Shown: piece after piece, positions 1-64,000 of the stretch
Layout of the letters: the number at the start of each line of letters is the position of its first letter
How positions within the stretch are numbered: position 1 is the stretch's first letter
From: Gemmatimonadota bacterium
GTDB taxonomy: Bacteria > Gemmatimonadota > Gemmatimonadetes > Longimicrobiales > RSA9
NCBI GenBank assembly: GCA_040882575.1
Contig: JBBEBA010000053.1
Span: 25,534-89,533, forward strand
DNA: 64,000 nt
Direction of reading: 5' to 3'
Notes under the pieces: generated by a model
The model's input: the letters and a program-made list of their open reading frames with translations, nothing else
What the model was told of the DNA's origin: nothing
Database searches by the model: none
Translations under genes and position numbers: made by a program

Positions 1-1639
1 GGCGACCCGCGGCGACGACGAAATCACGCAGAGCACTGAGCCAGTCTCCGCCGGAGAGCGCGACCTGATCGGCGAAATAGTCGAAGATGTACGACGAGTG
101 CTGGTAGCCGCCGCCGATGGGTGTGCCGGCATTCATGTAGGTCGGCACGTCGTCGCGGAAGTAGCTGCCGTTGAATGCGGGGTTCAGCGGAAGCTGCACG
201 TTCGCTGTCCGCGACGGTGTCCCGGTGCCGAGCAGCCGCGCGGCGATCGGCAGTCGCTCACTGAAGCGCGCGAAGCCTTCGACGAGCCAGCGGTTGCCGC
301 GTACGGGCTGACCGTTGCGCTGCAGCATGCCCCAGTGCCGCATGTGCGCGATCTCGTGCGTGAACAGGTTGTCGGCCAGCCGCTGGGGGTGCTGATTCAG
401 GCCGCGCGTCGAGCCGTTCGTGCCGACCCAGTAATCGAACGCGAAGAAGTCCGTGGACGAGTACGTGTAGCCCCAGATGTTGTCCGCGTACATCAGCGTG
501 TGCACGGCGAGCACGCGTGCGGGCACGCTGGCCTCGACTGCCGAGTTGTGACGCCCGTCGAACAGGCGGTCGCCCTGGAGACTGGCGTGCGCTGCATACT
601 CCAGCGCGATCGAATCCAGGACCACATCGGGAAGCGGCGTGTTGTGCCCGCCTCCCTCGCGCGTGAGCGTGGTGCCGAGTCGCACATCCTCCGCGATGAT
701 CAGTTCGTCCGAGATGTGGCGAATGACGGCCCGGTTGTCGTTCGTCGTCGTGATCCCGAGGCGCGCGATACCTTCAAGCCGCAGGCCGAAAACGGTGTCA
801 CCGATCTGCGGGTCCGCGGCGGCGCTGTTGAGGTCCACGAGCGCGCCGGAAGCTCCGTGGATGCGCGCGGCGCCCGAGCCGGCTTGCGGCGCTGGCGGCT
901 CGTACTCGTAGATCCGCCCGGCGCCGAAATCCCAGGAATGCGCTGCCGGCGGCGGTGGCGCCGCGACGAGCCGCTGGACGGTAGCGGCGGAGACGCTTCC
1001 TGACGGGCTCGGCGCAGCGACGACACTGTGCAGCTCGAATGAGAATCCGGTGTCGCTGGCCGCTCCTGTGGATGCCGGGAAAAGGGCGGTGTCGGAGGGG
1101 CCGAAGCGCGGCATGTTCTCCAGCAGTATCAGATACTGCTCGTCCGCGGCATCGCGCGGATCGAAACGCAGGCAGGGGAATTCGGCGGCGCCTGTGCTCT
1201 CGAAGCGCTGGAAAGCGCCCAGCGCGAAATCGAGCTGGACGAGCGCCGGGCAGTCCACGGGAACGCCGACGGCCTCGAAGAGGACCTCTGCATCCGGCAG
1301 GCCGGCCACCGTCGCGGCGAGGACGTTGAATGCGGGCTCGACGCCGAGCGTCCAGCCGGCGGCACGCGCGATACCGTCGGAGCCCGTGCGGACGGAGCCG
1401 CCCGCCACGCTGCCGCCGCCGGCCCGGACCACGAACGTGACGCGCGCGCCGCCGACCGGCCGGCCGGCCGCATCCGCAACGCGCACGGCCGGCGCGACGG
1501 GCACCAGGCTGCCCGCGGTTGCATCCAGATCGGCAGTGACTGCCGCCGCGATGTCTGCGGGCTGCACCGGCTCCGTCGGGCTGTCGCACGCGGAGACGAG
1601 CAGCACGGCCGACAGCAGTGCAGCGGGTGCAGAGCGCAT
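1..1639 (-). CDS. Lipoprotein-type secreted zinc-metalloprotease-like protein (HEXXH); its C-terminal end lies beyond the left window edge
   Basis: Absent from the ORF track because the frame stays open to position 1. Hand translation from ATG at 1639 (GAAGGA 6 nt upstream) gives MRSAPAALLSAVLLVSACDSPTEP... with lipobox LVSAC. An Ig-like segment follows (VRVADAAGRPVGGARVTFVV...), then ...NLFTHEIAHMRHWG... (HEXXH). The other two minus frames here hold only short Arg-rich shadow ORFs. Confidence 0.6.
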   Translation of the reverse strand, partial: MRSAPAALLSAVLLVSACDSPTEPVQPADIAAAVTADLDATAGSLVPVAPAVRVADAAGRPVGGARVTFVVRAGGGSVAGGSVRTGSDGIARAAGWTLGVEPAFNVLAATVAGLPDAEVLFEAVGVPVDCPALVQLDFALGAFQRFESTGAAEFPCLRFDPRDAADEQYLILLENMPRFGPSDTALFPASTGAASDTGFSFELHSVVAAPSPSGSVSAATVQRLVAAPPPPAAHSWDFGAGRIYEYEPPAPQAGSGAARIHGASGALVDLNSAAADPQIGDTVFGLRLEGIARLGITTTNDNRAVIRHISDELIIAEDVRLGTTLTREGGGHNTPLPDVVLDSIALEYAAHASLQGDRLFDGRHNSAVEASVPARVLAVHTLMYADNIWGYTYSSTDFFAFDYWVGTNGSTRGLNQHPQRLADNLFTHEIAHMRHWGMLQRNGQPVRGNRWLVEGFARFSERLPIAARLLGTGTPSRTANVQLPLNPAFNGSYFRDDVPTYMNAGTPIGGGYQHSSYIFDYFADQVALSGGDWLSALRDFVVAAGR

Positions 1640-1740
1640 TGGGTGTCCTTCGCGAACGGTGCATAATGGAGGTTAAGTGTATTACAATCAAAGTCTTGGG
1701 AAGTTCCGGTTGCCTCGCCCGCGAGCGCGCCTACCTTTAG

Positions 1741-1783
1741 GCGCAAGGTCAGGACACCGCGGCGCAAGGTTAGGACACCCGCG
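1741..1783. repeat. Tandem direct repeat, 21/22-nt unit x2 (GCGCAAGGTYAGGACACC(C)GCG)
   Basis: Read directly: gcgcaaggtcaggacaccgcg followed by gcgcaaggttaggacacccgcg. It lies in the non-coding stretch upstream (minus sense) of the metalloprotease gene, at the left edge of the lower-GC segment. Confidence 0.9.
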
Positions 1784-2187
1784 ATCGGGACGCTGATCGG
1801 GCTGGTCGGGGCAGATCTGGTCATCGCGCTGAAGGAGCCGATGTCGAACGTCGCGGCGCGGGCGTTCATGTTGGAGCGCGAGAAACGTGAGCTCCGCTTC
1901 GAGCCACTGGCACTTATCGAACGTCAGGCCCAGACGCCCTCTTCATCCCGCTCAGCCTTGGCGCAACCGCCTGCGAGCGTCTCGGCCGAGCGGGCCATCT
2001 TCTGCGGGGTGGACTGGATAGCTGCCCCACTGCGATTTCTCGTCACTCTGTCTCGTGCTCACGCAACGAGGCGGACTGCCCGCTCACGCTCCTCTGCTGA
2101 ATACTGTCATGCTCTTGATATGGCTCCAATCTCTCACGAGTTGGAACCTCCAAAACCGGGGGCGTTCAGACGCTTTCTTCACAAATC

Positions 2188-2217
2188 CCTGACAAACTCC
2201 TGACAAGGCTCTGACAT
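2188..2217 (+). repeat. Three CTGACAW motifs phased at 11-nt intervals upstream of the sigma-like gene
   Basis: Read directly: CTGACAA at 2189-2195 and 2200-2206, CTGACAT at 2211-2217. The spacing is one helical turn, ~160 nt upstream of the ATG at 2377. Confidence 0.6.
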
Positions 2218-2376
2218 TAGCATATTGCGAGAGGCTGACTTCGGCTCCAAGGTTCGAATGAGCCCCAGAGTCGTCCTGCGTTTGCCAGTCGTCGATTCTG
2301 CAATGAGGACACTCGAAAAAGAGGGGCGGTTCGTTGACATTGTCGAGGTGAACCTGTCGAACCACGGAGTCTTGAC

Positions 2377-3006
2377 ATGACGACTTGCGAAAACGGCGGG
2401 GCTTGGACGCCTGCCCGAACTTTGGAAACCGTCGCCGTCAACCGATCGGTTGGAAACCGGAAGGCTTTCCTCGCGCAGGCCGTGGGCATGGTGTCGATAC
2501 TGGCCCGCAAGTTTCCCGGCCTTGACCATGCCGATGTATGTAATGCTGTAGCCGATGCCGTTGACGAGTGGCAGTGCAAGGTCGGATCTACAGGCGCACA
2601 GCCGGACCCTCGGCATCTCCTTCATGCGGCATGGTGTAACTGCGCCAACTGTGCGCGAAGCAGTGATAGGCGGGGGCAGCGTGAACGGCGTTGGTTCGAA
2701 TCCAGTATCAGTAGTCGGGAGCGTGAATGGATGGACGCCCGCGAAATGCAGTTCGGCGTGTTTCGCCGACGCGTCGCGGAACTTATGCCGGACGACGAGA
2801 TGCGGTCAATATTTTCGTGCTGGCTAATCGGAGAGCGGGACACGCAAGTTTATGTGGAAGCGCTAGGTCTGGCCGATGCCTCTGACGACGTCCAGCATCA
2901 GTCGGTCAAGCGAGCAAAAGACCGACTAGTCAAGTTCCTCAGTCGGAGCCGGGCGGTTCGAGTTTGTAGTGATGACTACATCCGCTGGAGTTCGGTGCTG
3001 CATTGA
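2377..3006 (+). CDS. Sigma-70/ECF-like putative transcription factor with an internal Cys cluster
   Basis: 209-aa ORF with GGAG 7 nt upstream of the ATG. The N-terminal part (KAFLAQAVGMVSILARKFPGLDHADVCNAVADAVDEW) resembles sigma region 2. The C-terminal part (MRSIFSCWLIGERDTQVYVEALGLADASDDVQHQSVKRAKDRLVKFL) resembles a region-4 helix-turn-helix. HAAWCNCANC lies between them. Assignment is by eye only. Confidence 0.5.
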   Translation: MTTCENGGAWTPARTLETVAVNRSVGNRKAFLAQAVGMVSILARKFPGLDHADVCNAVADAVDEWQCKVGSTGAQPDPRHLLHAAWCNCANCARSSDRRGQRERRWFESSISSREREWMDAREMQFGVFRRRVAELMPDDEMRSIFSCWLIGERDTQVYVEALGLADASDDVQHQSVKRAKDRLVKFLSRSRAVRVCSDDYIRWSSVLH

Positions 3007-3102
3007 TGTCGAACCCAGCCCCATTGGCGGGGATTGTTGATATAGGGAGTACCAGGTGCCGCGCTCGGTGGCCCTGGAGGGCACTTGGCTCGGGAGGAAA
3101 GT

Positions 3103-3375
3103 ATGCTCGTGAATGGAATAGCTAGGCGAGCCGCTGTCGTTGCCGTCATGGCGATAGTGGCGCTCTCTACGCCGGCTCAGACGGAAGACAGTGGGGAAGC
3201 CCAGGCTGCTGGTGACTGGTGCGGGCAGTGGAAATGCGTCCACATGAAGTTGTACTGTGACGGCGAAGCAATAACGCTGTTCTGCAACGCAGTTTGCGAG
3301 GGTTGGGTGGATGCCAATTGTACTACGCATAAGTCGTGTGGGGCCGGCGAGGTGTACGTCAGGTGCAATGGATGA
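3103..3375 (+). CDS. Small secreted cysteine-rich protein (90 aa precursor, 8 Cys in the predicted mature part)
   Basis: GGAGG lies 5 nt upstream of the ATG at 3103 (the ORF-track start at 3085 is a TTG). The signal-like N-terminus is MLVNGIARRAAVVAVMAIVALSTPAQT...EAQA. The mature part is AGDWCGQWKCVHMKLYCDGEAITLFCNAVCEGWVDANCTTHKSCGAGEVYVRCNG. I recognise no family. Confidence 0.6.
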   Translation: MLVNGIARRAAVVAVMAIVALSTPAQTEDSGEAQAAGDWCGQWKCVHMKLYCDGEAITLFCNAVCEGWVDANCTTHKSCGAGEVYVRCNG

Positions 3376-3450
3376 GTTCTCCCAAATACTAGGGCTGCAA
3401 AGCGGCTGCTGCGGGGAACGATATCGGCTGAAGGGCTCTAACAGCAGAGG

Positions 3451-4140
3451 ATGCCATCCATGAAGAGCAGAGCTGAGACGCTCATGTCGGCAGTACTAAC
3501 CGTGGCCGCCGTAGTGCTAACAGGTGCGGTGCTAACGCGTGAATATGGATTCCGCTCAAATGCTGTGGGAAGTACGCCTCCTTCTGGAGAGCCAGAGCTG
3601 TACGAAGATTGGAGAGAATGGATCGCTCACGGCGAAATATCAGGAGATGACTCGGCATCGGCGATTGTCATCGAATTTGCCGATTTCGAGTGCCCTGCAT
3701 GCCGCAGATTCCATCACGCTGTCCTCACGCCTGTCAAGGATACCTTTGGCGCTTCTGTCGCAGTCGTCTTTATGCATCTCCCTCTAAGCATGCACCGCTT
3801 CGCGGAGCCCGCTGCCCGAGCGAGCGAATGTGCGTCAAATCAGGCCAGGTTCTTCCAGTTTGCTGACGTTGTGTTCGAGAAACAGGATTCCCTGGGACTA
3901 AAAACATGGTCATCCTATGCCGCCGAGGCAGGAGTTACGGACGCAGAGAGGTACTCCAACTGCGTATCGCTACAAACGTCCTTCCCCCGAATAGCCATGG
4001 GCAAGTCAATCGCCACAGAGTTGGGGATAACTGGGACTCCGACGGTTTTCATAAACGGCTGGAGATTCCCCACGCCCCCAAGTGAAGCTGAAATGGAACG
4101 CGTGATTGGGGAGATCCTGGCGGGAAGAGCGCCATTTTGA
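3451..4140 (+). CDS. Membrane-anchored DsbA-family thiol:disulfide oxidoreductase
   Basis: 229-aa ORF with an N-terminal TM helix (LMSAVLTVAAVVLTGAVL). The CxxC motif sits in a DsbA-type context: VIEFADFECPACRRFHH. An alternative ATG at 3460 has better spacing to AGAGGA. Confidence 0.75.
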   Translation: MPSMKSRAETLMSAVLTVAAVVLTGAVLTREYGFRSNAVGSTPPSGEPELYEDWREWIAHGEISGDDSASAIVIEFADFECPACRRFHHAVLTPVKDTFGASVAVVFMHLPLSMHRFAEPAARASECASNQARFFQFADVVFEKQDSLGLKTWSSYAAEAGVTDAERYSNCVSLQTSFPRIAMGKSIATELGITGTPTVFINGWRFPTPPSEAEMERVIGEILAGRAPF

Positions 4141-5369
4141 TGAACGAGATACGGAATGGCTGTCTAGCCGTGAATTACGGGTTCATTTTCCCGGGTGCTC
4201 GAGCTTGGTGGAAGGCTGGGCGCATTCTTCGGATCAGCGTCTGCCTTGCCGCTGCGGTATCAAGTATCGCTCCTCCCGCCCAAGCCCAGAGGGTGACGTC
4301 CCGCGGATCGGGCCCCCAGGCGTCTTTCGTTGAAGGCTTTACCACGATTGTAGCTGTGCGCGAGCTGACCGACGGCCGCGTCGTGATCGTCGATTCCCAC
4401 GAACGGAGGATCGCCATCCTGGATTCATCGCTAACACAACTGCGACCAGTTGGCCGACATGGTGCAGGCCCCGGAGAGTTCGAGATACCGATGGGTCTTT
4501 TCGCGCTGGTGGGTGACAGCTCCGCGGTCTACGATCCGCCGAACTCGCGCATGCTAGTCATCACCCCGGCAGGCGAGACCGGCGGCGTGCTCGGCACCCT
4601 GGGACTACCGATCGGAGAGCCCGCGCGTCTGAGCGGCGTGCATCAGCCGGCAGCGACCGACGGCTCCGGGAACTTCTACGCACAGTCAGCGGCGGGCGTG
4701 GAGGACGGTGGTACCACGCGCCACGGGCCTCTCCTGCGGTGGAACACCTCCGATCCTGACCCCGACACGGTCGCTTTGCTGCCCTTGCCGGAGCAGGGCC
4801 GAGTCATTTCGGCGCCGGGCGCGATGGTTGCAAGGCTGCCGATGCCGCTGTTTCAGCCGCGAGCCGTCTGGGCCGTCGCCCGAGACGGCCGGGTCGCGAT
4901 CGTGTTTCCGGAGCCGTATCACGTCGAGATCGTACACCCGGACGGAACCCGTCGCCGCGGAACTGCCATTCCCGTCGAGCCCCTGAAGCTCACGGACGAG
5001 CATAAGACCGAGTGGCGCAGGGAAGTTGCGAGGACGCAGCTTCGAGTCGTCGTCGCGCGCGGTGGAGGATCAGCCTACCGGACCATTTCTGAGGACGAGG
5101 TCGCGGAACCTCCGGGATGGGAGCCTTTCCTCCCGCCGTTTCTCAGCGACGCGGCCGGCTTTGCAGGCGATGGCCGATTGTGGGTCAGACGAACCACTCC
5201 GCCCGATCGCGCTGCGACGTACGACGTATTCGACGCTAACGCACGCCTCGTCGAGGTCGTGGTCCTACCGCCGAACCGCCGCCTCGCCGGCTTTGGTGCC
5301 GACGCGGTTTACCTCGTCAGGCGCGACGATTTCGACCTGGAGTACCTCGAGCGGTGGATCCTTCGCTGA
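4140..5369 (+). CDS. Secreted beta-propeller protein (NHL/6-bladed-propeller-like)
   Basis: The ATG overlaps the DsbA stop (TGATG). A hydrophobic segment ends in AAAVSSIAPPAQAQ. Repeated strand motifs follow (DGRVVIVDSHERRIAILD; GEFEIPMGLFALVGDSSAVYDPPNSRMLVITPAG; DGRVAIVFPEPYHVEIVHPDG; DGRLWVRR). The fold call is by eye only. Confidence 0.55.
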   Translation: MNEIRNGCLAVNYGFIFPGARAWWKAGRILRISVCLAAAVSSIAPPAQAQRVTSRGSGPQASFVEGFTTIVAVRELTDGRVVIVDSHERRIAILDSSLTQLRPVGRHGAGPGEFEIPMGLFALVGDSSAVYDPPNSRMLVITPAGETGGVLGTLGLPIGEPARLSGVHQPAATDGSGNFYAQSAAGVEDGGTTRHGPLLRWNTSDPDPDTVALLPLPEQGRVISAPGAMVARLPMPLFQPRAVWAVARDGRVAIVFPEPYHVEIVHPDGTRRRGTAIPVEPLKLTDEHKTEWRREVARTQLRVVVARGGGSAYRTISEDEVAEPPGWEPFLPPFLSDAAGFAGDGRLWVRRTTPPDRAATYDVFDANARLVEVVVLPPNRRLAGFGADAVYLVRRDDFDLEYLERWILR

Positions 5370-5390
5370 TCCCGAGGAATGCTCTATACC

Positions 5391-5430
5391 TGCGCCTCCG
5401 AGCCTCCGCGTGCGCCTCCGAGCCTCCGCG
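5391..5430. repeat. Perfect tandem duplication of a 20-nt unit (TGCGCCTCCGAGCCTCCGCG x2) followed by TGTTTTTG
   Basis: Read directly, 22 nt after the stop of the beta-propeller gene. An AT-richer non-coding stretch follows, up to ~5650. Confidence 0.9.
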
Positions 5431-5653
5431 TGTTTTTGATCTGGCTGTACCGTCTTTGGTTTACATCTCCTCCAAGCATTTACGATTCGTCAGAATCGCC
5501 CACCTATTCTATATAGCAGCCCCCACTCAATTGGGTCGGTAGTATAGAGTGCGGTCACTCTCTTGAACCATTTGTCCCCTGAAGCGTACTCGATCGGCAG
5601 CTTATCAACGGGGGCACCTTTCCCGGTTAATTTCAGTCCACCACGGAGTCATC

Positions 5654-7063
5654 GTGCCCCCACAGCTGGCGCTCCTCTTAATGGTGAGCGACTCGAAGAA
5701 CCTGCCGGCGGCCGTCCGGTCGGCCGAGCGGCAGGTGCGCCACTGGGGAGACAGCTTCGGTGGCGACCCGGCTGACCCCGCGACGTGGGAATGGACGCGC
5801 GGCGCGAGTGCCGTGACGGCCGTCATCGACCTGCATCCGCCCGACCGGGCACGAGCCGCGCTCGCGGCGATCCGGCGCGTCCGTCCGGATGCCGCGGTGC
5901 TGCTGCTGTCGCAGGACGTCGCGGACGTGGACGGACCCGGCGACGGCACCCTGGCGCGGTCGGGCGGCCTGCGCGATGTCGTGCGACTCGATCTCGAGGA
6001 GGAGCTCGCGCGGCTGGAGGCGGAGCGGAGGGGCTACTGCCTGCGCGAGTTCGCCGCAGGCGACGATGTGGTGCCGATCCTGATCCACGATGATCCGGAT
6101 CCGGACGCCATGTCGAGCGCGCTCGCGGTGCGCGCTCTGATCGGCGGAACGCCGGAGCGGATGCCGATCGTGACGCTGGAGGAAGTGACCCGTCCGGAAA
6201 ACCGTCGCATGGCGGATCTGCTGCACATCAGGGTGACGCGCGTCACGTGCGACGAGCTGCGCCAGTTCGACCGGGTGATCACCGTCGATACGCAGCCGCG
6301 CGGACTGCAGCAGGACGGGAGGCCCCGGCTCGCCGTGATCGATCATCATCCGGCCGAGAACAGCTACGCGGCAGAGTTCCGCGACATACGCCCGCACTAC
6401 GGCGCCACGGCGACAATGCTGACGGAGTACCTGCGTGCGGCGTCGGGCATTCGCGTGCGTGGCAACCTCGCGACGGCGCTGCTCTACGGCATCAGGACGG
6501 ACACCGACTCGCTCGCGCGCGGCGTCACGCCCGCCGACGTCGCGGCGTACGCGTACCTGCAGGAGCACGCCGATGTCGATCTGATCAAGCGCTTCGAGCG
6601 GCCCAGCTACACGCTTGCGACGGCCCGTTCTTTCGCCGACGCGCTGCGCTCAGCCGAGTGCGACGAGGATCTGTGCGTCGCGTACGTCGGCGAGCTGCAG
6701 CCGCATGAGGCGCACGTCCTGGCCGACCTGGCCGACTTCTGTCTGGGCATCGAAAACATCACGTGGGTGGCGGTGGCCGCCGAGCTCGAAGGCGAGCTGG
6801 TGCTCACACTGCGGCACACGGGCAGCGACCCTGGCGCGGGCGGTGTCGCGCGCGCGCTCGCTTCGTTGCACGGCGGATCCGGCGGTGGACACGCGACCAT
6901 GGCCAGAGTTGCGATACCGGCAGATCGGGCGCGCACGATCCTGGATGGCGAGGAGATGGCGACTGCGGTACGGCGGCTGATTCGCGAGGCGATACGTCAT
7001 GCGGCCGGCGAATCCGCAGAGCGGTCTACTCGTCGAGATTCACCCCAAGCTCGTCCGGCGTGA
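5654..7063 (+). CDS. DHH-family phosphoesterase (NrnA/RecJ-like core) with a ~150-aa N-terminal extension
   Basis: 469-aa ORF with a GTG start. DHH motifs are ILIHDDPDPDAMSSALA, VIDHHP and TDTDS. The DHHA1 GGGH motif is present (LHGGSGGGHATMA). The N-terminal ~150 aa are unassigned. Confidence 0.8.
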   Translation: MPPQLALLLMVSDSKNLPAAVRSAERQVRHWGDSFGGDPADPATWEWTRGASAVTAVIDLHPPDRARAALAAIRRVRPDAAVLLLSQDVADVDGPGDGTLARSGGLRDVVRLDLEEELARLEAERRGYCLREFAAGDDVVPILIHDDPDPDAMSSALAVRALIGGTPERMPIVTLEEVTRPENRRMADLLHIRVTRVTCDELRQFDRVITVDTQPRGLQQDGRPRLAVIDHHPAENSYAAEFRDIRPHYGATATMLTEYLRAASGIRVRGNLATALLYGIRTDTDSLARGVTPADVAAYAYLQEHADVDLIKRFERPSYTLATARSFADALRSAECDEDLCVAYVGELQPHEAHVLADLADFCLGIENITWVAVAAELEGELVLTLRHTGSDPGAGGVARALASLHGGSGGGHATMARVAIPADRARTILDGEEMATAVRRLIREAIRHAAGESAERSTRRDSPQARPA

Positions 7064-7628
7064 GCCCGTTCAGAATCGACTCGAGTACCTCGGCAGCATA
7101 TTTCTCCGCCGCCTGGTCCGGGTAGAGGCCGCGAATGTGCGAGAGCACCAGGCGCTCGCCATTGGCGCACTCCAGTCCGACATAGGCCGAAGCATAGCGC
7201 TCCCTGGTCCCCGCGTTCGACTCTTCCTCGTGCGGCACGCCCGCGACCTCGAGACGGGCATCGCCGCTCTCGAGTGCGCTGCGGATGCGGCTCCACGTCT
7301 CATCGTACGCGAACGCAGTAGAGGCGAGGATCGTCGGCAGACCGGCGATCAGCAGTGCAACATCGAGCTGCACTTCCTGATCGATCTCCTCGATCTCCGA
7401 CGAGTACACGATTGGGAACGGGCCGGCCTGGAAGACCGGAATTGCCGACGAGTCCATCTCCACTCCAGGAAGGCTCGGCAGTACGGGAGCAACGGCCAGC
7501 CGGCCGTCAGAAAAGAGTACCGCGCTGCGCCGGATAAGATCCTGCAGCCGGCCCGGCAGGCGTGCGAAGCGCGCATCCGCTCTGCGTGCCGCTGGAGTGC
7601 TGCCTCCACGGCCAGAGCACGGGATCAA
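7026..7628 (-). CDS. Hypothetical acidic protein
   Basis: 200-aa ORF directly downstream of the E1 gene on the same strand. Composition is non-shadow-like (IVYSSEIEEIDQEVQLDVALLIAGLPTIL...AEKYAAEVLESILNGLTPDELGVNLDE). The start is uncertain (internal Met MDSSAIPV). The 3' end overlaps the convergent DHH gene by 38 nt. Confidence 0.55.
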   Translation of the reverse strand: MIPCSGRGGSTPAARRADARFARLPGRLQDLIRRSAVLFSDGRLAVAPVLPSLPGVEMDSSAIPVFQAGPFPIVYSSEIEEIDQEVQLDVALLIAGLPTILASTAFAYDETWSRIRSALESGDARLEVAGVPHEEESNAGTRERYASAYVGLECANGERLVLSHIRGLYPDQAAEKYAAEVLESILNGLTPDELGVNLDE

Positions 7629-7673
7629 CGCGCGGAAACGGCGTGAGGCGGGTGGCGCCGTCGCGCGCGCGAG

Positions 7674-9818
7674 TCAGTATGCGGCGAGCTCGTCGATGGC
7701 CGCGACGATGTCGTGGGTCTGCGGCAGGATCACGTCTTCGAGCTGCGGTGCATATGCCACCCAGGTGTCCATGGATGCGACGCGACGGACGGGCCCGTCG
7801 AGGTGCTCGAAGAGGTCGCTCGCGATGCGTGCCACGATCTCGGAGCCGATGCCCCACGACAGTGAGTCTTCGTGCGCGACGATGACCTTGCCCGTCTTGC
7901 GCACGGATGCGGCGATGGTGTCCATGTCGAGCGGGTTGAGCGAGCGGAGGTCGATCACCTCGACACTGATGCCGCGTTCCCCCGCGATGCGTGCTGCATC
8001 GAGCGAGCGCTTCACGACGGCGCCGCAGGTGATCACCGACAGGTCCGTGCCCTCCCGCACCACGGTCGCGCTGCCGAACGGGATCATGAAGTCGGGGCCC
8101 GGGTTCCGCCCCTTGTTGTAGACCTGCCGGTATAGATGCTTGTGCTCGAGGAAAATCACCGGATCCTCCGAGCGTATTGCGGTGCGGAGCAGGCCGTTCG
8201 CATCGAGCGCCGTGGCTGGCAGCACGACGCGCAGACCGGGCGTGTGGGTGAACAGCGTCTCGCCCGTCTGCGAGTGATAGATCGCGCCGCCCTTGAGGTA
8301 GCCGCCGTACGCGACGCGGATAACCACCGGGCACCACCAGTTGCCGCCGGAGCGGTAGCGCATGGTCGCGAGCTCGTCGCGGATCTGCATCATCGCCGGC
8401 CAGATGTAGTCGAAGAACTGGATCTCGACGACCGGCTTCAGGCCGCGTACGGCCATACCGATGGCGCGCCCGACTATGTTCGCCTCGGCGAGCGGCGTGT
8501 TGAACACGCGGTTCGAGCCAAATTTCCGCTGCAGGCCCCAGGTGCATTTGAAGACGCCGCCCTTGCCCTTCACTTCCTCGAGGGACGCTTCGCGGCTGCA
8601 GTCGGCGACGTCCTGGCCGAATACGACGATGCGCGGATCGCGCTGCATCTCGTCGCGAATGGCGACATTGATGAGATCGACCATGGTCGTCTCACCGCCC
8701 GCGAACTGCGGATCATCCTCCGTGTCGAAATCCGAAGACGTTGGATCGACGTTCGGCGAGAACAGGTGGTCGAGCGCAGTTTCGGGCGCCGGCTGCGGCA
8801 TTGCGATCGCGCGATCCGATGCGCCACGAACGTCCTCATCGACCTGCTTCTCGAGCGCGTCGAGCTCGGCCGCGGTCGCAATGCCCAGCTCGATGAGATC
8901 CCGTCGCGCGACGACGATCGGGTCCTGCTCCGCGTCCAGGCTGCGCTCCGACTCCGGGCGGTACAGCCGCTCGTCATCCGACATCGAGTGCGAGTACGGC
9001 CGCACCACGTGCGCGTGCAGCAGGGCAGGACCTTTCCGCTCGCGCGCGTACGCGACAGCGCGGCCGCAGGCTTCCCAGCTCTCGGTCAGACGCGTACCGT
9101 CGAACTCCTCGATGTACAGGTCCGGGAAGCCGGTGAGCAGTGCGCTGATGTTCCCGCCAGCCGTGCCCACCTCGACCGGCACCGAGATCGCATAGCCGTT
9201 GTCCTGGATCAGGAACACGACAGGCAGCTTCAGGTTCGTCGCCGTATTGAGCGCTTCCCAGAACTCGCCCTCCGATGTCTGGCCCTCGCCCGACGTGCAC
9301 AGCACGACCTCGTCCCTGGCGAATCCGGCGATGGCCGCGCTCATCGCTTCATCGCGCCCCGCACGCATGCCGGACTCCGCGCAGCCGACCGCCTGCAGGT
9401 ACTGCGTGCCGGTCGGCGATGACGTCGATGCGATGCGCAGCTCGCGGCTGCTCCAGTGTGACGGCATCTGACGCCCGCCACTCGCCGGATCCGCTGCGGC
9501 GCCGACCGCCTGCAGCAGCTGGTCGTACGGCGTTACGCCCAGCGCCTGGCTGAGTGCACGATCACGGTAGTAGAGGTAGAACCAGTCGGAGCCCGGACGC
9601 AGGTGTGCCGCCACTGCGACCTGCACTGCCTCATGGCCGGCGCCCGAGATCTGGAAGAAGATCCGGTTCTGTCGCTTGAGCAGGATCTCCTGATCGTCCG
9701 TCCGACGCGCCGCGACCATGGTGCGGTACATCGCGATGAGGCGGTCGCCGCTCAACACGCCGCGCCCCATCGTTCCGACGCTCTTCCGAGCGGCCTCCTT
9801 CTTCGTCTTTGCAGGCAT
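7674..9818 (-). CDS. 2-oxoacid dehydrogenase E1 component, fused alpha/beta subunits (TPP-dependent)
   Basis: 714-aa ORF. The N-terminal half is E1-alpha-like ([26 protein letters not shown]...[17 protein letters not shown]). The C-terminal half is E1-beta/transketolase-like ([36 protein letters not shown]...). Confidence 0.9.
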
Positions 9819-9880
9819 GGCTGCAATTTACCCATGGGCCGGAAGGCCGGCCACCCCTGCGCACGGGCGTGGCCGTTTAC

Positions 9881-10183
9881 ATGCGTCCCGGGCAGGCACT
9901 ATCTTGCCGCGTGCGCAGCGCCCATCTCATTCGCCGTTTTGCCGGACTCGCATTGCGAAACCCGCGCCTGCTGTTACCGCTGCTGGGGGCGGCCTGGCGG
10001 TTCCGTGGACGCGGCTGGTACAGGCGCGCGCCATTTCTGCCGCTGCCGCCGCCTGACTACATCGCCTGGCGGTTGCATACAGCCTACGGTGATGAGCATG
10101 CCGTGCCGCCGCCGTCGCATCTGGCGCGGTACCTCGAATGGACGAAGTCGCAGGAGAAAGGCCGGGGAGGGCAGCAGGGATGA
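9881..10183 (+). CDS. Small conserved-looking hypothetical protein
   Basis: Its frame is shared with ORF 9809..10183. The plausible part is RSAHLIRRFAGLALRNPRLLLPLLGAAWRFRGRGWYRRAPFLPLPPPDYIAWRLHTAYGDEH. The start is uncertain (ATG 9881 or GTG 9911). The stop overlaps the next start (ATGA). Confidence 0.45.
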   Translation: MRPGQALSCRVRSAHLIRRFAGLALRNPRLLLPLLGAAWRFRGRGWYRRAPFLPLPPPDYIAWRLHTAYGDEHAVPPPSHLARYLEWTKSQEKGRGGQQG

Positions 10184-10581
10184 ACAGGATCGTCGCCATC
10201 ATTCTGGTCGTCGCGATCATCTTCGCGGTGCCACCGCTGCGGGCTCGAGGGGCCGTCCTGATGGAGCCGGTGATCGAGCGGCTCGGGCCTGTCGGCGACG
10301 CGATCGCCAATCCCATCAGGCGATACTCTGCGAACAACAAGGTCAAGCACGTGCTGAACGTGATCGACAACGACCGGGAGCTCGGCCGCAGACCGCCGCC
10401 GAAGGACCCGGAAGCGTTCAATCCATGGATGCGGCGCCGGGTACCGGAAGACACCGGTCTCGATCCCTGGGGCAACCAATACTGGATGCAGTATGGCGAT
10501 CGCACGGTCACCATCGGGTCGAACGGCCCGGACGGCGTGCGCGGCACGGAGGATGACGTAGCGGAAACCGCGCCGCACTGA
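10180..10581 (+). CDS. Membrane-anchored protein with a GspG-like (type II secretion pseudopilin) C-terminal domain
   Basis: GGAGGG lies upstream of the ATG at 10180. The N-terminal helix is MNRIVAIILVVAIIFAVPP. The C-terminal DPWGNQYWMQYGDRTVTIGSNGPDGVRGTEDDV resembles the GspG globular domain. No prepilin G/FTLIE cleavage motif is visible. Confidence 0.55.
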   Translation: MNRIVAIILVVAIIFAVPPLRARGAVLMEPVIERLGPVGDAIANPIRRYSANNKVKHVLNVIDNDRELGRRPPPKDPEAFNPWMRRRVPEDTGLDPWGNQYWMQYGDRTVTIGSNGPDGVRGTEDDVAETAPH

Positions 10582-10583
10582 AC

Positions 10584-11795
10584 GTGGAATCTCTCCTCCA
10601 GGACATCATCGAGCTCCTGATCCGTTTGGGGCCGTGGGTAGTCCTGCTCGTCACGGCGACCGAAACGGCCTTCTTCATCGGCCTGCTGATCCCGGCTGAA
10701 GCGACAGTGCTCGTCGCGGCCTTCATGGCGCAGGCCGGCTACTTCAGCGTGGTGCACGTGCTGCTGGCGACGATTCTCGGTGGCCTGCTGGGCGACCAGA
10801 TCGGGTATGTCCTGGGGCGGACGGGGGGGCGGCGCGCCGCAGCGAGCGCGGGTCGGCTGGGTCGGCTGTGGCGGCAGCACGAGGCGCGCGCCCTCGTGCT
10901 GTTCCGCCAGCGCTCCATCCTCGCCGTGTCGGCCGCCCGATTCATCTCCTTCGTCCGCACGCTCATGCCGTGGTTCGCCGGCATGAGCCGCATGTCCTAC
11001 GGCCGCTTCCTGCTCTACGACGCCATCGGCGTGATCGGCTGGGGCACGGCCTCCGTTGGAGCCGGTTATCTCGCCGGCCGCAGCTGGCACGTCATGGCGA
11101 GTGCACTCGGCACGGCGAGCACCCTCATCATCCTCGCGCTGCTCGGCACCATCGGTCTCATGACGATCCGCAGTCGGCGCCGCATGCGGTCGCTGCTGCG
11201 CGTCGCACTGACCGGCAACATCGCGAGCGGCAAGTCGGCCGTGGCGGAAGTGTGGCAGTCGCTCGGCGCTGACATCATCGATGCCGACGATCTCGCGCGC
11301 CGCGTCGTGGAGCCCGGCACGGATGCCCTGCGCGCCGTCGTCGCGCACTTCGGGGACGGCGTGCTGCACGCGGACGGCTCGCTGGATCGTGCAGCGCTGC
11401 GCGCGATCGTGTTCGGCGATGACGACCGGAGGCTCGCGCTCGAGGCCATGCTGCATCCCGAGATCGAGCGGCTGCGCCTGCGGGAGGAGCGTGGAGCCGC
11501 GGCTCGCGGCGAGCACATCGTGGTGCATTCCATCCCGCTGCTGTTCGAGACGGGGCTCGATGACGGCTTCGACGTCATCGTCCTGGTCGATGCGCCGGAT
11601 GCGGTGCGCCGTGATCGGCTCGTGATGTTGCGAGGCATCGATCCGGACGAGGCCGACCGCATGATGGCAGCCCAGCTGCCGGCGTCAACCAAGCGCTTGC
11701 GGGCGCACTACGTGATCGAGAACGACGCGGGGCTGGACGAGCTCACGGCGCGCGCCGGCGAAGTATGGATGGAGATCCGTGCCCGCAATGAATGA
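10584..11795 (+). CDS. coaE: Fusion protein: DedA-family membrane domain plus dephospho-CoA kinase
   Basis: 403-aa ORF with a GTG start. The first ~200 aa are DedA-like multi-TM (VLLVTATETAFFIGLLIPAEATVLVAAF...). The C-terminal half is CoaE-like, with P-loop VALTGNIASGKSAV and ...HPEIERLRL...VHSIPLLFE.... Confidence 0.8.
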   Translation: MESLLQDIIELLIRLGPWVVLLVTATETAFFIGLLIPAEATVLVAAFMAQAGYFSVVHVLLATILGGLLGDQIGYVLGRTGGRRAAASAGRLGRLWRQHEARALVLFRQRSILAVSAARFISFVRTLMPWFAGMSRMSYGRFLLYDAIGVIGWGTASVGAGYLAGRSWHVMASALGTASTLIILALLGTIGLMTIRSRRRMRSLLRVALTGNIASGKSAVAEVWQSLGADIIDADDLARRVVEPGTDALRAVVAHFGDGVLHADGSLDRAALRAIVFGDDDRRLALEAMLHPEIERLRLREERGAAARGEHIVVHSIPLLFETGLDDGFDVIVLVDAPDAVRRDRLVMLRGIDPDEADRMMAAQLPASTKRLRAHYVIENDAGLDELTARAGEVWMEIRARNE

Positions 11796-12465
11796 CGCCG
11801 GCACCCTGCACGTGGACATGCACGTGCACACGCGCGGCTCGTTCGACTGTCTGAGCGACCCGCACGCGGTGATCGCGCGTGCAGTGGCCTGTGGCCTCGA
11901 CCGCGTGTGCATCACGGACCACAATGCCATAGATACGGCTGTCGCCCTGAAGGATGCGTACCCGGGCCGCGTGATCGTCGGTGAAGAAGTCAAGACCGCC
12001 GAGCGCATCGACATCATCGGGCTTTTCCTGAGCGACCTGATCCCCGGCGGCACGCCCGCGCGCGAGACCTGTCTCCGCATCCGCGAGCAGGGCGGCCTCG
12101 TCTATGTGCCGCATCCGTTCGCCGCGGGCAAGGGCGGCGCGGGGGTGCTCGACGCCATCGAGGACCTCGTGGACGCGTTCGAGGGTTTCAACGCACGCAT
12201 CCATGACAGTGCCCTGAACGATCGCGCTGTCGCGTGGGCGAACGCGCGCAGCGTGCCGATCGGCGCAGGTTCCGACGCACATACGCTGCGCGAGATCGGC
12301 CGCGGTCGTGTCGTCGTGCCACATTTCGGGGCCGGTCCGGCGGCGTTCCTGGCCGCCCTCGCCGCAGGACACATAGAAGGACGCATGTCGCCGCACGCGG
12401 TGCACCTCGCGTCCACCTGGGCCAAAGTACGGAAGCAGCTGCCCGGCGGCCGCTTCGAAAGGTGA
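11788..12465 (+). CDS. PHP-domain metal-dependent phosphoesterase
   Basis: LHVDMHVHTRGSFDC...ITDHNAID...VYVPHPF...GSDAH motifs are present. The start is ATG 11788 (or GTG 11779) and overlaps the coaE end. Confidence 0.8.
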   Translation: MNDAGTLHVDMHVHTRGSFDCLSDPHAVIARAVACGLDRVCITDHNAIDTAVALKDAYPGRVIVGEEVKTAERIDIIGLFLSDLIPGGTPARETCLRIREQGGLVYVPHPFAAGKGGAGVLDAIEDLVDAFEGFNARIHDSALNDRAVAWANARSVPIGAGSDAHTLREIGRGRVVVPHFGAGPAAFLAALAAGHIEGRMSPHAVHLASTWAKVRKQLPGGRFER

Positions 12466-13520
12466 TGGATATGAGTGCAGACATAGAAGTGCCCCCGAAG
12501 CGGCAGGCAGCACTGCACAGCGTCGTTCGGACGCTGCTCGCCGCAGACAGAATCGTTCTCACGACGCATGTGAATGCCGACGGCGACGGCGCGGGCTCGG
12601 AGGCCGCCATCGCCCACTGGCTGCGCGGCCTCGGCCGCACCGTGCACATCGTGAATCCGACGGCGTTCCCGGACCTGTTCCGCTACCTGATCGATGACGA
12701 TTCGATTGTGCTCGACGCGGGAACCGTCGCGGCCGACCGCGCCCTCGCCGACGCGGATCTGCTGGTCGTCGTCGATACGGCGGAGGCCAAGCGCATCGGC
12801 CGCGTCGCGCGCGCTGCCGAAACCATGCAGCTCGCGATCATCGATCATCATGTCGAGGGCGACGTATCGCTCCGGGGCGTCACCGTTCAGGACGTCACCG
12901 CGTGCGCGACCGCCGAGCTCGTCTACGATCTGCTCGTCTCCGCAGGGCTGCCGCGGCCGTGGCCGCAGCCCGTGCTCGAAGCGATCTATACGGGCATCAC
13001 CACCGACACCGGCTCGTTCAGGTTCGCGAACACGACGCGCCGCACGCACGAGCTCGCCGGCGATCTCATCGAGCAGGGCGTCAATCCCGAGCTCATGTAC
13101 CGCCGCATCTACGCGACCGTCCCGCTCCACCGCGTTCAGCTGCTGCGTCACGCGCTGGAGCACCTCGAGGTCGACCCCGACTACCCGATCACGAGCATCA
13201 CCATCGAACGCGGCATCATGGAAGCGCTCGGCGCAGGATCCGACGACCTCGAGGGCGTCGTCGAACACGCGCGCGCCGTCGAGGGCACCGAAGTCGCCAT
13301 CCTCTTCCGCGAGACCGCCGACGGCTCCACCAAGATCTCGCTCCGCTCCGCCGGCGACATCGATGTCAACACCATCGCCCGCCAGTTCGGCGGCGGCGGT
13401 CACGTCAAGGCGTCCGGTGCGCTCATTGCCGGTCCGTTCCGCGAGGCGCGCGAGCGCGTCCTCACAGCCACCCGCAGCGCGCTCGGCACGGACTTCCGCC
13501 GCACGCGCGGCGCGTCGTAA
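12465..13520 (+). CDS. nrnA: Bifunctional oligoribonuclease/pAp phosphatase NrnA (DHH/DHHA1)
   Basis: The in-frame ATG at 12465 overlaps the upstream stop (TGATG). Motifs are THVNADGDGAGS, IIDHH, TDTGSFRF and FGGGGHVKASG. Confidence 0.85.
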   Translation: MDMSADIEVPPKRQAALHSVVRTLLAADRIVLTTHVNADGDGAGSEAAIAHWLRGLGRTVHIVNPTAFPDLFRYLIDDDSIVLDAGTVAADRALADADLLVVVDTAEAKRIGRVARAAETMQLAIIDHHVEGDVSLRGVTVQDVTACATAELVYDLLVSAGLPRPWPQPVLEAIYTGITTDTGSFRFANTTRRTHELAGDLIEQGVNPELMYRRIYATVPLHRVQLLRHALEHLEVDPDYPITSITIERGIMEALGAGSDDLEGVVEHARAVEGTEVAILFRETADGSTKISLRSAGDIDVNTIARQFGGGGHVKASGALIAGPFREARERVLTATRSALGTDFRRTRGAS

Positions 13521-13561
13521 CTTCTGTTCCCCGTTTCGCCATTGCAGATCGGATTCACGCC

Positions 13562-14044
13562 ATGAGCTCCACACAATGGGCAAACATCGGCGACGACGCT
13601 GGCGCCCTGCATGCGCTCGTCGCACGCGTGCTCGAACAGGTGCCGCTCGACCTCATCGACTACCTCTGGATCTTTCCTTCGCGCAAAATCGCCATCGGCG
13701 AGAGCATCGTCGTCGTCATTGGCGCATTTGACGACGATGAGCTCCGTCGCCGCGTGCTCACCGCCCACTTCACGGTCGCTCGCAACAGAAAGGGCGCCGC
13801 ACAGGTCAACGTCCGCTTCGACGAGCACGGCTCGGCTCCCGCCGCCGCTGTGCCCCGCATCGTGAGCGGTGTGCTGCGCAGGATGGGCGAAGACGCCGAC
13901 GCGGAGCCCCGCGAGGAGTCCATCGGAGGAGATCGCGAGCGATGGAACGCGGTGATCCTGGCGCTGGGCGGCCCGGCGGGCGCCGCAGCGGGCGATGGAG
14001 CGGCCGATGGAGCGGCCGATGGGGCGGGCGGTGGGCACGTGTGA
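13562..14044 (+). CDS. Hypothetical protein
   Basis: 160 aa from the ATG at 13562, within ORF 12902..14044: MSSTQWANIGDDAGALHALVARVLEQVPLDLIDYLWIFPSRKIAIGESIVVVIGAFDDDELRRR.... The C-terminal GDGAADGAADGAGGG comes from a 12-nt tandem repeat. I recognise no family. Confidence 0.5.
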   Translation: MSSTQWANIGDDAGALHALVARVLEQVPLDLIDYLWIFPSRKIAIGESIVVVIGAFDDDELRRRVLTAHFTVARNRKGAAQVNVRFDEHGSAPAAAVPRIVSGVLRRMGEDADAEPREESIGGDRERWNAVILALGGPAGAAAGDGAADGAADGAGGGHV

Positions 14045-14075
14045 GGGTGGGCTTGTTCAGGCGGTGCTCGCGGGC

Positions 14076-14097
14076 TATCAATAATCATTGTTGATTG
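14076..14097 (+). promoter_or_regulatory. Fur-box-like imperfect palindrome upstream of fur
   Basis: TATCAATAATCATTGTTGATTG. The core ATCAATAAT-C-ATTGTTGAT is a 19-bp imperfect palindrome containing AATAATCATT, as in the classical GATAATGATAATCATTATC Fur box. It ends ~22 nt before the fur ATG. Confidence 0.55.
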
Positions 14098-14118
14098 TGA
14101 CCCACTGGAGGCAGGCAC

Positions 14119-14598
14119 ATGAGCTTTGTACATCTGTTCCGCCGTTACCTGAGGGAGCAGGGGCTGTCGGTGACGCAGCAGCGGGAGGCGGTCGCCGAGG
14201 TGGTGTTCACGTCATCGCAGCACCTGTCGGTGGAGGAAATCGAGCAGCAGCTGCGGCAGGGAGGGGAGCGCATCGGGAAGGCGACGGTGTACCGGACGCT
14301 GGAGATGCTGGTAAAGAGCGGGCTGGTGCAGGAGCACGACTTCGGCGAGGGGTTCAAGCGGTACGAGCACCTGTTCGGTCAGAAGCCGATGCGGGAGCAT
14401 CTGATCTGCACGGAATGCGGCAAGGTAGCGGACATTCACAGTGCAGACCTGGTGCGGGTGCAGGAGGACGCTGCGCGGAAGCAGGGGTTCCTGCCGTCGC
14501 GGTACCGTCTGCAGATATACGGGCTCTGCGCCGGCTGCCAGGCCGCTGGTGCGGAGCTGAGGTGGGAAGGGCTATCGTGTCCGATCGAGAGCATCTAG
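14119..14598 (+). CDS. fur: Fur-family transcriptional regulator
   Basis: 159 aa: QQREAVAEVVFTSSQHLSVEEI...KATVYRTLEMLVKSGLV...HLICTECGKV...GLCAGC. This is a winged helix plus two CxxC pairs. Confidence 0.9.
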   Translation: MSFVHLFRRYLREQGLSVTQQREAVAEVVFTSSQHLSVEEIEQQLRQGGERIGKATVYRTLEMLVKSGLVQEHDFGEGFKRYEHLFGQKPMREHLICTECGKVADIHSADLVRVQEDAARKQGFLPSRYRLQIYGLCAGCQAAGAELRWEGLSCPIESI

Positions 14599-14602
14599 AC
14601 GG

Positions 14603-14693
14603 GGGGCGAAATACTGGGGCGAAATACTGGGGCGAGATACTGAGCCGAAATACCGGGGCGAAATACCGGGGCGAAATACCGGGGCGACACACC
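14603..14693. repeat. Tandem array, 13-nt unit GGGGCGAAATACY x7
   Basis: Read directly: ggggcgaaatact x2, ggggcgagatact, gagccgaaatacc, ggggcgaaatacc x2, ggggcgacacacc. It starts 5 nt after the fur stop. Confidence 0.9.
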
Positions 14694-14719
14694 GGGGAGG
14701 GGAAAGGGAGCCGTTTTGG

Positions 14720-14864
14720 CCGTTCACCCGCTTCACTCGCCTGCTTCAATCGCCCGGTTCATTCGCCTGCTTCACCAGCCCGGTTCACTCGCCTGCATCA
14801 TTCGCCCCCTTGTTTCGCCCCTTTATTCGCTCCTTTATTCGCCCCTTTATTCGCCCCTTCACTG
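14720..14864. repeat. Tandem array of ~11 units of 12-13 nt (YTTCAYTCGCCYG ... TTTATTCGCCCC), inverted relative to 14603-14693
   Basis: Read directly. The last units, tttattcgcccc, are the reverse complement of ggggcgaataaa, close to the left-arm unit ggggcgaaata. The array ends 14 nt before the agmatinase ATG. Confidence 0.85.
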
Positions 14865-14877
14865 TCGTACGGAGACC

Positions 14878-15804
14878 ATGTCAATACCGATGTCGCTGAA
14901 GGCGGCGGCCTGGGAGCTGCCGCACAATTTCCTCGGACTGGATGAAGCCGGCGGCGCGTTCGACCGTGCGGGAGCGGTGATCCTGCCGGTGCCGTACGAA
15001 GCGACGACGAGCTTCGGCGGCGGCACGGGCGGCGGGCCGCGGGCGATCATCGAGGCGTCGCGCTACATCGAGCTGTACGATCAGGAGCTGGATTCGGAGC
15101 CGTCCGGGATCGGCATTGCGACGCTGCCGTCGCTGGCGCTGACGGGCGCGGGTCCGCAGCAGGCGCTGACCGAGCTGCGGACGGCGTATGACGCATTGCT
15201 CGAGGCGGCGCCGGACAAGTTCATCGTGCTGCTTGGAGGAGAGCACTCGGTGTCGAGCGCGCCGATTCTCGCGTGGGCGGACCGGCTCGATCGAGAAGGG
15301 CGGCGGCTGAGTGTGCTGCAGGTGGACGCGCACACGGATCTGCGGCCCGAGTACGAGGGCTCTCCGTACTCGCACGCATCGGTGATGGCACGCGTGCAGG
15401 ATCGCGTCGAGATCGCTGCGGTCGGGATCCGCGCGCTGACGAGCGAAGAGATGCGGCTGGTGCGGCGGTCGGAGAACATCCACCTGTTCCTGGCGGATGA
15501 CATTCACGCGGGTGACGCATGGATCGACGACGTGCTGTCGCGGCTGGGCGAGGATGTGTACATCACGTTCGATGTCGATGGATTCGATCCTTCGCTGGTG
15601 CCGTCCACGGGCACGCCCGAGCCGGGCGGGCTGCAGTGGTATCCGGTGCTGAAACTGCTGCGGCGCGTGTTCACGGAGCGAAAGGTCCATGCAGTCGACG
15701 TCGTCGAGCTCGCGCCGATCCCGGGCCTGTCGGCGCCTGACTTCCTGGTGGCGAAGCTCATCTACAAGATGATCGGCTACCGCTTCCTGCAGCCGCGGGG
15801 CTGA
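14878..15804 (+). CDS. speB: Agmatinase / arginase-family ureohydrolase
   Basis: Starts at the ATG at 14878 within ORF 14716..15804. Mn-binding motifs are LGGEHSVS, QVDAHTDLR, TFDVDGFDP and VDVVEL. Confidence 0.8.
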   Translation: MSIPMSLKAAAWELPHNFLGLDEAGGAFDRAGAVILPVPYEATTSFGGGTGGGPRAIIEASRYIELYDQELDSEPSGIGIATLPSLALTGAGPQQALTELRTAYDALLEAAPDKFIVLLGGEHSVSSAPILAWADRLDREGRRLSVLQVDAHTDLRPEYEGSPYSHASVMARVQDRVEIAAVGIRALTSEEMRLVRRSENIHLFLADDIHAGDAWIDDVLSRLGEDVYITFDVDGFDPSLVPSTGTPEPGGLQWYPVLKLLRRVFTERKVHAVDVVELAPIPGLSAPDFLVAKLIYKMIGYRFLQPRG

Positions 15805-15816
15805 GCCGCGCGCACG

Positions 15817-15834
15817 CCGGGCGGCGCCGCCCGG
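15817..15834. terminator. GC-rich perfect palindrome between convergent genes (possible bidirectional terminator)
   Basis: CCGGGCGGCGCCGCCCGG lies between the speB stop (15804) and the stop of the minus-strand gene (15838). There is no clear U-tract. Confidence 0.35.
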
Positions 15835-15837
15835 TCG

Positions 15838-17619
15838 TCAGAAGGCGGAGCGGCGTTCGCGCGCGTGACGCTGCAGGATGGGCAGCTCGGGCGGCTCGGA
15901 GTACCTGCGGAAAATGGCGTGCAGGTCCAGCGGGTCGTCAATGGGATAGTCTTCGGGCACGAGGCCGCGCGGCGTGAGCAGAAATGGCCAGCCCTGACGC
16001 CCGCCGAGCGCGCCGTGCGCGCCGATCTGGTCGTCGAAGCAGATGCAGATGTCGTTCTCGGCGTCATAGGAGCCGAACAGGACCATGTCGCCGGCGTTCT
16101 TCATGTTGGCGAGTTGCGCGATCGCTCGCCGCTCGACGGCGGACTCCGCATAATCGCGGAGCGGATCTTCGCCTGACAGCATCTCCATCTCACCGGCCGG
16201 CGTAATGAGAGCGCGACCACGCAGCGTCTCGACGTGTGCGCCATCGAGCATGCGCGTGATGACGCAGCCAATGCCGCCGTGCGCGACGAGGAAGTAGTAC
16301 AGCGCGCGACGGTCCGGGTCTTCTCGGATCTCGTCGAACGACAGCGGCCGCTCCGGCTGTGTCCAGTACACGTGTGCAAGCGACGACGAGTAGGTGACGA
16401 TGATTTTCTCCTCGTCCACCTCCTTCACGGTCTCGGGCAGGAGCGGGAACAGGTTGTAGTGCTGCCTGATCCAGCGGCCGAGGCCGAGGCCTGCCTTGCG
16501 CGCGGGCAGGATCGACTCCTCCGAAACGTGCTCGAGCTCCTGGACGAGGAAGTCCATGGCATCCTGGTGCTCGATGGAGTAGTCGCCCGTACCGGCCATG
16601 ACGAGGACGCCGTGTTTGGTGGCATTCACGATGGTGTCGCCGAGCGTCTCGTCGTAGCGGATACGGTACGGCACGGATGGCGTCTGGCCGTGGTCGCTCA
16701 GGATATACAGGTCGTAGGGACGGCCGGGGGCACGTCGCAGCATGGCCATGATCTCGCCGATACGGCGGTCGAGCGCGCGCACGCTGCCGAACGCCATGCG
16801 GGTACCGGGCCCGAAATGGTGCGCGAACTCGTCGTACACGTTGTACGTGGTGTAGATCGCCGGCACGCCCGTGTAGATGTCGAGCAGCACGGCGAGCGTC
16901 TGCAACTCGCGCAGCACGACGTTCGTGCCCATGTGCAGGAACGGCAGGTACCACCAGTAGTAGGTGTACTGGCCGCGCATCTGTCCCCAGACGCGCACGA
17001 CTTCCTCGCGCAGGTACTCGAGGATGCTGTCGATCACCATCCGCACCATGCGGATCGGATGCAGCAGTGCGAGCAGCGCAACGCGGCCGCCGCCCATCTT
17101 GCCCAGCAGTCGCTGCGGCTTCTTCGCGGCGAGCGTGAAGATGGCGCGGTCGGCACCGCCATCGTAGATGTTGACGTAACCCGAGCCGCCGTCGAGGATG
17201 CCGGATTCCGGCAGCCGGTCGCGGATGTGCTGTACGTCGGCGGGCTTGGACCCTATGATCAGGCGCCGCTCGGACTTCTCGTAGAAGCGGAACGCCGGAA
17301 TGTCCTCCTTGGTGCCGTAGAAGATTGCGGCCTGCGCGGCGGGTGTCGCGCTCGGCAGGCCGGCCGGGAAGCGGCGCAGCTCCCAGCCGTCGCGTTCGAT
17401 GAGGCGGCGCAGGCGCGGCGCGTAGCCGCGCTCGATGGCGGTGATCAGGTCGTCGTGCGCGAGCGCATCGATCTGGATGACGATGAAGCCGCGTTCGTCA
17501 CGCTCGAGCCGTCGCTTCCGCTCGCCCGTGAACGGAAAGTACTTGAGGCGGTAATAGAAACGGTAGATGGAGCGACGCAATCGCTTCAACCTGTTCGGAG
17601 AAGAGATGGAAGGCTCCAT
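15838..17619 (-). CDS. Alkaline-phosphatase-superfamily protein (nucleotide pyrophosphatase/phosphodiesterase-like)
   Basis: IVIQIDALAHDDL, GLPSATPAAQAAIFYG (nucleophile-Thr context) and YILSDHGQTP are present. The first ATG is at 17619. In-frame TTG alternatives are at 17589 and 17580. Confidence 0.7.
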   Translation of the reverse strand: MEPSISSPNRLKRLRRSIYRFYYRLKYFPFTGERKRRLERDERGFIVIQIDALAHDDLITAIERGYAPRLRRLIERDGWELRRFPAGLPSATPAAQAAIFYGTKEDIPAFRFYEKSERRLIIGSKPADVQHIRDRLPESGILDGGSGYVNIYDGGADRAIFTLAAKKPQRLLGKMGGGRVALLALLHPIRMVRMVIDSILEYLREEVVRVWGQMRGQYTYYWWYLPFLHMGTNVVLRELQTLAVLLDIYTGVPAIYTTYNVYDEFAHHFGPGTRMAFGSVRALDRRIGEIMAMLRRAPGRPYDLYILSDHGQTPSVPYRIRYDETLGDTIVNATKHGVLVMAGTGDYSIEHQDAMDFLVQELEHVSEESILPARKAGLGLGRWIRQHYNLFPLLPETVKEVDEEKIIVTYSSSLAHVYWTQPERPLSFDEIREDPDRRALYYFLVAHGGIGCVITRMLDGAHVETLRGRALITPAGEMEMLSGEDPLRDYAESAVERRAIAQLANMKNAGDMVLFGSYDAENDICICFDDQIGAHGALGGRQGWPFLLTPRGLVPEDYPIDDPLDLHAIFRRYSEPPELPILQRHARERRSAF

Positions 17620-18334
17620 ATCGCTCGCAGCCGCATTTGCGGCTGGCGTACTCTCGTTCCTGTCGCCGTGCGTACTTCCCATCGTACCCGGTTACCTCGG
17701 CTTCATCACCGGCATGTCGCTGGATGAGCTGCGCAGTGTGCCCTCCCGCCGGGCAGTAATGGTGCCAGCGTCGTTCTTCGTTGCCGGATTCACGATCATC
17801 TTCCTGCTGCTCGGCGCGTCAGCCACCCTGCTCGGGCAGGTCCTGAACGTATACGACGACTGGATCGCGCGCATTGGCGGGGTGGTCATCATTCTGTTCG
17901 GTCTGCATCTGCTCGGCGTGCTGCGCATAGGAGCCCTGCTGCGGGAGCGGCGCGTCCACCTGAACCAGTCGCCCGCCGGCCATGCGGGAGCGCTGCTGGC
18001 CGGGCTGGCGTTCGGCGCCGGCTGGACGCCCTGCATCGGCCCGATCCTCGGTGCGCTGCTGACGTACGCCGGCGCCCGCGAGACGCTGGGCGGCGGGATG
18101 GTTCTGCTGGCCACGTACTCGCTCGGTCTCGCCGTGCCCTTCCTGCTGGCCGCGCTCGCGACCGGGTGGTTCCTCGACGTGTCGCAGCGGCTGCGCGGCG
18201 CGCTGCCGATCATCGAGAAGACGTCCGGTGTCGTGCTGGTCGCCGTGGGACTGTTGCTCGTGAGCGGTTCGTTCACCTTGCTGTCGGCGTGGCTGACGCG
18301 TTACACGCCCGCTTTCCTGCTGGACAGGCTGTAG
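17606..18334 (+). CDS. ccdA: Cytochrome c biogenesis / thiol-disulfide electron transporter CcdA (DsbD family)
   Basis: Starts at the ATG at 17606: MEGSISLAAAFAAGVLSFLSPCVLPIVPGYLGF...WTPCIGPILGALL. The two conserved Cys lie in TM helices. Confidence 0.85.
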   Translation: MEGSISLAAAFAAGVLSFLSPCVLPIVPGYLGFITGMSLDELRSVPSRRAVMVPASFFVAGFTIIFLLLGASATLLGQVLNVYDDWIARIGGVVIILFGLHLLGVLRIGALLRERRVHLNQSPAGHAGALLAGLAFGAGWTPCIGPILGALLTYAGARETLGGGMVLLATYSLGLAVPFLLAALATGWFLDVSQRLRGALPIIEKTSGVVLVAVGLLLVSGSFTLLSAWLTRYTPAFLLDRL

Positions 18335-18356
18335 CGGCTCAGCCGGTGTGCAGTGA

Positions 18357-18737
18357 TCACGCACTGCCGAGCAGCTCGGGCAGCCTGCGGAGCAGCTCCC
18401 GCGGTTCGAGCGGCTTGGTGAAGAAGTGAGTGCACCCCGCAGCCAGGCAGGCGTCGCGCTCATGCGCACCGGCGCGGCCGGTCAGCGCAACAATGCGGAT
18501 ACTGGCGGTCTCCGGCCGGGACATGAGATCCTGTGCGACCTCCAGGCCGGAGCGGTCTGGCAGCCCGAGGTCCAGGAGCACGAGCGCAGGCTGCCGCTCC
18601 GTCGCGACGCTCAGCGCTTCGGCGGCGGTACCGGCCTCATCGACGAGGTAGCCGGCATCCTCCAGCAGCAGTCTGAACGCGTGGCGGAGCAGGGGGTCGT
18701 CTTCGACGAGGAGGATGGTTGGCGTTGGGTCCGTCAT
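18357..18737 (-). CDS. Stand-alone response-regulator receiver domain (CheY-like)
   Basis: 126 aa: ILLVEDDPLLRHAFRLLLEDAGY...LVLLDLGLPDRSGLEV...ALTG...FFTKP. Confidence 0.85.
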   Translation of the reverse strand: MTDPTPTILLVEDDPLLRHAFRLLLEDAGYLVDEAGTAAEALSVATERQPALVLLDLGLPDRSGLEVAQDLMSRPETASIRIVALTGRAGAHERDACLAAGCTHFFTKPLEPRELLRRLPELLGSA

Positions 18738-18754
18738 GTGCCGCTAAGCTAAAG

Positions 18755-20527
18755 TCACGCAGTGTGTTCGGCAAGCGGCTCCCGTTCCAGACCCTCCTCC
18801 AGCAGCTGCCTCCTGAGCAGCGTCGCGTAGACGCCGTTTCGCGCCAGCAGCGCCTCGTGCGTGCCGCGCTCGGCGATCGCACCCTGATCGAGGACGAGGA
18901 TGCGGTCGGCCGTCATGACTGCGCTCACGCGGTGACTCACGACGACGGCCGTGCGCTCCCGCATCACGTCGCGCAGTGCGGCGAGGATCTCCTGCTCCGT
19001 GTGCGTGTCGACGGCGCTCAGCGCGTCGTCCAGTACCAGGATGACCGGATCGCGGGCGAGCGCGCGCGCCAGCGTCGTCCGTTGTCGCTGTCCGCCCGAC
19101 AGGTTCACGCCGCGCTCGCCGAGCCGCGTCGCGTAGCCGCGCGGAAAGCTCTCGATCGTCTCTCGGATCCGTGCCACGTCGCTCGCCCACCGGATCTTCT
19201 CCACGCGTCCATCACCTGCGGGGACGCCGAGCCCGATATTGCTCTCGAGCGTGTCGGAGAAGACGAAAGCGTCCTGCGGCACGGCGCCGATGGCGCCGCG
19301 CAGCTGGTCGAGCGGCACGCGCTCGATCGGTACGCCGTCGAGCAGCACCACGCCCTCCGTCGCGTCGTACTGGCGCGTGAGCAGCGCAATGATCGTGGAC
19401 TTGCCGGCGCCCGTCGGGCCGACGAGCGCCGCCGTATCGCCTGCCGGGATGTGAAACGAGACGTCGCGCAGCACCCATCGTTCCGAGCCGGGGTAGCGGA
19501 ACGAGACGTTGCGGAACTCGATGTCGCCGCTCAATCTCTCGATACGCTGCGGCCGGGTCGGCTCGGCCACTGCGGGCTGCGTGTTCATGATGCGATCGAT
19601 CCTGCTCATGCTCGCGGCGCCGCGCTGGAACAGGTTGATGACCCAGCCGAGCGCGATCATCGGCCACGTCAGCATGGCAAGGTAGAAGATGAACGCGACG
19701 AAATCGCCGTTCGTGATCTCCCCGCTCATCGCCTGTACGCCGCCGAACCAGAGCACGGCCAGCAGCCCGAAGCCGGTGAGCAGCGTCAGTGTCGGGTGGA
19801 AGATGGCCGATGTCCGCGCGAGCGCCATGTTGCGCTCCATGTACTCGCGGTTCAGGCGCTCGAACTCTTCCTGCTGCGCAGTCTCCTGACCGTATGCGCG
19901 TACTATGCGGACGCCGCTCAGGTTCTCCTGCACCATGCTCGACAGCACGCCGAGGTGCTCCTGGATCCGGTCCGCCTTGAAGTGGATGATGCGGCCGAAG
20001 TACTTCATGACGAACGGCAGCAGCACGAGAGGCACCAGGGCAATGAGCGTGAGGACCACACTGTAGCGCATCATGAACCAGAGCGCGGCGACCGTGCTCA
20101 CCACGGTGTTGACCAGGTACATGATGCCCGGGCCGACCGCCTGCCGTACCGCCTGCAGGTCGTTCGTGCCTCGGCTCATCAGGTCGCCCGTCCGCGTGCC
20201 GCCGAAGAATGTCGCATCCAGCCGGATCAGATGACCGAAGAACGCATCGCGCAGGTCTGACTCGATACGCCGGCTGATCGCGTTCAGCAGCTGGCGCATG
20301 CCGAAGCGGCCGGCGCCCGCGAACACGGCTACGATGATGATCAGGCCGGCGTAGCGGAACAGATCGGCACGCGTCGTCGCCGGATCGGCGAGCGCGTCGA
20401 TGGCGAGCCCGATCAGCCAGGGTACGAGGATGCCGAAGCCGTTGGACACCACGATGAACGCGAGCCCGGCGAGGATGCCGGCCCGGTAGGGTCGTACATA
20501 GGGGAGGACACTGCGCAGTGCTGACAC
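18755..20527 (-). CDS. ABC exporter, fused permease/ATPase (MsbA/multidrug type)
   Basis: 590 aa. The N-terminus is a 6-TM domain. Walker A is GPTGAGKST, the signature is LSGGQRQR, and Walker B is ILVLDDALSAVD. Confidence 0.9.
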   Translation of the reverse strand: MSALRSVLPYVRPYRAGILAGLAFIVVSNGFGILVPWLIGLAIDALADPATTRADLFRYAGLIIIVAVFAGAGRFGMRQLLNAISRRIESDLRDAFFGHLIRLDATFFGGTRTGDLMSRGTNDLQAVRQAVGPGIMYLVNTVVSTVAALWFMMRYSVVLTLIALVPLVLLPFVMKYFGRIIHFKADRIQEHLGVLSSMVQENLSGVRIVRAYGQETAQQEEFERLNREYMERNMALARTSAIFHPTLTLLTGFGLLAVLWFGGVQAMSGEITNGDFVAFIFYLAMLTWPMIALGWVINLFQRGAASMSRIDRIMNTQPAVAEPTRPQRIERLSGDIEFRNVSFRYPGSERWVLRDVSFHIPAGDTAALVGPTGAGKSTIIALLTRQYDATEGVVLLDGVPIERVPLDQLRGAIGAVPQDAFVFSDTLESNIGLGVPAGDGRVEKIRWASDVARIRETIESFPRGYATRLGERGVNLSGGQRQRTTLARALARDPVILVLDDALSAVDTHTEQEILAALRDVMRERTAVVVSHRVSAVMTADRILVLDQGAIAERGTHEALLARNGVYATLLRRQLLEEGLEREPLAEHTA

Positions 20528-20717
20528 GACCGCTATTCAGGACACCCGGCGCACCGGGCGCCGTGCAAAGGTGCGAAAAAACCTGCTGCCGCGCGGAAAA
20601 ATAACGAATCGCAACGCGGGCATGTGCGTTGCACCTACAGCATGACCACGCGGCGGCTGGAGCAGGAAGGTACGGCTGCCGTCCGCCGCGTTCAAGATGC
20701 GACACCGGAGAGCTCGA

Positions 20718-21599
20718 ATGACAAAACGCAGAATGGGAGCAGCGTGGCTGCTCATGTTGCCGCTGGCGATGGTGCCTGCGGCGTGTGCCGGCGATGGTGC
20801 CGCTGATCGGTCCGCGCTGCGGCAGGACGAGCTCGACCGTGAGCTGGACCTGGCGCTGCGGAGCGATACGACGCCGGTCGCGTTCATGGACACGGTCGTG
20901 AACGCGGACGAGAAGACTCCGACGCCGGAGCCCGGCCCGAGCCCGCGCGTCGAGCAGCCGCGGGCGCCGCGGCCCGATCCGGCACCGGCGCCGCAGCCGG
21001 TGCGGCCGCGCACACCGCGGACGGAGATGCCGGCACCCGCACCGGCTCCGCGTCCGCGCCTGGCTTCCGTGTCGCGCGGCACGAGCATGGCCCTGACGAT
21101 GAACCAGACGCTGTCCACCGAGACGAACCGGGTCGGCGACTCGTTTACCGCGACGCTGCAGAGCTCGATCACCGACGCCAGCGGTACGGTGCTGATTCCG
21201 GCCGGAGCGACGGTGCGCGGACGGATGACGCAGGTGGACAAGAGCGGCCACGTCGGCGAGACCGGAATCATCAAGCTCGCATTCGAGTCCGTGTCATTCG
21301 GCGGCAGCAGCTACCCCCTCGATGCGACGGTAATGCGCGCCCACCCCGAGCGCTCGAACCGGACGTCGACGCGTGAGCAGGTGACGAAAGTGGCAGCCGG
21401 CGCGGCCGCGGGTGCGGTGCTTGGCCGCGTGCTCGGCAAGAACACGCGTTCGACCGTGAAGGGCGCGGTCATCGGCGCGGCGGCAGGCACGGCCATCGCC
21501 ATGGGCACCGCGGACGTCGATGTCGTGCTGCCGGCGGGCAGCGAGCTCGTGATCCGTCTCGACTCACCGATCCAGGTACGCCGCCAGGCGGCTCAGTAG
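20718..21599 (+). CDS. Lipoprotein with a Pro-rich linker and C-terminal glycine-zipper region
   Basis: The ATG at 20718 has GGAG upstream. The N-terminus is MTKRRMGAAWLLMLPLAMVPAACAG (lipobox). A PAPAPQP-rich spacer follows. The C-terminus is AAGAAAGAVLGRVLG...GAVIGAAAGTAIAMG. Confidence 0.6.
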   Translation: MTKRRMGAAWLLMLPLAMVPAACAGDGAADRSALRQDELDRELDLALRSDTTPVAFMDTVVNADEKTPTPEPGPSPRVEQPRAPRPDPAPAPQPVRPRTPRTEMPAPAPAPRPRLASVSRGTSMALTMNQTLSTETNRVGDSFTATLQSSITDASGTVLIPAGATVRGRMTQVDKSGHVGETGIIKLAFESVSFGGSSYPLDATVMRAHPERSNRTSTREQVTKVAAGAAAGAVLGRVLGKNTRSTVKGAVIGAAAGTAIAMGTADVDVVLPAGSELVIRLDSPIQVRRQAAQ

Positions 21600-23329
21600 C
21601 CCGCGGCGCGACCGCCGCTGCGCGGGTCGCTCATGGCGCTCCAGGCTCCGCTCCGCCGCACGATCGTCGGGGCGGAGCCGACGCTGGACCGGGCCATGAC
21701 CGTGTGCCCCATTTCTCGCAGCTCGCTGATCATCGCCTCCGTGACCCCATCGCTCTCGTAGTAGAGCACGTCCGGCAGATGCTGGTGGTGAATGCGCGGC
21801 GCGTGCACGGCCGCCGCCGCTTCGAGCTCGTAGTCGACCACGTTCGAGATCACCTGGAAGACCGCGCTGATGATGCGCGGGCCGCCTCTCGCCCCGGTCA
21901 CCAGCAGCACGTCATCCTCCGGATCCAGCACGATCGTCGGCGTCATTGCCGACAGCATGCGCTTGCCCGGCTCGATCGCGTTGGCGTAACCCTGCACCAG
22001 TCCGTACATGTTCGGCGTGCCCGGCTTCGCAGCGAAGTCGTCCATCTCGTCGTTGAGCACGAAGCCAGCGCCGGCCACGGTTACGCCCGAACCGTACAGA
22101 TCGTTGATCGTCGTCGTGAGTGCGACAGCGTTGCCGCGCCGATCCACGACCGAGATGTGTGTCGTGTGCTCGGGCTCGCTGCGCAGCTCGATACCCGGCC
22201 TCACCGCGGTGGAGGGTGTGGCCTGCAGCCGGTCGATGCCCGCGCGCAGCCGGTCTGCGTACTCCTGCGAGACGAGCGTGTCGATCGGCATGACGACGAA
22301 CTCGGGATCGCCCAGAAAGTAGTTGCGGTCGGCGAACGCGCGCCGCATCGCCTCGCCCGTCAGGTGCAGCGCGGCCTGCGAATGCCAGCCCAGCCGGTCC
22401 AGCGGGTAGCCGTCCATGATGTTCGCCATCAGCGCGAGCGTGATGCCGCCCGACGACGACGGCGGCATCGAGATCACGCGGTGACCGCGGTAGTCGAACG
22501 TGATCGGCGTTCGCCACTCCGCGCTGTAACGCTGCAGGTCCTCGAGCGTGATGATGCCGCCGCCGCGCTCCATCTCGGCGATGATCAGTGCCGCGGTCCG
22601 ACCCGCGTAGAAGCCGGGCGGCCCCTCGTCGGAGATGCGCTGCAGCACCGCCGCCAGGTCGGGATTGCGCCAGCGCGTGCCGGCGCGGAGCGGAGTGCCG
22701 CCCGGCAGGAACAGAGCGGCAGAGCCGCCGAACTCGCGCAGACCGGATGCCGCGCCGGCGACGGAGGCCGCGAGGTGCATGTCCACCGTGAAGCCGTCGC
22801 GGGCGAGGTCGATGGCCGGCTGCAGCAGATCGGCCCACGCACGCGTGCCCAACCGGCGATGCGCTTCCCACAGCCCCATGACGCTGCCCGGCACACCCGA
22901 GGCGAGATGACCGGTGACGGAACGGTCGGTGACGTTGCCCTCGCCGTCCAGGTACATGTCGCCGGTGGCCGCGAGCGGTGCCTTCTCGCGGAAATCGAGC
23001 GCCGCCTCCGTGCGGTCAGCCATGCGCGCGACCATGAAGCCGCCGCCGCCGATGTTGCCGGCCTCGGGGTACACAACGGCGAGCGCGAACGCCGTGGCGA
23101 CGACCGCATCGATCGCGTTGCCGCCGGTCCGGAGCACGTCGAGCCCGACCTCGGTCGCGATCGGCGCGTCGCTCACGACCATCGCGGACGTGGCGTGTAC
23201 CGCCGCGGCGTCCGTGTCGTACGGCCATTCGGAAGGGATCGCTGTGGAGAGGTCGGTGCCGACGTGCATTACGGCGGCGCTCGTGCAGCCGGCCAGCAGA
23301 CACAGGATGGTGACGACGACGCTTCTCAT
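21593..23329 (-). CDS. ggt: Gamma-glutamyltranspeptidase
   Basis: 578 aa with lipoprotein signal MRSVVVTILCLLAGC. GNIGGGGFMV is present, and the autoprocessing-site context is EHTTHISVVDRRGNAVALTTTINDLYGSG. Confidence 0.9.
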   Translation of the reverse strand: MRSVVVTILCLLAGCTSAAVMHVGTDLSTAIPSEWPYDTDAAAVHATSAMVVSDAPIATEVGLDVLRTGGNAIDAVVATAFALAVVYPEAGNIGGGGFMVARMADRTEAALDFREKAPLAATGDMYLDGEGNVTDRSVTGHLASGVPGSVMGLWEAHRRLGTRAWADLLQPAIDLARDGFTVDMHLAASVAGAASGLREFGGSAALFLPGGTPLRAGTRWRNPDLAAVLQRISDEGPPGFYAGRTAALIIAEMERGGGIITLEDLQRYSAEWRTPITFDYRGHRVISMPPSSSGGITLALMANIMDGYPLDRLGWHSQAALHLTGEAMRRAFADRNYFLGDPEFVVMPIDTLVSQEYADRLRAGIDRLQATPSTAVRPGIELRSEPEHTTHISVVDRRGNAVALTTTINDLYGSGVTVAGAGFVLNDEMDDFAAKPGTPNMYGLVQGYANAIEPGKRMLSAMTPTIVLDPEDDVLLVTGARGGPRIISAVFQVISNVVDYELEAAAAVHAPRIHHQHLPDVLYYESDGVTEAMISELREMGHTVMARSSVGSAPTIVRRSGAWSAMSDPRSGGRAAGY

Positions 23330-23463
23330 GGGCGGCCTCGAATGGGAACAGAAAACGCCTCGAAAAGTACGATGCAGAACGGCCCTGCCGCCACCGCGTT
23401 GTTGACGGAGCGCGCGGCCGCACGTTAACGTCGCCGGGTTGGTTCTCTGGACGGAGCTCGCTC

Positions 23464-23970
23464 ATGACAGTTTCGCGCGCACAGGCGATCGCCACATTCG
23501 CCGCTCTCATCGCCGTGACGCTGGCGACGAGCGCCATGGTGCCTGCGCCCGTGGTGCCCGTGCCGGTCGCAGCAACCGGTTCGGCGCCCGGCGTGGCGGC
23601 GGAGCCGGTCACGCTCGACTGGAAGACGATGGCCGCGCTGAACTACCGCACGGGCGAGATGCCGGAATCGCTGCGGAAGCTGAACGGCGTTCTCGTGCGT
23701 GTGCCCGGCTTCATGGTGCCGCTCGAGGACACGGAGACGCGGGTCACCGAGTTTCTGCTCGTGCCGTACTTCGGCGCCTGCATCCATGTGCCGCCGCCGC
23801 CGCCCAACCAGATGGCGCACGTGCTCATGCTGAAGGGGCAGCAGGTCGACGTGAACCTGTGGGACCCGATCTGGATCGTCGGTACGCTGAAGATCGAGAA
23901 CGTGGAGAGCCCCTACGGCATGGTCGGCTACCAGGTGACTGGCCAGCGGATCGAGCCATACGAAGGCTGA
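23464..23970 (+). CDS. DUF3299-like exported protein (partner of MacB-type ABC systems)
   Basis: 168 aa with a signal-like N-terminus: ...LNGVLVRVPGFMVPLEDTETRVTEFLLVPYFGACIHVPPPPPNQ.... Confidence 0.7.
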   Translation: MTVSRAQAIATFAALIAVTLATSAMVPAPVVPVPVAATGSAPGVAAEPVTLDWKTMAALNYRTGEMPESLRKLNGVLVRVPGFMVPLEDTETRVTEFLLVPYFGACIHVPPPPPNQMAHVLMLKGQQVDVNLWDPIWIVGTLKIENVESPYGMVGYQVTGQRIEPYEG

Positions 23971-23975
23971 GCACC

Positions 23976-24710
23976 GTGGCAACAGCGGCGGCGGGCAGCG
24001 GCCGGGCCGCGCGGGGGACGCCGCGCAGTCCGGCCGTTCTGCTGGAGGACGTGAAGTTCGCCTACGCGCGGTCGGCGACGGTGCTGAACGTGCCCCTGTT
24101 CCGCATCGAACGGGGCGAGCGCGTGTTCGTCTTCGGCCCCAGCGGCAGCGGCAAGACCACGCTGCTCGGCCTGCTGACCGGCGTGCTCCGCGCGGACGCC
24201 GGCGCGGTCCGCGTGCTCGATGCCGACCTGACGACGCTCTCGAACCGCGGGCGCGACGCGCTGCGCGCGGCGCACATGGGCTACATCTTCCAGTTGTTCA
24301 ATCTCATCCCGTACCTCTCGGTCGAGGAGAACATCGTGCTGCCCTGCCGGCTGAGCCGCGCGCGCGCAGCGCGGCTGAATGGCGTGTCGCCGGCCGCGGC
24401 GGCGGCCGCGCTCGCGAACGCACTCGGCATCGACATGCTGCTGAACGAGAAGGTGACGCGCCTCAGCGTCGGGCAGGCGCAGCGCGTCGCCGCGGCGCGC
24501 GCGCTGATCGGTGCGCCGGACCTGGTCGTGGCCGATGAGCCGACATCCGCGCTCGACTCGGACCGGCGCGAGCAGTTTCTCGAGCTGCTCTTCGAGCGCT
24601 GTGCTGACGCAGCAGCCACGCTCGTCTTCGTCAGCCACGACCGCCAGCTCGAGCACATGTTCGACCGCGCGCTCTCCCTCGACGATCTCAACCTGGCGTC
24701 GGCGCGCTGA
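23976..24710 (+). CDS. ABC transporter ATP-binding protein (MacB/LolD-like)
   Basis: Starts at the GTG at 23976 within ORF 23439..24710. Motifs are GPSGSGKTTLL, LSVGQAQRVAAARAL and LVVADEPTSALD. Confidence 0.9.
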   Translation: MATAAAGSGRAARGTPRSPAVLLEDVKFAYARSATVLNVPLFRIERGERVFVFGPSGSGKTTLLGLLTGVLRADAGAVRVLDADLTTLSNRGRDALRAAHMGYIFQLFNLIPYLSVEENIVLPCRLSRARAARLNGVSPAAAAAALANALGIDMLLNEKVTRLSVGQAQRVAAARALIGAPDLVVADEPTSALDSDRREQFLELLFERCADAAATLVFVSHDRQLEHMFDRALSLDDLNLASAR

Positions 24711-26026
24711 TGTTCCTGCTTTCGCTCGTGCGCAAGTCGCTCGCGAACCGGTTGCTCGCGACGTCGCTCACAATCGGCTCCATCGCGCTCAGCGTCGCAC
24801 TGCTGCTCGGCATCGAGAACGTGCGCGCCGGCATGCGCGAGAGCTTCTCGAGCACCATCAGCCGCACCGACCTGATCGTCGGCGCGCGTGGCGGCTCGCT
24901 GCAGCTGCTGCTGTACTCCGTGTTCGGCATTGGCTCGCCGACGAACAACCTCGACTGGGAGACGTACCAGCATTTTGTCGCGCATCCGGCCGTCGCGTGG
25001 ACGATCCCGATCTCGCTCGGCGACAGCTACCGCGGCTTTCGCGTGATCGGGACCGACAGCTCCTTCTACGAGCATTACCGCTACGGTGGCGACCGCGCCG
25101 TGGCAGTGGACCGCGGGCGCACGCCGCGCGGCGCGCGCGATGTCGTGCTCGGGCACCAGGTCGCCGACGAGCTCGGTTACGACGTCGGCAGCGATGTCGT
25201 CATCACGCACGGCCTTTATGGTTCCGGCATCATGGACCATGACGAGCAGCCGTTCCGCGTCGTCGGCGTGCTCGCGCGCACATTCACACCGGTGGACCGC
25301 GCGCTCTACGTCACGCTCGACGGCATCGATGCCGTGCACGAAGGCTTCATGACCGACCCGTTCGCGGGACCGGCGGGCGGCGTCCTGCCGGGCTTCGCGC
25401 CGCCGCCGGACTTTGCCGAGCGGCCGGCGGTTGCAGCCGACGCGGACAGTGCGCCGGCGCACGCTGGTGAGCCCGTGCAGGTCACGGCCTTCCTGCTCGG
25501 TGCGCGCAGCCGCATCGCAACGCTGCAGCTGCAGCGCGAGATCAACACGTACGAGCACGAGGCCATCATGGCCATCCTGCCGGGCGTCGCGCTGGCCGAG
25601 ATGTGGCGGGGTGTCGGCTACGCGGAGAGTGCGCTGCTGGTTGTAACGTTCTTCGTGGTGCTCGTCGGTCTGATCGGCATGCTGCTCAGCCTGTACTCGT
25701 CGCTCGAGGCGAGACGTCGTGAGATGGCGATCCTGCGAGCGGTCGGGGCCGGTGCGCCGAAGATCTTCGCGCTGCTGGTACTGGAGTCCGGCCTGCTTGG
25801 TGTCGCCGGTTCGATCGCCGGCGTCGCCCTGATCTACGCCCTGCTCGCGCTGCTGAAGGGGTGGGTGGCAGGCACATTCGGGCTGTACCTGCCGATCCTG
25901 CCGCCGACTCCGGCGGCGCTCAGCTACCTCGCCGCCGTCGTTGCTGCGTCGTTCCTGCTCGGCCTGGTGCCCGCCATGCGGGCGTATCGCAACAGCCTGG
26001 CCGACGGACTCACGGTGAGAGTCTGA
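24710..26026 (+). CDS. ABC transporter permease (FtsX/MacB-type)
   Basis: 438 aa. The start overlaps the ATPase stop (TGATG). It has an N-terminal TM helix, a periplasmic domain and a C-terminal FtsX-like 3-TM bundle. Confidence 0.85.
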   Translation: MFLLSLVRKSLANRLLATSLTIGSIALSVALLLGIENVRAGMRESFSSTISRTDLIVGARGGSLQLLLYSVFGIGSPTNNLDWETYQHFVAHPAVAWTIPISLGDSYRGFRVIGTDSSFYEHYRYGGDRAVAVDRGRTPRGARDVVLGHQVADELGYDVGSDVVITHGLYGSGIMDHDEQPFRVVGVLARTFTPVDRALYVTLDGIDAVHEGFMTDPFAGPAGGVLPGFAPPPDFAERPAVAADADSAPAHAGEPVQVTAFLLGARSRIATLQLQREINTYEHEAIMAILPGVALAEMWRGVGYAESALLVVTFFVVLVGLIGMLLSLYSSLEARRREMAILRAVGAGAPKIFALLVLESGLLGVAGSIAGVALIYALLALLKGWVAGTFGLYLPILPPTPAALSYLAAVVAASFLLGLVPAMRAYRNSLADGLTVRV

Positions 26027-26033
26027 CGCAGCA

Positions 26034-26089
26034 TTTCACGCTTCACGCTTCACGCTTCACGCTTCACGCTTCACGCTTCACGTTTCACG
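26034..26089. repeat. Heptamer tandem array (YTTCACG x8)
   Basis: Read directly: tttcacg, cttcacg x6, tttcacg, then ctgtt. It lies between the convergent permease stop (26026) and OMP stop (26101). Confidence 0.95.
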
Positions 26090-26100
26090 CTGTTGCCTTT

Positions 26101-26703
26101 TCAGAGGGCCAGCCGGCCGAGGAGCTTCAGCACCGAATGGTTCTGCCTGCCACCGCCGAGGTCCTCCTTCTCGTGGTAGCCCCAGATGCGGTTCCATTCC
26201 AGCGCGATGCCCTTGCCGACGGCGAACTGGTACTCGATGCCGGTGCCGGCGCGCAGCGCGAAATCGGGGTTCCAGCCGTCGAGCGAGTCGAGCTTGTATG
26301 CGATCGTGCCTGCGCCGCCCGTGAGGTAGATGCCGACCGTGCCGCCGCCGCCGTAGGCGAAGCGGCCGGTCAGCATGCCGGTCGCGATCGCGGCGTCGCC
26401 GCTCTCGAACACCACGTCGGTATCGAGGTAGGAGCGCTCCTGTCGCGTTGTCGCGTAGGTCCCCTCCACGCCGATCAGCAGGCCCTGTCCGAACTCGCGC
26501 TGCACGCCGGCACCGAAGCCGAAGCCTGTGTCGTCGAAGGTCCAGCGTGAATCGCTGTCGGGGTCGACGATCGACGAGATCGTCGTGTACATGACCGGGC
26601 CCGCGGAAATCGACGTGCGCGAAGGCGCATCCCGGACCTGACCGGATGCGGCGGGCGCAGTGGCGAGGAGGAGTGCGGCTGCGGCGATGATGCTCTTTGT
26701 CAT
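26101..26703 (-). CDS. Small outer-membrane beta-barrel protein
   Basis: 200 aa. The signal peptide is MTKSIIAAAALLLATAPAASGQ, followed by alternating Gly/aromatic strand pattern (FGFGAGVQREF, GVEGTYA, YLTGGAGTIAYKL, GTGIEYQF). Confidence 0.7.
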   Translation of the reverse strand: MTKSIIAAAALLLATAPAASGQVRDAPSRTSISAGPVMYTTISSIVDPDSDSRWTFDDTGFGFGAGVQREFGQGLLIGVEGTYATTRQERSYLDTDVVFESGDAAIATGMLTGRFAYGGGGTVGIYLTGGAGTIAYKLDSLDGWNPDFALRAGTGIEYQFAVGKGIALEWNRIWGYHEKEDLGGGRQNHSVLKLLGRLAL

Positions 26704-26709
26704 GATGCC

Positions 26710-27900
26710 TCAGGTCTCGTGTCGTTGCAGCGCGGCCGGTGCGGCCAGTGCGCACGCGGCCAGTGCGGCCGCGCCCGCGGGCAGCGTACGCTCATCGATA
26801 TCGAAAGCAGGGTGATGATGTTCCCGCGCTGGCTGCAGCGCCGCGCCGAGCCACATGAAGCAGCCGGGCGCTTCGCGCGCCAGCAGGGCGAAGTCCTCGG
26901 CATACATCATCGGCTCGAACGGAACGACGGCGTCGGCACCGAGCGCGACGCCGACCGCATCCGCCGCGAGGCGCGACATGGCCAGGTCGTTGACGACGGG
27001 CGGGTAACCCTCGTGCAGATCGATGTCGAACCGGCCGCCGAGCGTCTCCGCTACGCCGAAGCCGCGCTGCAGTGCGTCGCGCAGTGCCTGCCGTGCAGTT
27101 TCGCGGAAGTAGCGGATGGTGCCGCGCACGGCCACGCTCTCGGCCAGCACGTTCTCCGCGAAGCCGCCGTGGATCGTGCCGATCGACAGCACACCGGCAT
27201 CGTCGGGTGCGACGCGACGGGCGACGCCCAGCTGACAGGCGAGGATGGCGTGCGCGGCGAGGACAATGGCGTCCACGCCCTCCTGGGGCCGGCCGGCGTG
27301 CGCGCTCCGGCCGCGGACCGTCGCCGTGAACAGGTCCGAGCCGGCCATGATCGGACCGGCGGAGACGTACACACGGCCGGCCGGAAGATGAGCCCCGATA
27401 TGCGTGCCGAACACCGCCGCGACGCCCTCCATGGCGCCGTCCTCGATCATGCGCGTGGCGCCACTCTTGCCCTCTTCGTCGGATGCCTCTTCCGACGGCT
27501 GGAAGAGGAGCCGCACGGTGCCGGTCAGGCGGCCGGCCGCGCGCGCTTCAGCGAGCAGGCGCGCGGCGCCGATCAGCATGGCGACGTGAGCGTCGTGGCC
27601 GCACGCGTGCATGACGCCGTCGACCGTCGAGCGGTAGGCGACGTCGCTCGACTCCTGGATCGGGAGCGCGTCCATGTCCGCACGCAGTGCAACGACCGGC
27701 AGCCCCTCGCCGATCTCGGCGACGACGCCCGTGCGACCGACGTCGCGGCGGACGCGGAAGCCGAGCGCTGCGACCGCATCGGCAGCGATACGGGCGGTGC
27801 GCTGTTCCCGGAACGCGAGCTCCGGATGGCGATGCAGATCCTGACGGATTGCGACGAGGTCACGCTCGAAGCCGACGGCCTGTCGAAGAAGGCTGGTCAT
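26710..27900 (-). CDS. M20-family amidohydrolase (hippurate hydrolase/aminoacylase-like)
   Basis: Starts at the ATG at 27900 within ORF 26710..28488. Motifs are IRQDLHRHPELAFRE, LRADMDALP, MHACGHDAH and RLLFQPSEE. Confidence 0.85.
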   Translation of the reverse strand: MTSLLRQAVGFERDLVAIRQDLHRHPELAFREQRTARIAADAVAALGFRVRRDVGRTGVVAEIGEGLPVVALRADMDALPIQESSDVAYRSTVDGVMHACGHDAHVAMLIGAARLLAEARAAGRLTGTVRLLFQPSEEASDEEGKSGATRMIEDGAMEGVAAVFGTHIGAHLPAGRVYVSAGPIMAGSDLFTATVRGRSAHAGRPQEGVDAIVLAAHAILACQLGVARRVAPDDAGVLSIGTIHGGFAENVLAESVAVRGTIRYFRETARQALRDALQRGFGVAETLGGRFDIDLHEGYPPVVNDLAMSRLAADAVGVALGADAVVPFEPMMYAEDFALLAREAPGCFMWLGAALQPAREHHHPAFDIDERTLPAGAAALAACALAAPAALQRHET

Positions 27901-27945
27901 GGCGTTCCGTTCGGGGTAACTTAGGCCGCCCAATCTACTACAAGC

Positions 27946-28866
27946 ATGGAAAATAGACGATCCCTGGATAGTCGCCTCACGGAGCAGCGCAATCCGCGCA
28001 GCATGCGCATCGACCAGCTCTCGACGCTCGAGATAGTCGATGTCATCAATGCTGAGGACCGGATGGTCGCCGAGGCCGTGCAGGAGGAGCGCGAGGAGAT
28101 TGCCCGCGCGATCGACATCGTGGTGGACTGCTTCCGCCGCGGCGGCCGCCTGTTCTACGTCGGCGCCGGCACATCCGGCCGGCTTGGCGTGCTCGACGCG
28201 TCCGAGATGCCGCCGACGTACGGTACGGACCCGTCGATGGTGCAGGGCGTCATCGCCGGCGGCTATGAAGCGCTCGTCCGCGCCAGGGAAGGCGCCGAGG
28301 ATGTAGCGGCGGACGGCGCACGCGACATCGACGGGCGCGGCATCACCGCCGACGACTTCGTGCTGGGCATCGCCACATCCGGTACGACGCCATACGTCCA
28401 CGGCGCGCTCGCACGGGCGCGCGAGTGCGGCGCGCGCACCGGTTTCCTCCTCTGCACATACCCCTCGCCCGAGCTGCTCGATGCGCACGATGTCGTCATT
28501 GCGCCGCTCGTCGGGCCCGAGGTCATCACCGGCTCCACCCGCATGAAGGCGGGCACCGCGACGAAGATGGTGCTGAACACGATCACGACGTCCTCGATGG
28601 TCAGGCTAGGCAAGGTCTACGGCAACCTGATGGTGGATTTGCAGGTCACGTGCGAGAAGCTGCGCGACCGCGGCGAGCGCATCCTCGTCGAGACGCTCCA
28701 GCTCGAGCGGAAGGACGCGGCTTCGCTGCTGGAGCGCGCGGGCGGCCATGTGAAGACTGCAATCGTGATGGGCAGTCTCGGGCTCGACGCGGATGCGGCG
28801 CGCGAACGGCTGCACGCCGAAGGCGGCCTGATCGGCAGGCTCGTGCCCGACCTCGGGGCGACGTAG
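27946..28866 (+). CDS. murQ: N-acetylmuramic acid 6-phosphate etherase
   Basis: 306 aa: TEQRNPRSMRIDQLSTLEIV..., SIS domain GAGTSGRLGVLDASE, GSTRMKAGTATKMVLN. Confidence 0.9.
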   Translation: MENRRSLDSRLTEQRNPRSMRIDQLSTLEIVDVINAEDRMVAEAVQEEREEIARAIDIVVDCFRRGGRLFYVGAGTSGRLGVLDASEMPPTYGTDPSMVQGVIAGGYEALVRAREGAEDVAADGARDIDGRGITADDFVLGIATSGTTPYVHGALARARECGARTGFLLCTYPSPELLDAHDVVIAPLVGPEVITGSTRMKAGTATKMVLNTITTSSMVRLGKVYGNLMVDLQVTCEKLRDRGERILVETLQLERKDAASLLERAGGHVKTAIVMGSLGLDADAARERLHAEGGLIGRLVPDLGAT

Positions 28867-30017
28867 TGCTCGTCGTGGGTCTGATGTCGGGGACTTCGCT
28901 GGACGGCATCGACGCGGCTGTCGTCGAGTTCACAGGCGCGCCGCTCAGCCCCGCCTGGCGTTTGCTCGCGTTCGTCGATCTGCCGTACACTGCCGAGCAG
29001 CGGCGCATGATCCACGACGGCATCCTGGAGGGCACTGCCGCGTCCCTGTGCAGGCTGAACGTGGATCTCGGCGAGTGGTTCGCCGATGCGGCGCTGCGCG
29101 CGTGTCGGGAAGCGGGCGTGGACAGCGCGGACGTTGCCGTCATTGGCTCGCATGGTCAGACGGTATGGCACGAGCCGCCGCGGGACGGGCGCCGCGGCGC
29201 CACACTTCAGATCGGCTGCGCTGCGACGATCGCGGAGCGCACCGGCATTGCTGTCGTGAGCGATTTCCGCGCGCGCGACGTAGCGGCCGGCGGGCACGGC
29301 GCACCGCTCGTGCCGTGGGTGGATCGGCTGCTGTTTTCGCACCCCGCGAAGCGGCGCGTGCTCCAGAACGTCGGCGGCATGGCGAACCTCTCGTGGCTGC
29401 CGCCCCAGGGGTCGGACGAGCCGGTGCTCGCGTTCGACACCGGGCCGGGCAACGCGCTCATCGACGCGGCCGTGGAGCTCGCGACCGGCGGAGACAGCAC
29501 GTACGACCGCGACGGCGCGTGGGCCGCTGCGGGCGAAGTGAACGAGGTGCTGCTGAACGAGCTGCTTGCGCACCCCTTTCTGAACCAGCCGCCGCCCAGG
29601 TCCACGGGTCGGGAATTGTTCGGTCGTCCGTTCGTACAGGATATCGCCGATCGCGTGCGACCGGGAGACAGGTCGGCCTGGGCATCGTTCATCAGCACCA
29701 TGACATCGTTCACCGCTCGCTCGATTGCTGACGCGATCACACGCTGGGCCGTGCCGCTCGGGGTGGACGAGATCATCATCACTGGCGGCGGGGCGCTCAA
29801 CCCGACGCTGGTCGAGCGCATACGCGAGCGCCTCGCACCGATTCCCGTCGCGGCGGGCAGCGGTGTGCTCGGCATCGACCCTGCCGCCAAGGAGGCGCTC
29901 GCCTTCGCCGCGCTCGCACGCGCACACCTGTCCGGCGTGCCCGGCAACGTACCGGAAGCGACGGGCGCTGCCGGGCCCCGCGTGCTCGGCTGCCTCACGC
30001 CCGGCCGCGAGCGCTGA
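28866..30017 (+). CDS. anmK: Anhydro-N-acetylmuramic acid kinase
   Basis: The GTG at 28866 overlaps the murQ stop. Motifs are GLMSGTSLDGIDAA, IGSHGQTVWH, DFRARDVAAGGHGAPL and NVGGMANL. Confidence 0.9.
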   Translation: MLVVGLMSGTSLDGIDAAVVEFTGAPLSPAWRLLAFVDLPYTAEQRRMIHDGILEGTAASLCRLNVDLGEWFADAALRACREAGVDSADVAVIGSHGQTVWHEPPRDGRRGATLQIGCAATIAERTGIAVVSDFRARDVAAGGHGAPLVPWVDRLLFSHPAKRRVLQNVGGMANLSWLPPQGSDEPVLAFDTGPGNALIDAAVELATGGDSTYDRDGAWAAAGEVNEVLLNELLAHPFLNQPPPRSTGRELFGRPFVQDIADRVRPGDRSAWASFISTMTSFTARSIADAITRWAVPLGVDEIIITGGGALNPTLVERIRERLAPIPVAAGSGVLGIDPAAKEALAFAALARAHLSGVPGNVPEATGAAGPRVLGCLTPGRER

Positions 30018-30020
30018 GCG

Positions 30021-31787
30021 ATGGCGCGCAGAGGCCGGACTCGCGCCGCTGCCGGCCGCGGCAGCCCGGCCGTCCGACCCGCGCCGGCAGGCGGCGCCAC
30101 ACCGGACGCGTCGCACCCGCACGCACTGGAGCGCGCGCGCCGCCCGCTCAAGGACCTGACGGTCCGCCATCCAGTGATTGTCGCACTGGCGCTCGCAGCG
30201 CTGCACGTGGTGCTCGCACTGCTGACGTTCGAGCCGCAGCCGCATACCGGCGGTGACAATGCGGCGTACATCTCGCTCGCCAGGTCGCTGCTGGAGCGCG
30301 GCGCGTACGTGGAGCTGTGGGATCCCGCGCAGCGGCCGCACACCAAATACCCGCCCGTGTTTCCTGGCATCCTCGCGATCGCGCTGGCGGCGGGGCTGAA
30401 GCCGTTCGTGCAGCTGAAGCTCGTCGTCCTCGCGTTCTCGGCGACGGCGGTCGCGTTCAGCTTCCTCTGGATCCGTGCGCGCGCGCGGCCGATGCTCGCA
30501 CTCGGCATCGGCCTGCTGCTCGCCGTGGCGCCCGGCGTCCTCCGCGAGGGGCGCTGGATCCTTTCCGACGTGCCGTTCTGGTGCTTCACCATGATCGCGC
30601 TCTGGGCATTCCAGAACACGCGACCTGATGAATGGAAGCATTTCGCGATCGCAGCAGTCGCCGTGCTGCTCGCGTACTTCACCCGCTCGGCCGGACTGCC
30701 TCTCGCGCTCGCCGGCCTGGGCTGGCTGGCGTGGCGGAGACACTGGCGGCAGTTCGCCGTGCTCGCCGTGCTGATCCTCGTTCCTGCAGCGCTGTGGTGG
30801 CTGCGCGGGCGCGCGTTCGGGCCGGCGGGTTACGTCTCCGAGTTCTGGCTGATCGATCCATACCGGCCGGACGCGGGCACCATCGGCATCGGCGACCTGT
30901 TCGCGCGCGTCTTCGAGAACCAGCGCAAGTACGTCGCGCTACACCTGCCCATCCTGATCGGCGGTATGCAGTCCGCCTGGCTGCATCTGCTCGGCATCCT
31001 CGCGTTCGGGCTCGCGTTCTTCGGCTGGGCACTGCGCGTCTGGCGGCGACGCGGCACCGCCTCCGATGGCATGGAACGCATCGGCGTGGCCGAGCTGTTC
31101 ATGCCGCTGTACCTCGGGCTGATCTTCGTCTGGCCGGCGGTATGGTCCGGCGAGCGTTTCCTGCTGCCCGTCCTGCCGTTGCTGCTGTTCTATGCGGGCG
31201 ACCTGATGAGCCGCCTCTTCAGGCGGTTCGCGACGCGCCACGCGTTTGTCGCCGGGGCTGCAACAGTGCTCCTGATCCTGATGCTCGCGACGCCGGGGCT
31301 CGCGCGCGGTCTCGAGGTCGGCCGCGCGTGCACTGCGCTCTACCGGGCCGGCGATCGCTACCCGTGCCTCGGCGGCGCGCACTGGGACGACTTCTTCGCG
31401 CTCGCGGAATGGACGCGCACGGCACTCCCGCCCGATGCCGTCGTGCTGTCGCGCAAGCCGCGCCTCTATTACGTGCTCAGCGGGCGGCGCGGCGTCATCT
31501 ACCCCTCGTCGAGCGATCCTGGCCGGTTCTTCGAAACCGTGCGCCAGACTGGCGCCCGCTACGTCGTCTACGACGCCTTGGGCGGGCTCTCCGAGACGTA
31601 CCTGCGGCCGGTGGTCGCCGGGCGGCCCGAGTCGTTCTGCCTCATTCGCGTGGTCGAACCCTCCGGCACTGCGCTGCTCGGCATCCTGCCGGACGGATCT
31701 ACTCGGGCGCAGGCATCCGATGGCGCCACGTTCAGCGTCTGCGATGACAGCTTCGTCCCCGGTGCAGCGGCCGCCTCCGCGCCTTGA
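30021..31787 (+). CDS. Polytopic membrane glycosyltransferase, ArnT/PMT-like
   Basis: 588 aa with many TM helices after an Arg-rich N-terminus. GGDNAAYISLARSLLERG lies in the first loop. A soluble C-terminal domain follows. The start may be further downstream. Confidence 0.55.
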   Translation: MARRGRTRAAAGRGSPAVRPAPAGGATPDASHPHALERARRPLKDLTVRHPVIVALALAALHVVLALLTFEPQPHTGGDNAAYISLARSLLERGAYVELWDPAQRPHTKYPPVFPGILAIALAAGLKPFVQLKLVVLAFSATAVAFSFLWIRARARPMLALGIGLLLAVAPGVLREGRWILSDVPFWCFTMIALWAFQNTRPDEWKHFAIAAVAVLLAYFTRSAGLPLALAGLGWLAWRRHWRQFAVLAVLILVPAALWWLRGRAFGPAGYVSEFWLIDPYRPDAGTIGIGDLFARVFENQRKYVALHLPILIGGMQSAWLHLLGILAFGLAFFGWALRVWRRRGTASDGMERIGVAELFMPLYLGLIFVWPAVWSGERFLLPVLPLLLFYAGDLMSRLFRRFATRHAFVAGAATVLLILMLATPGLARGLEVGRACTALYRAGDRYPCLGGAHWDDFFALAEWTRTALPPDAVVLSRKPRLYYVLSGRRGVIYPSSSDPGRFFETVRQTGARYVVYDALGGLSETYLRPVVAGRPESFCLIRVVEPSGTALLGILPDGSTRAQASDGATFSVCDDSFVPGAAAASAP

Positions 31788-31858
31788 GCACACTGCGGCG
31801 GCACGGGCCTTGACGTCTCAACGCCGACGTTGCGCGACACCAGCCCCGGGGGCCTGAG

Positions 31859-33805
31859 ATGAAGTGGCGGTTTGTCCTGCTGATGCTGACCTGCGCCGGC
31901 TGCGCGTCCTATGGCCGGCAGCCGCAGCCCGTCGAGACTGTGCCTGTCCCCGACTCGCCGGAAGCACAGCGCATTGCGGAGCTGCCACCCATCCCGGCGG
32001 TGGACGGGCCGCTGGCACTCGATGTCGGCTACCCACCAGAGGGTGGTACCATCGCCGTGCGCGATTCCAACTTCATCTTCGGCTCCACCGGGTCCGGCCG
32101 CACGCAGCTCGCTATCAACGGCCAGCCGGTCCAGGTCGCACCCAATGGCGGATTCCTCGCCTTCATTCCGGTCCCGCCCAACGGCGTATACCTCCTGCAG
32201 GCCACGCTGGACGGCCTTGCGGCGACGCTCGAGCGCCGGGTCAATGTCCCCGCACCACCTCGCACGGCGGACGTCGCGGACACGGGCCCGCGCATCGCCG
32301 CGGCATACCCGACCGGTGCGTGGTCCGTGCGCGAAGGCGAGGTGATCGAGGTCGGCTTCAGTGCAGCGGCGGGCGGCGCTGCGGCCGTTCTCCTGCCCGA
32401 CGGCCGGCGCGTGCCGCTCGTCGCGCAGGGCACCGTTGCCGAGGCGCGCAGCGGAGAGCAGTTCCGCACCGACGCGGCCGCGCCCATTGGTACGGCCTCG
32501 GTGATACGGTATTCCACCATCGTGCGCATGGACGTGCCGGTGCAGGCGAGTGACACGTCGGTCGCGCGGCCGACGATCGCAGACGTTCCGCTGGACGCCG
32601 GCGAAGCCACGTTCGAGTACGTCGCCGGCGCCGACACCGTGCGCACGCCGCTCGCACTCAACCTGGCGCTGCTGCCGCCCGACCTGCCTCGCGTCGCCGT
32701 CGTCGCGGCGCCCGCCGATGCGGCTTCCGACTGGACGGTGCGCGGACGCAACGACGTCGCTGGTCCGTTTCACTACTTCTGGCCGGCCGGTACGCGACTG
32801 GGCATCACGGGCGAACGCAACGGTATGTACCGCGCGAGCCTCGCAGGCGGCCGCACCGTGTGGGTGCCTGCAGGAGACACGCGGCTGCTGCCCGGCGGTG
32901 CGCCGCCCGCTGGCGGTGCCGTCGGGTCCGTACGGCTGTCGCCTGGCCCGCACTGGATCGACGTCCGCATACCGCTGCCGGAGCGCATGCCGTTCCAGGT
33001 AGTGACCGAAGAGCGTTCACTCCATATCGACGTGTTCGGTGCGACCTCGCGCGTCAACTTCTTCCAGTACGGCCGGCTCGACCCGTTCGTGACCTTTGCC
33101 GAGTGGAGCCAGCCCACGGACAGCGTGTTCCGCGTCAGCCTGGAGCTGGCCGAGCCGGTCTGGGGCTACGACACGTTCTTCGACGCATCCGGCGCGCTCG
33201 TGCTGCGCATCCGCCGGCCGCCTGCCGTTGATCCCGCTGCTCCGTTGCGCGGCCTCTTCGTCGCGGTGGATCCCGGCCACGGCGGCGAGGACCGCTCCAC
33301 GCGGGGGCCAACCGGACTGACGGAGGCGGACGCGAACCTGGCGATCTCGCTGCGACTCCGACAGCTGCTCGAAGAGGCGGGGGCGCGCGTGATGATGACG
33401 CGCGTGACGGACGCGACGATTCAGCTCGGGGACCGACCGCTCATGGCGACGGACTCCGGCGCCCATGTCCTGCTATCGATCCACAATAACGCGTTTCCGG
33501 ACGGCGTGAATCCGTGGGCGAACAGCGGCACCAGCGTGTATTACTTCCATCGTCAGTCCGCTCCGCTGGCACGTGCGCTGCAGCGGGAGCTGCTGCAGGA
33601 GCTCGGCCTGCGCGACATCGGACCCGGCCGCGCCGACCTCGCGCTCGCGCGCCCGACGTGGCTGCCCGCCGTGCTGACGGAGACCATGTTCATGATGATC
33701 CCTGAACAGGAAGCAGCGCTGCGCGACCCGGTCGTGCAGGACCGGATCGCGCGTGCTCACCTGCGCGCGCTCGAATCCTTCATGCGCGGCCGACTGCAGC
33801 AATGA
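31859..33805 (+). CDS. N-acetylmuramoyl-L-alanine amidase (Amidase_3 C-terminal domain), lipoprotein
   Basis: 648 aa with lipobox LLMLTCAGC. The C-terminus has VAVDPGHGGED...LLSIHNNAF...LTETMFMMIPEQE. Confidence 0.85.
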   Translation: MKWRFVLLMLTCAGCASYGRQPQPVETVPVPDSPEAQRIAELPPIPAVDGPLALDVGYPPEGGTIAVRDSNFIFGSTGSGRTQLAINGQPVQVAPNGGFLAFIPVPPNGVYLLQATLDGLAATLERRVNVPAPPRTADVADTGPRIAAAYPTGAWSVREGEVIEVGFSAAAGGAAAVLLPDGRRVPLVAQGTVAEARSGEQFRTDAAAPIGTASVIRYSTIVRMDVPVQASDTSVARPTIADVPLDAGEATFEYVAGADTVRTPLALNLALLPPDLPRVAVVAAPADAASDWTVRGRNDVAGPFHYFWPAGTRLGITGERNGMYRASLAGGRTVWVPAGDTRLLPGGAPPAGGAVGSVRLSPGPHWIDVRIPLPERMPFQVVTEERSLHIDVFGATSRVNFFQYGRLDPFVTFAEWSQPTDSVFRVSLELAEPVWGYDTFFDASGALVLRIRRPPAVDPAAPLRGLFVAVDPGHGGEDRSTRGPTGLTEADANLAISLRLRQLLEEAGARVMMTRVTDATIQLGDRPLMATDSGAHVLLSIHNNAFPDGVNPWANSGTSVYYFHRQSAPLARALQRELLQELGLRDIGPGRADLALARPTWLPAVLTETMFMMIPEQEAALRDPVVQDRIARAHLRALESFMRGRLQQ

Positions 33806-36800
33806 CCGCGCGCCGCGCGCTGCCGCTGCTGGCTTGCGCCGTGCTGCTCTGCGGTGCGCGCGGCGCGGCCCGCGCGCAGCTGCCGGCCGACGCAGACTGG
33901 CGCACGCTCGAAGCCGCGAACTTCCGCGTCACCTATGTCGCCGGCCTGGATGACCTCGCCCGTCATGCCCTCGCGAGCGCGCAGCGCGCGCACGCAGCAC
34001 TCGTCGTGCTCGTCGCGGAGGCGCCCACTGGCACGATCGACATCGTGCTGGCCGACAATGTGGATTTCACGAACGGCTATGCCTCGCCGTTCCCGTCCAA
34101 CCGCATCGTCATCTACGCGAAGCCGCCTTCCGATGTGCTGGAGCTGCAGTACATCCGGGACTGGGTGGAGCTCGTGGTGACTCACGAGCTCGCTCACATC
34201 TTCCACCTCGACGTCAGCGGCCCGTTCGGCCGCTTCGCGCGCGGCATCTTCGGTCGTGCACCACTGCCCTGGCCCGTCTTCACCGCGATCGGCTCGCCCT
34301 CCTGGAGCATCGAAGGGCTGGCCGTCGTGATGGAATCCACGATCGCCGGATACGGCCGCGCGCTCGGCAGCTACAACGAGATGATCGTCCGCACCGCGCT
34401 GCTCGAGGATGAGATCGACAGCATCGACGAGCTGTCCTCAGCGTCGCCGGTCTGGCCCGGCGCGGCGCGCGCCTATATCTACGGCTCGCTGTTTCTCGAC
34501 TACCTCGCCAGACGCTATGGACCCGACGTCGCCGCGCGCATTGTCGGCCGCACCGCGGTTTCGCTGATCCCCGCGCCACTCTGGTTCGGCAATGTCGGCC
34601 GATCCGCGTTCGGCCTCACGTTCCGCGACGCGTACGACGACTGGCGGGCAGAGCTCGCCGGACGGTATGACCGTCTGTCGCGCGAGCTCACTGCGCAGAG
34701 GTTGACGATTGCGCAGCCGCTCAAGCACCATGGCGGCGATGCGCTCTATCCGCGCTTCTCGCCCGATGGCCGCTTCATCGTCTATGCCGCGAACGATCGT
34801 CGCACAGCGCCGCGCACGCAGGTCATCGATGCGGCAACCGGCGTGCACGCGTGGTCGGAGCGTCGCAACGACGTCGCCGCCTCGGACTGGTTGCCGGACG
34901 GCCGCGTGCTCACTTCGACGATCGACTACATCGATCCGTTCCGCGTCTACGGCGATCTCTACATCGTGTCCGACGGCAGTGAACAGCGCGTCACACGCGC
35001 GGCCCGGCTGCACGACGTGGACGTGGCGCGATCGGGTCGCGCGGTCGCCGTCGAGACGCACGGCGGCACCAACCGCCTGGTCCTTCTCGAGCCATCGACC
35101 GGGGACCGCCGGCCCCTCACCGGTTTCGAGCCCGGCACACTCTGGTCTCTCCCGCGCTTCTCGCCGGACGGCGACCGCATTGCCGCAGGTCGTTGGCGTT
35201 CGGGCGGGCACTACGACACCGTGGTGCTCGACACGATCGGCGGCGCCCCCGCGGTGCTCGACGCCGGCGGCGGCATCAGCGCCGCGCCCGTCTGGTCACC
35301 CGACGGCCGGTGGCTGCTGTTCTGGTCGGACCGCACGGGCATTGCGAACCTCTTCGCCATCGATACCGCACGCACCACGCTGCGCCAGGTGACGAACGTC
35401 CTCACCGGCGCGTTCTTCCCGGATATCTCACCCGACGGCCGCTTCATCGCGTTCTCCACGTATCACCACAACGGATTCCGCATCGAGCGCATCCCGTTCG
35501 ACCCGACTCAATGGCGCGAGCCAATGCCGGACGCGCTGCTCACCATGCCAGACGATCGCGGAGTCTACGATCAGCCGGACACCGCGGCGCGTCTGACGGC
35601 GCGCGCGGTCACAGCCGCGGCCGGGACCGACACGCTGCCGCAGGCCGCCGGCGCCTACCGCCCGCTGCGGCATCTGCGACCCTACTACTGGCTGCCCCTC
35701 CTCAGCATCGACGATGCCGGCGACGACTACGCCGGGCTCACAACAGGCGGCCGCGATCTCGTCGGCCGACACGGGTGGTACGCATCCGCGCTGATCGCAC
35801 CTTCGTCCGGCCGCACGCAGGGCAGCATCGGCTACTCCTATCGCGGCCTGCCGCCGCTCGGTGCTGCCGGACTGCACCCATCGCTGTCGCTGTCCGCAGC
35901 TCGCGACTGGGATCCGCTCATTCGCCCGGCAGAGCCCGGCGGGCTCTACGTGGACGAGCGCGAAGACGCGGCTGCCGCAGCCGTCGACCTCACCATCGTG
36001 CGCTGGCGCACCCGCACCGGCCTCGTGCTGGCCGGCGAGCTCGTTCGCCGCTCGCGCTACCTCGGCAACACCGATTCGCTCATCCTGAACGACGCGGCCG
36101 ATGACCTCTTCGGCGCGCGCGCCATGGCATACTTCGCGAACACAGTGCTGCCGCCGCTCGCCGTCAGCCGCCAGAGCGGCGTCACCGCACAACTCGCCGG
36201 GAGGCAGCGATGGGATCGAGATCCGGCGGCCGATCTCCCGGCTTCGTACTCGGAGCTGATTACCCACAACACCGCGTACCTGGACCTGCCGCTTCCCGGC
36301 TTTGCGCGACACGTGCTCGCGACCCGCATCAGTGCGCTGCTCCGCCAGGGCGGCGGCGCTGATCCCGCCAGCATCGGCGGCGCCAGTGCTCCCGGTCTCG
36401 ACGCGGATGTCGATCTCGACTTCGTCACCTCCCTCGGCGGCGCCTCCCGGCTGCTCCCGGTTCGCGGCTTTGCCGAGGGCGTGCGGTTCGGCACCCGCGC
36501 TTGGTCCGCTTCCGCCGAGTACAGGTTTCCCATCGCGCTCGTCAGCCGCTCCTTCCGGCCCCTGCCCATCTTCCTCGATCGCGTCGCGGGAGACCTCTTC
36601 CTCGACGCCGGCGACGCCTGGTGCGACGCCGCCACCGCTTCCCGGTTCCCTGCCGGCTCCTGTCCGCGGCAGCCCGCTTCCGCTCCGCTCCTGTCCGCCG
36701 GCGCCGAGCTGACCACTTTCCTCGCCGCCTGGGGCGTCCCGCTCCCGCTCCGCTTCGGCGCCGCCGTGCCACTCCACGGCCGCCCCGCCGACCACCGCCG

Positions 36801-36837
36801 TCTCCGGTTCCACGTCCTCATAGGCCCTTCCTTCTGA
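33802..36837 (+). CDS. Large envelope protein: HEXXH metalloprotease-like N-terminus, TolB-like beta-propeller repeats, barrel-like C-terminus ending in Phe
   Basis: 1011 aa with a signal peptide (LLACAVLLCGARGAARAQ). VVTHELAHIFH is present. WD40-like/TolB repeats are PRFSPDGRFIVYAAND, PRFSPDGDRIAAG, WSPDGRWLLFWSDRTG and ISPDGRFIAFSTY. The C-terminus is ...LRFHVLIGPSF. Confidence 0.7.
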   Translation: MTARRALPLLACAVLLCGARGAARAQLPADADWRTLEAANFRVTYVAGLDDLARHALASAQRAHAALVVLVAEAPTGTIDIVLADNVDFTNGYASPFPSNRIVIYAKPPSDVLELQYIRDWVELVVTHELAHIFHLDVSGPFGRFARGIFGRAPLPWPVFTAIGSPSWSIEGLAVVMESTIAGYGRALGSYNEMIVRTALLEDEIDSIDELSSASPVWPGAARAYIYGSLFLDYLARRYGPDVAARIVGRTAVSLIPAPLWFGNVGRSAFGLTFRDAYDDWRAELAGRYDRLSRELTAQRLTIAQPLKHHGGDALYPRFSPDGRFIVYAANDRRTAPRTQVIDAATGVHAWSERRNDVAASDWLPDGRVLTSTIDYIDPFRVYGDLYIVSDGSEQRVTRAARLHDVDVARSGRAVAVETHGGTNRLVLLEPSTGDRRPLTGFEPGTLWSLPRFSPDGDRIAAGRWRSGGHYDTVVLDTIGGAPAVLDAGGGISAAPVWSPDGRWLLFWSDRTGIANLFAIDTARTTLRQVTNVLTGAFFPDISPDGRFIAFSTYHHNGFRIERIPFDPTQWREPMPDALLTMPDDRGVYDQPDTAARLTARAVTAAAGTDTLPQAAGAYRPLRHLRPYYWLPLLSIDDAGDDYAGLTTGGRDLVGRHGWYASALIAPSSGRTQGSIGYSYRGLPPLGAAGLHPSLSLSAARDWDPLIRPAEPGGLYVDEREDAAAAAVDLTIVRWRTRTGLVLAGELVRRSRYLGNTDSLILNDAADDLFGARAMAYFANTVLPPLAVSRQSGVTAQLAGRQRWDRDPAADLPASYSELITHNTAYLDLPLPGFARHVLATRISALLRQGGGADPASIGGASAPGLDADVDLDFVTSLGGASRLLPVRGFAEGVRFGTRAWSASAEYRFPIALVSRSFRPLPIFLDRVAGDLFLDAGDAWCDAATASRFPAGSCPRQPASAPLLSAGAELTTFLAAWGVPLPLRFGAAVPLHGRPADHRRLRFHVLIGPSF

Positions 36838-36856
36838 CCCGTCCTTGCGCCTCGCG

Positions 36857-36958
36857 CTATCCACAGAAACGGTGGATAGTACGTGGACAACCGGGTGGAA
36901 AACGGCGCCGTTCCATGGAGAAAAGCGGCACATCCGGGGTATCCACAGTGGTGGATAA
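36857..36958. promoter_or_regulatory. Cluster of five DnaA-box-like 9-mers arranged as two inverted pairs plus one single
   Basis: CTATCCACA (36857-36865) faces GGTGGATAG (36871-36879). CGTGGACAA is at 36882-36890. GTATCCACA (36939-36947) faces GGTGGATAA (36950-36958). Each matches the TTATCCACA consensus at 7-8 of 9 positions. Confidence 0.5.
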
Positions 36959-36971
36959 CTCTGACTCTTGA

Positions 36972-37021
36972 CCACCACATGTAGGGGTTGTATCCTGAAG
37001 GCCCCACGATATATTGCGTGG
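36972..37021 (+). promoter_or_regulatory. NrdR-box-like palindrome(s) upstream of nrdJ
   Basis: CCACGATATATTGCGTGG (37004-37021) is palindromic at 14 of 18 positions, with CCACG/CGTGG arms and an AT core, like the acaCwAtATaTwGtgt NrdR box. A weaker element, CCACCACATGTAGGGGTTG (36972-36990), is centred ~31 nt upstream. Confidence 0.45.
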
Positions 37022-37115
37022 CGCGCCGGATTCTCCGCCGGTGCTGGCGAGACGCTGACTTCTGTGCTGCACGTTAAGGCCCATCTTCATATCCGGTACT
37101 GCCTCTAGGAGAAGC

Positions 37116-39674
37116 ATGAGCGCTCACATCCCGCCACACCAGGCCCCGTATCACGTCCTTCCCGATGATCTGCCGGCCGCGGACCTCTCGGACAATGCGC
37201 GGATCGTGCTCGCGCGGCGGTACCTGAAGAAGGACGAGAAAGGGCGTCCGGTCGAAGAGCCGGAGCAGATGTTCTGGCGGGTCGCGCGGGTGATCGCGGA
37301 GGAAGACGCGAAGCACGGCGCGAGCGACGGCGCGGTTGAGGCGCTGGCGCGGGAGTTCTACCGTCTGATGACGCAGCGGCTGTTCGAGCCTAACTCGCCG
37401 ACGCTGATGAACGCGGGGCGTCCGCTCGGCCAGCTGAGTGCGTGCTTCGTGCTGCCGGTCAAGGATGCGCTGTCGAACGGGAAGGACGGCATCTACGACA
37501 CGCTGCGGTCGATGGCACTGGTACATCAGAGCGGCGGTGGCACAGGCTTCGGCTTCAGCCGGCTGCGGCCGACGAACGACGTGGTGAACTCGACGATGGG
37601 CGTGGCGAGCGGGCCGGTCAGCTTCATGAAGCTGTACGACGCATCGACGGAGGTCGTGAAGCAGGGTGGCACGCGGCGCGGTGCGAACATGGGCATCCTG
37701 CGGGTGGATCATCCCGACATCCGCGAGTTCGTGACGTGCAAGCGGGATGTGACGCAGATCACGAACTTCAATATCTCGGTCGCGATGACGGACGCGTTCA
37801 TGGAGGCAGTGAAGGCGGGCACGACGTACGACCTGATGAGTCCGCGTGATGGCACGGTGGTCGGTCAGGAGGACGCGCGCGATGTGTTCGATCTGGTGGT
37901 GCACGGTGCGTGGGCGACGGGCGAGCCGGGCGTCTTCTTCATCGATCGTGCGAACGCGTACAACCCCGTGCCCCACCTCGGCAGCTACGAGGCGACGAAC
38001 CCGTGCGGCGAACAGCCGCTGCTGCCGTACGACGTGTGCAATCTCGGCTCGGTGAATCTCGGCCTGTTCGTCCGACGCGAGGTGCCGGAGACGGCGCCGT
38101 GGCAGGACCGCATCGACTGGGACGCACTGCGGCAGGTCGTGCATCTGTCGGTGCATTTCCTGGACAACGTGATCGACGCCAACAACTACCCGCTGCCGGA
38201 GATCCACGACCTGGCGCAGCGCATCCGTCGCATCGGTCTCGGCGTGATGGGCTACGCTGACCTGCTCGTGCGGATCGGCGTGCAGTACAACAGCGAGGAC
38301 GGCATCCAGGTGGCGCGCGAGATGATGCGCTTCATCGACGAGGAAGGGAAGCGCGCGAGCGAGCGGCTCGCCGAGGCGCGCGGCGTGTTCCCCGAGTGGG
38401 AGCGCAGCATCTGGGGGCCAGACGAGACCTGCGCGCGCCGCCCGGACGGCGAGCGGATCCGTCCGCTCCGCCGCCTGCGCAACTGCAACGTGAACACGGT
38501 CGCGCCGACCGGCACGATCTCGATCTTCGCCGACTGCTCCGGCGGCATCGAGCCGCTGTTCGCCGTCGCGTTCATGCGCAACCAGGCGGGCGCGCTGATG
38601 CCTGACGTGAACCGCGATTTCGTCGCGATCGCGAAGAGGCAGGGCTGGTACTCCGACGAGCTGATGACGCGGATCGCGGAGGAGGGCAACATCCATTTTG
38701 ACGACGTACCCGCCGAGACGCAGCGCGTGTTCGTCACCGCGCACGATATCACGCCCGAGTGGCACATCCGGACGCAGGCTGCGTTTCAGGAGTACGTCGA
38801 TTCGGCCATCTCGAAGACGTGCAACTTTGCGCGTGAAGCAACGGAAGAGCAGGTGCGCGAGATCTACCTGATGGCGCACGACCTGAACTGCAAGGGCGTG
38901 ACGGTCTATCGCGACGCGTCACGGCCGCAGCAGGTGCTGTCCACCGGCAAGACGACCAGGGAGCCGGCCGCTGCGGCTGCAGCCACGACCGCCGTGTCCG
39001 ATCTCGAGGCGCAGCTCGCCGATGCGCGTGAGCGGCTGCACCGCTACGAGCATCGCATCGAGGAGCTGAGGACGCAGCTCGAGGATTCCGCGGCGCGGCT
39101 CCAGACCCGTCGTCACAAGCGCACGCGGCCGGCCGCACTGAAGGGTTCGACGCGGCGCATGCCGAGCCCGCTCGGCGATCTGTACGTCACGGTGAACGAG
39201 GACGACAGCGGCCATCCGTTCGAGGTGTTCGCCACCCTCGGCAAGGCCGGCGGTGCAGCGATGGCCGACGTGGAAGGCATCGGCCGCCTCATCTCGCTGT
39301 CCCTGCGCAGCGGCGTGCCGATCAACGATGTGATTCAGCAGCTGCGCGGTATCGCGTGCGATCGAGCTGTGGGCCTCGGCCCCAACAAGGTGCTGTCCGT
39401 GCCCGACGGCATCGCGCAGGCACTTTCGCAGCACATGCAGGAGAAGCTCGGCGTGCAGCAGGAGCTGCTGCCGCTCGGCGAGCTGTCGTCACCTGCTCCC
39501 GCGCCCGTCGTGGGACCTTCCGTGGCGGGGCCGGCGCAGCAGCAGGCAGCGATGGATTTCGGCTACGATCCGGGTGAGACGTTCATCGGCACATGTCCCG
39601 AGTGCTCTTCGGGTCTGCAGTTCATGGAGGGCTGCGTGAAGTGTCTGGCCTGTGGTTACAGCGAGTGCGGCTGA
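37116..39674 (+). CDS. nrdJ: Class II (adenosylcobalamin-dependent) ribonucleotide reductase
   Basis: 852 aa: [15 protein letters not shown]..., [50 protein letters not shown] coiled-coil-like linker precedes a TSCPD-like segment. The C-terminus is [26 protein letters not shown]. Confidence 0.92.
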
Positions 39675-39787
39675 AGGGGTGACCGGGCCGTCGAAGACGT
39701 GCCGGCGACGACGCCGGCCCCGGCCGCGGCGCGGCGGCAACGAGATGTGAAGTCACATCCGGTGCGCCGCGGCGCACCGGCCAGTTC

Positions 39788-39823
39788 GAAAAAGGCGGTC
39801 GCGACGATGCGACCGCCTTTTTC
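39788..39823 (+). terminator. Rho-independent terminator (symmetric, A-tract/U-tract on both sides)
   Basis: GAAAAAGGCGGTCGC-GACGAT-GCGACCGCCTTTTTC: a 14-bp stem including the A/T tracts. It lies 114 nt after the nrdJ stop. Confidence 0.8.
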
Positions 39824-39945
39824 GCGCGCACGCCGTGCACCCGCCGGACCCGGATGGTATCTTCCGGCCGCGCCTCGGCCCGTCGCGGAGGCGGAGCCGT
39901 CGAAGCAACACGGGTGAAGGAGGCCGGTATGCGTTCGAGATACAC

Positions 39946-41226
39946 ATGGCGCCGCGAGTACCTGCGCCGGCCGGACGCGCGTTGAAGCCGGAGTCTCTGC
40001 CGATCGTCGTGCTCGGTGCGGGTGCGGCCGGCCTGATGGCGGCCTCCTTCGCCGCGACCGGCGAGCGCCCTGTCATCCTGCTCGAGAAGACGAAGGATGG
40101 CGGCCGCAAGATCCTGATCAGCGGTGGCGGGCGCTGCAACGTGCTGCCGTCCAGCCTCACCCCTTCGCAGTACGTGACCGAGTCATCGCCGAACGCGCTC
40201 CGCAACATGCTGCTGTCCTGGCCGCTCGCCGAACAGCGCCGTTTCTTCGAGCAGGATCTCGGCATCCCTCTCGCGCTCGAACGCGAGTCGGGAAAGCTGT
40301 TCCCCGTATCCAACCGCGCGCGCGATGTACGCGATGCATTGGTGAAGCGCGCCGTGGATCACGGCGTGGACATCCGCTTCGGCGTCGCTGCCGACGGAAT
40401 CCGCGCTGCAGCACCTCATGTGTGGACCGTACGTACCGCGGACGGCTCCGAGATCTCTGCCGCGGCCGTGATCGTCGCGACGGGCGGCCTGTCAGTGCCG
40501 CAGACGGGCAGCGACGGCCTGGGACTGCGCGTGCTCGCCGACCTCGGCCATTCGATTCACACCACCTACCCCGCGCTCACACCCCTTACTGCCGCCGGCG
40601 CCCCGCACGAACAACTGGCCGGCGTTTCGCTGCGCGTGAAGCTCATGGCGCCGATGGCGCGCGGCCCCTTCGTCACCGAAGGCGGCTTCCTGTTCACGCA
40701 CCGCGGCTACAGTGGTCCGGCCGTGCTCGACATCTCCCACATCGCCGTGCGAGCGCGCCTTGCCGCCCGCCCGCTCCACATGCTCGTGCAGTGGACGGAG
40801 CTCGACACGCCCGCGTGGGACCGCGAGCTGCGCCAGCAGGGCGCCGGGCAGGTCGCGCCGCTGCTCCGCCGCAGGCTGCCCACACGCCTCGCCGACGCTC
40901 TGATCGCCGAGGCCGCCGTCGATCCGCAGCAGACGCTCGCTGCCCTGAAGCGCGAAGATCGCTCTCGCCTCGTCACGATGCTCACGCGCTACCCGCTCCC
41001 CTGCACGGGCGACGAAGGGTACCGGAAAGCGGAGGTCACCGGCGGTGGCGTCGTGCTCGGCGAGGTCGATCCGCGCACCATGCAGAGCCGTCTGCATCCC
41101 GGCCTCTACCTGTGCGGCGAGGTGCTCGACGCGTTCGGCCCGATCGGCGGCTACAACTTCGCCTGGGCGTGGGCGACAGGCCGCCTCGCAGGGCTCGCGG
41201 CGGCACAGTCATACCTGCGCAGTTGA
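39946..41226 (+). CDS. HI0933/BaiN-family FAD-dependent oxidoreductase
   Basis: Starts at the ATG at 39946 within ORF 39835..41226. Motifs are VVLGAGAAGLMAA, ISGGGRCNV and GGYNFAWAWATG. Confidence 0.8.
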   Translation: MAPRVPAPAGRALKPESLPIVVLGAGAAGLMAASFAATGERPVILLEKTKDGGRKILISGGGRCNVLPSSLTPSQYVTESSPNALRNMLLSWPLAEQRRFFEQDLGIPLALERESGKLFPVSNRARDVRDALVKRAVDHGVDIRFGVAADGIRAAAPHVWTVRTADGSEISAAAVIVATGGLSVPQTGSDGLGLRVLADLGHSIHTTYPALTPLTAAGAPHEQLAGVSLRVKLMAPMARGPFVTEGGFLFTHRGYSGPAVLDISHIAVRARLAARPLHMLVQWTELDTPAWDRELRQQGAGQVAPLLRRRLPTRLADALIAEAAVDPQQTLAALKREDRSRLVTMLTRYPLPCTGDEGYRKAEVTGGGVVLGEVDPRTMQSRLHPGLYLCGEVLDAFGPIGGYNFAWAWATGRLAGLAAAQSYLRS

Positions 41227-41236
41227 GGTCACCGTG

Positions 41237-41869
41237 ATGTACGAGCTGATCGGCTACGCCGCGTCGGTGCTGGTCGCCATATCGCTGATGATGGGCTCGA
41301 TTCTCCGGCTCAGGCTCATCAACCTCGCCGGCGCGGCGCTGTTCGCCGTCTACGGCATCCTCATCGGCGCGGCACCCGTCGCCGCAGTGAACCTGTTCAT
41401 CGTCGGCGTCAACATCTACCACCTGGTCAGCACTCGTGCGACGCGCGAATTCCTCCGCATCCTCGAGGTGCGCAGCGATTCCGAGTACCTCCTCCATTTC
41501 GCGACGGTGCATGGCGACGAGCTGCGCACGCACGATCCGGAGTTCACGCTGCCGCTCCGGCCGGGCCAGCTCGCGTTCTTCGTGCTGAGCGATGTCGTGC
41601 CTGCCGGCCTGTTCGTCGGCGACGTGCGAAGCGACGGCGAGATGCTGGTCCGACTCGACTACGTCCTGCCCGTCTACCGTGACTTCAGGGTCGGACGCTT
41701 CCTCTTCGAGGAGAATGCGCAGTGGTTCAACGCACACGGCATTCGCCGATTGACCGCTGTCGCGCGTACCCGCGACCGCGCGCGCTACCTCAGGCGCATG
41801 GGCTTCGCCGCAGCGTCCGCGTCGGACAAGGCCGATGCTCGCATTTTCACCCGCTCCGTCACCGCCTGA
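41237..41869 (+). CDS. Hypothetical protein: N-terminal 2-3 TM segment plus C-terminal GNAT-like region
   Basis: Starts at the ATG at 41237: MYELIGYAASVLVAISLMMGSILRLRLINLAGAALFAVYGILIG.... The C-terminus is YRDFRVGRFLFEENAQWFNAHGIRRLTAVARTRDRARYLRRMGF. The domain call is tentative. Confidence 0.5.
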   Translation: MYELIGYAASVLVAISLMMGSILRLRLINLAGAALFAVYGILIGAAPVAAVNLFIVGVNIYHLVSTRATREFLRILEVRSDSEYLLHFATVHGDELRTHDPEFTLPLRPGQLAFFVLSDVVPAGLFVGDVRSDGEMLVRLDYVLPVYRDFRVGRFLFEENAQWFNAHGIRRLTAVARTRDRARYLRRMGFAAASASDKADARIFTRSVTA

Positions 41870-41874
41870 CCTCG

Positions 41875-42261
41875 ATGGCAGACGCGCGCGCGGGTTACAT
41901 GACGCTCGACATCGAGGGGCACGAGGTGCTCGTCGGGCGGAGTGCGCGCGACAACGACGAGCTCACGTTCCGCGTCGCACGCCCGACCGACGTGTGGCTG
42001 CATGCCGCCGGACACGCCGGCAGTCACGTCATCATTCGCGCGCCCGACGATGGCAGCGACGTCCCGCGCAGCGTGCTCGAGCGCGCAGCTGCCTGCGCCG
42101 CATTTCATTCCAAGGCCAGGAACGCGCGCGGCAAGGTGGAGGTGCACGTCTGCCGTGCAGGCGACGTGCGCAAACCCCGCGGTGTGCCCGCCGGCACCGT
42201 CGAGCTGCGACGCTACGATACCGTGCGCGTATATCCGCGGACGGGCGGAGCCGACGGATGA
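41875..42261 (+). CDS. NFACT-R/DUF814 domain protein
   Basis: Starts at the ATG at 41875: LVGRSARDNDELTF...DVWLHAAGHAGSHVIIR...AAFHSKARN...VEVHVC. Confidence 0.7.
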   Translation: MADARAGYMTLDIEGHEVLVGRSARDNDELTFRVARPTDVWLHAAGHAGSHVIIRAPDDGSDVPRSVLERAAACAAFHSKARNARGKVEVHVCRAGDVRKPRGVPAGTVELRRYDTVRVYPRTGGADG

Positions 42262-42728
42262 GCCACGTCGATCCCGACACGTTCAAGGACGCGCTCGCGC
42301 ACTGGGCAGCCGGTGTCGCCGTGGTCGCGTGCCGCACCGATGACCGCGTCGTCGCGACGACGATCTCCGCCTTCATGTCGCTCTCGGTCGAGCCGCCGCA
42401 GGTGCTGCTCGCGCTCGGTCCCAACGCCACCGTCAGACCGTTCCTCACGGCCGGTGCACGCTTCGGCGTCAGTATCCTGGCCGGGGCCCAGCGGCGCCTC
42501 GCCAGCGTGTTCGCCGACCCGTTTCCCGTAGGCCCCGACCCCTTCGCTTCCTCCGGCGACCCGGTCATTGCCGACGCCCTCGTCCGGCTCGCCTGCGTCG
42601 TCACTCACGTGAGCGACGGCGGCTCTCACGCAGTCGTCACCGCGACCGTCGAATCCGCGCACGTCGGCCCCGGCGCCGATCCGCTGGTCAGGTTCGGTCG
42701 CGCCTACCACCGCCTCCACCGCCCCTGA
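42258..42728 (+). CDS. Flavin reductase-like domain protein
   Basis: The ATG at 42258 overlaps the upstream stop (ATGA). FKDALAHWAAGVAVVACRTDDRVVATTISAFMSLSVEPPQVLLAL is present. Confidence 0.75.
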   Translation: MSHVDPDTFKDALAHWAAGVAVVACRTDDRVVATTISAFMSLSVEPPQVLLALGPNATVRPFLTAGARFGVSILAGAQRRLASVFADPFPVGPDPFASSGDPVIADALVRLACVVTHVSDGGSHAVVTATVESAHVGPGADPLVRFGRAYHRLHRP

Positions 42729-42851
42729 CGCGACAGTGTCCCGATCGAAAACCCGGACCGGCCTGCTCCGCCGTTTCCCCGACCCGCTGCTGTTGCCGGC
42801 AGCACCGCCACAGCCCATCTTGGACCAGGCACTCATCAAGGAGCAGACGAC

Positions 42852-43436
42852 ATGCATGTGCGGACCATCGCGCTCGCCGCAGCGCTCACCGCCGGACTCG
42901 CGGCGCCCGCCGCCGCGCAGGATGCGCTGACGAGCTCACCCCTCGAGGTCGGCGCAGTTGCGCCCGATTTCGCCATCACCGGTGCCACGCGCTACGGCGT
43001 CCTGCGGGAGCAGGTGCGATTGAGCGATTACGCGGGCCAGACCGTCGTCCTTGCCTTCTTCTTCAGGGCACGGACGCGCGGCTGAACGATTCAAATGCAC
43101 GCGTACCGTGATCAGTACGCGCAGGTATTCAACAACGGGCAGAACGTCGTGCTCATCGCGATCAGTGCGGATTCCATCGAGGACCTGCACTCGTGGGCGC
43201 ACGATGACCATTTCCAGTTCCTGATGGGCAGCGACACGGACCTCACCGTTGCCCGGCTGTACGGCGCCATGTCGCCACGCGGTCCGACGACGAACCGCAA
43301 CCTGTTTGTCATTGGTCCCGACGGCAGGATCGCACATCGCGCGGTGCCGTTCCGCGAGATCGATCCGACGGCGTACGAGGAGCTTGGCGAGGTGATCGAC
43401 CGGCTGGCGCCGGCCGCAGACTTGGAGGACGGCTGA
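42852..43436 (+). CDS. Exported peroxiredoxin (BCP/AhpC-TSA family) with an in-frame TGA at the peroxidatic position; probable selenocysteine protein
   Basis: ORFs 42852..43085 and 43095..43436 share one frame and are separated by TGA ACG ATT CAA. AAGGAG lies 8 nt upstream of the ATG. The signal peptide is MHVRTIALAAALTAGLAAPAAAQD. The joined sequence ...GQTVVLAFFFRARTRG[TGA]TIQMHAYRDQYAQVFNNGQNVVLIAISAD... fits the Prx T-x-x-C active-site layout. Confidence 0.7.
43100..43121 (+). promoter_or_regulatory. Candidate bacterial SECIS hairpin
   Basis: CGCGTAC-CGTGATCA-GTACGCG: a perfect 7-bp stem with an 8-nt loop containing GU. The stem starts 14 nt after the TGA at 43083-43085. Confidence 0.5.
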
Positions 43437-43442
43437 ACAACC

Positions 43443-43497
43443 CGTGAAGCGTGAATCGTGAAACGTATCCGTTACTCACGTCTCACGTTTCACGATG
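43443..43497. repeat. Inverted heptamer arrays (CGTGAAR x3 / loop / ACGTYTC x2-3) forming an imperfect ~17-bp hairpin
   Basis: Read directly: cgtgaagcgtgaatcgtgaaacgt-atccgttactc-acgtctcacgtttcacgatg. It lies between the convergent Prx stop (43436) and tlpA-like stop (43506). Confidence 0.9.
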
Positions 43498-43505
43498 TTT
43501 GATGT

Positions 43506-44018
43506 TTACTGTCCGAGCGCCTTCGCGGCAGCCGCCGCGAGGTCCTGCTCCGCCCCCACGCCCGTGTACACGACACGGCCGGCCACGTCCAGCGCCACGA
43601 TGTAGGAAGTAGACGGCGCGCGGTACGCCCGCGTTGCACGGCCGCGGCCGTCGAACAGCACCCGCCCCGGCAGTGAATGGTCCGTCAGATGCCGGCGGAT
43701 CGTGCGCGGTGTCTGATTGACGCCGACCGCGACGACGATCACCTCCAGTGCGTCGCCGTGCTTCCGCTTCACCGCCTCGAGCTGCGGCTCCAGCTCCTCG
43801 CACAGCGGACACCACGTCGCCCAGAACTCGACGATGACCGGCTTGCGTCCGACCCAGGTGCTCAGGTCCACGGTCGCTCCGTCGAGGTCCTCCAGCTGCA
43901 CTGCGTCCGGCACCGCGCCCAGCGGCAGACCGACATCCTGAGTCGCCGCGGGTGCCGCCGCCGCGAGTGGCGCCAGCAGCGCGAACAGCCCCGCGGCAAT
44001 GATAGGACGACGTCGCAT
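43506..44018 (-). CDS. TlpA-like periplasmic thiol:disulfide oxidoreductase (thioredoxin fold)
   Basis: Starts at the ATG at 44018 within ORF 43506..44792. The signal is MRRRPIIAAGLFALLAPLAAAAPAA. The active site is PVIVEFWATWCPLCEEL. Confidence 0.85.
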   Translation of the reverse strand: MRRRPIIAAGLFALLAPLAAAAPAATQDVGLPLGAVPDAVQLEDLDGATVDLSTWVGRKPVIVEFWATWCPLCEELEPQLEAVKRKHGDALEVIVVAVGVNQTPRTIRRHLTDHSLPGRVLFDGRGRATRAYRAPSTSYIVALDVAGRVVYTGVGAEQDLAAAAAKALGQ

Positions 44019-44029
44019 TCGATTCTCCC

Positions 44030-44704
44030 TCACATGACCATGCCCATCTGGATCAGGTAGTACTCCGCCATTGCGAGAAGGATCACGGCGGCGATCCGCT
44101 TCATCCAGATCAGCCACGGCCCGGAGCGGGGAAGACGAGCCAGCGTGCCGGAGAACAGGCCGACCACTACGAGCAGCGCGGTCATGCCCAGCGAGAAGAC
44201 GAAGAGGTAGAGGAACCCGAGGGCGCCGCTGCCGGTCGTGGAGACCCAGGTCAGCACTGCCGCGAACGCGGGCGCGCCGCACGGCGCCGCCACGATACCC
44301 GACGTCGCGCCCAGCAGGAACACGCCCGGGTAGGAGCCGCCGCCCAGCCCTGTCGCCCATGCCGTCAGCCGCCGTGGCGCCGTGACCGGGAAGACGTCGA
44401 GCATGGCGAGTCCGAAGATCAGCAGCAGGTTGGCGATCGCGAAACGCGCCCACGGATTGGCCGAGATCGTACCGAATAGCGTGCCCGTCAGGCCCGCGAT
44501 TAGTCCGAGCGTGGCGTACAGCAGTGCGAGACCCAGCACATACGTCAGCGTCAGCCCCAGCGTCCGCCACCGCGACGACGCTTCTCCCGCCGTGCCCGCG
44601 ATCACGCCCGCCGTAATGGGGATCATCGGGTAGATGCACGGTGTCAGGCTCGTCAGAACACCGGCGCCGAACAGCGTGGCTGCCGCCCACACCGGCCGCT
44701 CCAT
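44030..44704 (-). CDS. ccdA: CcdA/DsbD-family transmembrane electron transporter (second copy)
   Basis: Starts at the ATG at 44704 within ORF 44030..44785. GVLTSLTPCIYPMIPITAG and GIVAAPCGAPAFAAVL are present. The upstream part of the ORF is only a translation of the repeat array. Confidence 0.85.
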   Translation of the reverse strand: MERPVWAAATLFGAGVLTSLTPCIYPMIPITAGVIAGTAGEASSRWRTLGLTLTYVLGLALLYATLGLIAGLTGTLFGTISANPWARFAIANLLLIFGLAMLDVFPVTAPRRLTAWATGLGGGSYPGVFLLGATSGIVAAPCGAPAFAAVLTWVSTTGSGALGFLYLFVFSLGMTALLVVVGLFSGTLARLPRSGPWLIWMKRIAAVILLAMAEYYLIQMGMVM

Positions 44705-44730
44705 CAGTAGCTCCAAGGAGCCCCCCCTCA

Positions 44731-44817
44731 ACGTCGACGTGAACGACGTGAAACGTGAAGCGTAAAACGTAAACGTACGTTTCACGTCTCACGTTTCACG
44801 TTTCACGTTTCACGCTG
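44731..44817. repeat. Inverted heptamer arrays (ACGTGAAR-type units / ACGTTTC-type units), ~87 bp imperfect palindrome
   Basis: Read directly: acgtcgacgtgaacgacgtgaaacgtgaagcgtaaaacgtaaacgt followed by acgtttcacgtctcacgtttcacgtttcacgtttcacgctg. It lies between the lipoprotein stop (44819) and the ccdA start (44704). Confidence 0.9.
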
Positions 44818-44818
44818 T

Positions 44819-45178
44819 TCATTGCAGTCGAAGATACGGCCGCCACTCACCCGCGCCGACCTGCGCGTAGAGCCTGTCGTACGGCTCGGCCTCGCCGCGC
44901 ACCGCGTACAGCGGTGTGTCGCCGCCGTTGCCGACCGGTACGAGCACCGCGTCGGGAATCTTTTCCACCGGCAGTGACGGCATCCAGTTGCGTCCGGCTG
45001 CGGCGACGGGCCGGTCGCCGGGCGTCGCCTCGTAGACGGGGTAGCTGTAGGTGCGGTGCCGCGCCTCTTCCAGCGGCAGGTTCCGGTCGGGCAGACCATT
45101 GTCCCTGCACGCCGTCAGTCCCACGACAGTCATGACGCCGACCACGCACAGCCGGACCGTTCTGCGACCTGGCTTCAT
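44819..45178 (-). CDS. Small lipoprotein, unknown function
   Basis: GGAGG lies 5 nt upstream of the ATG at 45178. The N-terminus is MKPGRRTVRLCVVGVMTVVGLTACRDNG (lipobox). Confidence 0.6.
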   Translation of the reverse strand: MKPGRRTVRLCVVGVMTVVGLTACRDNGLPDRNLPLEEARHRTYSYPVYEATPGDRPVAAAGRNWMPSLPVEKIPDAVLVPVGNGGDTPLYAVRGEAEPYDRLYAQVGAGEWRPYLRLQ

Positions 45179-45269
45179 TCGTTCCTCCGATTGACTCACC
45201 GTTTGCATCCCTCCATTCTTCTGCCGCCGCGCCGCGGCGTCCACGCTCATTCGCCGGAGGCCCCATTTG

Positions 45270-45749
45270 ATGCGGATCGTGCTCGACCCCGTGCCCCTCG
45301 TCCTGGGCATCTACGCGTACGTTGGCGAGCTACTGTCGCGCACAGCCGAAAAGCGCGAGGATGACTCGGCCGAGGCGCTCGGTCGCCGCCTCTCCCGCCA
45401 GCGCGCCGCCGCCGGCGATCGCGATGCTCAGCGAATGGTCCGCGCGCTGCACGCGGACGTCAAGACGGCTGACAAGCTGCTCAAGAAGACGTCGGACGTG
45501 TGGAAGATATCGCAGGAAACCGACCTCGTCGACCTCGTCATCGTGCCGCGCGGCGAAGAGCAGACGCCCAGGGCATACGTGCTGCTGAAGCCCAGGGAGA
45601 TCCGGCCGCTGCTCGAGTCCATCCGCGCTGCCGCGGCCGGCGCCGGCGAGAGCGCAGCGACCCTGGCCGAGCTCGATCTGGCGATCGAGGGCGTTGACGG
45701 CAAGCCGAGCGATTACCTCACGTTCGGCTTCGATCCCTGGCAGGGTTGA
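45270..45749 (+). CDS. Hypothetical protein
   Basis: 159 aa with non-shadow composition (DVKTADKLLKKTSDVWKISQETDLVDLVIVPRGEEQTPRAYVLLKPREIRPLLESI). I recognise no family. Confidence 0.5.
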   Translation: MRIVLDPVPLVLGIYAYVGELLSRTAEKREDDSAEALGRRLSRQRAAAGDRDAQRMVRALHADVKTADKLLKKTSDVWKISQETDLVDLVIVPRGEEQTPRAYVLLKPREIRPLLESIRAAAAGAGESAATLAELDLAIEGVDGKPSDYLTFGFDPWQG

Positions 45750-45751
45750 GC

Positions 45752-46879
45752 TCAGCGCTTCAACGCCTTCAGCAGCGCTTCGCCGACCGCTTCGATCTGC
45801 CACCTGCGCAGGTCAGGCACCTCCGCCAGCTCGGCCAGGTCATTCGGCCGCCGCCGCGCGACTGCCTCCAGCTGATGGCGCGGCATCAGAAAGCCGCGGT
45901 CCAGCCCGAGAACTTGCGCCGCCGCATCCCGCGCCCGTTTGAGCCGCTCGACGTTCTCGTCCAGCTCCGCATCCGGTGGCGGCCGCCGTGCTCCGCGTAC
46001 CCGCTGCGGCAGCTCGTCCTCCGGCAGTGCGAGCGCCCGCTGCACGCCTGCGAGCAGGTCCGTGCCGTGCCGGTCAGCGATCGACGGCGGGAGGCCGGGC
46101 AGTCCCGCGAGCTCGTCCGCGTGCTCCGGCAGCCTGCGCGCGACCGCGATGAGAACATCGTTGCCGATGATGCGGAACGCTGCTGTGTCGCGCCGCTCCG
46201 CCACCTGCTCCCGCCAGTGGTACAGCTCGCGTAGCGCGGCCAGCTGGAGCGGCGTCAGGTCGCGCGTGTTCTTTACCCGTGTGTAACCCTCGATCGGCGC
46301 CTCGCCGTTGGTCTCCCAGCGCGCATGCTCGCGCAGCTCGAACTCCTCCTCCGCCCAGTGCAGCCGGTTCAGCTTCACCAGCTCCGCCTTCAGACGATCC
46401 CGCAGTGGCGGCAGGTGTCGCGTGTCTTCGGCCGCGTATGCCAGCATGTCCGCGGGCAGCGGCCGCTGCGCCCAGTCCGCGCGCTGATGCTTCTTGTCGA
46501 GCTTCAGGCCGAGAAACTTCTCCACGAGCGCACCCAGCCCGAACGCCGGTTCGCCCAGCAGCTGCGCGGCCAGCTTCGTGTCGAACAGGCCGCGGACGCG
46601 GATCTGGTAATCCCTGTGAAGCAGGCGCAGGTCGTAGTCGGCATCGTGCAGGATCACCTCGCGCTCGTCGCCCGCGAACAACGGCGCAAGCGCCGTCAGA
46701 TCCCTGATCGTGAGCGTGTCCACCAGGAAAGTGCGGTCGCGCGTGGAGAGCTGCAGCAGACAGATCCGGTCGTGGTAGCGGTGATAGCCGGCGGCTTCCG
46801 TGTCCGCCGCGAACAGATCTGTTTCCGAGAGCGCGGCCGCCACCGCCGCCACATCCTCTTCGTTCCGGATATACTCCAT
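45752..46879 (-). CDS. rnd: Ribonuclease D
   Basis: Starts at the ATG at 46879. The DEDDy exonuclease motifs are FAADTEAAGYHRY, ILHDADYDL and YAAEDTRHL. An HRDC-like C-terminus follows. Confidence 0.85.
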   Translation of the reverse strand: MEYIRNEEDVAAVAAALSETDLFAADTEAAGYHRYHDRICLLQLSTRDRTFLVDTLTIRDLTALAPLFAGDEREVILHDADYDLRLLHRDYQIRVRGLFDTKLAAQLLGEPAFGLGALVEKFLGLKLDKKHQRADWAQRPLPADMLAYAAEDTRHLPPLRDRLKAELVKLNRLHWAEEEFELREHARWETNGEAPIEGYTRVKNTRDLTPLQLAALRELYHWREQVAERRDTAAFRIIGNDVLIAVARRLPEHADELAGLPGLPPSIADRHGTDLLAGVQRALALPEDELPQRVRGARRPPPDAELDENVERLKRARDAAAQVLGLDRGFLMPRHQLEAVARRRPNDLAELAEVPDLRRWQIEAVGEALLKALKR

Positions 46880-47024
46880 GCCACGTCCCGGCCGCAGGCG
46901 CGAATTTCGCAACATCCGGTCGTTTGCGCCGAACGTCGCTCACCCCTAGGATGACCCGACACAATCGCCGACTCTGTCGCCCGCGTCAACAGAATGCGAC
47001 CGGGGGAGCTACCGAGGGAATGAA

Positions 47025-48437
47025 GTGCGAACCAAGATCGTAGCCACCATAGGTCCTGCCACTGCCGCGCTCGACCGCATTCACGCCCTCGCTGAGCTCG
47101 GCGTGGACGTGATCCGGCTGAATTTTGCTCACGGCACGCACGAGTCTCACCGCGAGGTCATCGAATGGGTCCGCGATGCCAGCCGCGAGATCGGCAAGCC
47201 GATGGCCATCCTCGCCGACCTCGCCGGTCCCAAGATCCGCATCGGCGATCTGCCCGAGCCCATCAACCTGCACGACCGCAACACGGTCGTGCTCACGCCC
47301 GAGGAGATCGCGACCGGTGACGAGATCCCCACCACGTACGCCGGCCTCTCCCGCGACGTCTCCGTCGGCAACCGCGTCCTGCTCGATGACGGCCTGATGG
47401 AGCTGCGCGTCGTCGCCGTCGATGCGCCGCGCGTCAAGTGCCTCGTCATACGGGGCGGCCTGCTGCGCGAGCACAAGGGCATGAACCTGCCCGGCATCCG
47501 CGTCAGTGCGCCCGCGCTTACGGAGAAGGACATTGCCGACCTCGCGTTCGCTCTGTCTCAGGATGTCGACTACATCGGCCTGTCCTTCGTGCAGACGCCT
47601 GACGACCTGCGCGACCTGCGGGGCCGCCTCACCGGCGGCGCCCTGATTGTCGCGAAGATCGAGAAGGATACGGCGATGGAGAACATCGAGCCGATCCTGG
47701 CCGCGACCGACGCCGTCATGGTCGCGCGCGGCGACCTCGGCGTCGAGATGCCGTTCGAGCAGGTGCCGATCGCGCAGAAGCGCATCATCCAGCTCGCCAA
47801 CCTGTATGGCCGGCCCGTCATCACCGCGACCCAGATGCTCGAGTCGATGATCGAGTATCCGCGACCCACGCGCGCCGAAGCGAGCGACGTCGCCAACGCG
47901 CTTTTCGACGGCACGGACGCCGTCATGCTGTCCGGCGAGACCGCGGCGGGCAAGTATCCGTTTCTCGCCGTCGAGGCGATGGTCCGCATCGCCGGCGAGA
48001 TCGAGCGGACCAGCGCTTTCGACGAGGGGCCGAAGTACGACGTGCCGATGCTGCACCGTCTGCGCATCGGCGCCACGCCGACCGAGCATGCGATCGCCGC
48101 GGCGACCGTCGAGGCCGTCCGCCTGCTCGGTGCGCCCGCCGTGGTCACCTTCACGACGACCGGCGGCACGACGCGTCTCGTCTCCAGCTACCGTCCGCCC
48201 GTCCCGATCATCAGTGTCACGGACCAGCTCAAGACATGGCGCCAGCTCGCGCTCGTCTGGGGCGTGCAGCCCGTGCTGTGCACGCGCGAGGTCAATTACG
48301 AGAACATGCTCGATACCGCTCGCCAGTACCTGATCGCCAACCGCATCGCGCAGCCTGGCCAGCGGTTCGTCGTTACAGCGGGCATCCCGTTCCATGTGCG
48401 CGGAACCACCAACATGTTGAGGATCGAGGAGCTTTGA
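47025..48437 (+). CDS. pyk: Pyruvate kinase
   Basis: 470 aa with a GTG start: RTKIVATIGPA, IRLNFAHG, LADLAGPKIR, MVARGDLGVE, ATQMLESM. Confidence 0.93.
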   Translation: MRTKIVATIGPATAALDRIHALAELGVDVIRLNFAHGTHESHREVIEWVRDASREIGKPMAILADLAGPKIRIGDLPEPINLHDRNTVVLTPEEIATGDEIPTTYAGLSRDVSVGNRVLLDDGLMELRVVAVDAPRVKCLVIRGGLLREHKGMNLPGIRVSAPALTEKDIADLAFALSQDVDYIGLSFVQTPDDLRDLRGRLTGGALIVAKIEKDTAMENIEPILAATDAVMVARGDLGVEMPFEQVPIAQKRIIQLANLYGRPVITATQMLESMIEYPRPTRAEASDVANALFDGTDAVMLSGETAAGKYPFLAVEAMVRIAGEIERTSAFDEGPKYDVPMLHRLRIGATPTEHAIAAATVEAVRLLGAPAVVTFTTTGGTTRLVSSYRPPVPIISVTDQLKTWRQLALVWGVQPVLCTREVNYENMLDTARQYLIANRIAQPGQRFVVTAGIPFHVRGTTNMLRIEEL

Positions 48438-49234
48438 GGCTGCGGTTCCTGGGAACCGGCACTTCGTTCGGCGTCCCCGTCATCGGCTGCGGCTGCGACG
48501 TCTGCACCTCGACTGACCCGCGCGACCGCCGCACCCGCCACGCTGCGTGCATCGAAAGCGACGACGGCCGGAACCGCATCCTGATCGACACTCCGCCCGA
48601 GCTGCGGCTGCAGCTCCTCGCCGCCGACATCGACCACATCGACGCGGTCTGGTTCACGCACGATCACGCAGACCACACTCACGGCATCGATGATCTGCGT
48701 GTCTTCTCCGCGCGCCTGCGCCAGCACGTCGCCGCGTTCGCCGATCCGGTCACGGCCGCGTCATTGCGCCGCAAGTTTACCTACATCTTCGATCCCGACT
48801 ACCACCCGCCCGACGGCACGACCCGCCCCGAGATCCGCATGACCGAGTTCGACCCTGTGGCCGCCATCACCGTTGCGGGGGTCCGCATGCAGCCGCTCGA
48901 GCTGCCGCACGGCGATGTCCACGTCTACGGATTCCGCACCGGCGACCTCGGCTACGTCACCGATGCCAAGATCATCCCCGCTGCGGCACGGATCGCGCTG
49001 AGCAATGTCCGCGTGCTGGTGATCAATGCGCTCTGGTTCGGCCACCCGCACCCGACCCATTTCAATGTGGAGGAGGCAGTGGAGACCGCGCGCGAGATCG
49101 GCGCAGAACGCACCTACCTGACGCACCTGACTCACCGCGTGCTTCATGCCGCGCTCGCGGCTGCACTGCCACCCGGCATCGAGCCGGCCTGGGACGGACT
49201 CGTCGTGGACATTCCATCTGAAGGGCTGCCATGA
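48434..49234 (+). CDS. MBL-fold metallo-hydrolase (PhnP/GPMBL-like)
   Basis: The probable TTG start at 48434 overlaps the pyk stop. LRFLGTGTSFGVPVIGCGCDVC and WFTHDHADHTHGIDDL are present. Confidence 0.75.
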   Translation: MRLRFLGTGTSFGVPVIGCGCDVCTSTDPRDRRTRHAACIESDDGRNRILIDTPPELRLQLLAADIDHIDAVWFTHDHADHTHGIDDLRVFSARLRQHVAAFADPVTAASLRRKFTYIFDPDYHPPDGTTRPEIRMTEFDPVAAITVAGVRMQPLELPHGDVHVYGFRTGDLGYVTDAKIIPAAARIALSNVRVLVINALWFGHPHPTHFNVEEAVETAREIGAERTYLTHLTHRVLHAALAAALPPGIEPAWDGLVVDIPSEGLP

Positions 49235-50625
49235 GTGATCGTCTCGTACTCGACTACACGCGCATGATGCAGACGGGCGGCGGACCGCACGGGGTTCCCG
49301 CAGCAGCCATCGACCGCCTCGCCGCCGGGTTTGCCGAGCTTCACGCCGGCATCGAGCAGCGCCGGTCCGCCGGACGCCTCGGCTTTTTCGATCTGCCGTA
49401 CGAGAGTGACATCGTCGAACGCATCCGCGGCTTTGCCGACGGGCTCGGCCAGGCGTTCGACACGGTGGTCGTGCTCGGCATCGGCGGCTCGGCGCTCGGC
49501 ACGATCGCGCTGCAGAACGCGCTGCTGCGACCCCACTGGAACGAGCTCGACGATGAAGCGCGCGACTACTTCCCGCGCCTCTACGTCCTCGACAATGTCG
49601 ATCCATCCACGATCGGGCCGCTGCTCGAGCGTCTCGATCCGCGGCGCACGCTCTTCAACGTCATCAGCAAGTCCGGCACGACCGCCGAGACGATGGCGCA
49701 GTTCATGATCGTCCGCGAACGCCTGCGTCAGACCCTCGACGACGACGGCTACCGCGGTCACCTCATCTTCACGACCGACCCAGAGCGCGGCGTGCTCCGC
49801 CGCCTCGCCGACGCCGAAGGCATTGCCACGCTGCCAGTGCCGACCGCCGTCGGCGGCCGCTTCAGCGTGCTCTCAGCCGTCGGCCTGCTGCCCGCCGCAC
49901 TCGCCGGCATCGACATCGAGGCGCTGCTCGCCGGCGCTGCTGTCATGGACGAGCGCTGCCGTACTCCGGATCTCTCGCAGAACCCCGCAGCCATGTTCGC
50001 CGCGCTGCAGTACCTCGCCCACACGGAGCAGGGCGCACCGATCCACGTGATGATGCCGTACACCGATCGCCTCTACAGTGTCGCCGACTGGTTCAGGCAG
50101 CTGTGGGCGGAGAGCCTCGGCAAACGCCTCGACCTCGACGGCGCCGAGGTGTACCGCGGACCCACGCCCGTCACGGCGCTCGGCGCGACCGATCAGCACT
50201 CCCAGGTGCAGCTGTACATGGAAGGGCCGTTCGACAAGACCGTCACGTTCCTGACGGCCGGCCAGCTGCCCGTCGATCTCGCCGTGCCGCCCGTCTACGG
50301 CGACGTGGACGAGCTCGCCTATCTCGGCGGCCGCACGCTCGGTGAGCTGCTGAACGCGGAGCGCAATGCAACATCCGCGGCGCTCACGGAACGCGGCCGC
50401 ATGAACATGACCATCGAGCTCCCACGTATCGATGCCCACTGCGTCGGTCAGCTGCTGATGATGCTCCAGATCGCGACCGTCTATGCCGGCGCCCTGTACG
50501 GCGTGGACCCGCTCGACCAGCCGGGTGTCGAGCTCGGCAAGCAGCTCACGTACGGTCTCATGGGCCGTACCGGCTTCGCTCCCGCCGCCGGTGCTGCATC
50601 GGACGCCGCACGCGTGCTGCGATGA
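49231..50625 (+). CDS. pgi: Glucose-6-phosphate isomerase
   Basis: 464 aa: VVLGIGGSALG, FNVISKSGTTAET, GGRFSVLSAVGL, DQHSQVQLYMEG. Confidence 0.9.
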   Translation: MSDRLVLDYTRMMQTGGGPHGVPAAAIDRLAAGFAELHAGIEQRRSAGRLGFFDLPYESDIVERIRGFADGLGQAFDTVVVLGIGGSALGTIALQNALLRPHWNELDDEARDYFPRLYVLDNVDPSTIGPLLERLDPRRTLFNVISKSGTTAETMAQFMIVRERLRQTLDDDGYRGHLIFTTDPERGVLRRLADAEGIATLPVPTAVGGRFSVLSAVGLLPAALAGIDIEALLAGAAVMDERCRTPDLSQNPAAMFAALQYLAHTEQGAPIHVMMPYTDRLYSVADWFRQLWAESLGKRLDLDGAEVYRGPTPVTALGATDQHSQVQLYMEGPFDKTVTFLTAGQLPVDLAVPPVYGDVDELAYLGGRTLGELLNAERNATSAALTERGRMNMTIELPRIDAHCVGQLLMMLQIATVYAGALYGVDPLDQPGVELGKQLTYGLMGRTGFAPAAGAASDAARVLR

Positions 50626-51452
50626 TCGTCTATTCGAACGGGCGCTACCTGCCCGCCGCCGACGCCGTGATTTCCATCGAGGACCGCGGATTCCTGTACG
50701 GCGAAGGCGTCTTCGAGACTGCGCTCCTGCATGACGGCGGGTTCTTCCGCCTGCGCGAGCACCTCCAGCGCTTGGCAGCGAGCGCGACGATGCTGCGCAT
50801 ACCCGCACCGCCCCTCGATGACATCGTGCAGATCGTACGCTCCGTCGCGCAGAAGAACCAGTTGGTCGACGCGTCTCTGCGCATCACGCTGAGCCGCGGC
50901 CCAGACGGACCCGCGCTACTCGTCACAGCGCGCCCGCTCGATTCCGACTGGTCCCGTCGCGCCGCCGCCGGCTGGCGCATCATCACCGCTCGGACCCGCC
51001 GCCCGTCCACCGCCGCCATGCCGGCGCAGCTCAAGGCGCTCGGCCGCACCTACGCCCTGCTCGCACGCTTCGAAGCCGCTGACGCAGGCGCCGACGACGC
51101 GCTGCTCCTCACTGACGCCGGCGACGTCTGCGAGGGCCCGACCTGGAACGTCTTCTGGCGCACGGCCGACACACTCTTCACTCCCGCGCTCGAGGCTGGT
51201 GTGCTCGCCGGCGTGACCCGCAGAGCCGTGCTCGAGCTGGCTGCCACCGCCGGACTGCAGGTGCGCGAAGGCCTCTTTCCCCGGGCAGCCCTCGATTCAG
51301 CCGATGAGATGTTCGCGACCATGACCTCCGTCGGCCTGGTCACCATCCGGGCGCTCGACGGCCGCGGCCTCCATGCCGACGACGCCGCGCAGGCGATCCA
51401 GCCACTGTACCGCCGCCTCGTAGCCGCCGATTCCGCGACCGACCCTGTCTGA
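50622..51452 (+). CDS. Class IV (fold type IV) aminotransferase (BCAT/DAAT/ADC-lyase family)
   Basis: 276 aa: ISIEDRGFLYGEGVFET...LREHLQRL...KALGRTYALLA...EGPTWNVF. Confidence 0.8.
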   Translation: MIVYSNGRYLPAADAVISIEDRGFLYGEGVFETALLHDGGFFRLREHLQRLAASATMLRIPAPPLDDIVQIVRSVAQKNQLVDASLRITLSRGPDGPALLVTARPLDSDWSRRAAAGWRIITARTRRPSTAAMPAQLKALGRTYALLARFEAADAGADDALLLTDAGDVCEGPTWNVFWRTADTLFTPALEAGVLAGVTRRAVLELAATAGLQVREGLFPRAALDSADEMFATMTSVGLVTIRALDGRGLHADDAAQAIQPLYRRLVAADSATDPV

Positions 51453-51514
51453 GCCGGAACGGTTCCTGCATCCACTGACTGGTTTCCCGCTCGCCGCTTC
51501 ACCGGGGATGAATC

Positions 51515-52189
51515 GTGGAATTGCAACAGATCGAGTTGAACGAAGAACAGTTCAAGGCGAATCGGTTCGAGCTGGTCAGCCGGCTTGCCGACGATCTCGC
51601 CCACGAGATCAAGAACCCGCTCAATGCCATCGTCATCAACCTCGAGGTCCTCAGAGTCCGCGTCACGCGCGGCGATGAGAAGGGCGCCCTCGAGCGCGCC
51701 GCCGTCATCGAGCTCGAGGCCCGCCGCCTCCACGTGCTCGTGGACCGGATGCTCCAGCTGCTGCGGCCCGCTCGCGAAGAGGCCTCCGGCCTGGCTCTGG
51801 ATCAGGTGCTGGAGGAGATCCTGCCTCTCGTCGAGGCCCAGGCACGCATCGCGCGCAACCACTTCAGCAGCAGCTGCGCTGCCCCCGTTTTCGTACCCGT
51901 ACGCCGCGACGTGTTCAAGTTTGCCGCCCTCAACCTCTTCACCGCCGTCCACGTCAGACTCGGCGAAGGCGGCGGCAGCCTCGACATCGACTGCGTCGCC
52001 GACGCCGATTTCGTCAGGGTGAACGTACGCGCACTGCCGTTCGACGATGCGCCCGCGCTGCCTGCCCCCGATGCCGCCTTCGACCAGGCCGTTCAGGTGG
52101 CAGCTGGACTGCTGGCGCCGTGCGGCGGCCGCGTCCTGGTCGAGCCTGACGGTGCCGCCATCCTGCTGCCCCGCGGCGCCTCCGTCTGA
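51515..52189 (+). CDS. Sensor-less histidine-kinase-like protein with a degenerate ATP-binding domain
   Basis: 224 aa with a GTG start. The HisKA H-box is RLADDLAHEIKNPLNAIV. The N-box remnant is ALNLFTAV. No DxGxG (G1) or GxGLG (G2) motif is visible. There is no TM or sensor domain. Confidence 0.65.
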   Translation: MELQQIELNEEQFKANRFELVSRLADDLAHEIKNPLNAIVINLEVLRVRVTRGDEKGALERAAVIELEARRLHVLVDRMLQLLRPAREEASGLALDQVLEEILPLVEAQARIARNHFSSSCAAPVFVPVRRDVFKFAALNLFTAVHVRLGEGGGSLDIDCVADADFVRVNVRALPFDDAPALPAPDAAFDQAVQVAAGLLAPCGGRVLVEPDGAAILLPRGASV

Positions 52190-52325
52190 GCCGGGCTGGC
52201 CGCGGTGCTCGACCCGCGGTCGCCGCCCTGCCGGCCCTGCGCTTGACCCGCGGTCCCGTCCCGGACTAGACTTGGATGTGCGTGCCTGGAGCGCGGCGCC
52301 TTAAACATAGAAAAGACAATATCAT

Positions 52326-53687
52326 ATGAGTTTGCCCAGGGTGCTCATCGCAGACGATGAGCGGCACATCGCCGAAGGCCTGCAGATGCTGCTCGCCGAG
52401 GAGGGCTACGACGTCGAGACGGCCACGGATGGCAGCAAGGCGTGGGAGAAGGTTTCCTCCGGCGAGTTCGGGCTCGTGCTGGCCGACCTGAAAATGCCGA
52501 AGCTCGACGGCCTCGAGCTGTTCGCGATGATGCGCGATGCCGGCATCGAGAGCGAGATCATCATCATCACCGGCAAGGGCACCGTCGCGACCGCCGTCGA
52601 AGCCATGCGCTACGGTGCCTACGACTACATGACGAAGCCGCTCGACCTGGAACGACTGAAGGCGCTGATCCCGAAGGCGCTCGACAAGTATCAGGTCAAG
52701 ACGGCCAATCGCATGCTGCAGAAGCGGCTCGAGAGCCTGAGCCGCTACGGCGACATGTTGGGCCAGTCGGAATCGATGGTGCGCATCTACAACATCATCG
52801 AGGCCGTCGCGCCGTCGTCGGCGAGCGTGCTCATCGCCGGCGAGAGCGGCACCGGCAAGGAACTCGTCGCGCGGGCGCTGCACAACAAATCGAGTCGCGG
52901 GAAGGGTCCGTTCGTCGCCCTGAACTGTGGTGCGTTCCCGCGCGAGATCCTGGAGAACGAGCTGTTCGGCCACGAGAAGGGTGCATTCACCGGTGCGATC
53001 AACGAGAAGCCGGGCGCATTCGAGCAGGCGGACGGCGGCACGCTGTTCCTGGACGAAGTCGCAGAGATGGAGCCGGACATACAGGTCAAGTTCCTGCGTG
53101 CGCTGGAGCAGCGCTCGTTCCGGCGGCTGGGCGGCAAGAAGGAAGTCAACGTGGACATCCGGGTGGTGGCCGCGACGAACAAGAACATCGAGGATGCGCT
53201 GAGGGAAGGGAAGCTGCGCGACGACCTGTATCACCGCCTGGCCGTGGTGCCGGTGTACCTGCCGCCGCTGCGGGAGCGCGAGGGCGACGTGCGGCTCCTG
53301 GCCGAGGAGTTCCTGCGCCGGTTCGCTGATGAGCAGGGCAAGCCGATCCGCGGCCTGGGCGAAGGCGCAATCGAGTACATCACGACTTACCGCTGGCCGG
53401 GCAACGTGCGCGAGCTGAAGAACTCCATCGAGCGCGCGGTCATCCTGGCCAAGGGCGACACCATCGAGGTCGCCGACATGCTGCCCCGTCACCTCGCATA
53501 TGACGAGAACGAGGTGCATATTACGGTAGGAACGTCGCTCGAGGAGTCGGAGCGGCAGGTCACGCTGAAGACGTTCGCGTTCACGGCCGGTGACCACCGG
53601 AAGACCGCGACCATCCTCGGCGTCTCGCAGAAGACGCTGAAGCTGAAGCTGCAGCAGTACGTCAACGACAAGGTCGCCGCCGGCTGA
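52326..53687 (+). CDS. Sigma-54-dependent response regulator (NtrC family)
   Basis: 453 aa. The receiver is VLIADDE...LVLADLKMPKLDG. The AAA+ domain has GESGTGKE and the GAFTGA loop. The C-terminal HTH is KTATILGVSQKTLKLKL. Confidence 0.92.
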   Translation: MSLPRVLIADDERHIAEGLQMLLAEEGYDVETATDGSKAWEKVSSGEFGLVLADLKMPKLDGLELFAMMRDAGIESEIIIITGKGTVATAVEAMRYGAYDYMTKPLDLERLKALIPKALDKYQVKTANRMLQKRLESLSRYGDMLGQSESMVRIYNIIEAVAPSSASVLIAGESGTGKELVARALHNKSSRGKGPFVALNCGAFPREILENELFGHEKGAFTGAINEKPGAFEQADGGTLFLDEVAEMEPDIQVKFLRALEQRSFRRLGGKKEVNVDIRVVAATNKNIEDALREGKLRDDLYHRLAVVPVYLPPLREREGDVRLLAEEFLRRFADEQGKPIRGLGEGAIEYITTYRWPGNVRELKNSIERAVILAKGDTIEVADMLPRHLAYDENEVHITVGTSLEESERQVTLKTFAFTAGDHRKTATILGVSQKTLKLKLQQYVNDKVAAG

Positions 53688-53718
53688 TCGGCGGCGCGAG
53701 TCCTCCGGGAGAGAAAAC

Positions 53719-54174
53719 ATGGCCGATCACGACGACATGCCCTACATCGTCATCGAACGTCGCTCCGGTGGCGCCGGCGCATTCCTCTGGGGCGCGCTGA
53801 TCGGTGCGGGCGCCGCACTGCTGCTCGCGCCCCGATCAGGCCGCCAGACGCGCGACGAGATCCGTGCGAGCGCGCTCCGCCTGCGCGATCGCGCGGAGGA
53901 TGCCGTGCGCGAAGTGACGGACTCGGTGAGTGAGACGATCGGCGGCGTGCGCGGCGAGGTGCAGGGGCGGCTCGACACCGCACGCGATGCGTTCGAGGCC
54001 GGCCGCCGCGCTGCGCGCGAGACGCGCCGCGAGATGGAAGGCCGCGTTCGTGAGGTACGCGCGGGCGTGCAGGGCGGCGTGGATGCCGCGCGTCGTCGCA
54101 CCATCGACGATGACGACAGCACTCCGCCCGCCCAGGCTCCGTCGCCGGACATCGACGCAGATCTCGGCATCTGA
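53719..54174 (+). CDS. YtxH-domain protein
   Basis: 151 aa: FLWGALIGAGAALLLAPRSGRQTRDEI, followed by a helical Arg/Glu-rich region. Confidence 0.7.
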   Translation: MADHDDMPYIVIERRSGGAGAFLWGALIGAGAALLLAPRSGRQTRDEIRASALRLRDRAEDAVREVTDSVSETIGGVRGEVQGRLDTARDAFEAGRRAARETRREMEGRVREVRAGVQGGVDAARRRTIDDDDSTPPAQAPSPDIDADLGI

Positions 54175-54206
54175 GCACTGTCGCACCGAACGCGCTGCGA
54201 CCGCTC

Positions 54207-55079
54207 GTGCGGTTCCGTCATGCGGCCGGCGACTTCCTGCGGCGCGTCTGGCATAAGGCCGACCAGGACCAGATCTTCTTCATGGCCGGCGCGATCGCGT
54301 TCAATGTGCTCGTCGCCATCGTGCCGCTCGCGATTGCCGCAGTCGGTGTCGCCGGCTTCTTCCTGCTGCAGACCGGTGACCCGGCCGGTCCGGTCGTCGA
54401 CTACCTGCTGAGTGTGCTGCCGCCCGTCAGCGCCGAGTTCAGGTTGGAGATGGAGGGTCACCTCAATGCCTTCATCGAGCAGGCGACGGGTCTATTCACC
54501 ATTGGTACTCTGATCTTCGCGTGGCTCGCCACCCGCCTCATAGGCACGCTCCGCAGTGCGCTCCGCGAAATCTTCGACATCCAGCAGGACCGCGGCATCA
54601 TCGCCGGCAAGCTGTTCGATCTGCAGATGGTGTTCATTGCCGGCACGCTGCTGTCCCTGAACATCGCGATCACCGTCTTGCTCGAGGTCGCCGCCCGGCA
54701 GGGACTCGCATTCGTGCAGTTCGGCGACCGGCAGGAGAGCTGGGCGCTGAACATGTTCGGCACCACGCTCGCGTTCCTCACGATCTGGTCGATGTTCATA
54801 CTCATCTACCGCTACCTGCCAGCCCGCCGCATCCAGTGGCGGACCGCACTCATCTCAGCCAGCTTCACGGCGGTGATGTTCGAGCTGATGAAGTACGGCT
54901 TCGCCTGGTATTTCGCGACGTATTCCGGCTACAGCTCGACCTACGAGAGCCTCGCGAGCATCGCGATCGTCGTCATCTACGTCTACTACATGGCGATTGC
55001 GTTCATCCTCGGCGGCGAAGTCGGCCAGGTCTACTCGCTGCATCGCATCCGCCGCCGCCAGAAGGAGCGGCTCGTGTGA
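54207..55079 (+). CDS. YihY/BrkB-family membrane protein
   Basis: 290 aa with a GTG start. FFMAGAIAFNVLVAIVPL is present, with about six TM helices and a conserved-looking C-terminus, YYMAIAFILGGEV. Confidence 0.8.
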   Translation: MRFRHAAGDFLRRVWHKADQDQIFFMAGAIAFNVLVAIVPLAIAAVGVAGFFLLQTGDPAGPVVDYLLSVLPPVSAEFRLEMEGHLNAFIEQATGLFTIGTLIFAWLATRLIGTLRSALREIFDIQQDRGIIAGKLFDLQMVFIAGTLLSLNIAITVLLEVAARQGLAFVQFGDRQESWALNMFGTTLAFLTIWSMFILIYRYLPARRIQWRTALISASFTAVMFELMKYGFAWYFATYSGYSSTYESLASIAIVVIYVYYMAIAFILGGEVGQVYSLHRIRRRQKERLV

Positions 55080-55179
55080 CCGGCTCGCCGCGAGACGTCC
55101 CCGGCTGCGCCCCGCGCCTGCGAGCGGTACCGCGCTCACTCCCTGTCCGGCTGCCGCCACCTTCATTAGCTTTCCGCAC

Positions 55180-55629
55180 ATGTCCACGAAGACCGTAGCA
55201 CGCAACAGAAAAGCGACGCACGAGTATCATATCATCGATACGTACGAGGCCGGCATCGTGCTCGCCGGCCCCGAGGTGAAGAGCATTCGCGGCGGCAGGG
55301 TCAGCCTCGCCGAGGCTTTCGCACGGATCGAGGGCATGGAAGCCATTCTCTACGGCATGCACGTCACACCGTACGATCCTGCGAGCCGGTGGAACGTCGA
55401 TCCGACGCGACCGCGCAAGCTGCTGCTGAATCGGCGCGAGATACGCCGTCTCATCGGTGCGACGCAGCAGGAGGGTTTCACGCTGGTGCCGCTCGAGCTG
55501 TATCTCAAGGATGGTTTTGTCAAGCTTGCGCTGGCTCTGGGTCAGGGCAAGAAGCGGTTCGACAAACGCGAGGACATGAAGCGCCGTGATGCAGATCGCG
55601 AGATCCAGCGGGCTCTGCGCCGCGACTGA
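55180..55629 (+). CDS. smpB: SsrA-binding protein
   Basis: Starts at the ATG at 55180: VARNRKATHEYHIIDTYEAGIVLAGPEVKSIR...RKLLLNRREI...KKRFDKRED. Confidence 0.93.
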   Translation: MSTKTVARNRKATHEYHIIDTYEAGIVLAGPEVKSIRGGRVSLAEAFARIEGMEAILYGMHVTPYDPASRWNVDPTRPRKLLLNRREIRRLIGATQQEGFTLVPLELYLKDGFVKLALALGQGKKRFDKREDMKRRDADREIQRALRRD

Positions 55630-56845
55630 CGCAGCTCGGCCGCGACGCCGTGGTCGTGTGCTGCTCGTCGTGCTCGCCGTCGTCTGCCTGCGCGCGACCA
55701 GCCTGCACGCGCAGGACCCGCTGCTGCGCATCGATGGCGCGGTGTCCGCGGCCATCGACGGTGCACGTGTCGGTGAAGCGGCCGCGTTCCCCGCACAGAG
55801 TCTCGAGCTGCTCGGCTTCGACGTGACTTCCGATGCCACGGGCCTGACAGCCGTGCTCGGTGCCGACACGATCCGCTTCTGGACGACGTCTCCGTTCTTC
55901 GTCGCCGGCAGCACTCTGCATCAGCTGGCTCTCGCCGTCGGACGCGCAGACGGCGATGCGCAGATTCCCGAGCAGTTCTTCATCCGCTGGCTGCCCTCTG
56001 CGTACCCGGAATTGTTCGCCTACCGCGGCGGCAGCCTCCTCGTTAGTCGCGCGCCGGCGATTGTCGCCGCTCGCGCACCGGCGTCCGTCACCGATCCTGC
56101 CGTCGCGGCGCGGACCGCCGCGCGGCGCGAGGCGGCGCGGACACGCACGGTCGTGATCGACGCCGGCCACGGCGGCCGTGACCCCGGCAAGATTGCGCCC
56201 GGCGGGCTGCGGGAAAAGGATGTCACGCTCACCATCTCGAAGCGGCTGGCGAGTGCGCTTCGTGCGCGCGGCTACGAGGTCTTCCTGACGCGCACGACCG
56301 ACACGCTGATCGCGCTCGGCGACCGGCCCCGCATGGCCAACGAATGGCGTGGCGAGCGCCCTGTCGCCGTGTTCCTCTCGATCCATGCGAACGCGTTCAG
56401 GCTGTCGTCCGCGACGGGCTTCGAGACATTCATCCTCTCCGAGGCACGCACCGAGGATGAGCGTCGCGTCGCGGAGATGGAAAACGAGTCGGTTCGCTTC
56501 GAGGATACGCCCGTCGCGCCTGCCGCTGGCGGGCTCGATCAGATCCTGACCAGCCTGCGCAGCGATTTCCTGATCCGCGCGTCGCACGATCTCGCCACGG
56601 CCGTCCAGGACAACATCGCCAGCTTCCACCCGGGTCCGAACCGCGGCGTCAAGCGAGGCGGCCTGATCGTGCTCATCGGCGCCATCATGCCGGCAGTGCT
56701 GATCGAGGTCGGCTTCCTGTCGAACCCGGCCGAGGCGCGCCTGCTCGGCACGCCGACGTTCCACCAGCAGGTTACGGACGGGATCGCCGATGCCGTCGAT
56801 CAGTTCTTCGCACGCAATGAACATCTCTGGGTTCAGGATCCGTGA
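55586..56845 (+). CDS. N-acetylmuramoyl-L-alanine amidase (Amidase_3), second copy
   Basis: VVIDAGHGGRDPG, FLSIHANAF and LIEVGFLSNPAEA are present. The start is uncertain: ATG 55586 overlaps smpB by 44 nt, and an alternative GTG lies at 55658. Confidence 0.8.
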   Translation: MMQIARSSGLCAATDAARPRRRGRVLLVVLAVVCLRATSLHAQDPLLRIDGAVSAAIDGARVGEAAAFPAQSLELLGFDVTSDATGLTAVLGADTIRFWTTSPFFVAGSTLHQLALAVGRADGDAQIPEQFFIRWLPSAYPELFAYRGGSLLVSRAPAIVAARAPASVTDPAVAARTAARREAARTRTVVIDAGHGGRDPGKIAPGGLREKDVTLTISKRLASALRARGYEVFLTRTTDTLIALGDRPRMANEWRGERPVAVFLSIHANAFRLSSATGFETFILSEARTEDERRVAEMENESVRFEDTPVAPAAGGLDQILTSLRSDFLIRASHDLATAVQDNIASFHPGPNRGVKRGGLIVLIGAIMPAVLIEVGFLSNPAEARLLGTPTFHQQVTDGIADAVDQFFARNEHLWVQDP

Positions 56846-57759
56846 ACCTCTCCCAGACTCTGCTCGGCGTCGAGTTCCAGAACCCGGTATTGCTGGCCAG
56901 CGGAACCTGCGGCTACGGCTCGGAGCTCGACAGTTTCTTCGACATCGATCAGCTCGGCGGTCTCGTGATCAAGGCGGTCACCGCGGACGCGCGCGCCGGC
57001 AACCCGGCGCCGCGCGTCGCCGAGTTCGCGGCCGGCATGATGAACTCCGTCGGCCTCGCCAACCCCGGTCCCGATGTGGTGCTCGCCGAAAAACTTCCCT
57101 GGCTCGCGGCGCGCATGCGGCGCGGCCGCGTGCTCGTCAACGTCGCCGGTCGTTCCGCCGCGGAGTATGGCGAAATCATCAGCCGGCTCGATGCCGCCGA
57201 CGGCTTCCACGCCTACGAGCTGAACGTATCCTGCCCCAACGTGAAGGAGGGCGGCGCCATCATTGCCACTCGCGAGGATCTGCTGGCCGATGCCGTCCGC
57301 GCCGCGCGCGCCGCCACCCGGCGGCCGCTCGTCGTCAAGCTCGCGCCGAACGTGCCCGACATCGGCCGCATGGCCGAGCTGTGCGTCGCCGAGGGCGCTG
57401 ACGGCCTTACCCTCGTCAACACCATGCCCGGTCTGCTGTTCGATACCGGAACACGGCGGCCGGTGCTCGGCGCGGGTACCGGCGGCGTCAGCGGCACGGC
57501 GCTGCTGCCCATCGGGGTGCATGCCGTCTGGCAGGCTCGCCGTCGCGTCTCTGTCCCGATCATCGGCGTCGGCGGCATACGGGCGGCGGAGGATGCGGTA
57601 CAGTATCTTCTCGCCGGTGCGAGCCTGATCCAGGTCGGCACCGCCAGTTTCTCGGACCCTCGCGCCGCACTGCGTGTACTCTCTGGACTGGAGCGCTGGG
57701 GCACCGCGCATCACATAACGAGCATCACGGAGATCGTGGGGAGCGGCCTCTTCGACTGA
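56842..57759 (+). CDS. pyrD: Dihydroorotate dehydrogenase, class 1 type
   Basis: 305 aa with a GTG start: NPVLLASGTCGYG, ELNVSCPNV, VKLAPNV, GGVSG, GVGGI. Confidence 0.9.
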   Translation: MNLSQTLLGVEFQNPVLLASGTCGYGSELDSFFDIDQLGGLVIKAVTADARAGNPAPRVAEFAAGMMNSVGLANPGPDVVLAEKLPWLAARMRRGRVLVNVAGRSAAEYGEIISRLDAADGFHAYELNVSCPNVKEGGAIIATREDLLADAVRAARAATRRPLVVKLAPNVPDIGRMAELCVAEGADGLTLVNTMPGLLFDTGTRRPVLGAGTGGVSGTALLPIGVHAVWQARRRVSVPIIGVGGIRAAEDAVQYLLAGASLIQVGTASFSDPRAALRVLSGLERWGTAHHITSITEIVGSGLFD

Positions 57760-57775
57760 GGCTGCGCATACCGGT

Positions 57776-58480
57776 ATGGCTGAAATCATCATTGCACTCG
57801 ACCTGTCCTCGAGCGAAGAGGCACTCGGCCTCGTCGACCGCCTCGGCGATGCCGCCGATTTCTACAAGGTCGGCTCTCCGCTCTTCACGCGCGCCGGGCC
57901 GCCCCTCGTGCGCGCGCTCCGCGATCGCGGCAGGCGGGTGTTCCTCGACCTGAAGTACCACGACATCCCCAGCACTGTCGCCAGTGCAGTGGCCGCCGCT
58001 GCTGAACTGCGGGTGGACCTGATCACGCTGCACGCGTCCGGCGGCGAAGCGATGATGCGCGCCGCGCGCGCGGAGGTCGGCGCCGATGGCCCGCGCCTGC
58101 TGGGCGTCACGATCCTCACTTCGTTCTCGGCAGTGGACGTCGAGCAGGTCTGGAACAAGGAGATTCTCTCCGTCCGCGATGAAGTCTCACGGCTCGCCGG
58201 CATCGCGCTCGCCGCTGGGCTGCACGGCGTCGTGACGTCGCCACTCGAGGTCGAGGCGCTCAAGCGCAGGCACGGCCCCGACATGATCGTCGTCACGCCT
58301 GGCATCCGGCCGGCCGGCGACGGCCTCGGCGACCAGGCGCGCACGGCCACACCGGCCGACGCCGCGCGCGCAGGCGCCGACTTCCTCGTCATCGGGCGCC
58401 CCATCCTGGCTGCGGCCGATCCCGTCGCGCTCGTTTCTTCCATCCGCCGCGAGATCACGGCCGTACGGGAGGTTGCGTGA
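57776..58480 (+). CDS. pyrF: Orotidine 5'-phosphate decarboxylase
   Basis: 234 aa: IIALDL, FYKVG, FLDLKYHDIP, ITLHASGG, VTPGIRP, VIGRPI. Confidence 0.9.
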   Translation: MAEIIIALDLSSSEEALGLVDRLGDAADFYKVGSPLFTRAGPPLVRALRDRGRRVFLDLKYHDIPSTVASAVAAAAELRVDLITLHASGGEAMMRAARAEVGADGPRLLGVTILTSFSAVDVEQVWNKEILSVRDEVSRLAGIALAAGLHGVVTSPLEVEALKRRHGPDMIVVTPGIRPAGDGLGDQARTATPADAARAGADFLVIGRPILAAADPVALVSSIRREITAVREVA

Positions 58481-58932
58481 GCCGCGGCTTCAGCCGCGTG
58501 CGCCGCGCGCTGCTCGCCGCCGCAATACTGATTATCGGCATGGCGTGCACGACCGGTGCCGTGCGCGCGCAGCAGCTCGAGCAGACCCTCGAGCGTGTCG
58601 CCAGGGGCCTGGAGCGCGGCGATGCGGATGCGATCAGCAGACTCGGCGCCCGCGCCGGCATCTCGCTCGACATCGACGGCAACTCTGTCGGTCCACTGGG
58701 GCCGCGCCAGGCGTCCGCCGTGCTGCGCCGGCTGTTCGGCGCTCGCGAGACCATTGCCGTACGAACCACACTCGTGCGCCGCGTCGGCGGCGAGCCGCAG
58801 CGCGCCTTCGCCGAGATCACCTGGAACGCTCGTGCACGTGGCACCACCGTGCCCGAGCAGGCCAAGTTCTTCGTCGCCTTCGTCGAAGAGGACGCGCGCT
58901 GGCAGGTGACCGAGATCCGTCTGCTGCGATGA
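58477..58932 (+). CDS. Exported hypothetical protein (SnoaL/DUF4783-like by eye)
   Basis: 151 aa with a GTG start overlapping the pyrF stop. It has a signal/lipobox-like N-terminus (LLAAAILIIGMAC). Confidence 0.5.
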   Translation: MSRGFSRVRRALLAAAILIIGMACTTGAVRAQQLEQTLERVARGLERGDADAISRLGARAGISLDIDGNSVGPLGPRQASAVLRRLFGARETIAVRTTLVRRVGGEPQRAFAEITWNARARGTTVPEQAKFFVAFVEEDARWQVTEIRLLR

Positions 58933-59867
58933 GCCTGCTCCTGCAGCAGGACACTGTCGACGCTGTCATTGGAGGGATCGGCTGGCGCGAGCTGCTCGTC
59001 TGGGAAAGCCTCCTGCAGAAGCTGGTCCGCATCGCCGTCGTCATTATCTTCGCGATCGTCGGCTACCGCCTCCTCCGCTCGCTCATCACCCGCCTCGTCG
59101 ACCGCGAGCTCGACGACGAGGATCCGCTCGTCCGACGCGTGCGCGAGCAGCGCGCCCGCACCCTCGCCAGCTTGCTCGGCAATGCGGCGCTCATCGCGAT
59201 CGTCGTCATCGTCGCGCTCACCATCCTCGACATCCTGCTCACCGACATCGGGCCGATCCTCGCCTCCTTCGGCATCCTCGGCCTCGCTTTCTCGTTCGGT
59301 GCACAGTCACTCGTCAAGGACGTCATCAGCGGCACCTTCATGCTGATGGAGGGACAGTTCGGCATCGGCGATGTGGTCCGCATTGCGGACGTCTCCGGAA
59401 TGGTCGAGAAAGTGACGCTGCGTACGACCGTGCTGCGCGACGTGGAGGGCATCGTTCACATCATCCCGAACGGCAGCATAACGCGCGTCAGCAACCTGAC
59501 GAAGGCCTGGTCACGCACCGTGCTGAACATCGGTGTTGCGTACAAGGAAGACATAGATCGCGTGATCGCAGTCCTGCGCGATGTATGCGCCGAGCTGCGC
59601 GTGGACCCGGAGTGGGGTGGACTGCTCCTCGAGGATCCGGAGGTCCCGGGGATCGAGGATCTCGCCGACTCCGCAGTCGTGATCCGCGTCGTCGCGAAGA
59701 CGCTGCCGCTCAGGCAGTGGGATGTTGCTCGCGAGCTGCGCCGCAGGATCAAGAACCGGTTCGATCTCGAGGGCATCGAGATCCCGTTCCCGCATACCAC
59801 GTTCTATTGGGGCGGGGCACAGGCGCTGGCGCCCGCCCAGGCGACGACTGCATCCACGAGTGACTGA
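58929..59867 (+). CDS. Small-conductance mechanosensitive channel (MscS family)
   Basis: The ATG at 58929 overlaps the upstream stop (ATGA). AFSFGAQSLVKDVISGTFMLMEGQFGIGDVV and VHIIPNGSIT are present. Confidence 0.85.
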   Translation: MSLLLQQDTVDAVIGGIGWRELLVWESLLQKLVRIAVVIIFAIVGYRLLRSLITRLVDRELDDEDPLVRRVREQRARTLASLLGNAALIAIVVIVALTILDILLTDIGPILASFGILGLAFSFGAQSLVKDVISGTFMLMEGQFGIGDVVRIADVSGMVEKVTLRTTVLRDVEGIVHIIPNGSITRVSNLTKAWSRTVLNIGVAYKEDIDRVIAVLRDVCAELRVDPEWGGLLLEDPEVPGIEDLADSAVVIRVVAKTLPLRQWDVARELRRRIKNRFDLEGIEIPFPHTTFYWGGAQALAPAQATTASTSD

Positions 59868-59874
59868 GCCGCCC

Positions 59875-61329
59875 ATGCCTCTCCGCCTGCACAACACGCT
59901 TACCCGACGCCTCGAGACCTTCGAGCCGATCGCGCCGCCGCGCGTCGGCATCTACGCCTGCGGACCCACGGTCTACCGACCGCCCCACATCGGCAACTTC
60001 CGCACGTTCGTCTTCAACGACCTGCTCCACCGGTTCCTCGAGTGGAAGGGGTTCGAGGTGACTCTCGTCACCAACCTCACGGATGTCGAAGACAAGATCA
60101 TCGCCGATGCCGCCAGCCGCGGCGTCCATATCGGCGAAGTGACGCGACCGATGATCGCCGCGTTCTTCCGCGACCTCGCTACACTCGCCGTTCAGCCGGC
60201 TGACGCGTACCCGCGCGCGACCCTCCACATCCGCGAGATGGTGGACCTCATCGGCCGCCTGATCGAACGCGGCCACGCCTACACCGCACCCGACGGCTCC
60301 GTCTACTTCGACATCTCTTCCTTCCCAGCGTACGGCCGTCTCGCCCGCATCGAGGCCGGCGCCATCCGCGACGGCGCCGGTCTCGCCACCCGTCAGGGAG
60401 GCATCGATGCCGACGAGTACGAGAAGGCCGACGCCCGCGACTTCGCCCTGTGGAAGGGCTCGAAGGACGCGGACCGTCGCGCCGGCGCCGCCTGGGATAC
60501 GCCCTGGGGCGAGGGCCGGCCAGGCTGGCACATCGAGTGCTCCGCCATGAGCATGGCTGCCCTGGGCACCACCTTCGACATCCATACCGGCGGCGAGGAC
60601 CTCGTATTCCCGCACCACGAGGATGAGATCGCCCAGTCGGAGGGCGCCACCGGACAGCCCTTCGTCAGGACCTGGTTGCATGTGAAGCACCTGCTCGTCA
60701 ACGGCGAGAAGATGTCGAAGTCGAAAGGGAACGACTACACGATCGAGCAGCTGCGCGAACGCGGCCACGCCGCTTCAGCCATCCGCTTCCTCCTCATCAG
60801 CGCGCAGTATCGCAACGAGCTGAACTTCGCGTTCGAGGGCCTCGACAATGCGCGCGGCGCCATCCAGCGGCTGCTCGACTTCGAACGCCGTCTCGGCGAC
60901 GCACCCACGCGCGCGGACGCGCCCCTGTCCCGCCTGCACCAGATCGCTGACCGTGCGCTCCGCGACTTCGAGTCCGCGCTCGACGACGACCTCAACACGC
61001 CCAATGCCCTTGCCGCGCTCTTCAACTTCGTTCGCGAGTCCAACGCCGAGCTCGATCGCGAGGTGGGCGTCGCTGCCGCTGCCGTTCAGGCCTCCCGCGA
61101 CGCCCTGAACCGCATGGATACCGTGCTCGGTATCCTCGAGCTCGCCCGCGTCGAAAGCGCCGCTGTGGACGCCGACCTCGTCGTCTGGGTCGAGGACAGG
61201 ATCCTCCAGCGTCAGCTCGCCCGCGGCCGCCGTGACTTCGATGCCGCCGACCGGATCCGCGACGAACTGACCACCGCCGGCATCATCGTCGAGGATACTC
61301 CGCTCGGCGCCCGGTGGAAAAGACAATAG
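59875..61329 (+). CDS. cysS: Cysteine--tRNA ligase
   Basis: Starts at the ATG at 59875 within ORF 59722..61329. CGPTVYRPPHIGN (HIGH), WHIECSAM and KMSKSKGN are present. Confidence 0.93.
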   Translation: MPLRLHNTLTRRLETFEPIAPPRVGIYACGPTVYRPPHIGNFRTFVFNDLLHRFLEWKGFEVTLVTNLTDVEDKIIADAASRGVHIGEVTRPMIAAFFRDLATLAVQPADAYPRATLHIREMVDLIGRLIERGHAYTAPDGSVYFDISSFPAYGRLARIEAGAIRDGAGLATRQGGIDADEYEKADARDFALWKGSKDADRRAGAAWDTPWGEGRPGWHIECSAMSMAALGTTFDIHTGGEDLVFPHHEDEIAQSEGATGQPFVRTWLHVKHLLVNGEKMSKSKGNDYTIEQLRERGHAASAIRFLLISAQYRNELNFAFEGLDNARGAIQRLLDFERRLGDAPTRADAPLSRLHQIADRALRDFESALDDDLNTPNALAALFNFVRESNAELDREVGVAAAAVQASRDALNRMDTVLGILELARVESAAVDADLVVWVEDRILQRQLARGRRDFDAADRIRDELTTAGIIVEDTPLGARWKRQ

Positions 61330-61621
61330 CTCCGCCGGTGTTCCGTCCCGTTCGACCCGGCCGTCGCGTCCATCTTGCGGGCGGCCGCCCGCCATTGCAT
61401 ACTTTATCCGACCTGTCAGGATCGATGTGTCTCACGCGTTCCTGCCTAGTACAGTCGTCCGACCTTCCGCCAGCGATACCTGAACCGACTGGAGGCCGCG
61501 CATGACCCGCGCGGTTGTCGCAGTGATCCTTCCGGACTCGAGCGCATGTCCCCGCGCTGTCGTGTACCGCCCTTCCGCGATCCGCGAAAGTGGTCCCCAC
61601 CCCAATCCTAGGAGGTCTGGG

Positions 61622-64000
61622 ATGTTGCCCTGGATCAATCGAATCGCAGCCGGCCTGGCTCTCGTGTTCGCGACGACGGGCGTCGCCTTTGCGCAGGGCG
61701 CCGGCACCATCACCGGGTCGGTTGTGGATGCCACGTCAGGGGAACCGGTCGCGGGAGTGCAGGTCCACATTCCTGCCCTTGGCCAGGGCATGCTGACGAA
61801 TCCGCAGGGTCGCTATCTCCTGCCCAACATTCCGGTCGGCACGCACACGATCCGCGTGCAGACGCTCGGCTACGCCTCATCCGAGCAGAGCGTGACGGTG
61901 ACGGCCGGCGGCACGGCCTCGGTCAACTTCCGCCTCCAGCAGGAGGCGATCAGCGTCGAGGGCATCACCGTCACGGCGCTCGGCATCGAGCGCTCGGAGC
62001 GCAGCCTCGGCTACGCGGTGCAGAACATCGACGCGGAGCGGATTGCACAGGCGCCGCAGACCAACATCACGAGTCTGCTGCAGGGCAAGGTCGCGGGCGT
62101 GCAGGTCACCTCGTCGAGCAGCCGTCCCGGCGCCTCGGCCCGGGTCGTGATCCGCGGCGAGTCCTCGTTCACCGGCAGCGGTCAGCCGCTGTACGTGATC
62201 GATGGTGTGCCGGTGAGCATGGATACAGAGTACCAGGGGGGCTTTGCCGATCAGAACCTCGGCAACAACCCGCTGGAGGTCGGCTCGGCGAGCAGCCGCT
62301 CGATGGACATCGACATGAACAATGTCGAGGACATCGCCGTCCTGCGCGGCGCGGCGGCGACTGCGCTCTACGGCTCGCGCGCCGCACACGGCGCCATCAT
62401 CATCACGACGAAGTCAGGCGCGCCCGGCATGCCGACGCGCTTCTCGTTGAACACGCGCTACGAGACGCAGCTGCCTCTGCTCGAGGGTATTCAGGAGACC
62501 TACACGGCCGGTCGCGATGGCTTCTACTGCAACGGTGCGCCGGACAGCCTCGGTGGCTGGTGCGAGCAGGGCTATTACGATGCAGGCTTTACGAGCCCGA
62601 CGACGAACAACGCGTGGGGCCCGCACATTGACAGCCTGTCGGCCGAGGTCCTGGCCCACGAGGGCGGCGTGCCGCGCATGATCGACCCGCGCAAGGACTT
62701 CTACAACAACGGCAAGCTGGCGACGACGTCGCTGACGGCGACGGGCGGCATCGGCACCGGCGGCTCGTTCAATCTCGGTGGCACCTTCCTGAGCAATTCG
62801 GGCATCACGCCGAATACCTCGCTGGACCGGCTCAACCTGAACGCGAACGTCACGCTCCAGCTCACGGACCGTCTGAACTCGAACACGACGGTCATGTACT
62901 CCAATGCAAAGGATGTCTGGCTCACGGAGGGCTGGCAGTCGATCGAGCGCAACCTCCAGTACCTGACGCCGAACCGCGACACGCGCCAGGCCTGGAACGA
63001 GGACGGCACGCCCGTAATGTGGGGGAGCAACTCGCCGCACCCGCTGTGGCAGGCGCAGAACGAGTCTCGCGAGGGTGTGACGGGTCGGTGGATCGGCTCG
63101 CAGTATTTCCGGTTCGACATCCTCGACAACCTGAACCTGTCCAACCGCATGGGTCTCGACACGTATCTGGAGACCCGCACGTCGAACCAGAACGAGCGGC
63201 CGTGGCGGACCGCGCAGGGCCAGACCTCCGGTACCACGAAGCAGGAGCGCTTCAGCCGTACCGGCATCACGGATGACCTGATTCTATCGCTCACCGGCAC
63301 GCCGGTGACGGAGGACTTCACGGTCAGCGGCCTCGCGGGCATGAATATCGTCCACCGCGAGAACGAGTACCTCGGCGGCACGGGCAGCACCATCGTCATC
63401 CCCGGCTACTACAACATAGAGAACTTCCAGAACCAGAACGTGAGCGGCGACCTGCGCGAGATGCGGCGCCTGATCGGTCTGTACTCGCAGGTGACCGTGG
63501 ACTACCGTGACTGGGCGTTCCTGAACCTGACGGCGCGCAACGACTGGAGCTCGACGCTGCCGCTGGACAACAACAACTACTTCTACCCGTCGGCCAGCCT
63601 CGGCATCGTGTTTACCGACGCGCTCGGCATCAATAACCGGTGGCTCGACTACGGCAAGCTGCGCCTGTCCGCGGCCAAGGTCGGCAGCGACGCGCCGCCT
63701 TACCGGCTGGCCACCAACTACTCCAGTGCAGGCTACGTCGAGTACCCGTTCAACGGCAGCCTGGCGTATCTGCAGGGCAACAGCCTGGGCAACCCGGAGC
63801 TGAAGCCGGAGAGCACGGTGGAGTACGAGATCGGCACCGAGCTCCGTCTGCTGGAGGGCCGTGCGCGCCTCGACGTCTCCTACTACGACAAGCGCAGCTA
63901 CGACCAGATCTTCCCGGTGCCGACGTCGGCGGGCACCGGCTATACCGAGATTACGCGCAACGCCGGCGACCTGCGCAACGAGGGCATCGAGCTCACGCTC
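61622..64000 (+). CDS. SusC/RagA-type TonB-dependent outer-membrane receptor; its C-terminal end lies beyond the right window edge
   Basis: Absent from the ORF track (open to the window edge). GGAGG lies upstream of the ATG at 61622. The signal is MLPWINRIAAGLALVFATTGVAFAQ. The CarboxypepD_reg-like segment is GTITGSVVDATSGEPVAGVQVHI...RVQTLGY. The plug has VAGVQV...RGESSF...PLYVIDGVP...IAVLRGAAATALYGSRAAHGAIIITTK. Confidence 0.85.
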   Translation, partial: MLPWINRIAAGLALVFATTGVAFAQGAGTITGSVVDATSGEPVAGVQVHIPALGQGMLTNPQGRYLLPNIPVGTHTIRVQTLGYASSEQSVTVTAGGTASVNFRLQQEAISVEGITVTALGIERSERSLGYAVQNIDAERIAQAPQTNITSLLQGKVAGVQVTSSSSRPGASARVVIRGESSFTGSGQPLYVIDGVPVSMDTEYQGGFADQNLGNNPLEVGSASSRSMDIDMNNVEDIAVLRGAAATALYGSRAAHGAIIITTKSGAPGMPTRFSLNTRYETQLPLLEGIQETYTAGRDGFYCNGAPDSLGGWCEQGYYDAGFTSPTTNNAWGPHIDSLSAEVLAHEGGVPRMIDPRKDFYNNGKLATTSLTATGGIGTGGSFNLGGTFLSNSGITPNTSLDRLNLNANVTLQLTDRLNSNTTVMYSNAKDVWLTEGWQSIERNLQYLTPNRDTRQAWNEDGTPVMWGSNSPHPLWQAQNESREGVTGRWIGSQYFRFDILDNLNLSNRMGLDTYLETRTSNQNERPWRTAQGQTSGTTKQERFSRTGITDDLILSLTGTPVTEDFTVSGLAGMNIVHRENEYLGGTGSTIVIPGYYNIENFQNQNVSGDLREMRRLIGLYSQVTVDYRDWAFLNLTARNDWSSTLPLDNNNYFYPSASLGIVFTDALGINNRWLDYGKLRLSAAKVGSDAPPYRLATNYSSAGYVEYPFNGSLAYLQGNSLGNPELKPESTVEYEIGTELRLLEGRARLDVSYYDKRSYDQIFPVPTSAGTGYTEITRNAGDLRNEGIELTL

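What the first reader, a model, noticed from the sequence alone, without database searches (positions are those of the whole stretch)
42852..43436. In-frame TGA at the peroxidatic-Cys position of an exported peroxiredoxin, followed by a SECIS-like hairpin: probable selenoprotein split into two ORFs
ORFs 42852..43085 and 43095..43436 are in the same frame and only TGA ACG ATT CAA apart. The joined sequence is ...DYAGQTVVLAFFFRARTRG-[TGA]-TIQMHAYRDQYAQVFNNGQNVVLIAISADSIEDL...NRNLFVIGPDGRI.... This follows the thioredoxin-fold Prx/BCP layout. The TGA sits where the universal PxxxTxxC motif places the catalytic Cys: the Thr at -3 is kept, while the Pro is replaced by Phe. From memory, the BCP-type segment reads ...YFYPKAMTPGCTVQACGLRD.... 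A perfect 7-bp hairpin (43100-43121, loop CGUGAUCA) starts 14 nt after the TGA, in the range expected for bacterial SECIS elements. Prx-like selenoproteins have been reported from bacterial genome and metagenome surveys, so the family is not new. This locus would nonetheless be mis-annotated as two fragments, and an exported Sec-Prx is uncommon.
Basis: partly seen in the sequence, partly recalled or inferred. Interest (0 to 1): 0.8.

Follow-up and report, generated by a model that had tools for sequence, protein, structure and literature searches.

The report
Exported selenocysteine peroxiredoxin gene with SECIS hairpin
The two "fragments" are almost certainly one gene for a secreted antioxidant enzyme whose catalytic residue is selenocysteine, read from an in-frame TGA with the help of a conserved RNA hairpin; the enzyme family is already known, but this version is shared by at least 79 Gemmatimonadota species and is split into two pieces in the NCBI records seen here.

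Summary
ORFs 42852..43085 and 43095..43436 form one 194-codon gene interrupted only by TGA 43083-85. The joined protein matches Pfam AhpC/TSA end to end (E 2e-26). The TGA aligns exactly with the peroxidatic Cys of close Cys-containing homologues and of solved BCP/Prx structures.

Among the 80 best-matching GTDB species representatives, all Gemmatimonadota, 79 carry TGA at this codon. Both halves are intact in all of them. The 7-bp hairpin 43100-43121 (loop CGUGAUCA) is conserved in all 82 TGA forms. Its closing pair covaries at two third-codon positions (C-G 43, U-A 32, G-C 5). Codons +6 to +11 are frozen (GCG TAC CGT GAT CAG TAC), whereas Cys forms encoding the same AYRDQY vary freely. The hairpin meets the published bacterial SECIS model.

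The protein has a signal peptide and no Cys. In most species it lies next to a convergent TlpA-like thioredoxin and CcdA, a plausible reducing relay.

Sec-peroxiredoxins (TxxU) are a known family, so this is a new member. One twist is that the invariant active-site Pro is Phe/Tyr in essentially all Sec forms. selA/B/C/D could not be checked in the same genome.

The parts
42838..42843 (+). Shine-Dalgarno AAGGAG, 8 nt upstream of the start codon
   Evidence: Read directly from the sequence. No comparable site precedes the internal ATG at 43095.
42852..43436 (+). Complete selenoprotein gene: 194 codons including UGA-Sec at codon 78, with its own stop TGA at 43434-36. It encodes an exported BCP/PrxQ-like 1-Sec peroxiredoxin.
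   Evidence: The joined translation matches PF00578 over profile positions 1-123 of 124, E 2.3e-26. There are full-length Cys homologues of 190-200 aa. Frames are intact on both sides of the TGA in all 82 TGA forms; 6 of them are cut at the 5' end by the contig, and the called N-terminus of L043 looks out of frame.
42852..42917 (+). Predicted Sec-type signal peptide MHVRTIALAAALTAGLAAPAAA, with cleavage predicted before QD
   Evidence: Inferred from the sequence: a basic n-region, a hydrophobic h-region and an A-x-A site. Equivalent N-termini occur in most of the TGA forms with a complete 5' end. No signal-peptide predictor was available.
43062..43085 (+). Active-site motif F-R-A-R-T-R-G-U. 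It corresponds to PxxxTxxC, with Phe in place of Pro and Sec in place of Cys.
   Evidence: Alignment A1 and PDB alignments. The -7 residue is F 65 / Y 13 / S 1 in Sec forms, against P in 105 of 110 Cys forms.
43083..43085 (+). In-frame UGA, predicted selenocysteine codon at the peroxidatic position
   Evidence: TGA is present at this codon in 79 of 80 species-representative loci, plus L001, L002 and L099. It aligns with Cys in homologues.
43100..43121 (+). SECIS-like hairpin: 7-bp stem (43100-06 with 43115-21) and 8-nt apical loop CGUGAUCA (43107-14), with G-U at loop positions 2-3
   Evidence: Folds at -9.4 kcal/mol. Six pairs are invariant and the closing pair covaries: CG 43, UA 32, GC 5, UG 1, UU 1. 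Synonymous sites are frozen only in TGA forms. It meets the bSECIS constraints quoted in PMC13188914.
43296..43298 (+). Conserved catalytic Arg (R149, in TNRNLFV)
   Evidence: Nearly invariant column in A1. It aligns with the Arg of K-R-A-V-F-V-I in 2ywn and 2cx3.
43506..44018 (-). Convergent neighbour: exported TlpA/ResA-like thioredoxin (WCPLC), the proposed direct reductant
   Evidence: Pfam Redoxin, AhpC-TSA and Thioredoxin. NCBIfam ResA/TlpA hits are below cutoff. It is adjacent and convergent in 57 of 72 loci with enough flank.
44030..44785 (-). CcdA/DsbD-type transmembrane thiol-disulfide electron transporter, in an operon with the TlpA-like gene (NCBI calls the start at 44704)
   Evidence: Pfam DsbD_TM, E 5.6e-45. 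Adjacent in 56 of 72 loci. Gene calls come from L084.

Best explanation
42852..43436 is a single gene for a secreted 1-Sec peroxiredoxin of the BCP/PrxQ type.

Decoding. During translation, the hairpin at 43100-43121 is proposed to recruit SelB·GTP·Sec-tRNA(Sec); its apical loop begins 21 nt after the UGA. UGA 43083-85 is then read as selenocysteine instead of stop, giving a 194-residue precursor.

Export. A Sec-type signal peptide (residues 1-22) sends the protein to the periplasm.

Catalysis. The selenolate at the T-x-x-U site, assisted by Thr75 and Arg149, reduces peroxides through a selenenic-acid intermediate. The mature protein has no Cys at all, so recycling must come from an external thiol. 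The best candidate is the neighbouring exported TlpA-like thioredoxin, kept reduced by CcdA with electrons from the cytoplasm.

What is shown here: gene continuity, the TGA/Cys correspondence, conservation and covariation of the hairpin, and conserved synteny.

What is inferred: Sec (rather than another residue) at the UGA, SelB binding, export, peroxidase activity and the identity of the reductant.
For: - The joined ORF is a full-length AhpC/TSA domain. The best solved relatives are BCP-type peroxiredoxins, with the TGA on their peroxidatic Cys and the Arg aligned.
- Close homologues read FFPRARTRG-C-TIQMHAYRDQY.
- 79 of the 80 best GTDB species-representative loci, all Gemmatimonadota, have TGA there and one has TGC.
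- All 82 TGA forms keep both halves open, with normal stops (TAG 44, TGA 25, TAA 13).
- Hairpin: 99.8% of cells are paired, and the closing pair is CG 43 / UA 32 / GC 5 through changes at two third-codon positions.
- Codons +6 to +11 are GCG 82/82, TAC 82/82, CGT 79/82, GAT 77/82, CAG 82/82 and TAC 82/82. This is in genes whose other conserved residues mostly use 2-4 synonymous codons.
- 13 Cys forms encoding the same (A/T)YRD(Q/R)Y use TAT 8/13, CGC 9/13 and GAC 9/13.
- The bSECIS criteria are met: loop 3-9 nt, stem 4-16 bp, G in the first two loop positions, 16-37 nt spacing, MFE <= -7.5 (PMC13188914).
- TGA is the ordinary stop of 28 of 33 Pfam-supported genes in the window, including this gene itself, so the code is not reassigned.
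- Synteny with TlpA-like and CcdA genes holds in about 57 of 72 loci.
Against: - No selA, selB, selD or tRNA-Sec was found in the window or in about 100 fetched loci. The rest of the genome could not be reached, so the Sec-decoding trait is not shown for this organism.
- No paper in the library reports Sec use in Gemmatimonadota.
- No Rfam family matches the hairpin.
- The amino-acid sequence AYRDQYA is partly self-complementary at the DNA level, so 3 of 13 Cys forms can also form 7/7 pairs. The stem alone is therefore weaker evidence than the frozen loop and the covariation.
- Export, activity and the reductant are untested.
Confidence: 0.9

Rival explanations
1. Hairpin-dependent recoding of UGA to a residue other than Sec. 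One route would be Cys inserted by a tRNA(Sec)-like tRNA(Cys) with a SelB-like factor. Another would be near-cognate read-through by Trp or Cys, stimulated by the structure.
For: Nothing here identifies the inserted residue, and the Sec machinery was not found in the sequence available. Variants of the Sec system that insert Cys have been described in some bacteria (my recollection, not checked in the library).
Against: - The hairpin fits the SelB-type bSECIS model in loop size, G-U position and spacing.
- If Cys were the product, an ordinary TGC would do, as in the sister Cys forms. Yet the TGA is kept in 79 species together with a correlated Pro to Phe/Tyr change, which suggests a chemically different residue.
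Confidence: 0.05
2. A pseudogene: a peroxiredoxin gene inactivated by a nonsense mutation.
For: In one sequence alone, an in-frame stop splitting a conserved domain looks like a pseudogene. NCBI annotates two fragments.
Against: - The same TGA occurs in 79 of 80 species representatives and in independent metagenome contigs.
- Both halves are open and under protein-level conservation (mean identity 73%).
- An RNA structure present only in the TGA forms is conserved.
Confidence: 0.01
3. Two real products: a 77-residue exported peptide ending at the TGA, and a separate 113-residue protein started at ATG 43095.
For: The ATG at 43095 exists in all forms, and gene callers use it.
Against: - That Met is an internal conserved residue of the TIQM motif in full-length Cys forms too.
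- No Shine-Dalgarno precedes it.
- Neither half alone contains a complete thioredoxin fold or the catalytic set. Thr and Sec lie in the first half and Arg in the second.
Confidence: 0.02
4. A sequencing or assembly error at one base (TGC read as TGA).
For: One low-coverage contig (L100, coverage 1.6) reads TTA at this codon, which shows that single-base noise exists in such data.
Against: TGA was recovered independently in 82+ assemblies from many studies.
Confidence: 0.005

Closest known systems
Selenocysteine-containing peroxiredoxins (Prx selenoprotein family, PF00578 / COG1225, motif TxxU; prototype PrxU of Eubacterium acidaminophilum)
   Same: AhpC/TSA fold, with Sec at the peroxidatic position three residues after a conserved Thr, and a SECIS hairpin just downstream. 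The family is listed as an established bacterial selenoprotein family (PMC9312934; PMC5029168 Table 3; PMC13188914).
   Different: - It is not the PrxU equivalog: NCBIfam NF040737 scores 46.8 bits against a cutoff of 270.
- The motif is [F/Y]xxxTxxU, not the 'highly conserved PxxxTxxU' described in PMC13188914.
- It is exported and has no other Cys or Sec.
- It is found in Gemmatimonadota, a phylum that no paper in the library links to Sec.
Cys-containing orthologues in Gemmatimonadota (FFP[RK]ARTxGC-TIQM…, 190-200 aa, annotated 'peroxiredoxin Q/BCP')
   Same: 51-67% identical over the full alignment. They share the same signal peptide and length, and the same TlpA-like/CcdA neighbours (L063, L101).
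   Different: They have Cys (TGC/TGT) instead of TGA and Pro at -7. Synonymous variation is free where the Sec forms have the hairpin.
BCP/PrxQ peroxiredoxins of known structure (2ywn/4g2e Sulfolobus tokodaii, 2cx3 Aeropyrum pernix, 3hjp, 3drn)
   Same: They are the best solved relatives (E 1e-10 to 3e-8), aligned over about 155 residues, with the peroxidatic Cys and the catalytic Arg in register.
   Different: They are cytoplasmic, use Cys and have Pro at -7. They score only 37-45 bits against the query, so the relationship is distant.
Bacterial SECIS consensus (bSECISearch model)
   Same: 8-nt apical loop, 7-bp upper stem, G followed by U at loop positions 2-3, 21 nt between the UGA and the loop, -9.4 kcal/mol.
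   Different: There is no conserved lower stem, and no Rfam family matches. The loop CGUGAUCA is lineage-specific.
Periplasmic peroxiredoxins reduced through DsbD/CcdA/ScsB-type transporters (e.g. Caulobacter PprX; my recollection, not checked in the library)
   Same: An exported Prx encoded next to a membrane electron transporter and a periplasmic thioredoxin-like protein.
   Different: Those use Cys. Here the electron relay is only inferred from synteny.

Membership tests
Peroxiredoxin (AhpC/TSA, BCP/PrxQ-like) | Full-length AhpC/TSA thioredoxin-fold domain above the Pfam gathering score | tested here: met
   PF00578 at 92.6 bits (cutoff 26), E 2.3e-26, profile positions 1-123 of 124 spanning the TGA.
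Peroxiredoxin (AhpC/TSA, BCP/PrxQ-like) | Peroxidatic Cys/Sec three residues after a conserved Thr/Ser (T/SxxC/U) | tested here: met
   T-R-G-[TGA]. It aligns with T-Q-V-C of 2ywn, S-P-V-C of 2cx3 and T-F-V-C of 4kw6, and with T-x-G-C of the Cys orthologues.
Peroxiredoxin (AhpC/TSA, BCP/PrxQ-like) | Conserved Pro at -7 (PxxxTxxC) | tested here: not met
   Phe in the window. Sec forms have F 65 / Y 13 / S 1; Cys forms have P in 105 of 110.
Peroxiredoxin (AhpC/TSA, BCP/PrxQ-like) | Conserved catalytic Arg | tested here: met
   R149 is nearly invariant in A1 and aligns with the Arg in 2ywn and 2cx3.
Peroxiredoxin (AhpC/TSA, BCP/PrxQ-like) | Peroxidase activity | not testable with these tools
   Needs an enzyme assay.
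Bacterial selenoprotein (UGA-Sec decoded via SECIS/SelB) | In-frame UGA aligned with Cys in homologues, with a conserved ORF on both sides | tested here: met
Bacterial selenoprotein (UGA-Sec decoded via SECIS/SelB) | Downstream stem-loop meeting the bSECIS model (loop 3-9 nt, stem 4-16 bp, G in the first two loop positions, 16-37 nt spacing, MFE <= -7.5) | tested here: met
   Loop 8 nt, stem 7 bp, loop C-G-U…, 21 nt spacing, -9.4 kcal/mol. Criteria are from PMC13188914.
Bacterial selenoprotein (UGA-Sec decoded via SECIS/SelB) | Stem-loop conserved, with covariation, in UGA forms but not in Cys forms | tested here: met
   A relic hairpin in one FFF+TGC form (L103) fits a recent Sec-to-Cys change.
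Bacterial selenoprotein (UGA-Sec decoded via SECIS/SelB) | selA, selB, selC (tRNA-Sec) and selD present in the same genome | not testable with these tools
   None was found in the 64-kb window or in the first 82 fetched loci.
Bacterial selenoprotein (UGA-Sec decoded via SECIS/SelB) | Selenium in the protein | not testable with these tools
   Needs 75Se labelling or mass spectrometry.
PrxU (NCBIfam NF040737 equivalog) | Score above the curated cutoff | tested here: not met
   46.8 bits against a cutoff of 270.
E. coli-type Bcp (NCBIfam NF006960 equivalog) | Score above the curated cutoff | tested here: not met
   59.3 bits against a cutoff of 140. It is BCP-like but not that equivalog.
Rfam SECIS families | Covariance-model match | tested here: not met
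   No hit at gathering score over the window, and none at E <= 10 on 43040-43200.

The most novel reading that the evidence does not exclude
The Gemmatimonadota clade may represent a distinct active-site architecture for selenoperoxiredoxins. The otherwise invariant Pro of PxxxTxxC is replaced by an aromatic residue whenever Cys is replaced by Sec ([F/Y]xxxTxxU). The enzyme works in the periplasm as a Cys-free 1-Sec peroxidase, fed by a dedicated CcdA to TlpA-like relay. That would make envelope peroxide defence selenium-dependent across much of a major soil phylum not previously tied to Sec use.
Probability: 0.45. Interest if true: 0.6.

Novelty: new member of a known kind. Interest (0 to 1): 0.45.

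Why it matters
- Annotation. In the NCBI records seen here (the window's assembly and one Longimicrobiales MAG) the gene is split into two 'redoxin' fragments, and no NCBIfam model reaches its curated cutoff. At least 79 Gemmatimonadota species representatives carry the same TGA form, so this selenoprotein, and with it the Sec-decoding trait of an abundant soil and sediment phylum, is probably being missed widely.
- Sec-to-Cys evolution. The data set is unusually clean for this question: sister Cys and Sec forms, a latent hairpin already encoded by the AYRDQYA peptide, a relic hairpin in a revertant, and a tightly coupled Pro to Phe/Tyr change next to the catalytic residue.
- Experiment. It offers a testable case of an exported, Cys-free selenoperoxidase with a candidate dedicated reductant.

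Tried and rejected
- tRNA-Sec: ARAGORN found no tRNA in the window. In the first 82 fetched loci it found ordinary tRNAs plus one 96-nt 'tRNA-???' in L042 that lies in coding-like sequence, taken as a false positive.
- Rfam: no match at gathering score or at E <= 10.
- Pfam scan of 40 ORFs of the window found no SelA, SelB or SelD.
- tblastn with E. coli SelA/SelB/SelD sequences recalled from memory found nothing in the window or the first 82 fetched loci.
- Extending the contig beyond the window with edge genes failed. One look-up found no record. The other returned short contigs: a 6.7-kb Logan contig and a 15-kb NCBI contig of GCA_040878885.1.
- GC3-based scans for other in-frame TGAs flanked by coding signal found no second selenoprotein candidate, either in the window (the other hits are gene ends or antisense shadows) or in all loci.
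- No other copy of the hairpin sequence exists outside this gene.
- A lower stem predicted in the single sequence is not conserved and was dropped.
- Literature searches for Gemmatimonadota/Gemmatimonadetes/Gemmatimonas with selenocysteine gave nothing relevant. The supplements of PMC5029168 have no Gemmatimonadetes entry, and the BSepDB supplements are not held.
- I ran no further search on Sec machinery. Only the best 120 hits to a non-Gemmatimonadota query would be listed, so they could not have answered the question.

Full report
**Observation.** ORFs 42852..43085 and 43095..43436 lie in the same frame on the + strand and are separated only by TGA ACG ATT CAA. A Shine-Dalgarno AAGGAG (42838-43) precedes the first ATG. 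Nothing comparable precedes the ATG at 43095. With a Cys placed at the TGA, the joined 194-residue sequence matches Pfam AhpC/TSA (PF00578) over profile positions 1-123 of 124, at 92.6 bits and E 2.3e-26. The two pieces are therefore the two halves of one domain. The hairpin is exactly as described: stem 43100-06 with 43115-21, loop CGUGAUCA, 14 nt after the TGA. It folds at -9.4 kcal/mol with z = -3.0. In its 66-nt context it is not remarkable in one sequence alone (z = -1.8).

**Is the TGA at the catalytic Cys?** Yes. A protein search returned more than 100 full-length homologues of 190-200 aa, 51-67% identical in the alignment made, mostly named 'peroxiredoxin Q/BCP'. It also returned the window's own C-terminal fragment, annotated by NCBI as a 113-aa 'redoxin domain-containing protein' from a Gemmatimonadota MAG. 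In the alignment the homologues read FFPRARTRG-C-TIQMHAYRDQY, and the TGA falls on that Cys. Against solved structures, the same column is the peroxidatic Cys of the BCP-type enzymes 2ywn and 2cx3 and of the 2-Cys Prx 4kw6. The catalytic Arg (R149, 43296-98) is also in register.

**Is the TGA conserved?** Two other split orthologues, L001 (a Longimicrobiales MAG) and L002, have the same TGA and an almost identical 40 nt after it. A scan of one genome per GTDB species was run with an alignment of the C-terminal half only, so that the Cys/Sec codon could not bias the search. It gave 350 relatives. Of the 80 best, all Gemmatimonadota (Longimicrobiales, Gemmatimonadales, Ca. Kutchimonas, bacterium HR33), 79 have TGA at this codon and one has TGC.

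All 82 TGA forms keep both halves open, and most show a signal-peptide-like N-terminus. The downstream half is 109-120 codons and ends in an ordinary stop (TAG 44, TGA 25, TAA 13). Nearly all have no Cys in the mature protein. In the window, TGA is the normal stop of 28 of 33 Pfam-supported genes, including this one, so the genetic code is not reassigned. Pseudogene, assembly error and two-gene readings are excluded by these data.

**The RNA element.** In the 82 TGA forms, six of the seven stem pairs and most of the loop are invariant. The closing pair covaries as C-G 43, U-A 32, G-C 5, U-G 1, with one mismatch. The changes fall at two third-codon positions: His/Asn CAC/CAT/AAC/AAT with Ala GCG/GCA, and CGG/GAG with GCC.

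The decisive control is codon usage.
- Across the gene, most conserved residues use 2-4 synonymous codons; four-fold-degenerate residues have a top-codon share of about 0.35-0.8.
- Codons +6 to +11 after the TGA are frozen: GCG 82/82, TAC 82/82, CGT 79/82, GAT 77/82, CAG 82/82, TAC 82/82. CGT and GAT are the disfavoured choices in these GC-rich genes.
- Thirteen Cys forms have (A/T)YRD(Q/R)Y in these positions (ten exactly AYRDQY). Twelve came from a metagenome scan with a pattern that allowed every synonymous codon, plus L063. They vary freely: TAT 8/13, CGC 9/13, GAC 9/13, and Ala GCG/GCC/GCA/GCT.

The nucleotide constraint is therefore tied to the TGA. The element satisfies the published bacterial SECIS model: apical loop 3-9 nt, upper stem 4-16 bp, G (often followed by G or U) in the first two loop positions, 16-37 nt between UGA and loop, and MFE <= -7.5 kcal/mol (PMC13188914). 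Here the values are 8 nt, 7 bp, loop C-G-U…, 21 nt and -9.4 kcal/mol.

The peptide AYRDQYA is itself partly self-complementary at the DNA level. Three of 13 Cys forms can already make 7/7 pairs. That may explain how a SECIS arose here.

**Evolutionary detail.**
- With the Cys/Sec and -7 columns masked, all 79 full-length Sec forms fall in one UPGMA cluster of 93 sequences.
- One protein listed with Trp at the site is really TGA in the DNA (L099; the JGI call evidently used another code).
- One with Leu is TTA on a 1.6x-coverage contig with the hairpin intact.
- An FFF + TGC form (L103) retains the loop and six stem pairs, the signature of a recent Sec-to-Cys change.
- An FFY + TGC form (L101) has lost the hairpin.

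**Active-site twist.** The Pro of PxxxTxxC is Phe (65), Tyr (13) or Ser (1) in the 79 full-length Sec forms, and Pro in 105 of the 110 full-length hits listed. The five without Pro are the F/Y+Cys forms and the mistranslated or TTA forms just described. A 2026 review describes PxxxTxxU as highly conserved in Sec-peroxiredoxins, so this clade departs from the known pattern. I have no tested mechanism for the coupling.

**Function and context.** The closest solved relatives are BCP/PrxQ enzymes. NCBIfam's curated models for E. coli-type Bcp (59 bits against 140) and for the clostridial selenoprotein PrxU (46.8 against 270) are far from met. That probably explains why PGAP splits the gene.

Immediately downstream and convergent lie an exported TlpA/ResA-like thioredoxin (WCPLC; 43506-44018) and a CcdA/DsbD_TM transporter (44030-44785). 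This arrangement recurs in 57 and 56 of 72 loci with enough flank, including the Cys form L063.

The best-supported mechanism has four steps.
- SelB/SECIS-dependent insertion of Sec at codon 78.
- Export via the signal peptide.
- Peroxide reduction by the selenolate.
- Recycling by the TlpA-like protein, with electrons passed across the membrane by CcdA.

Only the first step has strong, though indirect, sequence evidence. The remaining steps are inferred from homology and synteny.

**What is missing.** No selA, selB, selD or tRNA-Sec is present in the window or the fetched loci. No second selenoprotein candidate is present either. The remainder of the genome could not be reached, and the library holds no paper on Sec use in Gemmatimonadota. 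BSepDB explicitly excluded unnamed 'bacterium' genomes. The residue inserted at the UGA is therefore inferred, not shown. I put 0.9 on Sec, and about 0.05 on some other hairpin-dependent recoding.

**Comparison and verdict.** Sec-containing peroxiredoxins with a T-x-x-U site are an established bacterial selenoprotein family. This is a new member of a known kind, not a new kind. It is distinct from PrxU. It is exported, Cys-free, and carries F/Y in place of the active-site Pro. It is conserved in at least 79 Gemmatimonadota species and is split into fragments in the NCBI records seen here. The interest is moderate.

Noticed in passing
window 43457-43494, 44747-44814, 26081-26089: The motif CGTGAAACG (heptamer TTTCACG) occurs 8 times against 0.65 expected. 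One inverted pair lies in the gap between the convergent prx and tlpA-like genes. A dense palindrome-plus-tandem array lies just upstream of ccdA, so the tlpA-ccdA operon is bracketed by the motif. Among the loci fetched by then (103), it is seen only in the same organism's contigs L084 and L085, apart from one stray copy in L055.
   Followed up: partly
window 43092-43094 (Gln codon, 3 codons after the TGA): This Gln is CAA in 59 of 82 Sec forms but CAG in 13 of 13 Cys forms. It lies outside the conserved stem, and no conserved lower stem explains it.
   Followed up: partly
L103 1246-1818; L101 1501-2076: These are Cys (TGC) forms that keep Phe/Tyr at -7. L103 still has the SECIS loop and six stem pairs, a likely recent Sec-to-Cys reversion. 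L101 has lost the hairpin.
   Followed up: partly
L099 548-1120; L100 101-664: The JGI gene call translated the TGA as Trp (protein P0045), hiding a Sec form as a 'full-length' protein. An ENA contig at 1.6x coverage reads TTA (Leu) at the site with the hairpin intact, which is either a sequencing error or a dead allele.
   Followed up: yes
window 3451-4140 (+) and 17567-18334 (+): A DsbA-like Thioredoxin_4 protein and a second DsbD_TM/CcdA-type transporter are encoded elsewhere in the window. The organism therefore has more than one envelope thiol-redox module.
   Followed up: no
window 42258-42728 (+), just upstream of prx: A flavin-reductase-like gene (PF01613, E 2.6e-24) precedes the prx gene. 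It is found near prx in only two of the other loci, L003 and L005, so it is probably not part of the module.
   Followed up: partly
window 15802-15804 (+) and 11685-11687 (-): The GC3 scan flagged these as TGAs with coding-like composition on both sides. Both coincide with gene ends or with antisense shadows of Pfam-supported genes on the other strand, so they were not pursued as selenoprotein candidates.
   Followed up: partly
L042 5910-6005 (-): ARAGORN reported a 96-nt 'tRNA-???' with a 4-base anticodon. The sequence looks like coding DNA with no tRNA-Sec features, so it was taken as a false positive.
   Followed up: yes

What the first reader, a model, noticed from the sequence alone, without database searches (positions are those of the whole stretch)
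44731..44817. Heptamer-built imperfect palindrome (CGTGAAR arrays facing TTCACGY arrays); one of three related elements, each abutting the 3' end of a minus-strand envelope gene
The ~87-bp element consists of ~7-nt units (ACGTGAA-type) on the left and their inverse (ACGTTTC-type) on the right. The three loci (26034-26089, 43443-43497, 44731-44817) share the same orientation. They also share an almost identical right terminus, CACGTTTCACGMTGTT. That end lies 2-12 nt from the stop codon of a minus-strand gene encoding an exported protein (OMP barrel, TlpA-like, lipoprotein). The shared terminus argues for one element family rather than independent slippage. It is not a CRISPR (no spacers) and not a classical REP that I recognise. 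Two copies bracket the tlpA-ccdA operon.
Basis: seen in the sequence. Interest (0 to 1): 0.6.

Follow-up and report, generated by a model that had tools for sequence, protein, structure and literature searches.

The report
Heptamer-repeat hairpin after stop codon
The 87-base element is one of about 64 copies of a hairpin-forming repeat made of the 7-base unit CGTGAAN, placed right after gene ends. It is a new sequence family of the known but unexplained bacterial "heptamer repeats", and here it is tied to a small four-helix-bundle gene cassette.

Summary
Window 44731-44817 is an imperfect palindrome of CGTGAAN units facing NTTCACG units (RNA fold -45 to -51 kcal/mol, z -5.4 to -7.3). Locus 43443-43497 is a smaller copy. 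Locus 26034-26089 is a one-armed array, not a palindrome.

The family is genome-wide, with 72 array clusters at about 64 loci. It is absent from 40 relatives, including 7 congeners, yet present in many copies in scattered species of several phyla. Polarity is fixed: CGTGAA arrays 5' and TTCACG arrays 3' gave 74 matches against 0 for the reverse order.

Arrays start at or within about 20 nt after a stop codon in sense orientation (48 of 89 array heads against 6% expected). They are not specific to minus-strand or envelope genes. Congeners carry ordinary GC-rich hairpins at the same junctions. A 99.8%-identical assembly differs by exactly one 7-nt unit.

No RAYT transposase, shared core or target duplication was found. 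One copy encloses a PF05635 four-helix-bundle gene as a 586-bp insertion relative to congeners. The same packaging recurs in five other genomes.

Most likely it is a slippage-prone transcript-end hairpin. It is a new member of the heptamer-repeat kind known from Xanthomonas GGGAATC arrays, cyanobacterial STRR repeats and the Coxiella rRNA intervening sequence. How it spreads is unresolved.

The parts
44731..44819 (.). Heptamer-array hairpin (the finding), including the terminal CTGTT
   Evidence: It folds as one stem-loop on both strands, at -44.9 and -51.2 kcal/mol.
44738..44773 (+). Left (F) arm: CGTGAAC-GA-CGTGAAA-CGTGAAG, then degenerate CGTAAAA and CGTAAA units
   Evidence: The near-identical assembly L050 has one extra CGTGAAA unit in this arm.
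44774..44779 (.). Palindromic centre CGTACG (hairpin loop)
44780..44814 (+). Right (R) arm: TTTCACG, TCTCACG, then TTTCACG x3
   Evidence: ACGTTTC x5.4, 93% matches
44804..44819 (+). Family terminus CACGTTTCACGCTGTT. Its last T is the first base of the stop codon complement (TCA, 44819-44821) of the upstream gene.
44819..45145 (-). 108-aa ORF with no Pfam match. Its native TGA stop (C-terminus YLRLQ*) is at the same position as in congeners (YLRLN*).
44030..44704 (-). ccdA (DsbD_TM, E 4e-45). Candidate starts are ATG 44704, TTG 44716 and TTG 44731, so the element lies 0-26 nt upstream of the start.
43506..44018 (-). tlpA-like thiol-disulfide oxidoreductase (Redoxin / AhpC-TSA / Thioredoxin)
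43443..43499 (.). Second family member: a hairpin (CGTGAAG, CGTGAAT, CGTGAAA / CTCACG, TCTCACG, TTTCACG) plus ATGTT, between convergent genes
   Evidence: -28.9 and -27.8 kcal/mol, z -5.1 and -4.4. It is identical in L050.
43095..43436 (+). AhpC/TSA-family gene. Its stop TGA lies 6 nt before the first CGTGAA of the second element.
26034..26094 (+). Third family member: a one-armed array, (YTTCACG)x8 plus CTGTT, with no inverted arm
   Evidence: no significant fold
26101..26703 (-). OMP beta-barrel gene. Its stop follows the one-armed array by 7-11 nt; in this gene's sense the array reads CGTGAAR.
24710..26026 (+). FtsX/MacB-type permease gene, convergent with the OMP gene. Its stop lies 8 nt before the array.

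Best explanation
The element is one copy of a lineage-specific, genome-wide family of dispersed heptanucleotide arrays with unit CGTGAAN. It is the same kind of thing as the Xanthomonas GGGAATC, cyanobacterial STRR and Beggiatoaceae TAACTGA heptamer repeats. An array begins at, or within about 20 nt after, a stop codon, oriented so that the mRNA reads CGUGAAN. Three units then put UGA in all three frames. A second array in the opposite sense completes an imperfect stem of roughly 25-35 bp. Shown: the anatomy, placement, polarity and fold. Also shown: the number of units changes in 7-nt steps between near-identical genomes, and each arm is homogenised on its own, as replication slippage would do. 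Inferred: in the transcript the hairpin acts as a U-tract-less transcript-end structure, that is, a terminator, an RNA 3'-end protector or an insulator between cistrons. Here it would work between the 108-aa ORF and ccdA-tlpA, and bidirectionally at 43443-43497. It takes the place that ordinary GC-rich hairpins hold at the same junctions in congeners. The way copies reach new sites is not established. It does not involve a RAYT or a classical MITE mechanism, and it is linked in some way to PF05635 four-helix-bundle (IVS-type) cassettes.
For: Family and specificity: the 3-unit pattern gives 74+70 matches in this genome and 0 in 40 relatives; the reversed control gives 0. There are 72 clusters. 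Placement: 66 of 72 clusters are intergenic in a genome that is 91% coding. 48 of 89 sense-facing ends abut a stop, against 6.3% expected (p = 7e-34) and 3 of 37 antisense-facing ends. Hairpins are enriched about 8-fold between convergent genes (p = 6e-6). Stops lie inside units 1-3 at about 10 loci here and in Acidobacteriota, Chloroflexota, Nitrospirota and Gemmatimonadales genomes. Polarity: F..R gives 74 matches and R..F gives 0 in 26 genomes. Fold: -45 to -51 kcal/mol for this copy, with a median of -44 over 23 hairpin copies. Same positions in congeners: the orthologous spacers hold unrelated GC-rich hairpins with z down to -4.0. Slippage: L050 (GCA_040878885.1) is 99.8% identical over 4 kb and its only indel is one CGTGAAA unit in this element. 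Higher-order 14-, 20- and 30-nt repeats occur. The two arms differ in unit number and in the 7th base. Precedent: Xanthomonas GGGAATC arrays are 89-93% intergenic, lie on average 28 nt from the upstream ORF against 160 nt to the next one, and form 70-75 convergent pairs (PMC4692102).
Against: There is no U-tract, and the consensus terminator scan finds nothing. One-armed arrays such as 26034-26089 obey the same placement rule but cannot form a hairpin, so the hairpin may be secondary. The arms are not kept complementary at the 7th base. The family is absent from all congeners, so it is dispensable. Slippage alone does not explain how one unit reached about 64 loci, or why the same CGTGAA core with the same polarity appears in unrelated phyla.
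Confidence: 0.55

Rival explanations
1. The hairpin is a gene-less derivative (empty arms) of a mobile IVS-like cassette: a PF05635 four-helix-bundle gene enclosed by inverted heptamer arrays. The cassette system, possibly through the 4HB protein binding the arrays, makes or propagates the arrays at sites just after stop codons.
For: At C66:16311-16874, F x7 - PF05635 gene - R x5 forms a 586-bp block. It is absent from two congeners, where the same two flanking genes are 18 nt apart. The F-4HB-R layout also occurs in G046 (Nitrospirota), G050 (Gemmatimonadaceae), G043 (Pyrinomonadaceae), G041 (a proteobacterium) and G174. That is 6 of about 67 4HB genes, against about 0.1% of ordinary genes (Poisson p = 1e-10). 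All six array-rich genomes of the phylum sample carry PF05635. The other 4HB genes of this genome are flanked by other inverted repeats or repeat arrays. The published Coxiella IVS has a gene of the same family, a 28-bp stem and strain-variable tandem heptamers (PMC4990558).
Against: Only 1 of about 64 loci here holds the gene. The array-flanked 4HB proteins are not each other's closest relatives, since G000's best hits are congener paralogues at 41%. PF05635 is present in 240 of 401 genomes of the phylum, but arrays in only 17. No enzyme and no target duplication were found, and the enclosed segments of the spaced F-segment-R loci are unique. One orthologous locus in G288 and G098 has the reverse order, R-4HB-F. 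The 26 viral contigs with arrays have no 4HB gene.
Confidence: 0.22
2. The arrays are a neutral by-product with no function and no mobility. Slippage, plus quasi-palindrome (template-switch) correction, turns pre-existing post-stop hairpins or stop-codon contexts into tandem arrays. Arrays survive only where they do no harm.
For: The genome holds several unrelated families with the same placement: (GGGGGAGC)n at 24 loci, (GCGTGT)n at 17 loci, and inverted 13-mer arrays at 14603-14859. The congener sequence at the C66 site (AAGTAGAACG) already resembles the unit (ACGTGAAACG). Four of 80 metagenomic relatives carry other G-rich heptamer arrays just after ccdA. The arms are not kept complementary.
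Against: Independent slippage should give many different units. Instead, 38 of 49 perfect heptamer arrays here share one unit, and many share a distinct terminus (AACAR / YTGTT) that is not a unit in phase. The same core with the same polarity recurs across phyla.
Confidence: 0.15
3. The arrays are docking sites for a single-strand nucleic-acid-binding protein, such as a cold-shock or S1-type protein binding one per heptamer, or are periodic YC rut-like sites for Rho on the antisense RNA. They would act after transcription rather than through the hairpin.
For: One-armed arrays follow the same rule as hairpins. The purine-rich strand is always the sense strand, as with the octamer and hexamer families. 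MacGregor 2015 proposes S1, Csp or CsrA binding for TAACTGA repeats and notes that CspB binds heptamer repeats (PMC4679880).
Against: No candidate protein was identified. The family is absent from congeners, which share the core proteome. In two-armed copies pairing would hide the sites.
Confidence: 0.05
4. The arrays are ParB-related: units are parS half-sites (GTGAAAC is 7 of the 8 bases of GTGAAACA) and act as ParB decoys or loading aids.
For: The genome's only two parS sites (C33:9024 and 9120, upstream of parA-parB near dnaA) are flanked by F x6 and R x2 arrays. The universality of parS would explain the same core in many phyla.
Against: A full parS has R-then-F polarity, which never occurs among arrays (0 of 74). 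The 7th base is T, C or G in other species. parS in three other array-bearing genomes has no arrays nearby. A 7-bp direct spacing does not fit a ParB dimer; this last point is inference.
Confidence: 0.02
5. It is a REP/REPIN element mobilised by a RAYT (Y1 transposase), or a classical MITE.
For: It is intergenic and hairpin-forming, lies at gene 3' ends, has many copies and is species-specific.
Against: PF01797 has 0 matches in this genome, and also in array-rich G050, while it is found in 15 of the 18 genomes searched. There is no conserved core, no direct target duplication and no GTAG head.
Confidence: 0.01

Closest known systems
Xanthomonas GGGAATC (and Nostoc GGGGAYT) heptameric repeats, Rehm et al. 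2015 (PMC4692102)
   Same: Both are tandem 7-nt units at about 180 dispersed loci, about 90% intergenic. Both lie much closer to the upstream ORF's end than to the next ORF, with the G-rich strand on the coding strand downstream of ORFs. Both form 70-75 convergent inverted pairs, are rare between divergent genes, vary in length between close relatives, and have no known function.
   Different: The unit differs (CGTGAAN). It has no G-runs, so no G-quadruplex potential. It carries UGA in all frames. The same core is found in many phyla. The polarity rule and the 4HB link are not described there.
TAACTGA direct repeats of marine Beggiatoaceae, Cyanobacteria and Bacteroidetes, MacGregor 2015 (PMC4679880)
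   Same: Both are one specific heptamer, sporadic across unrelated phyla, with 'no mechanism evident'. In both, forward repeats give stops in all three frames and sometimes overlap the upstream stop codon.
   Different: TAACTGA sets are mostly direct repeats just upstream of start codons, with only one inverted set in 170. The CGTGAAN arrays sit after stops and are commonly paired as hairpins.
ORF-bearing 23S rRNA intervening sequence (Coxiella burnetii IVS with S23p), Warrier et al. 2016 (PMC4990558)
   Same: A gene of the same protein family (PF05635) lies inside a stem formed by terminal inverted repeats, with tandem heptamers whose number varies between strains. The C66 copy here has this layout.
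   Different: The IVS sits in rRNA helix 45 and is cut out by RNase III. Here the sites are mRNA gene junctions, and the element under study has no ORF. No RNase III was detected in this draft genome.
REP / BIME / REPIN elements with RAYT transposases
   Same: Both are intergenic palindromes at gene 3' ends, present in many copies and lineage-specific. REP elements have a proposed role in mRNA 3'-end stability; this point rests on my own knowledge.
   Different: There is no RAYT. The arms are tandem microsatellites of variable unit number rather than a fixed 20-40-nt palindrome.
U-tract-less ('I-shaped') hairpin terminators of high-GC bacteria
   Same: Both are a strong stem immediately after the stop codon with no T-run. 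Congeners have such hairpins at the same junctions.
   Different: This stem is 2-3 times longer, moderately AT-containing and built of repeats. Terminator activity was not tested.

Membership tests
Dispersed heptameric simple-sequence repeats (Xanthomonas GGGAATC type / STRR type) | Head-to-tail 7-nt units, 2 to more than 10 copies per array | tested here: met
   Arrays have up to 12 units. The 7th base is A 149, G 85, T 19, C 7.
Dispersed heptameric simple-sequence repeats (Xanthomonas GGGAATC type / STRR type) | Many dispersed, mostly intergenic loci, closer to the upstream ORF end than to the next ORF | tested here: met
   66 of 72 clusters were called intergenic, and 3 of the other 6 were traced to gene-calling artefacts. 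Distances to the stop are -19 to +15 nt, against 41-233 nt to the next start. p = 7e-34.
Dispersed heptameric simple-sequence repeats (Xanthomonas GGGAATC type / STRR type) | Convergent (inverted) pairs, and scarcity between divergent genes | tested here: met
   There are 23 two-armed loci. Divergent spacers hold 9 of 52 arrays but 31% of intergenic bases.
Dispersed heptameric simple-sequence repeats (Xanthomonas GGGAATC type / STRR type) | G-quadruplex-forming G-tracts (specific to the Xanthomonas and Nostoc families) | tested here: not met
   The unit CGTGAAN has no G-run.
REP/REPIN-RAYT | A RAYT (Y1 transposase, PF01797) gene in the genome, flanked by the repeats | tested here: not met
   0 matches in G000.
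MITE | Conserved internal core, target-site duplication and an autonomous transposase partner | tested here: not met
   The enclosed segments of the spaced F-segment-R loci are unique. Flanks are inverted (AACAR / YTGTT), not direct. No partner was found.
Intrinsic (rho-independent) terminator | GC-rich stem-loop followed by a U-tract | tested here: not met
   A stem is present, but 0 terminator-like sites were found in 42800-45400.
Intrinsic (rho-independent) terminator | Transcript 3' ends map to the element | not testable with these tools
IVS-like PF05635 (S23p / 4HB) cassette | A PF05635 ORF enclosed by terminal inverted repeats | tested here: not met
   There is no ORF in 44731-44817. The feature is met by the sister copy at C66:16311-16874 (PF05635 55 bits; insertion shown).
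IVS-like PF05635 (S23p / 4HB) cassette | Excision of the stem by RNase III | tested here: inconclusive
   PF14622 gave 0 matches and no RNase III signature motif was found in six-frame translations of the draft genome. There are no RNA data.
parS / ParB site | 16-bp palindrome TGTTNCACGTGNAACA | tested here: not met
   The only two parS sites are at C33. Arrays contain only a 7-of-8 half-site and never the R-then-F order.
CRISPR array | Repeats of 24-48 nt separated by unique spacers | tested here: not met
   The units are contiguous 7-mers.
Any Rfam family | Score at or above the gathering threshold | tested here: not met
   The only hit is mir-6301 at 24.9 bits against a threshold of 70, E 0.052. 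It reflects the hairpin shape only.

The most novel reading that the evidence does not exclude
CGTGAAN arrays and PF05635 four-helix-bundle genes form one cross-phylum genetic system. The armed 4HB cassette, an 'mRNA intervening sequence', would be the source, and the 4HB oligomer would read the heptamer arrays. Gene-less hairpins like 44731-44817 would be its dispersed offspring, homing to the first nucleotides after stop codons. That would explain both the long-standing excess of heptamer repeats in bacteria and the function of the orphan S23p/IVS protein family.
Probability: 0.2. Interest if true: 0.8.

Novelty: new member of a known kind. Interest (0 to 1): 0.45.

Why it matters
Heptanucleotide repeats are the most over-represented long microsatellites in bacteria. 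They have been described in Xanthomonas, cyanobacteria and Beggiatoaceae, but no origin or function is known. This family adds four hard constraints on any explanation.

- One 6-base core recurs in unrelated phyla.
- The polarity rule is absolute, 74 to 0.
- Arrays start at stop codons, which the units themselves can supply.
- The family appears in one species while seven congeners lack it.

It also gives a clean filled-versus-empty site for a four-helix-bundle gene enclosed by the same arrays. That ties the repeats to the equally unexplained rRNA 'intervening sequence' protein family.

On the practical side, the arrays break short-read assemblies at 10 contig ends here and distort gene calling. 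They can be mistaken for regulatory sites.

Tried and rejected
- **Rfam.** The only hit was a sub-threshold miRNA-precursor match that reflects hairpin shape.
- **RAYT / REPIN.** PF01797 is absent.
- **MITE with a common core.** The segments enclosed between spaced F and R arrays are all unique.
- **parS / ParB.** The unit is 7 of 8 bases of a parS half-site, and arrays flank the only two parS sites. But parS polarity never occurs among arrays, parS in three other array-bearing genomes has no arrays nearby, and the 7th base differs between species.
- **'NTG of the terminus is a start codon'.** The Nitrospira hits are better read as an orthologous protein C-terminus running into the array.
- **Arrays inside genes.** All three checked cases are antisense shadow ORFs from my gene caller.
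- **Horizontal transfer of one armed cassette.** The armed 4HB proteins do not cluster together.
- **RNase III processing.** No rnc gene was detected in the draft genome.
- **Strain comparison.** Only one locus of the near-identical assembly could be retrieved. It was not held for whole-genome search. A metagenome scan for the flank found nothing, and the closest metagenomic ccdA is 79% identical.
- **Literature.** No paper in the searchable library contains CGTGAA-type arrays.

Full report
**What is at the coordinates**

Window 44731-44819 reads ACGTCGA-CGTGAAC-GA-CGTGAAA-CGTGAAG-CGTAAAA-CGTAAA-CGTACG-TTTCACG-TCTCACG-TTTCACG-TTTCACG-TTTCACG-CTGTT. Tandem Repeats Finder reports ACGTGAA x4.6 followed by ACGTTTC x5.4.

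As RNA it folds into a single long stem-loop on either strand. The values are -51.2 kcal/mol (z -7.3) and -44.9 kcal/mol (z -5.4), and no shuffle folded as well.

Locus 43443-43497 is a shorter copy (-28.9 and -27.8 kcal/mol). Locus 26034-26089 is eight YTTCACG units with no inverted arm and no significant fold.

The 'lipoprotein' ORF has no Pfam match. Rfam holds nothing real here.

**The family in this genome**

The window is C53:25534-89533 of a draft genome of 3.75 Mb, 104 contigs and 67.7% G+C. Clustering CGTGAA and TTCACG hexamers gives 72 array clusters at about 64 loci, 3.8 kb in total.

- Ten contig ends and three scaffold gaps lie in arrays.
- Independent Logan contigs of run SRR27977658 also break at arrays.
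- Three tandem units occur 144 times here and never in 40 relatives, including seven species of the same genus. The reversed-pattern control gives 0.
- In a 401-genome sample of the phylum, 17 genomes have at least one match. Five others have more than 10 matches, none of them in this genome's own order.

**Placement and polarity**

I built a codon-usage gene caller that gave 3260 genes and 91% coding. With it, 66 of 72 clusters are intergenic. Three of the six apparent intragenic cases were checked, and all three are antisense shadow ORFs.

The rule is symmetric between strands. A gene ends, and within -19 to +15 nt the array begins in the orientation in which that gene's mRNA reads CGUGAAN.

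- 48 of 89 such 'head' ends have a stop codon reading into them. This compares with 6.3% of random intergenic positions (p = 7e-34) and 3 of 37 'tail' ends (p = 8e-7).
- At about ten loci the stop codon is the TGA of unit 1, 2 or 3.
- Because the period is 7, three units give TGA in all three frames, while the opposite orientation has no stops.
- Two-armed copies are about 8-fold enriched between convergent genes (p = 6e-6), but nine lie between co-directional genes, including the element under study.
- About half of the heads carry a terminal AACAR (YTGTT on the other side) that is not a unit in phase.
- Arrays always run CGTGAA first and TTCACG second. The pattern F-gap-R gives 74 matches in six of 26 genomes, and R-gap-F gives none.

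The association with minus-strand envelope genes is therefore an accident of this window.

**Comparison with relatives**

Synteny around ccdA-tlpA is conserved in all seven congeners at 72-79% nucleotide identity. The native stop codons are in the same positions: YLRLQ* against YLRLN*, and ALGQ* against AVGQ*. The spacers are unrelated and hold ordinary GC-rich hairpins with z down to -4.0. The spacer between the 108-aa ORF and ccdA ranges from about 10 to about 200 nt among the congeners.

None of 80 metagenomic relatives of this locus (66-79% CcdA identity) has CGTGAAN arrays. Four have other G-rich heptamer arrays 10-25 nt after ccdA.

A second assembly, GCA_040878885.1 (contig JBBDLK010000202.1), is 99.8% identical over 4 kb. 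It differs by one substitution and one indel, which is exactly one extra CGTGAAA unit in the left arm of this element.

The arms of the 23 hairpin copies differ in unit number and in the 7th base, for example AAAAAC against CCCCCC. Higher-order 14-, 20- and 30-nt repeats occur. These are the marks of ongoing slippage acting on each arm separately.

**The same unit elsewhere**

A scan of one genome per species for (TTCACGN)3TGTT found 25 stretches, against about 0.07 expected by my own arithmetic. They lie in Nitrospirota, Acidobacteriota, Chloroflexota, Gemmatimonadales, Verrucomicrobiota, Patescibacteria, Ignavibacteria, Desulfobacterales and others, with G+C from 32 to 67%.

Several of those genomes hold dozens to hundreds of 3-unit matches: 245, 113, 109 and 77. 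The control is near zero, and each genome has its own preferred 7th base. Long ORFs in them end in the TGA of unit 1-3, on both sides of hairpins. Twenty-six viral contigs also carry arrays of four or more units.

**What it is not**

- It is not a RAYT/REPIN system, because PF01797 is absent.
- It is not a MITE with a core, because the enclosed segments of spaced F-segment-R loci are unique and there is no direct target duplication.
- It is not a canonical terminator, because there is no T-run.
- The parS idea is a weak lead at best. The unit is 7 of 8 bases of a parS half-site, and arrays flank the only two parS sites, upstream of parA. Against it, parS has the polarity that arrays never show, parS in three other genomes has no arrays nearby, and the 7th base varies.

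**Link to four-helix-bundle cassettes**

I found this link before reading any earlier notes. At C66:16311-16874 an F x7 array starts in the stop codon of an epimerase-like gene. A PF05635 (23S rRNA IVS protein) gene follows, and then an R x5 array 13 nt before the next gene.

In congeners G003 and G006 the same two genes are 18 nt apart, so the 586-bp block is an insertion. The congener sequence at the junction (AAGTAGAACG) already resembles the unit (ACGTGAAACG).

The same F-4HB-R packaging occurs in G046, G050, G043, G041 and G174. That is six of about 67 PF05635 genes examined, against about 0.1% of ordinary genes (p = 1e-10). One orthologous locus in two species has the reverse order.

The other 4HB genes of this genome are flanked by other inverted repeats or repeat arrays.

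Limits on this link:
- The armed proteins are not a clade.
- PF05635 is far commoner than the arrays, 240 against 17 of 401 genomes.
- 63 of 64 loci here have no gene.

The published Coxiella IVS has the same ingredients: an S23p ORF, a 28-bp stem, strain-variable tandem heptamers and RNase III excision (PMC4990558). However, I could detect no RNase III gene in this draft genome.

**Other repeat families here**

(GGGGGAGC)n at 24 loci and (GCGTGT)n at 17 loci obey the same rule, lying just after stops with the G-rich strand in the sense orientation. Some form inverted pairs. Window 14603-14859 holds inverted arrays of 12-13-nt units. So the placement rule does not depend on this particular unit.

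**Comparison with the literature**

Xanthomonas GGGAATC repeats match nearly point for point. They have about 185 loci, are about 90% intergenic, and lie 28 nt from the upstream ORF against 160 nt to the next one. They form 70-75 convergent pairs, are scarce between divergent genes, vary in length, and have no known function (PMC4692102).

TAACTGA repeats share the sporadic cross-phylum distribution and the all-frame stops (PMC4679880).

No paper in the searchable library contains CGTGAA-type arrays.

Earlier notes of this scan report the same architecture and the same 4HB link in other genomes. I treat them as agreement, not as evidence.

**Verdict**

The element is a real, slippage-prone member of a new sequence family of the known heptamer-repeat kind. 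It most likely serves, or is at least tolerated, as a U-tract-less transcript-end hairpin between the 108-aa ORF and ccdA-tlpA (inferred, confidence 0.55 for the whole statement). The anatomy, placement, polarity, lineage specificity and 7-nt polymorphism are shown. The function and the means of spread are not.

Noticed in passing
window 14603-14864: A second kind of inverted tandem-array structure. About seven GGGGCGAAATACY units face arrays of 12-13-nt units of opposite sense (ATTCGCCCCTTT and GCTTCACTCGCCT types).
   Followed up: partly
G000 genome-wide (e.g. C38:116979-117002, C38:118378-118409, C83:18844-18867): (GGGGGAGC)n octamer arrays occur at 24 loci. Nearly all lie 0-13 nt after a stop codon with the G-rich strand in sense, and they are one-armed. 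(GCGTGT)n hexamer arrays occur at 17 loci, including inverted pairs at C60:26189-26315 and C88:10262-10324.
   Followed up: partly
G000 C33:8932-9135: The genome's only two parS sites (TGTTTCACGTGAAACA at 9024 and TGTTCCACGTGAAACA at 9120) lie upstream of parA-parB, near yidC-rnpA-rpmH-dnaA. They sit between an F x6 and an R x2 heptamer array.
   Followed up: partly
G000 C66:16311-16874 (locus L073): A PF05635 four-helix-bundle gene enclosed by F x7 and R x5 arrays forms a 586-bp insertion. In congeners G003 and G006 the flanking genes are 18 nt apart. The last two codons and the stop of the upstream gene are overwritten by array sequence without any change in protein length.
   Followed up: yes
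G000 C6:12400-13200; C36:120536-121250; C54:82000-82750: The other PF05635 genes of this genome are flanked by other repeats. C6 has an imperfect inverted repeat of about 22 nt (GGGTCGGACGTGGGGGAGGAGT / ACTCCTCCTCCACGTCCGACCC). C36 has ACACGC arrays on one side and CCCGTGAC octamer arrays on the other.
   Followed up: no
window 44704-44740: The N-terminus of ccdA differs from congeners, which begin M-I-A-L-L-Q-S-G-L-G-S. The element's left edge abuts a candidate TTG start at 44731, so the element may have reshaped the 5' end of ccdA.
   Followed up: partly
loci L011, L015, L020, L024 (four Nitrospira-type genomes): An apparently orthologous protein C-terminus (...EKHRET*, ...QEHREA*, ...EKHREA*) runs into a CGTGAAN array, with the stop in unit 2. 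This suggests the array has persisted at one locus across species.
   Followed up: no
G000 whole genome: No RNase III was detected (PF14622 gave 0 matches, and no ERLEFLGD-type signature was found in six-frame translations), although completeness is estimated at 100%.
   Followed up: partly
G000 contig ends (C2, C23, C24, C40, C41, C43, C46, C72, C104); Logan contigs L051-L053: Heptamer arrays end 10 of 208 contig ends and flank 3 of 50 scaffold gaps. Independent Logan contigs of SRR27977658 break at the same arrays, so the copy number of the family is probably underestimated.
   Followed up: partly
loci L213, L214, L227, L244 (metagenomic relatives of the ccdA locus): Other G-rich heptamer arrays, (GGTGCGC)3, (CGTGCGT)3 and (GGCGTGG)3, sit 10-25 nt after the ccdA match in 4 of 80 related contigs.
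   Followed up: no
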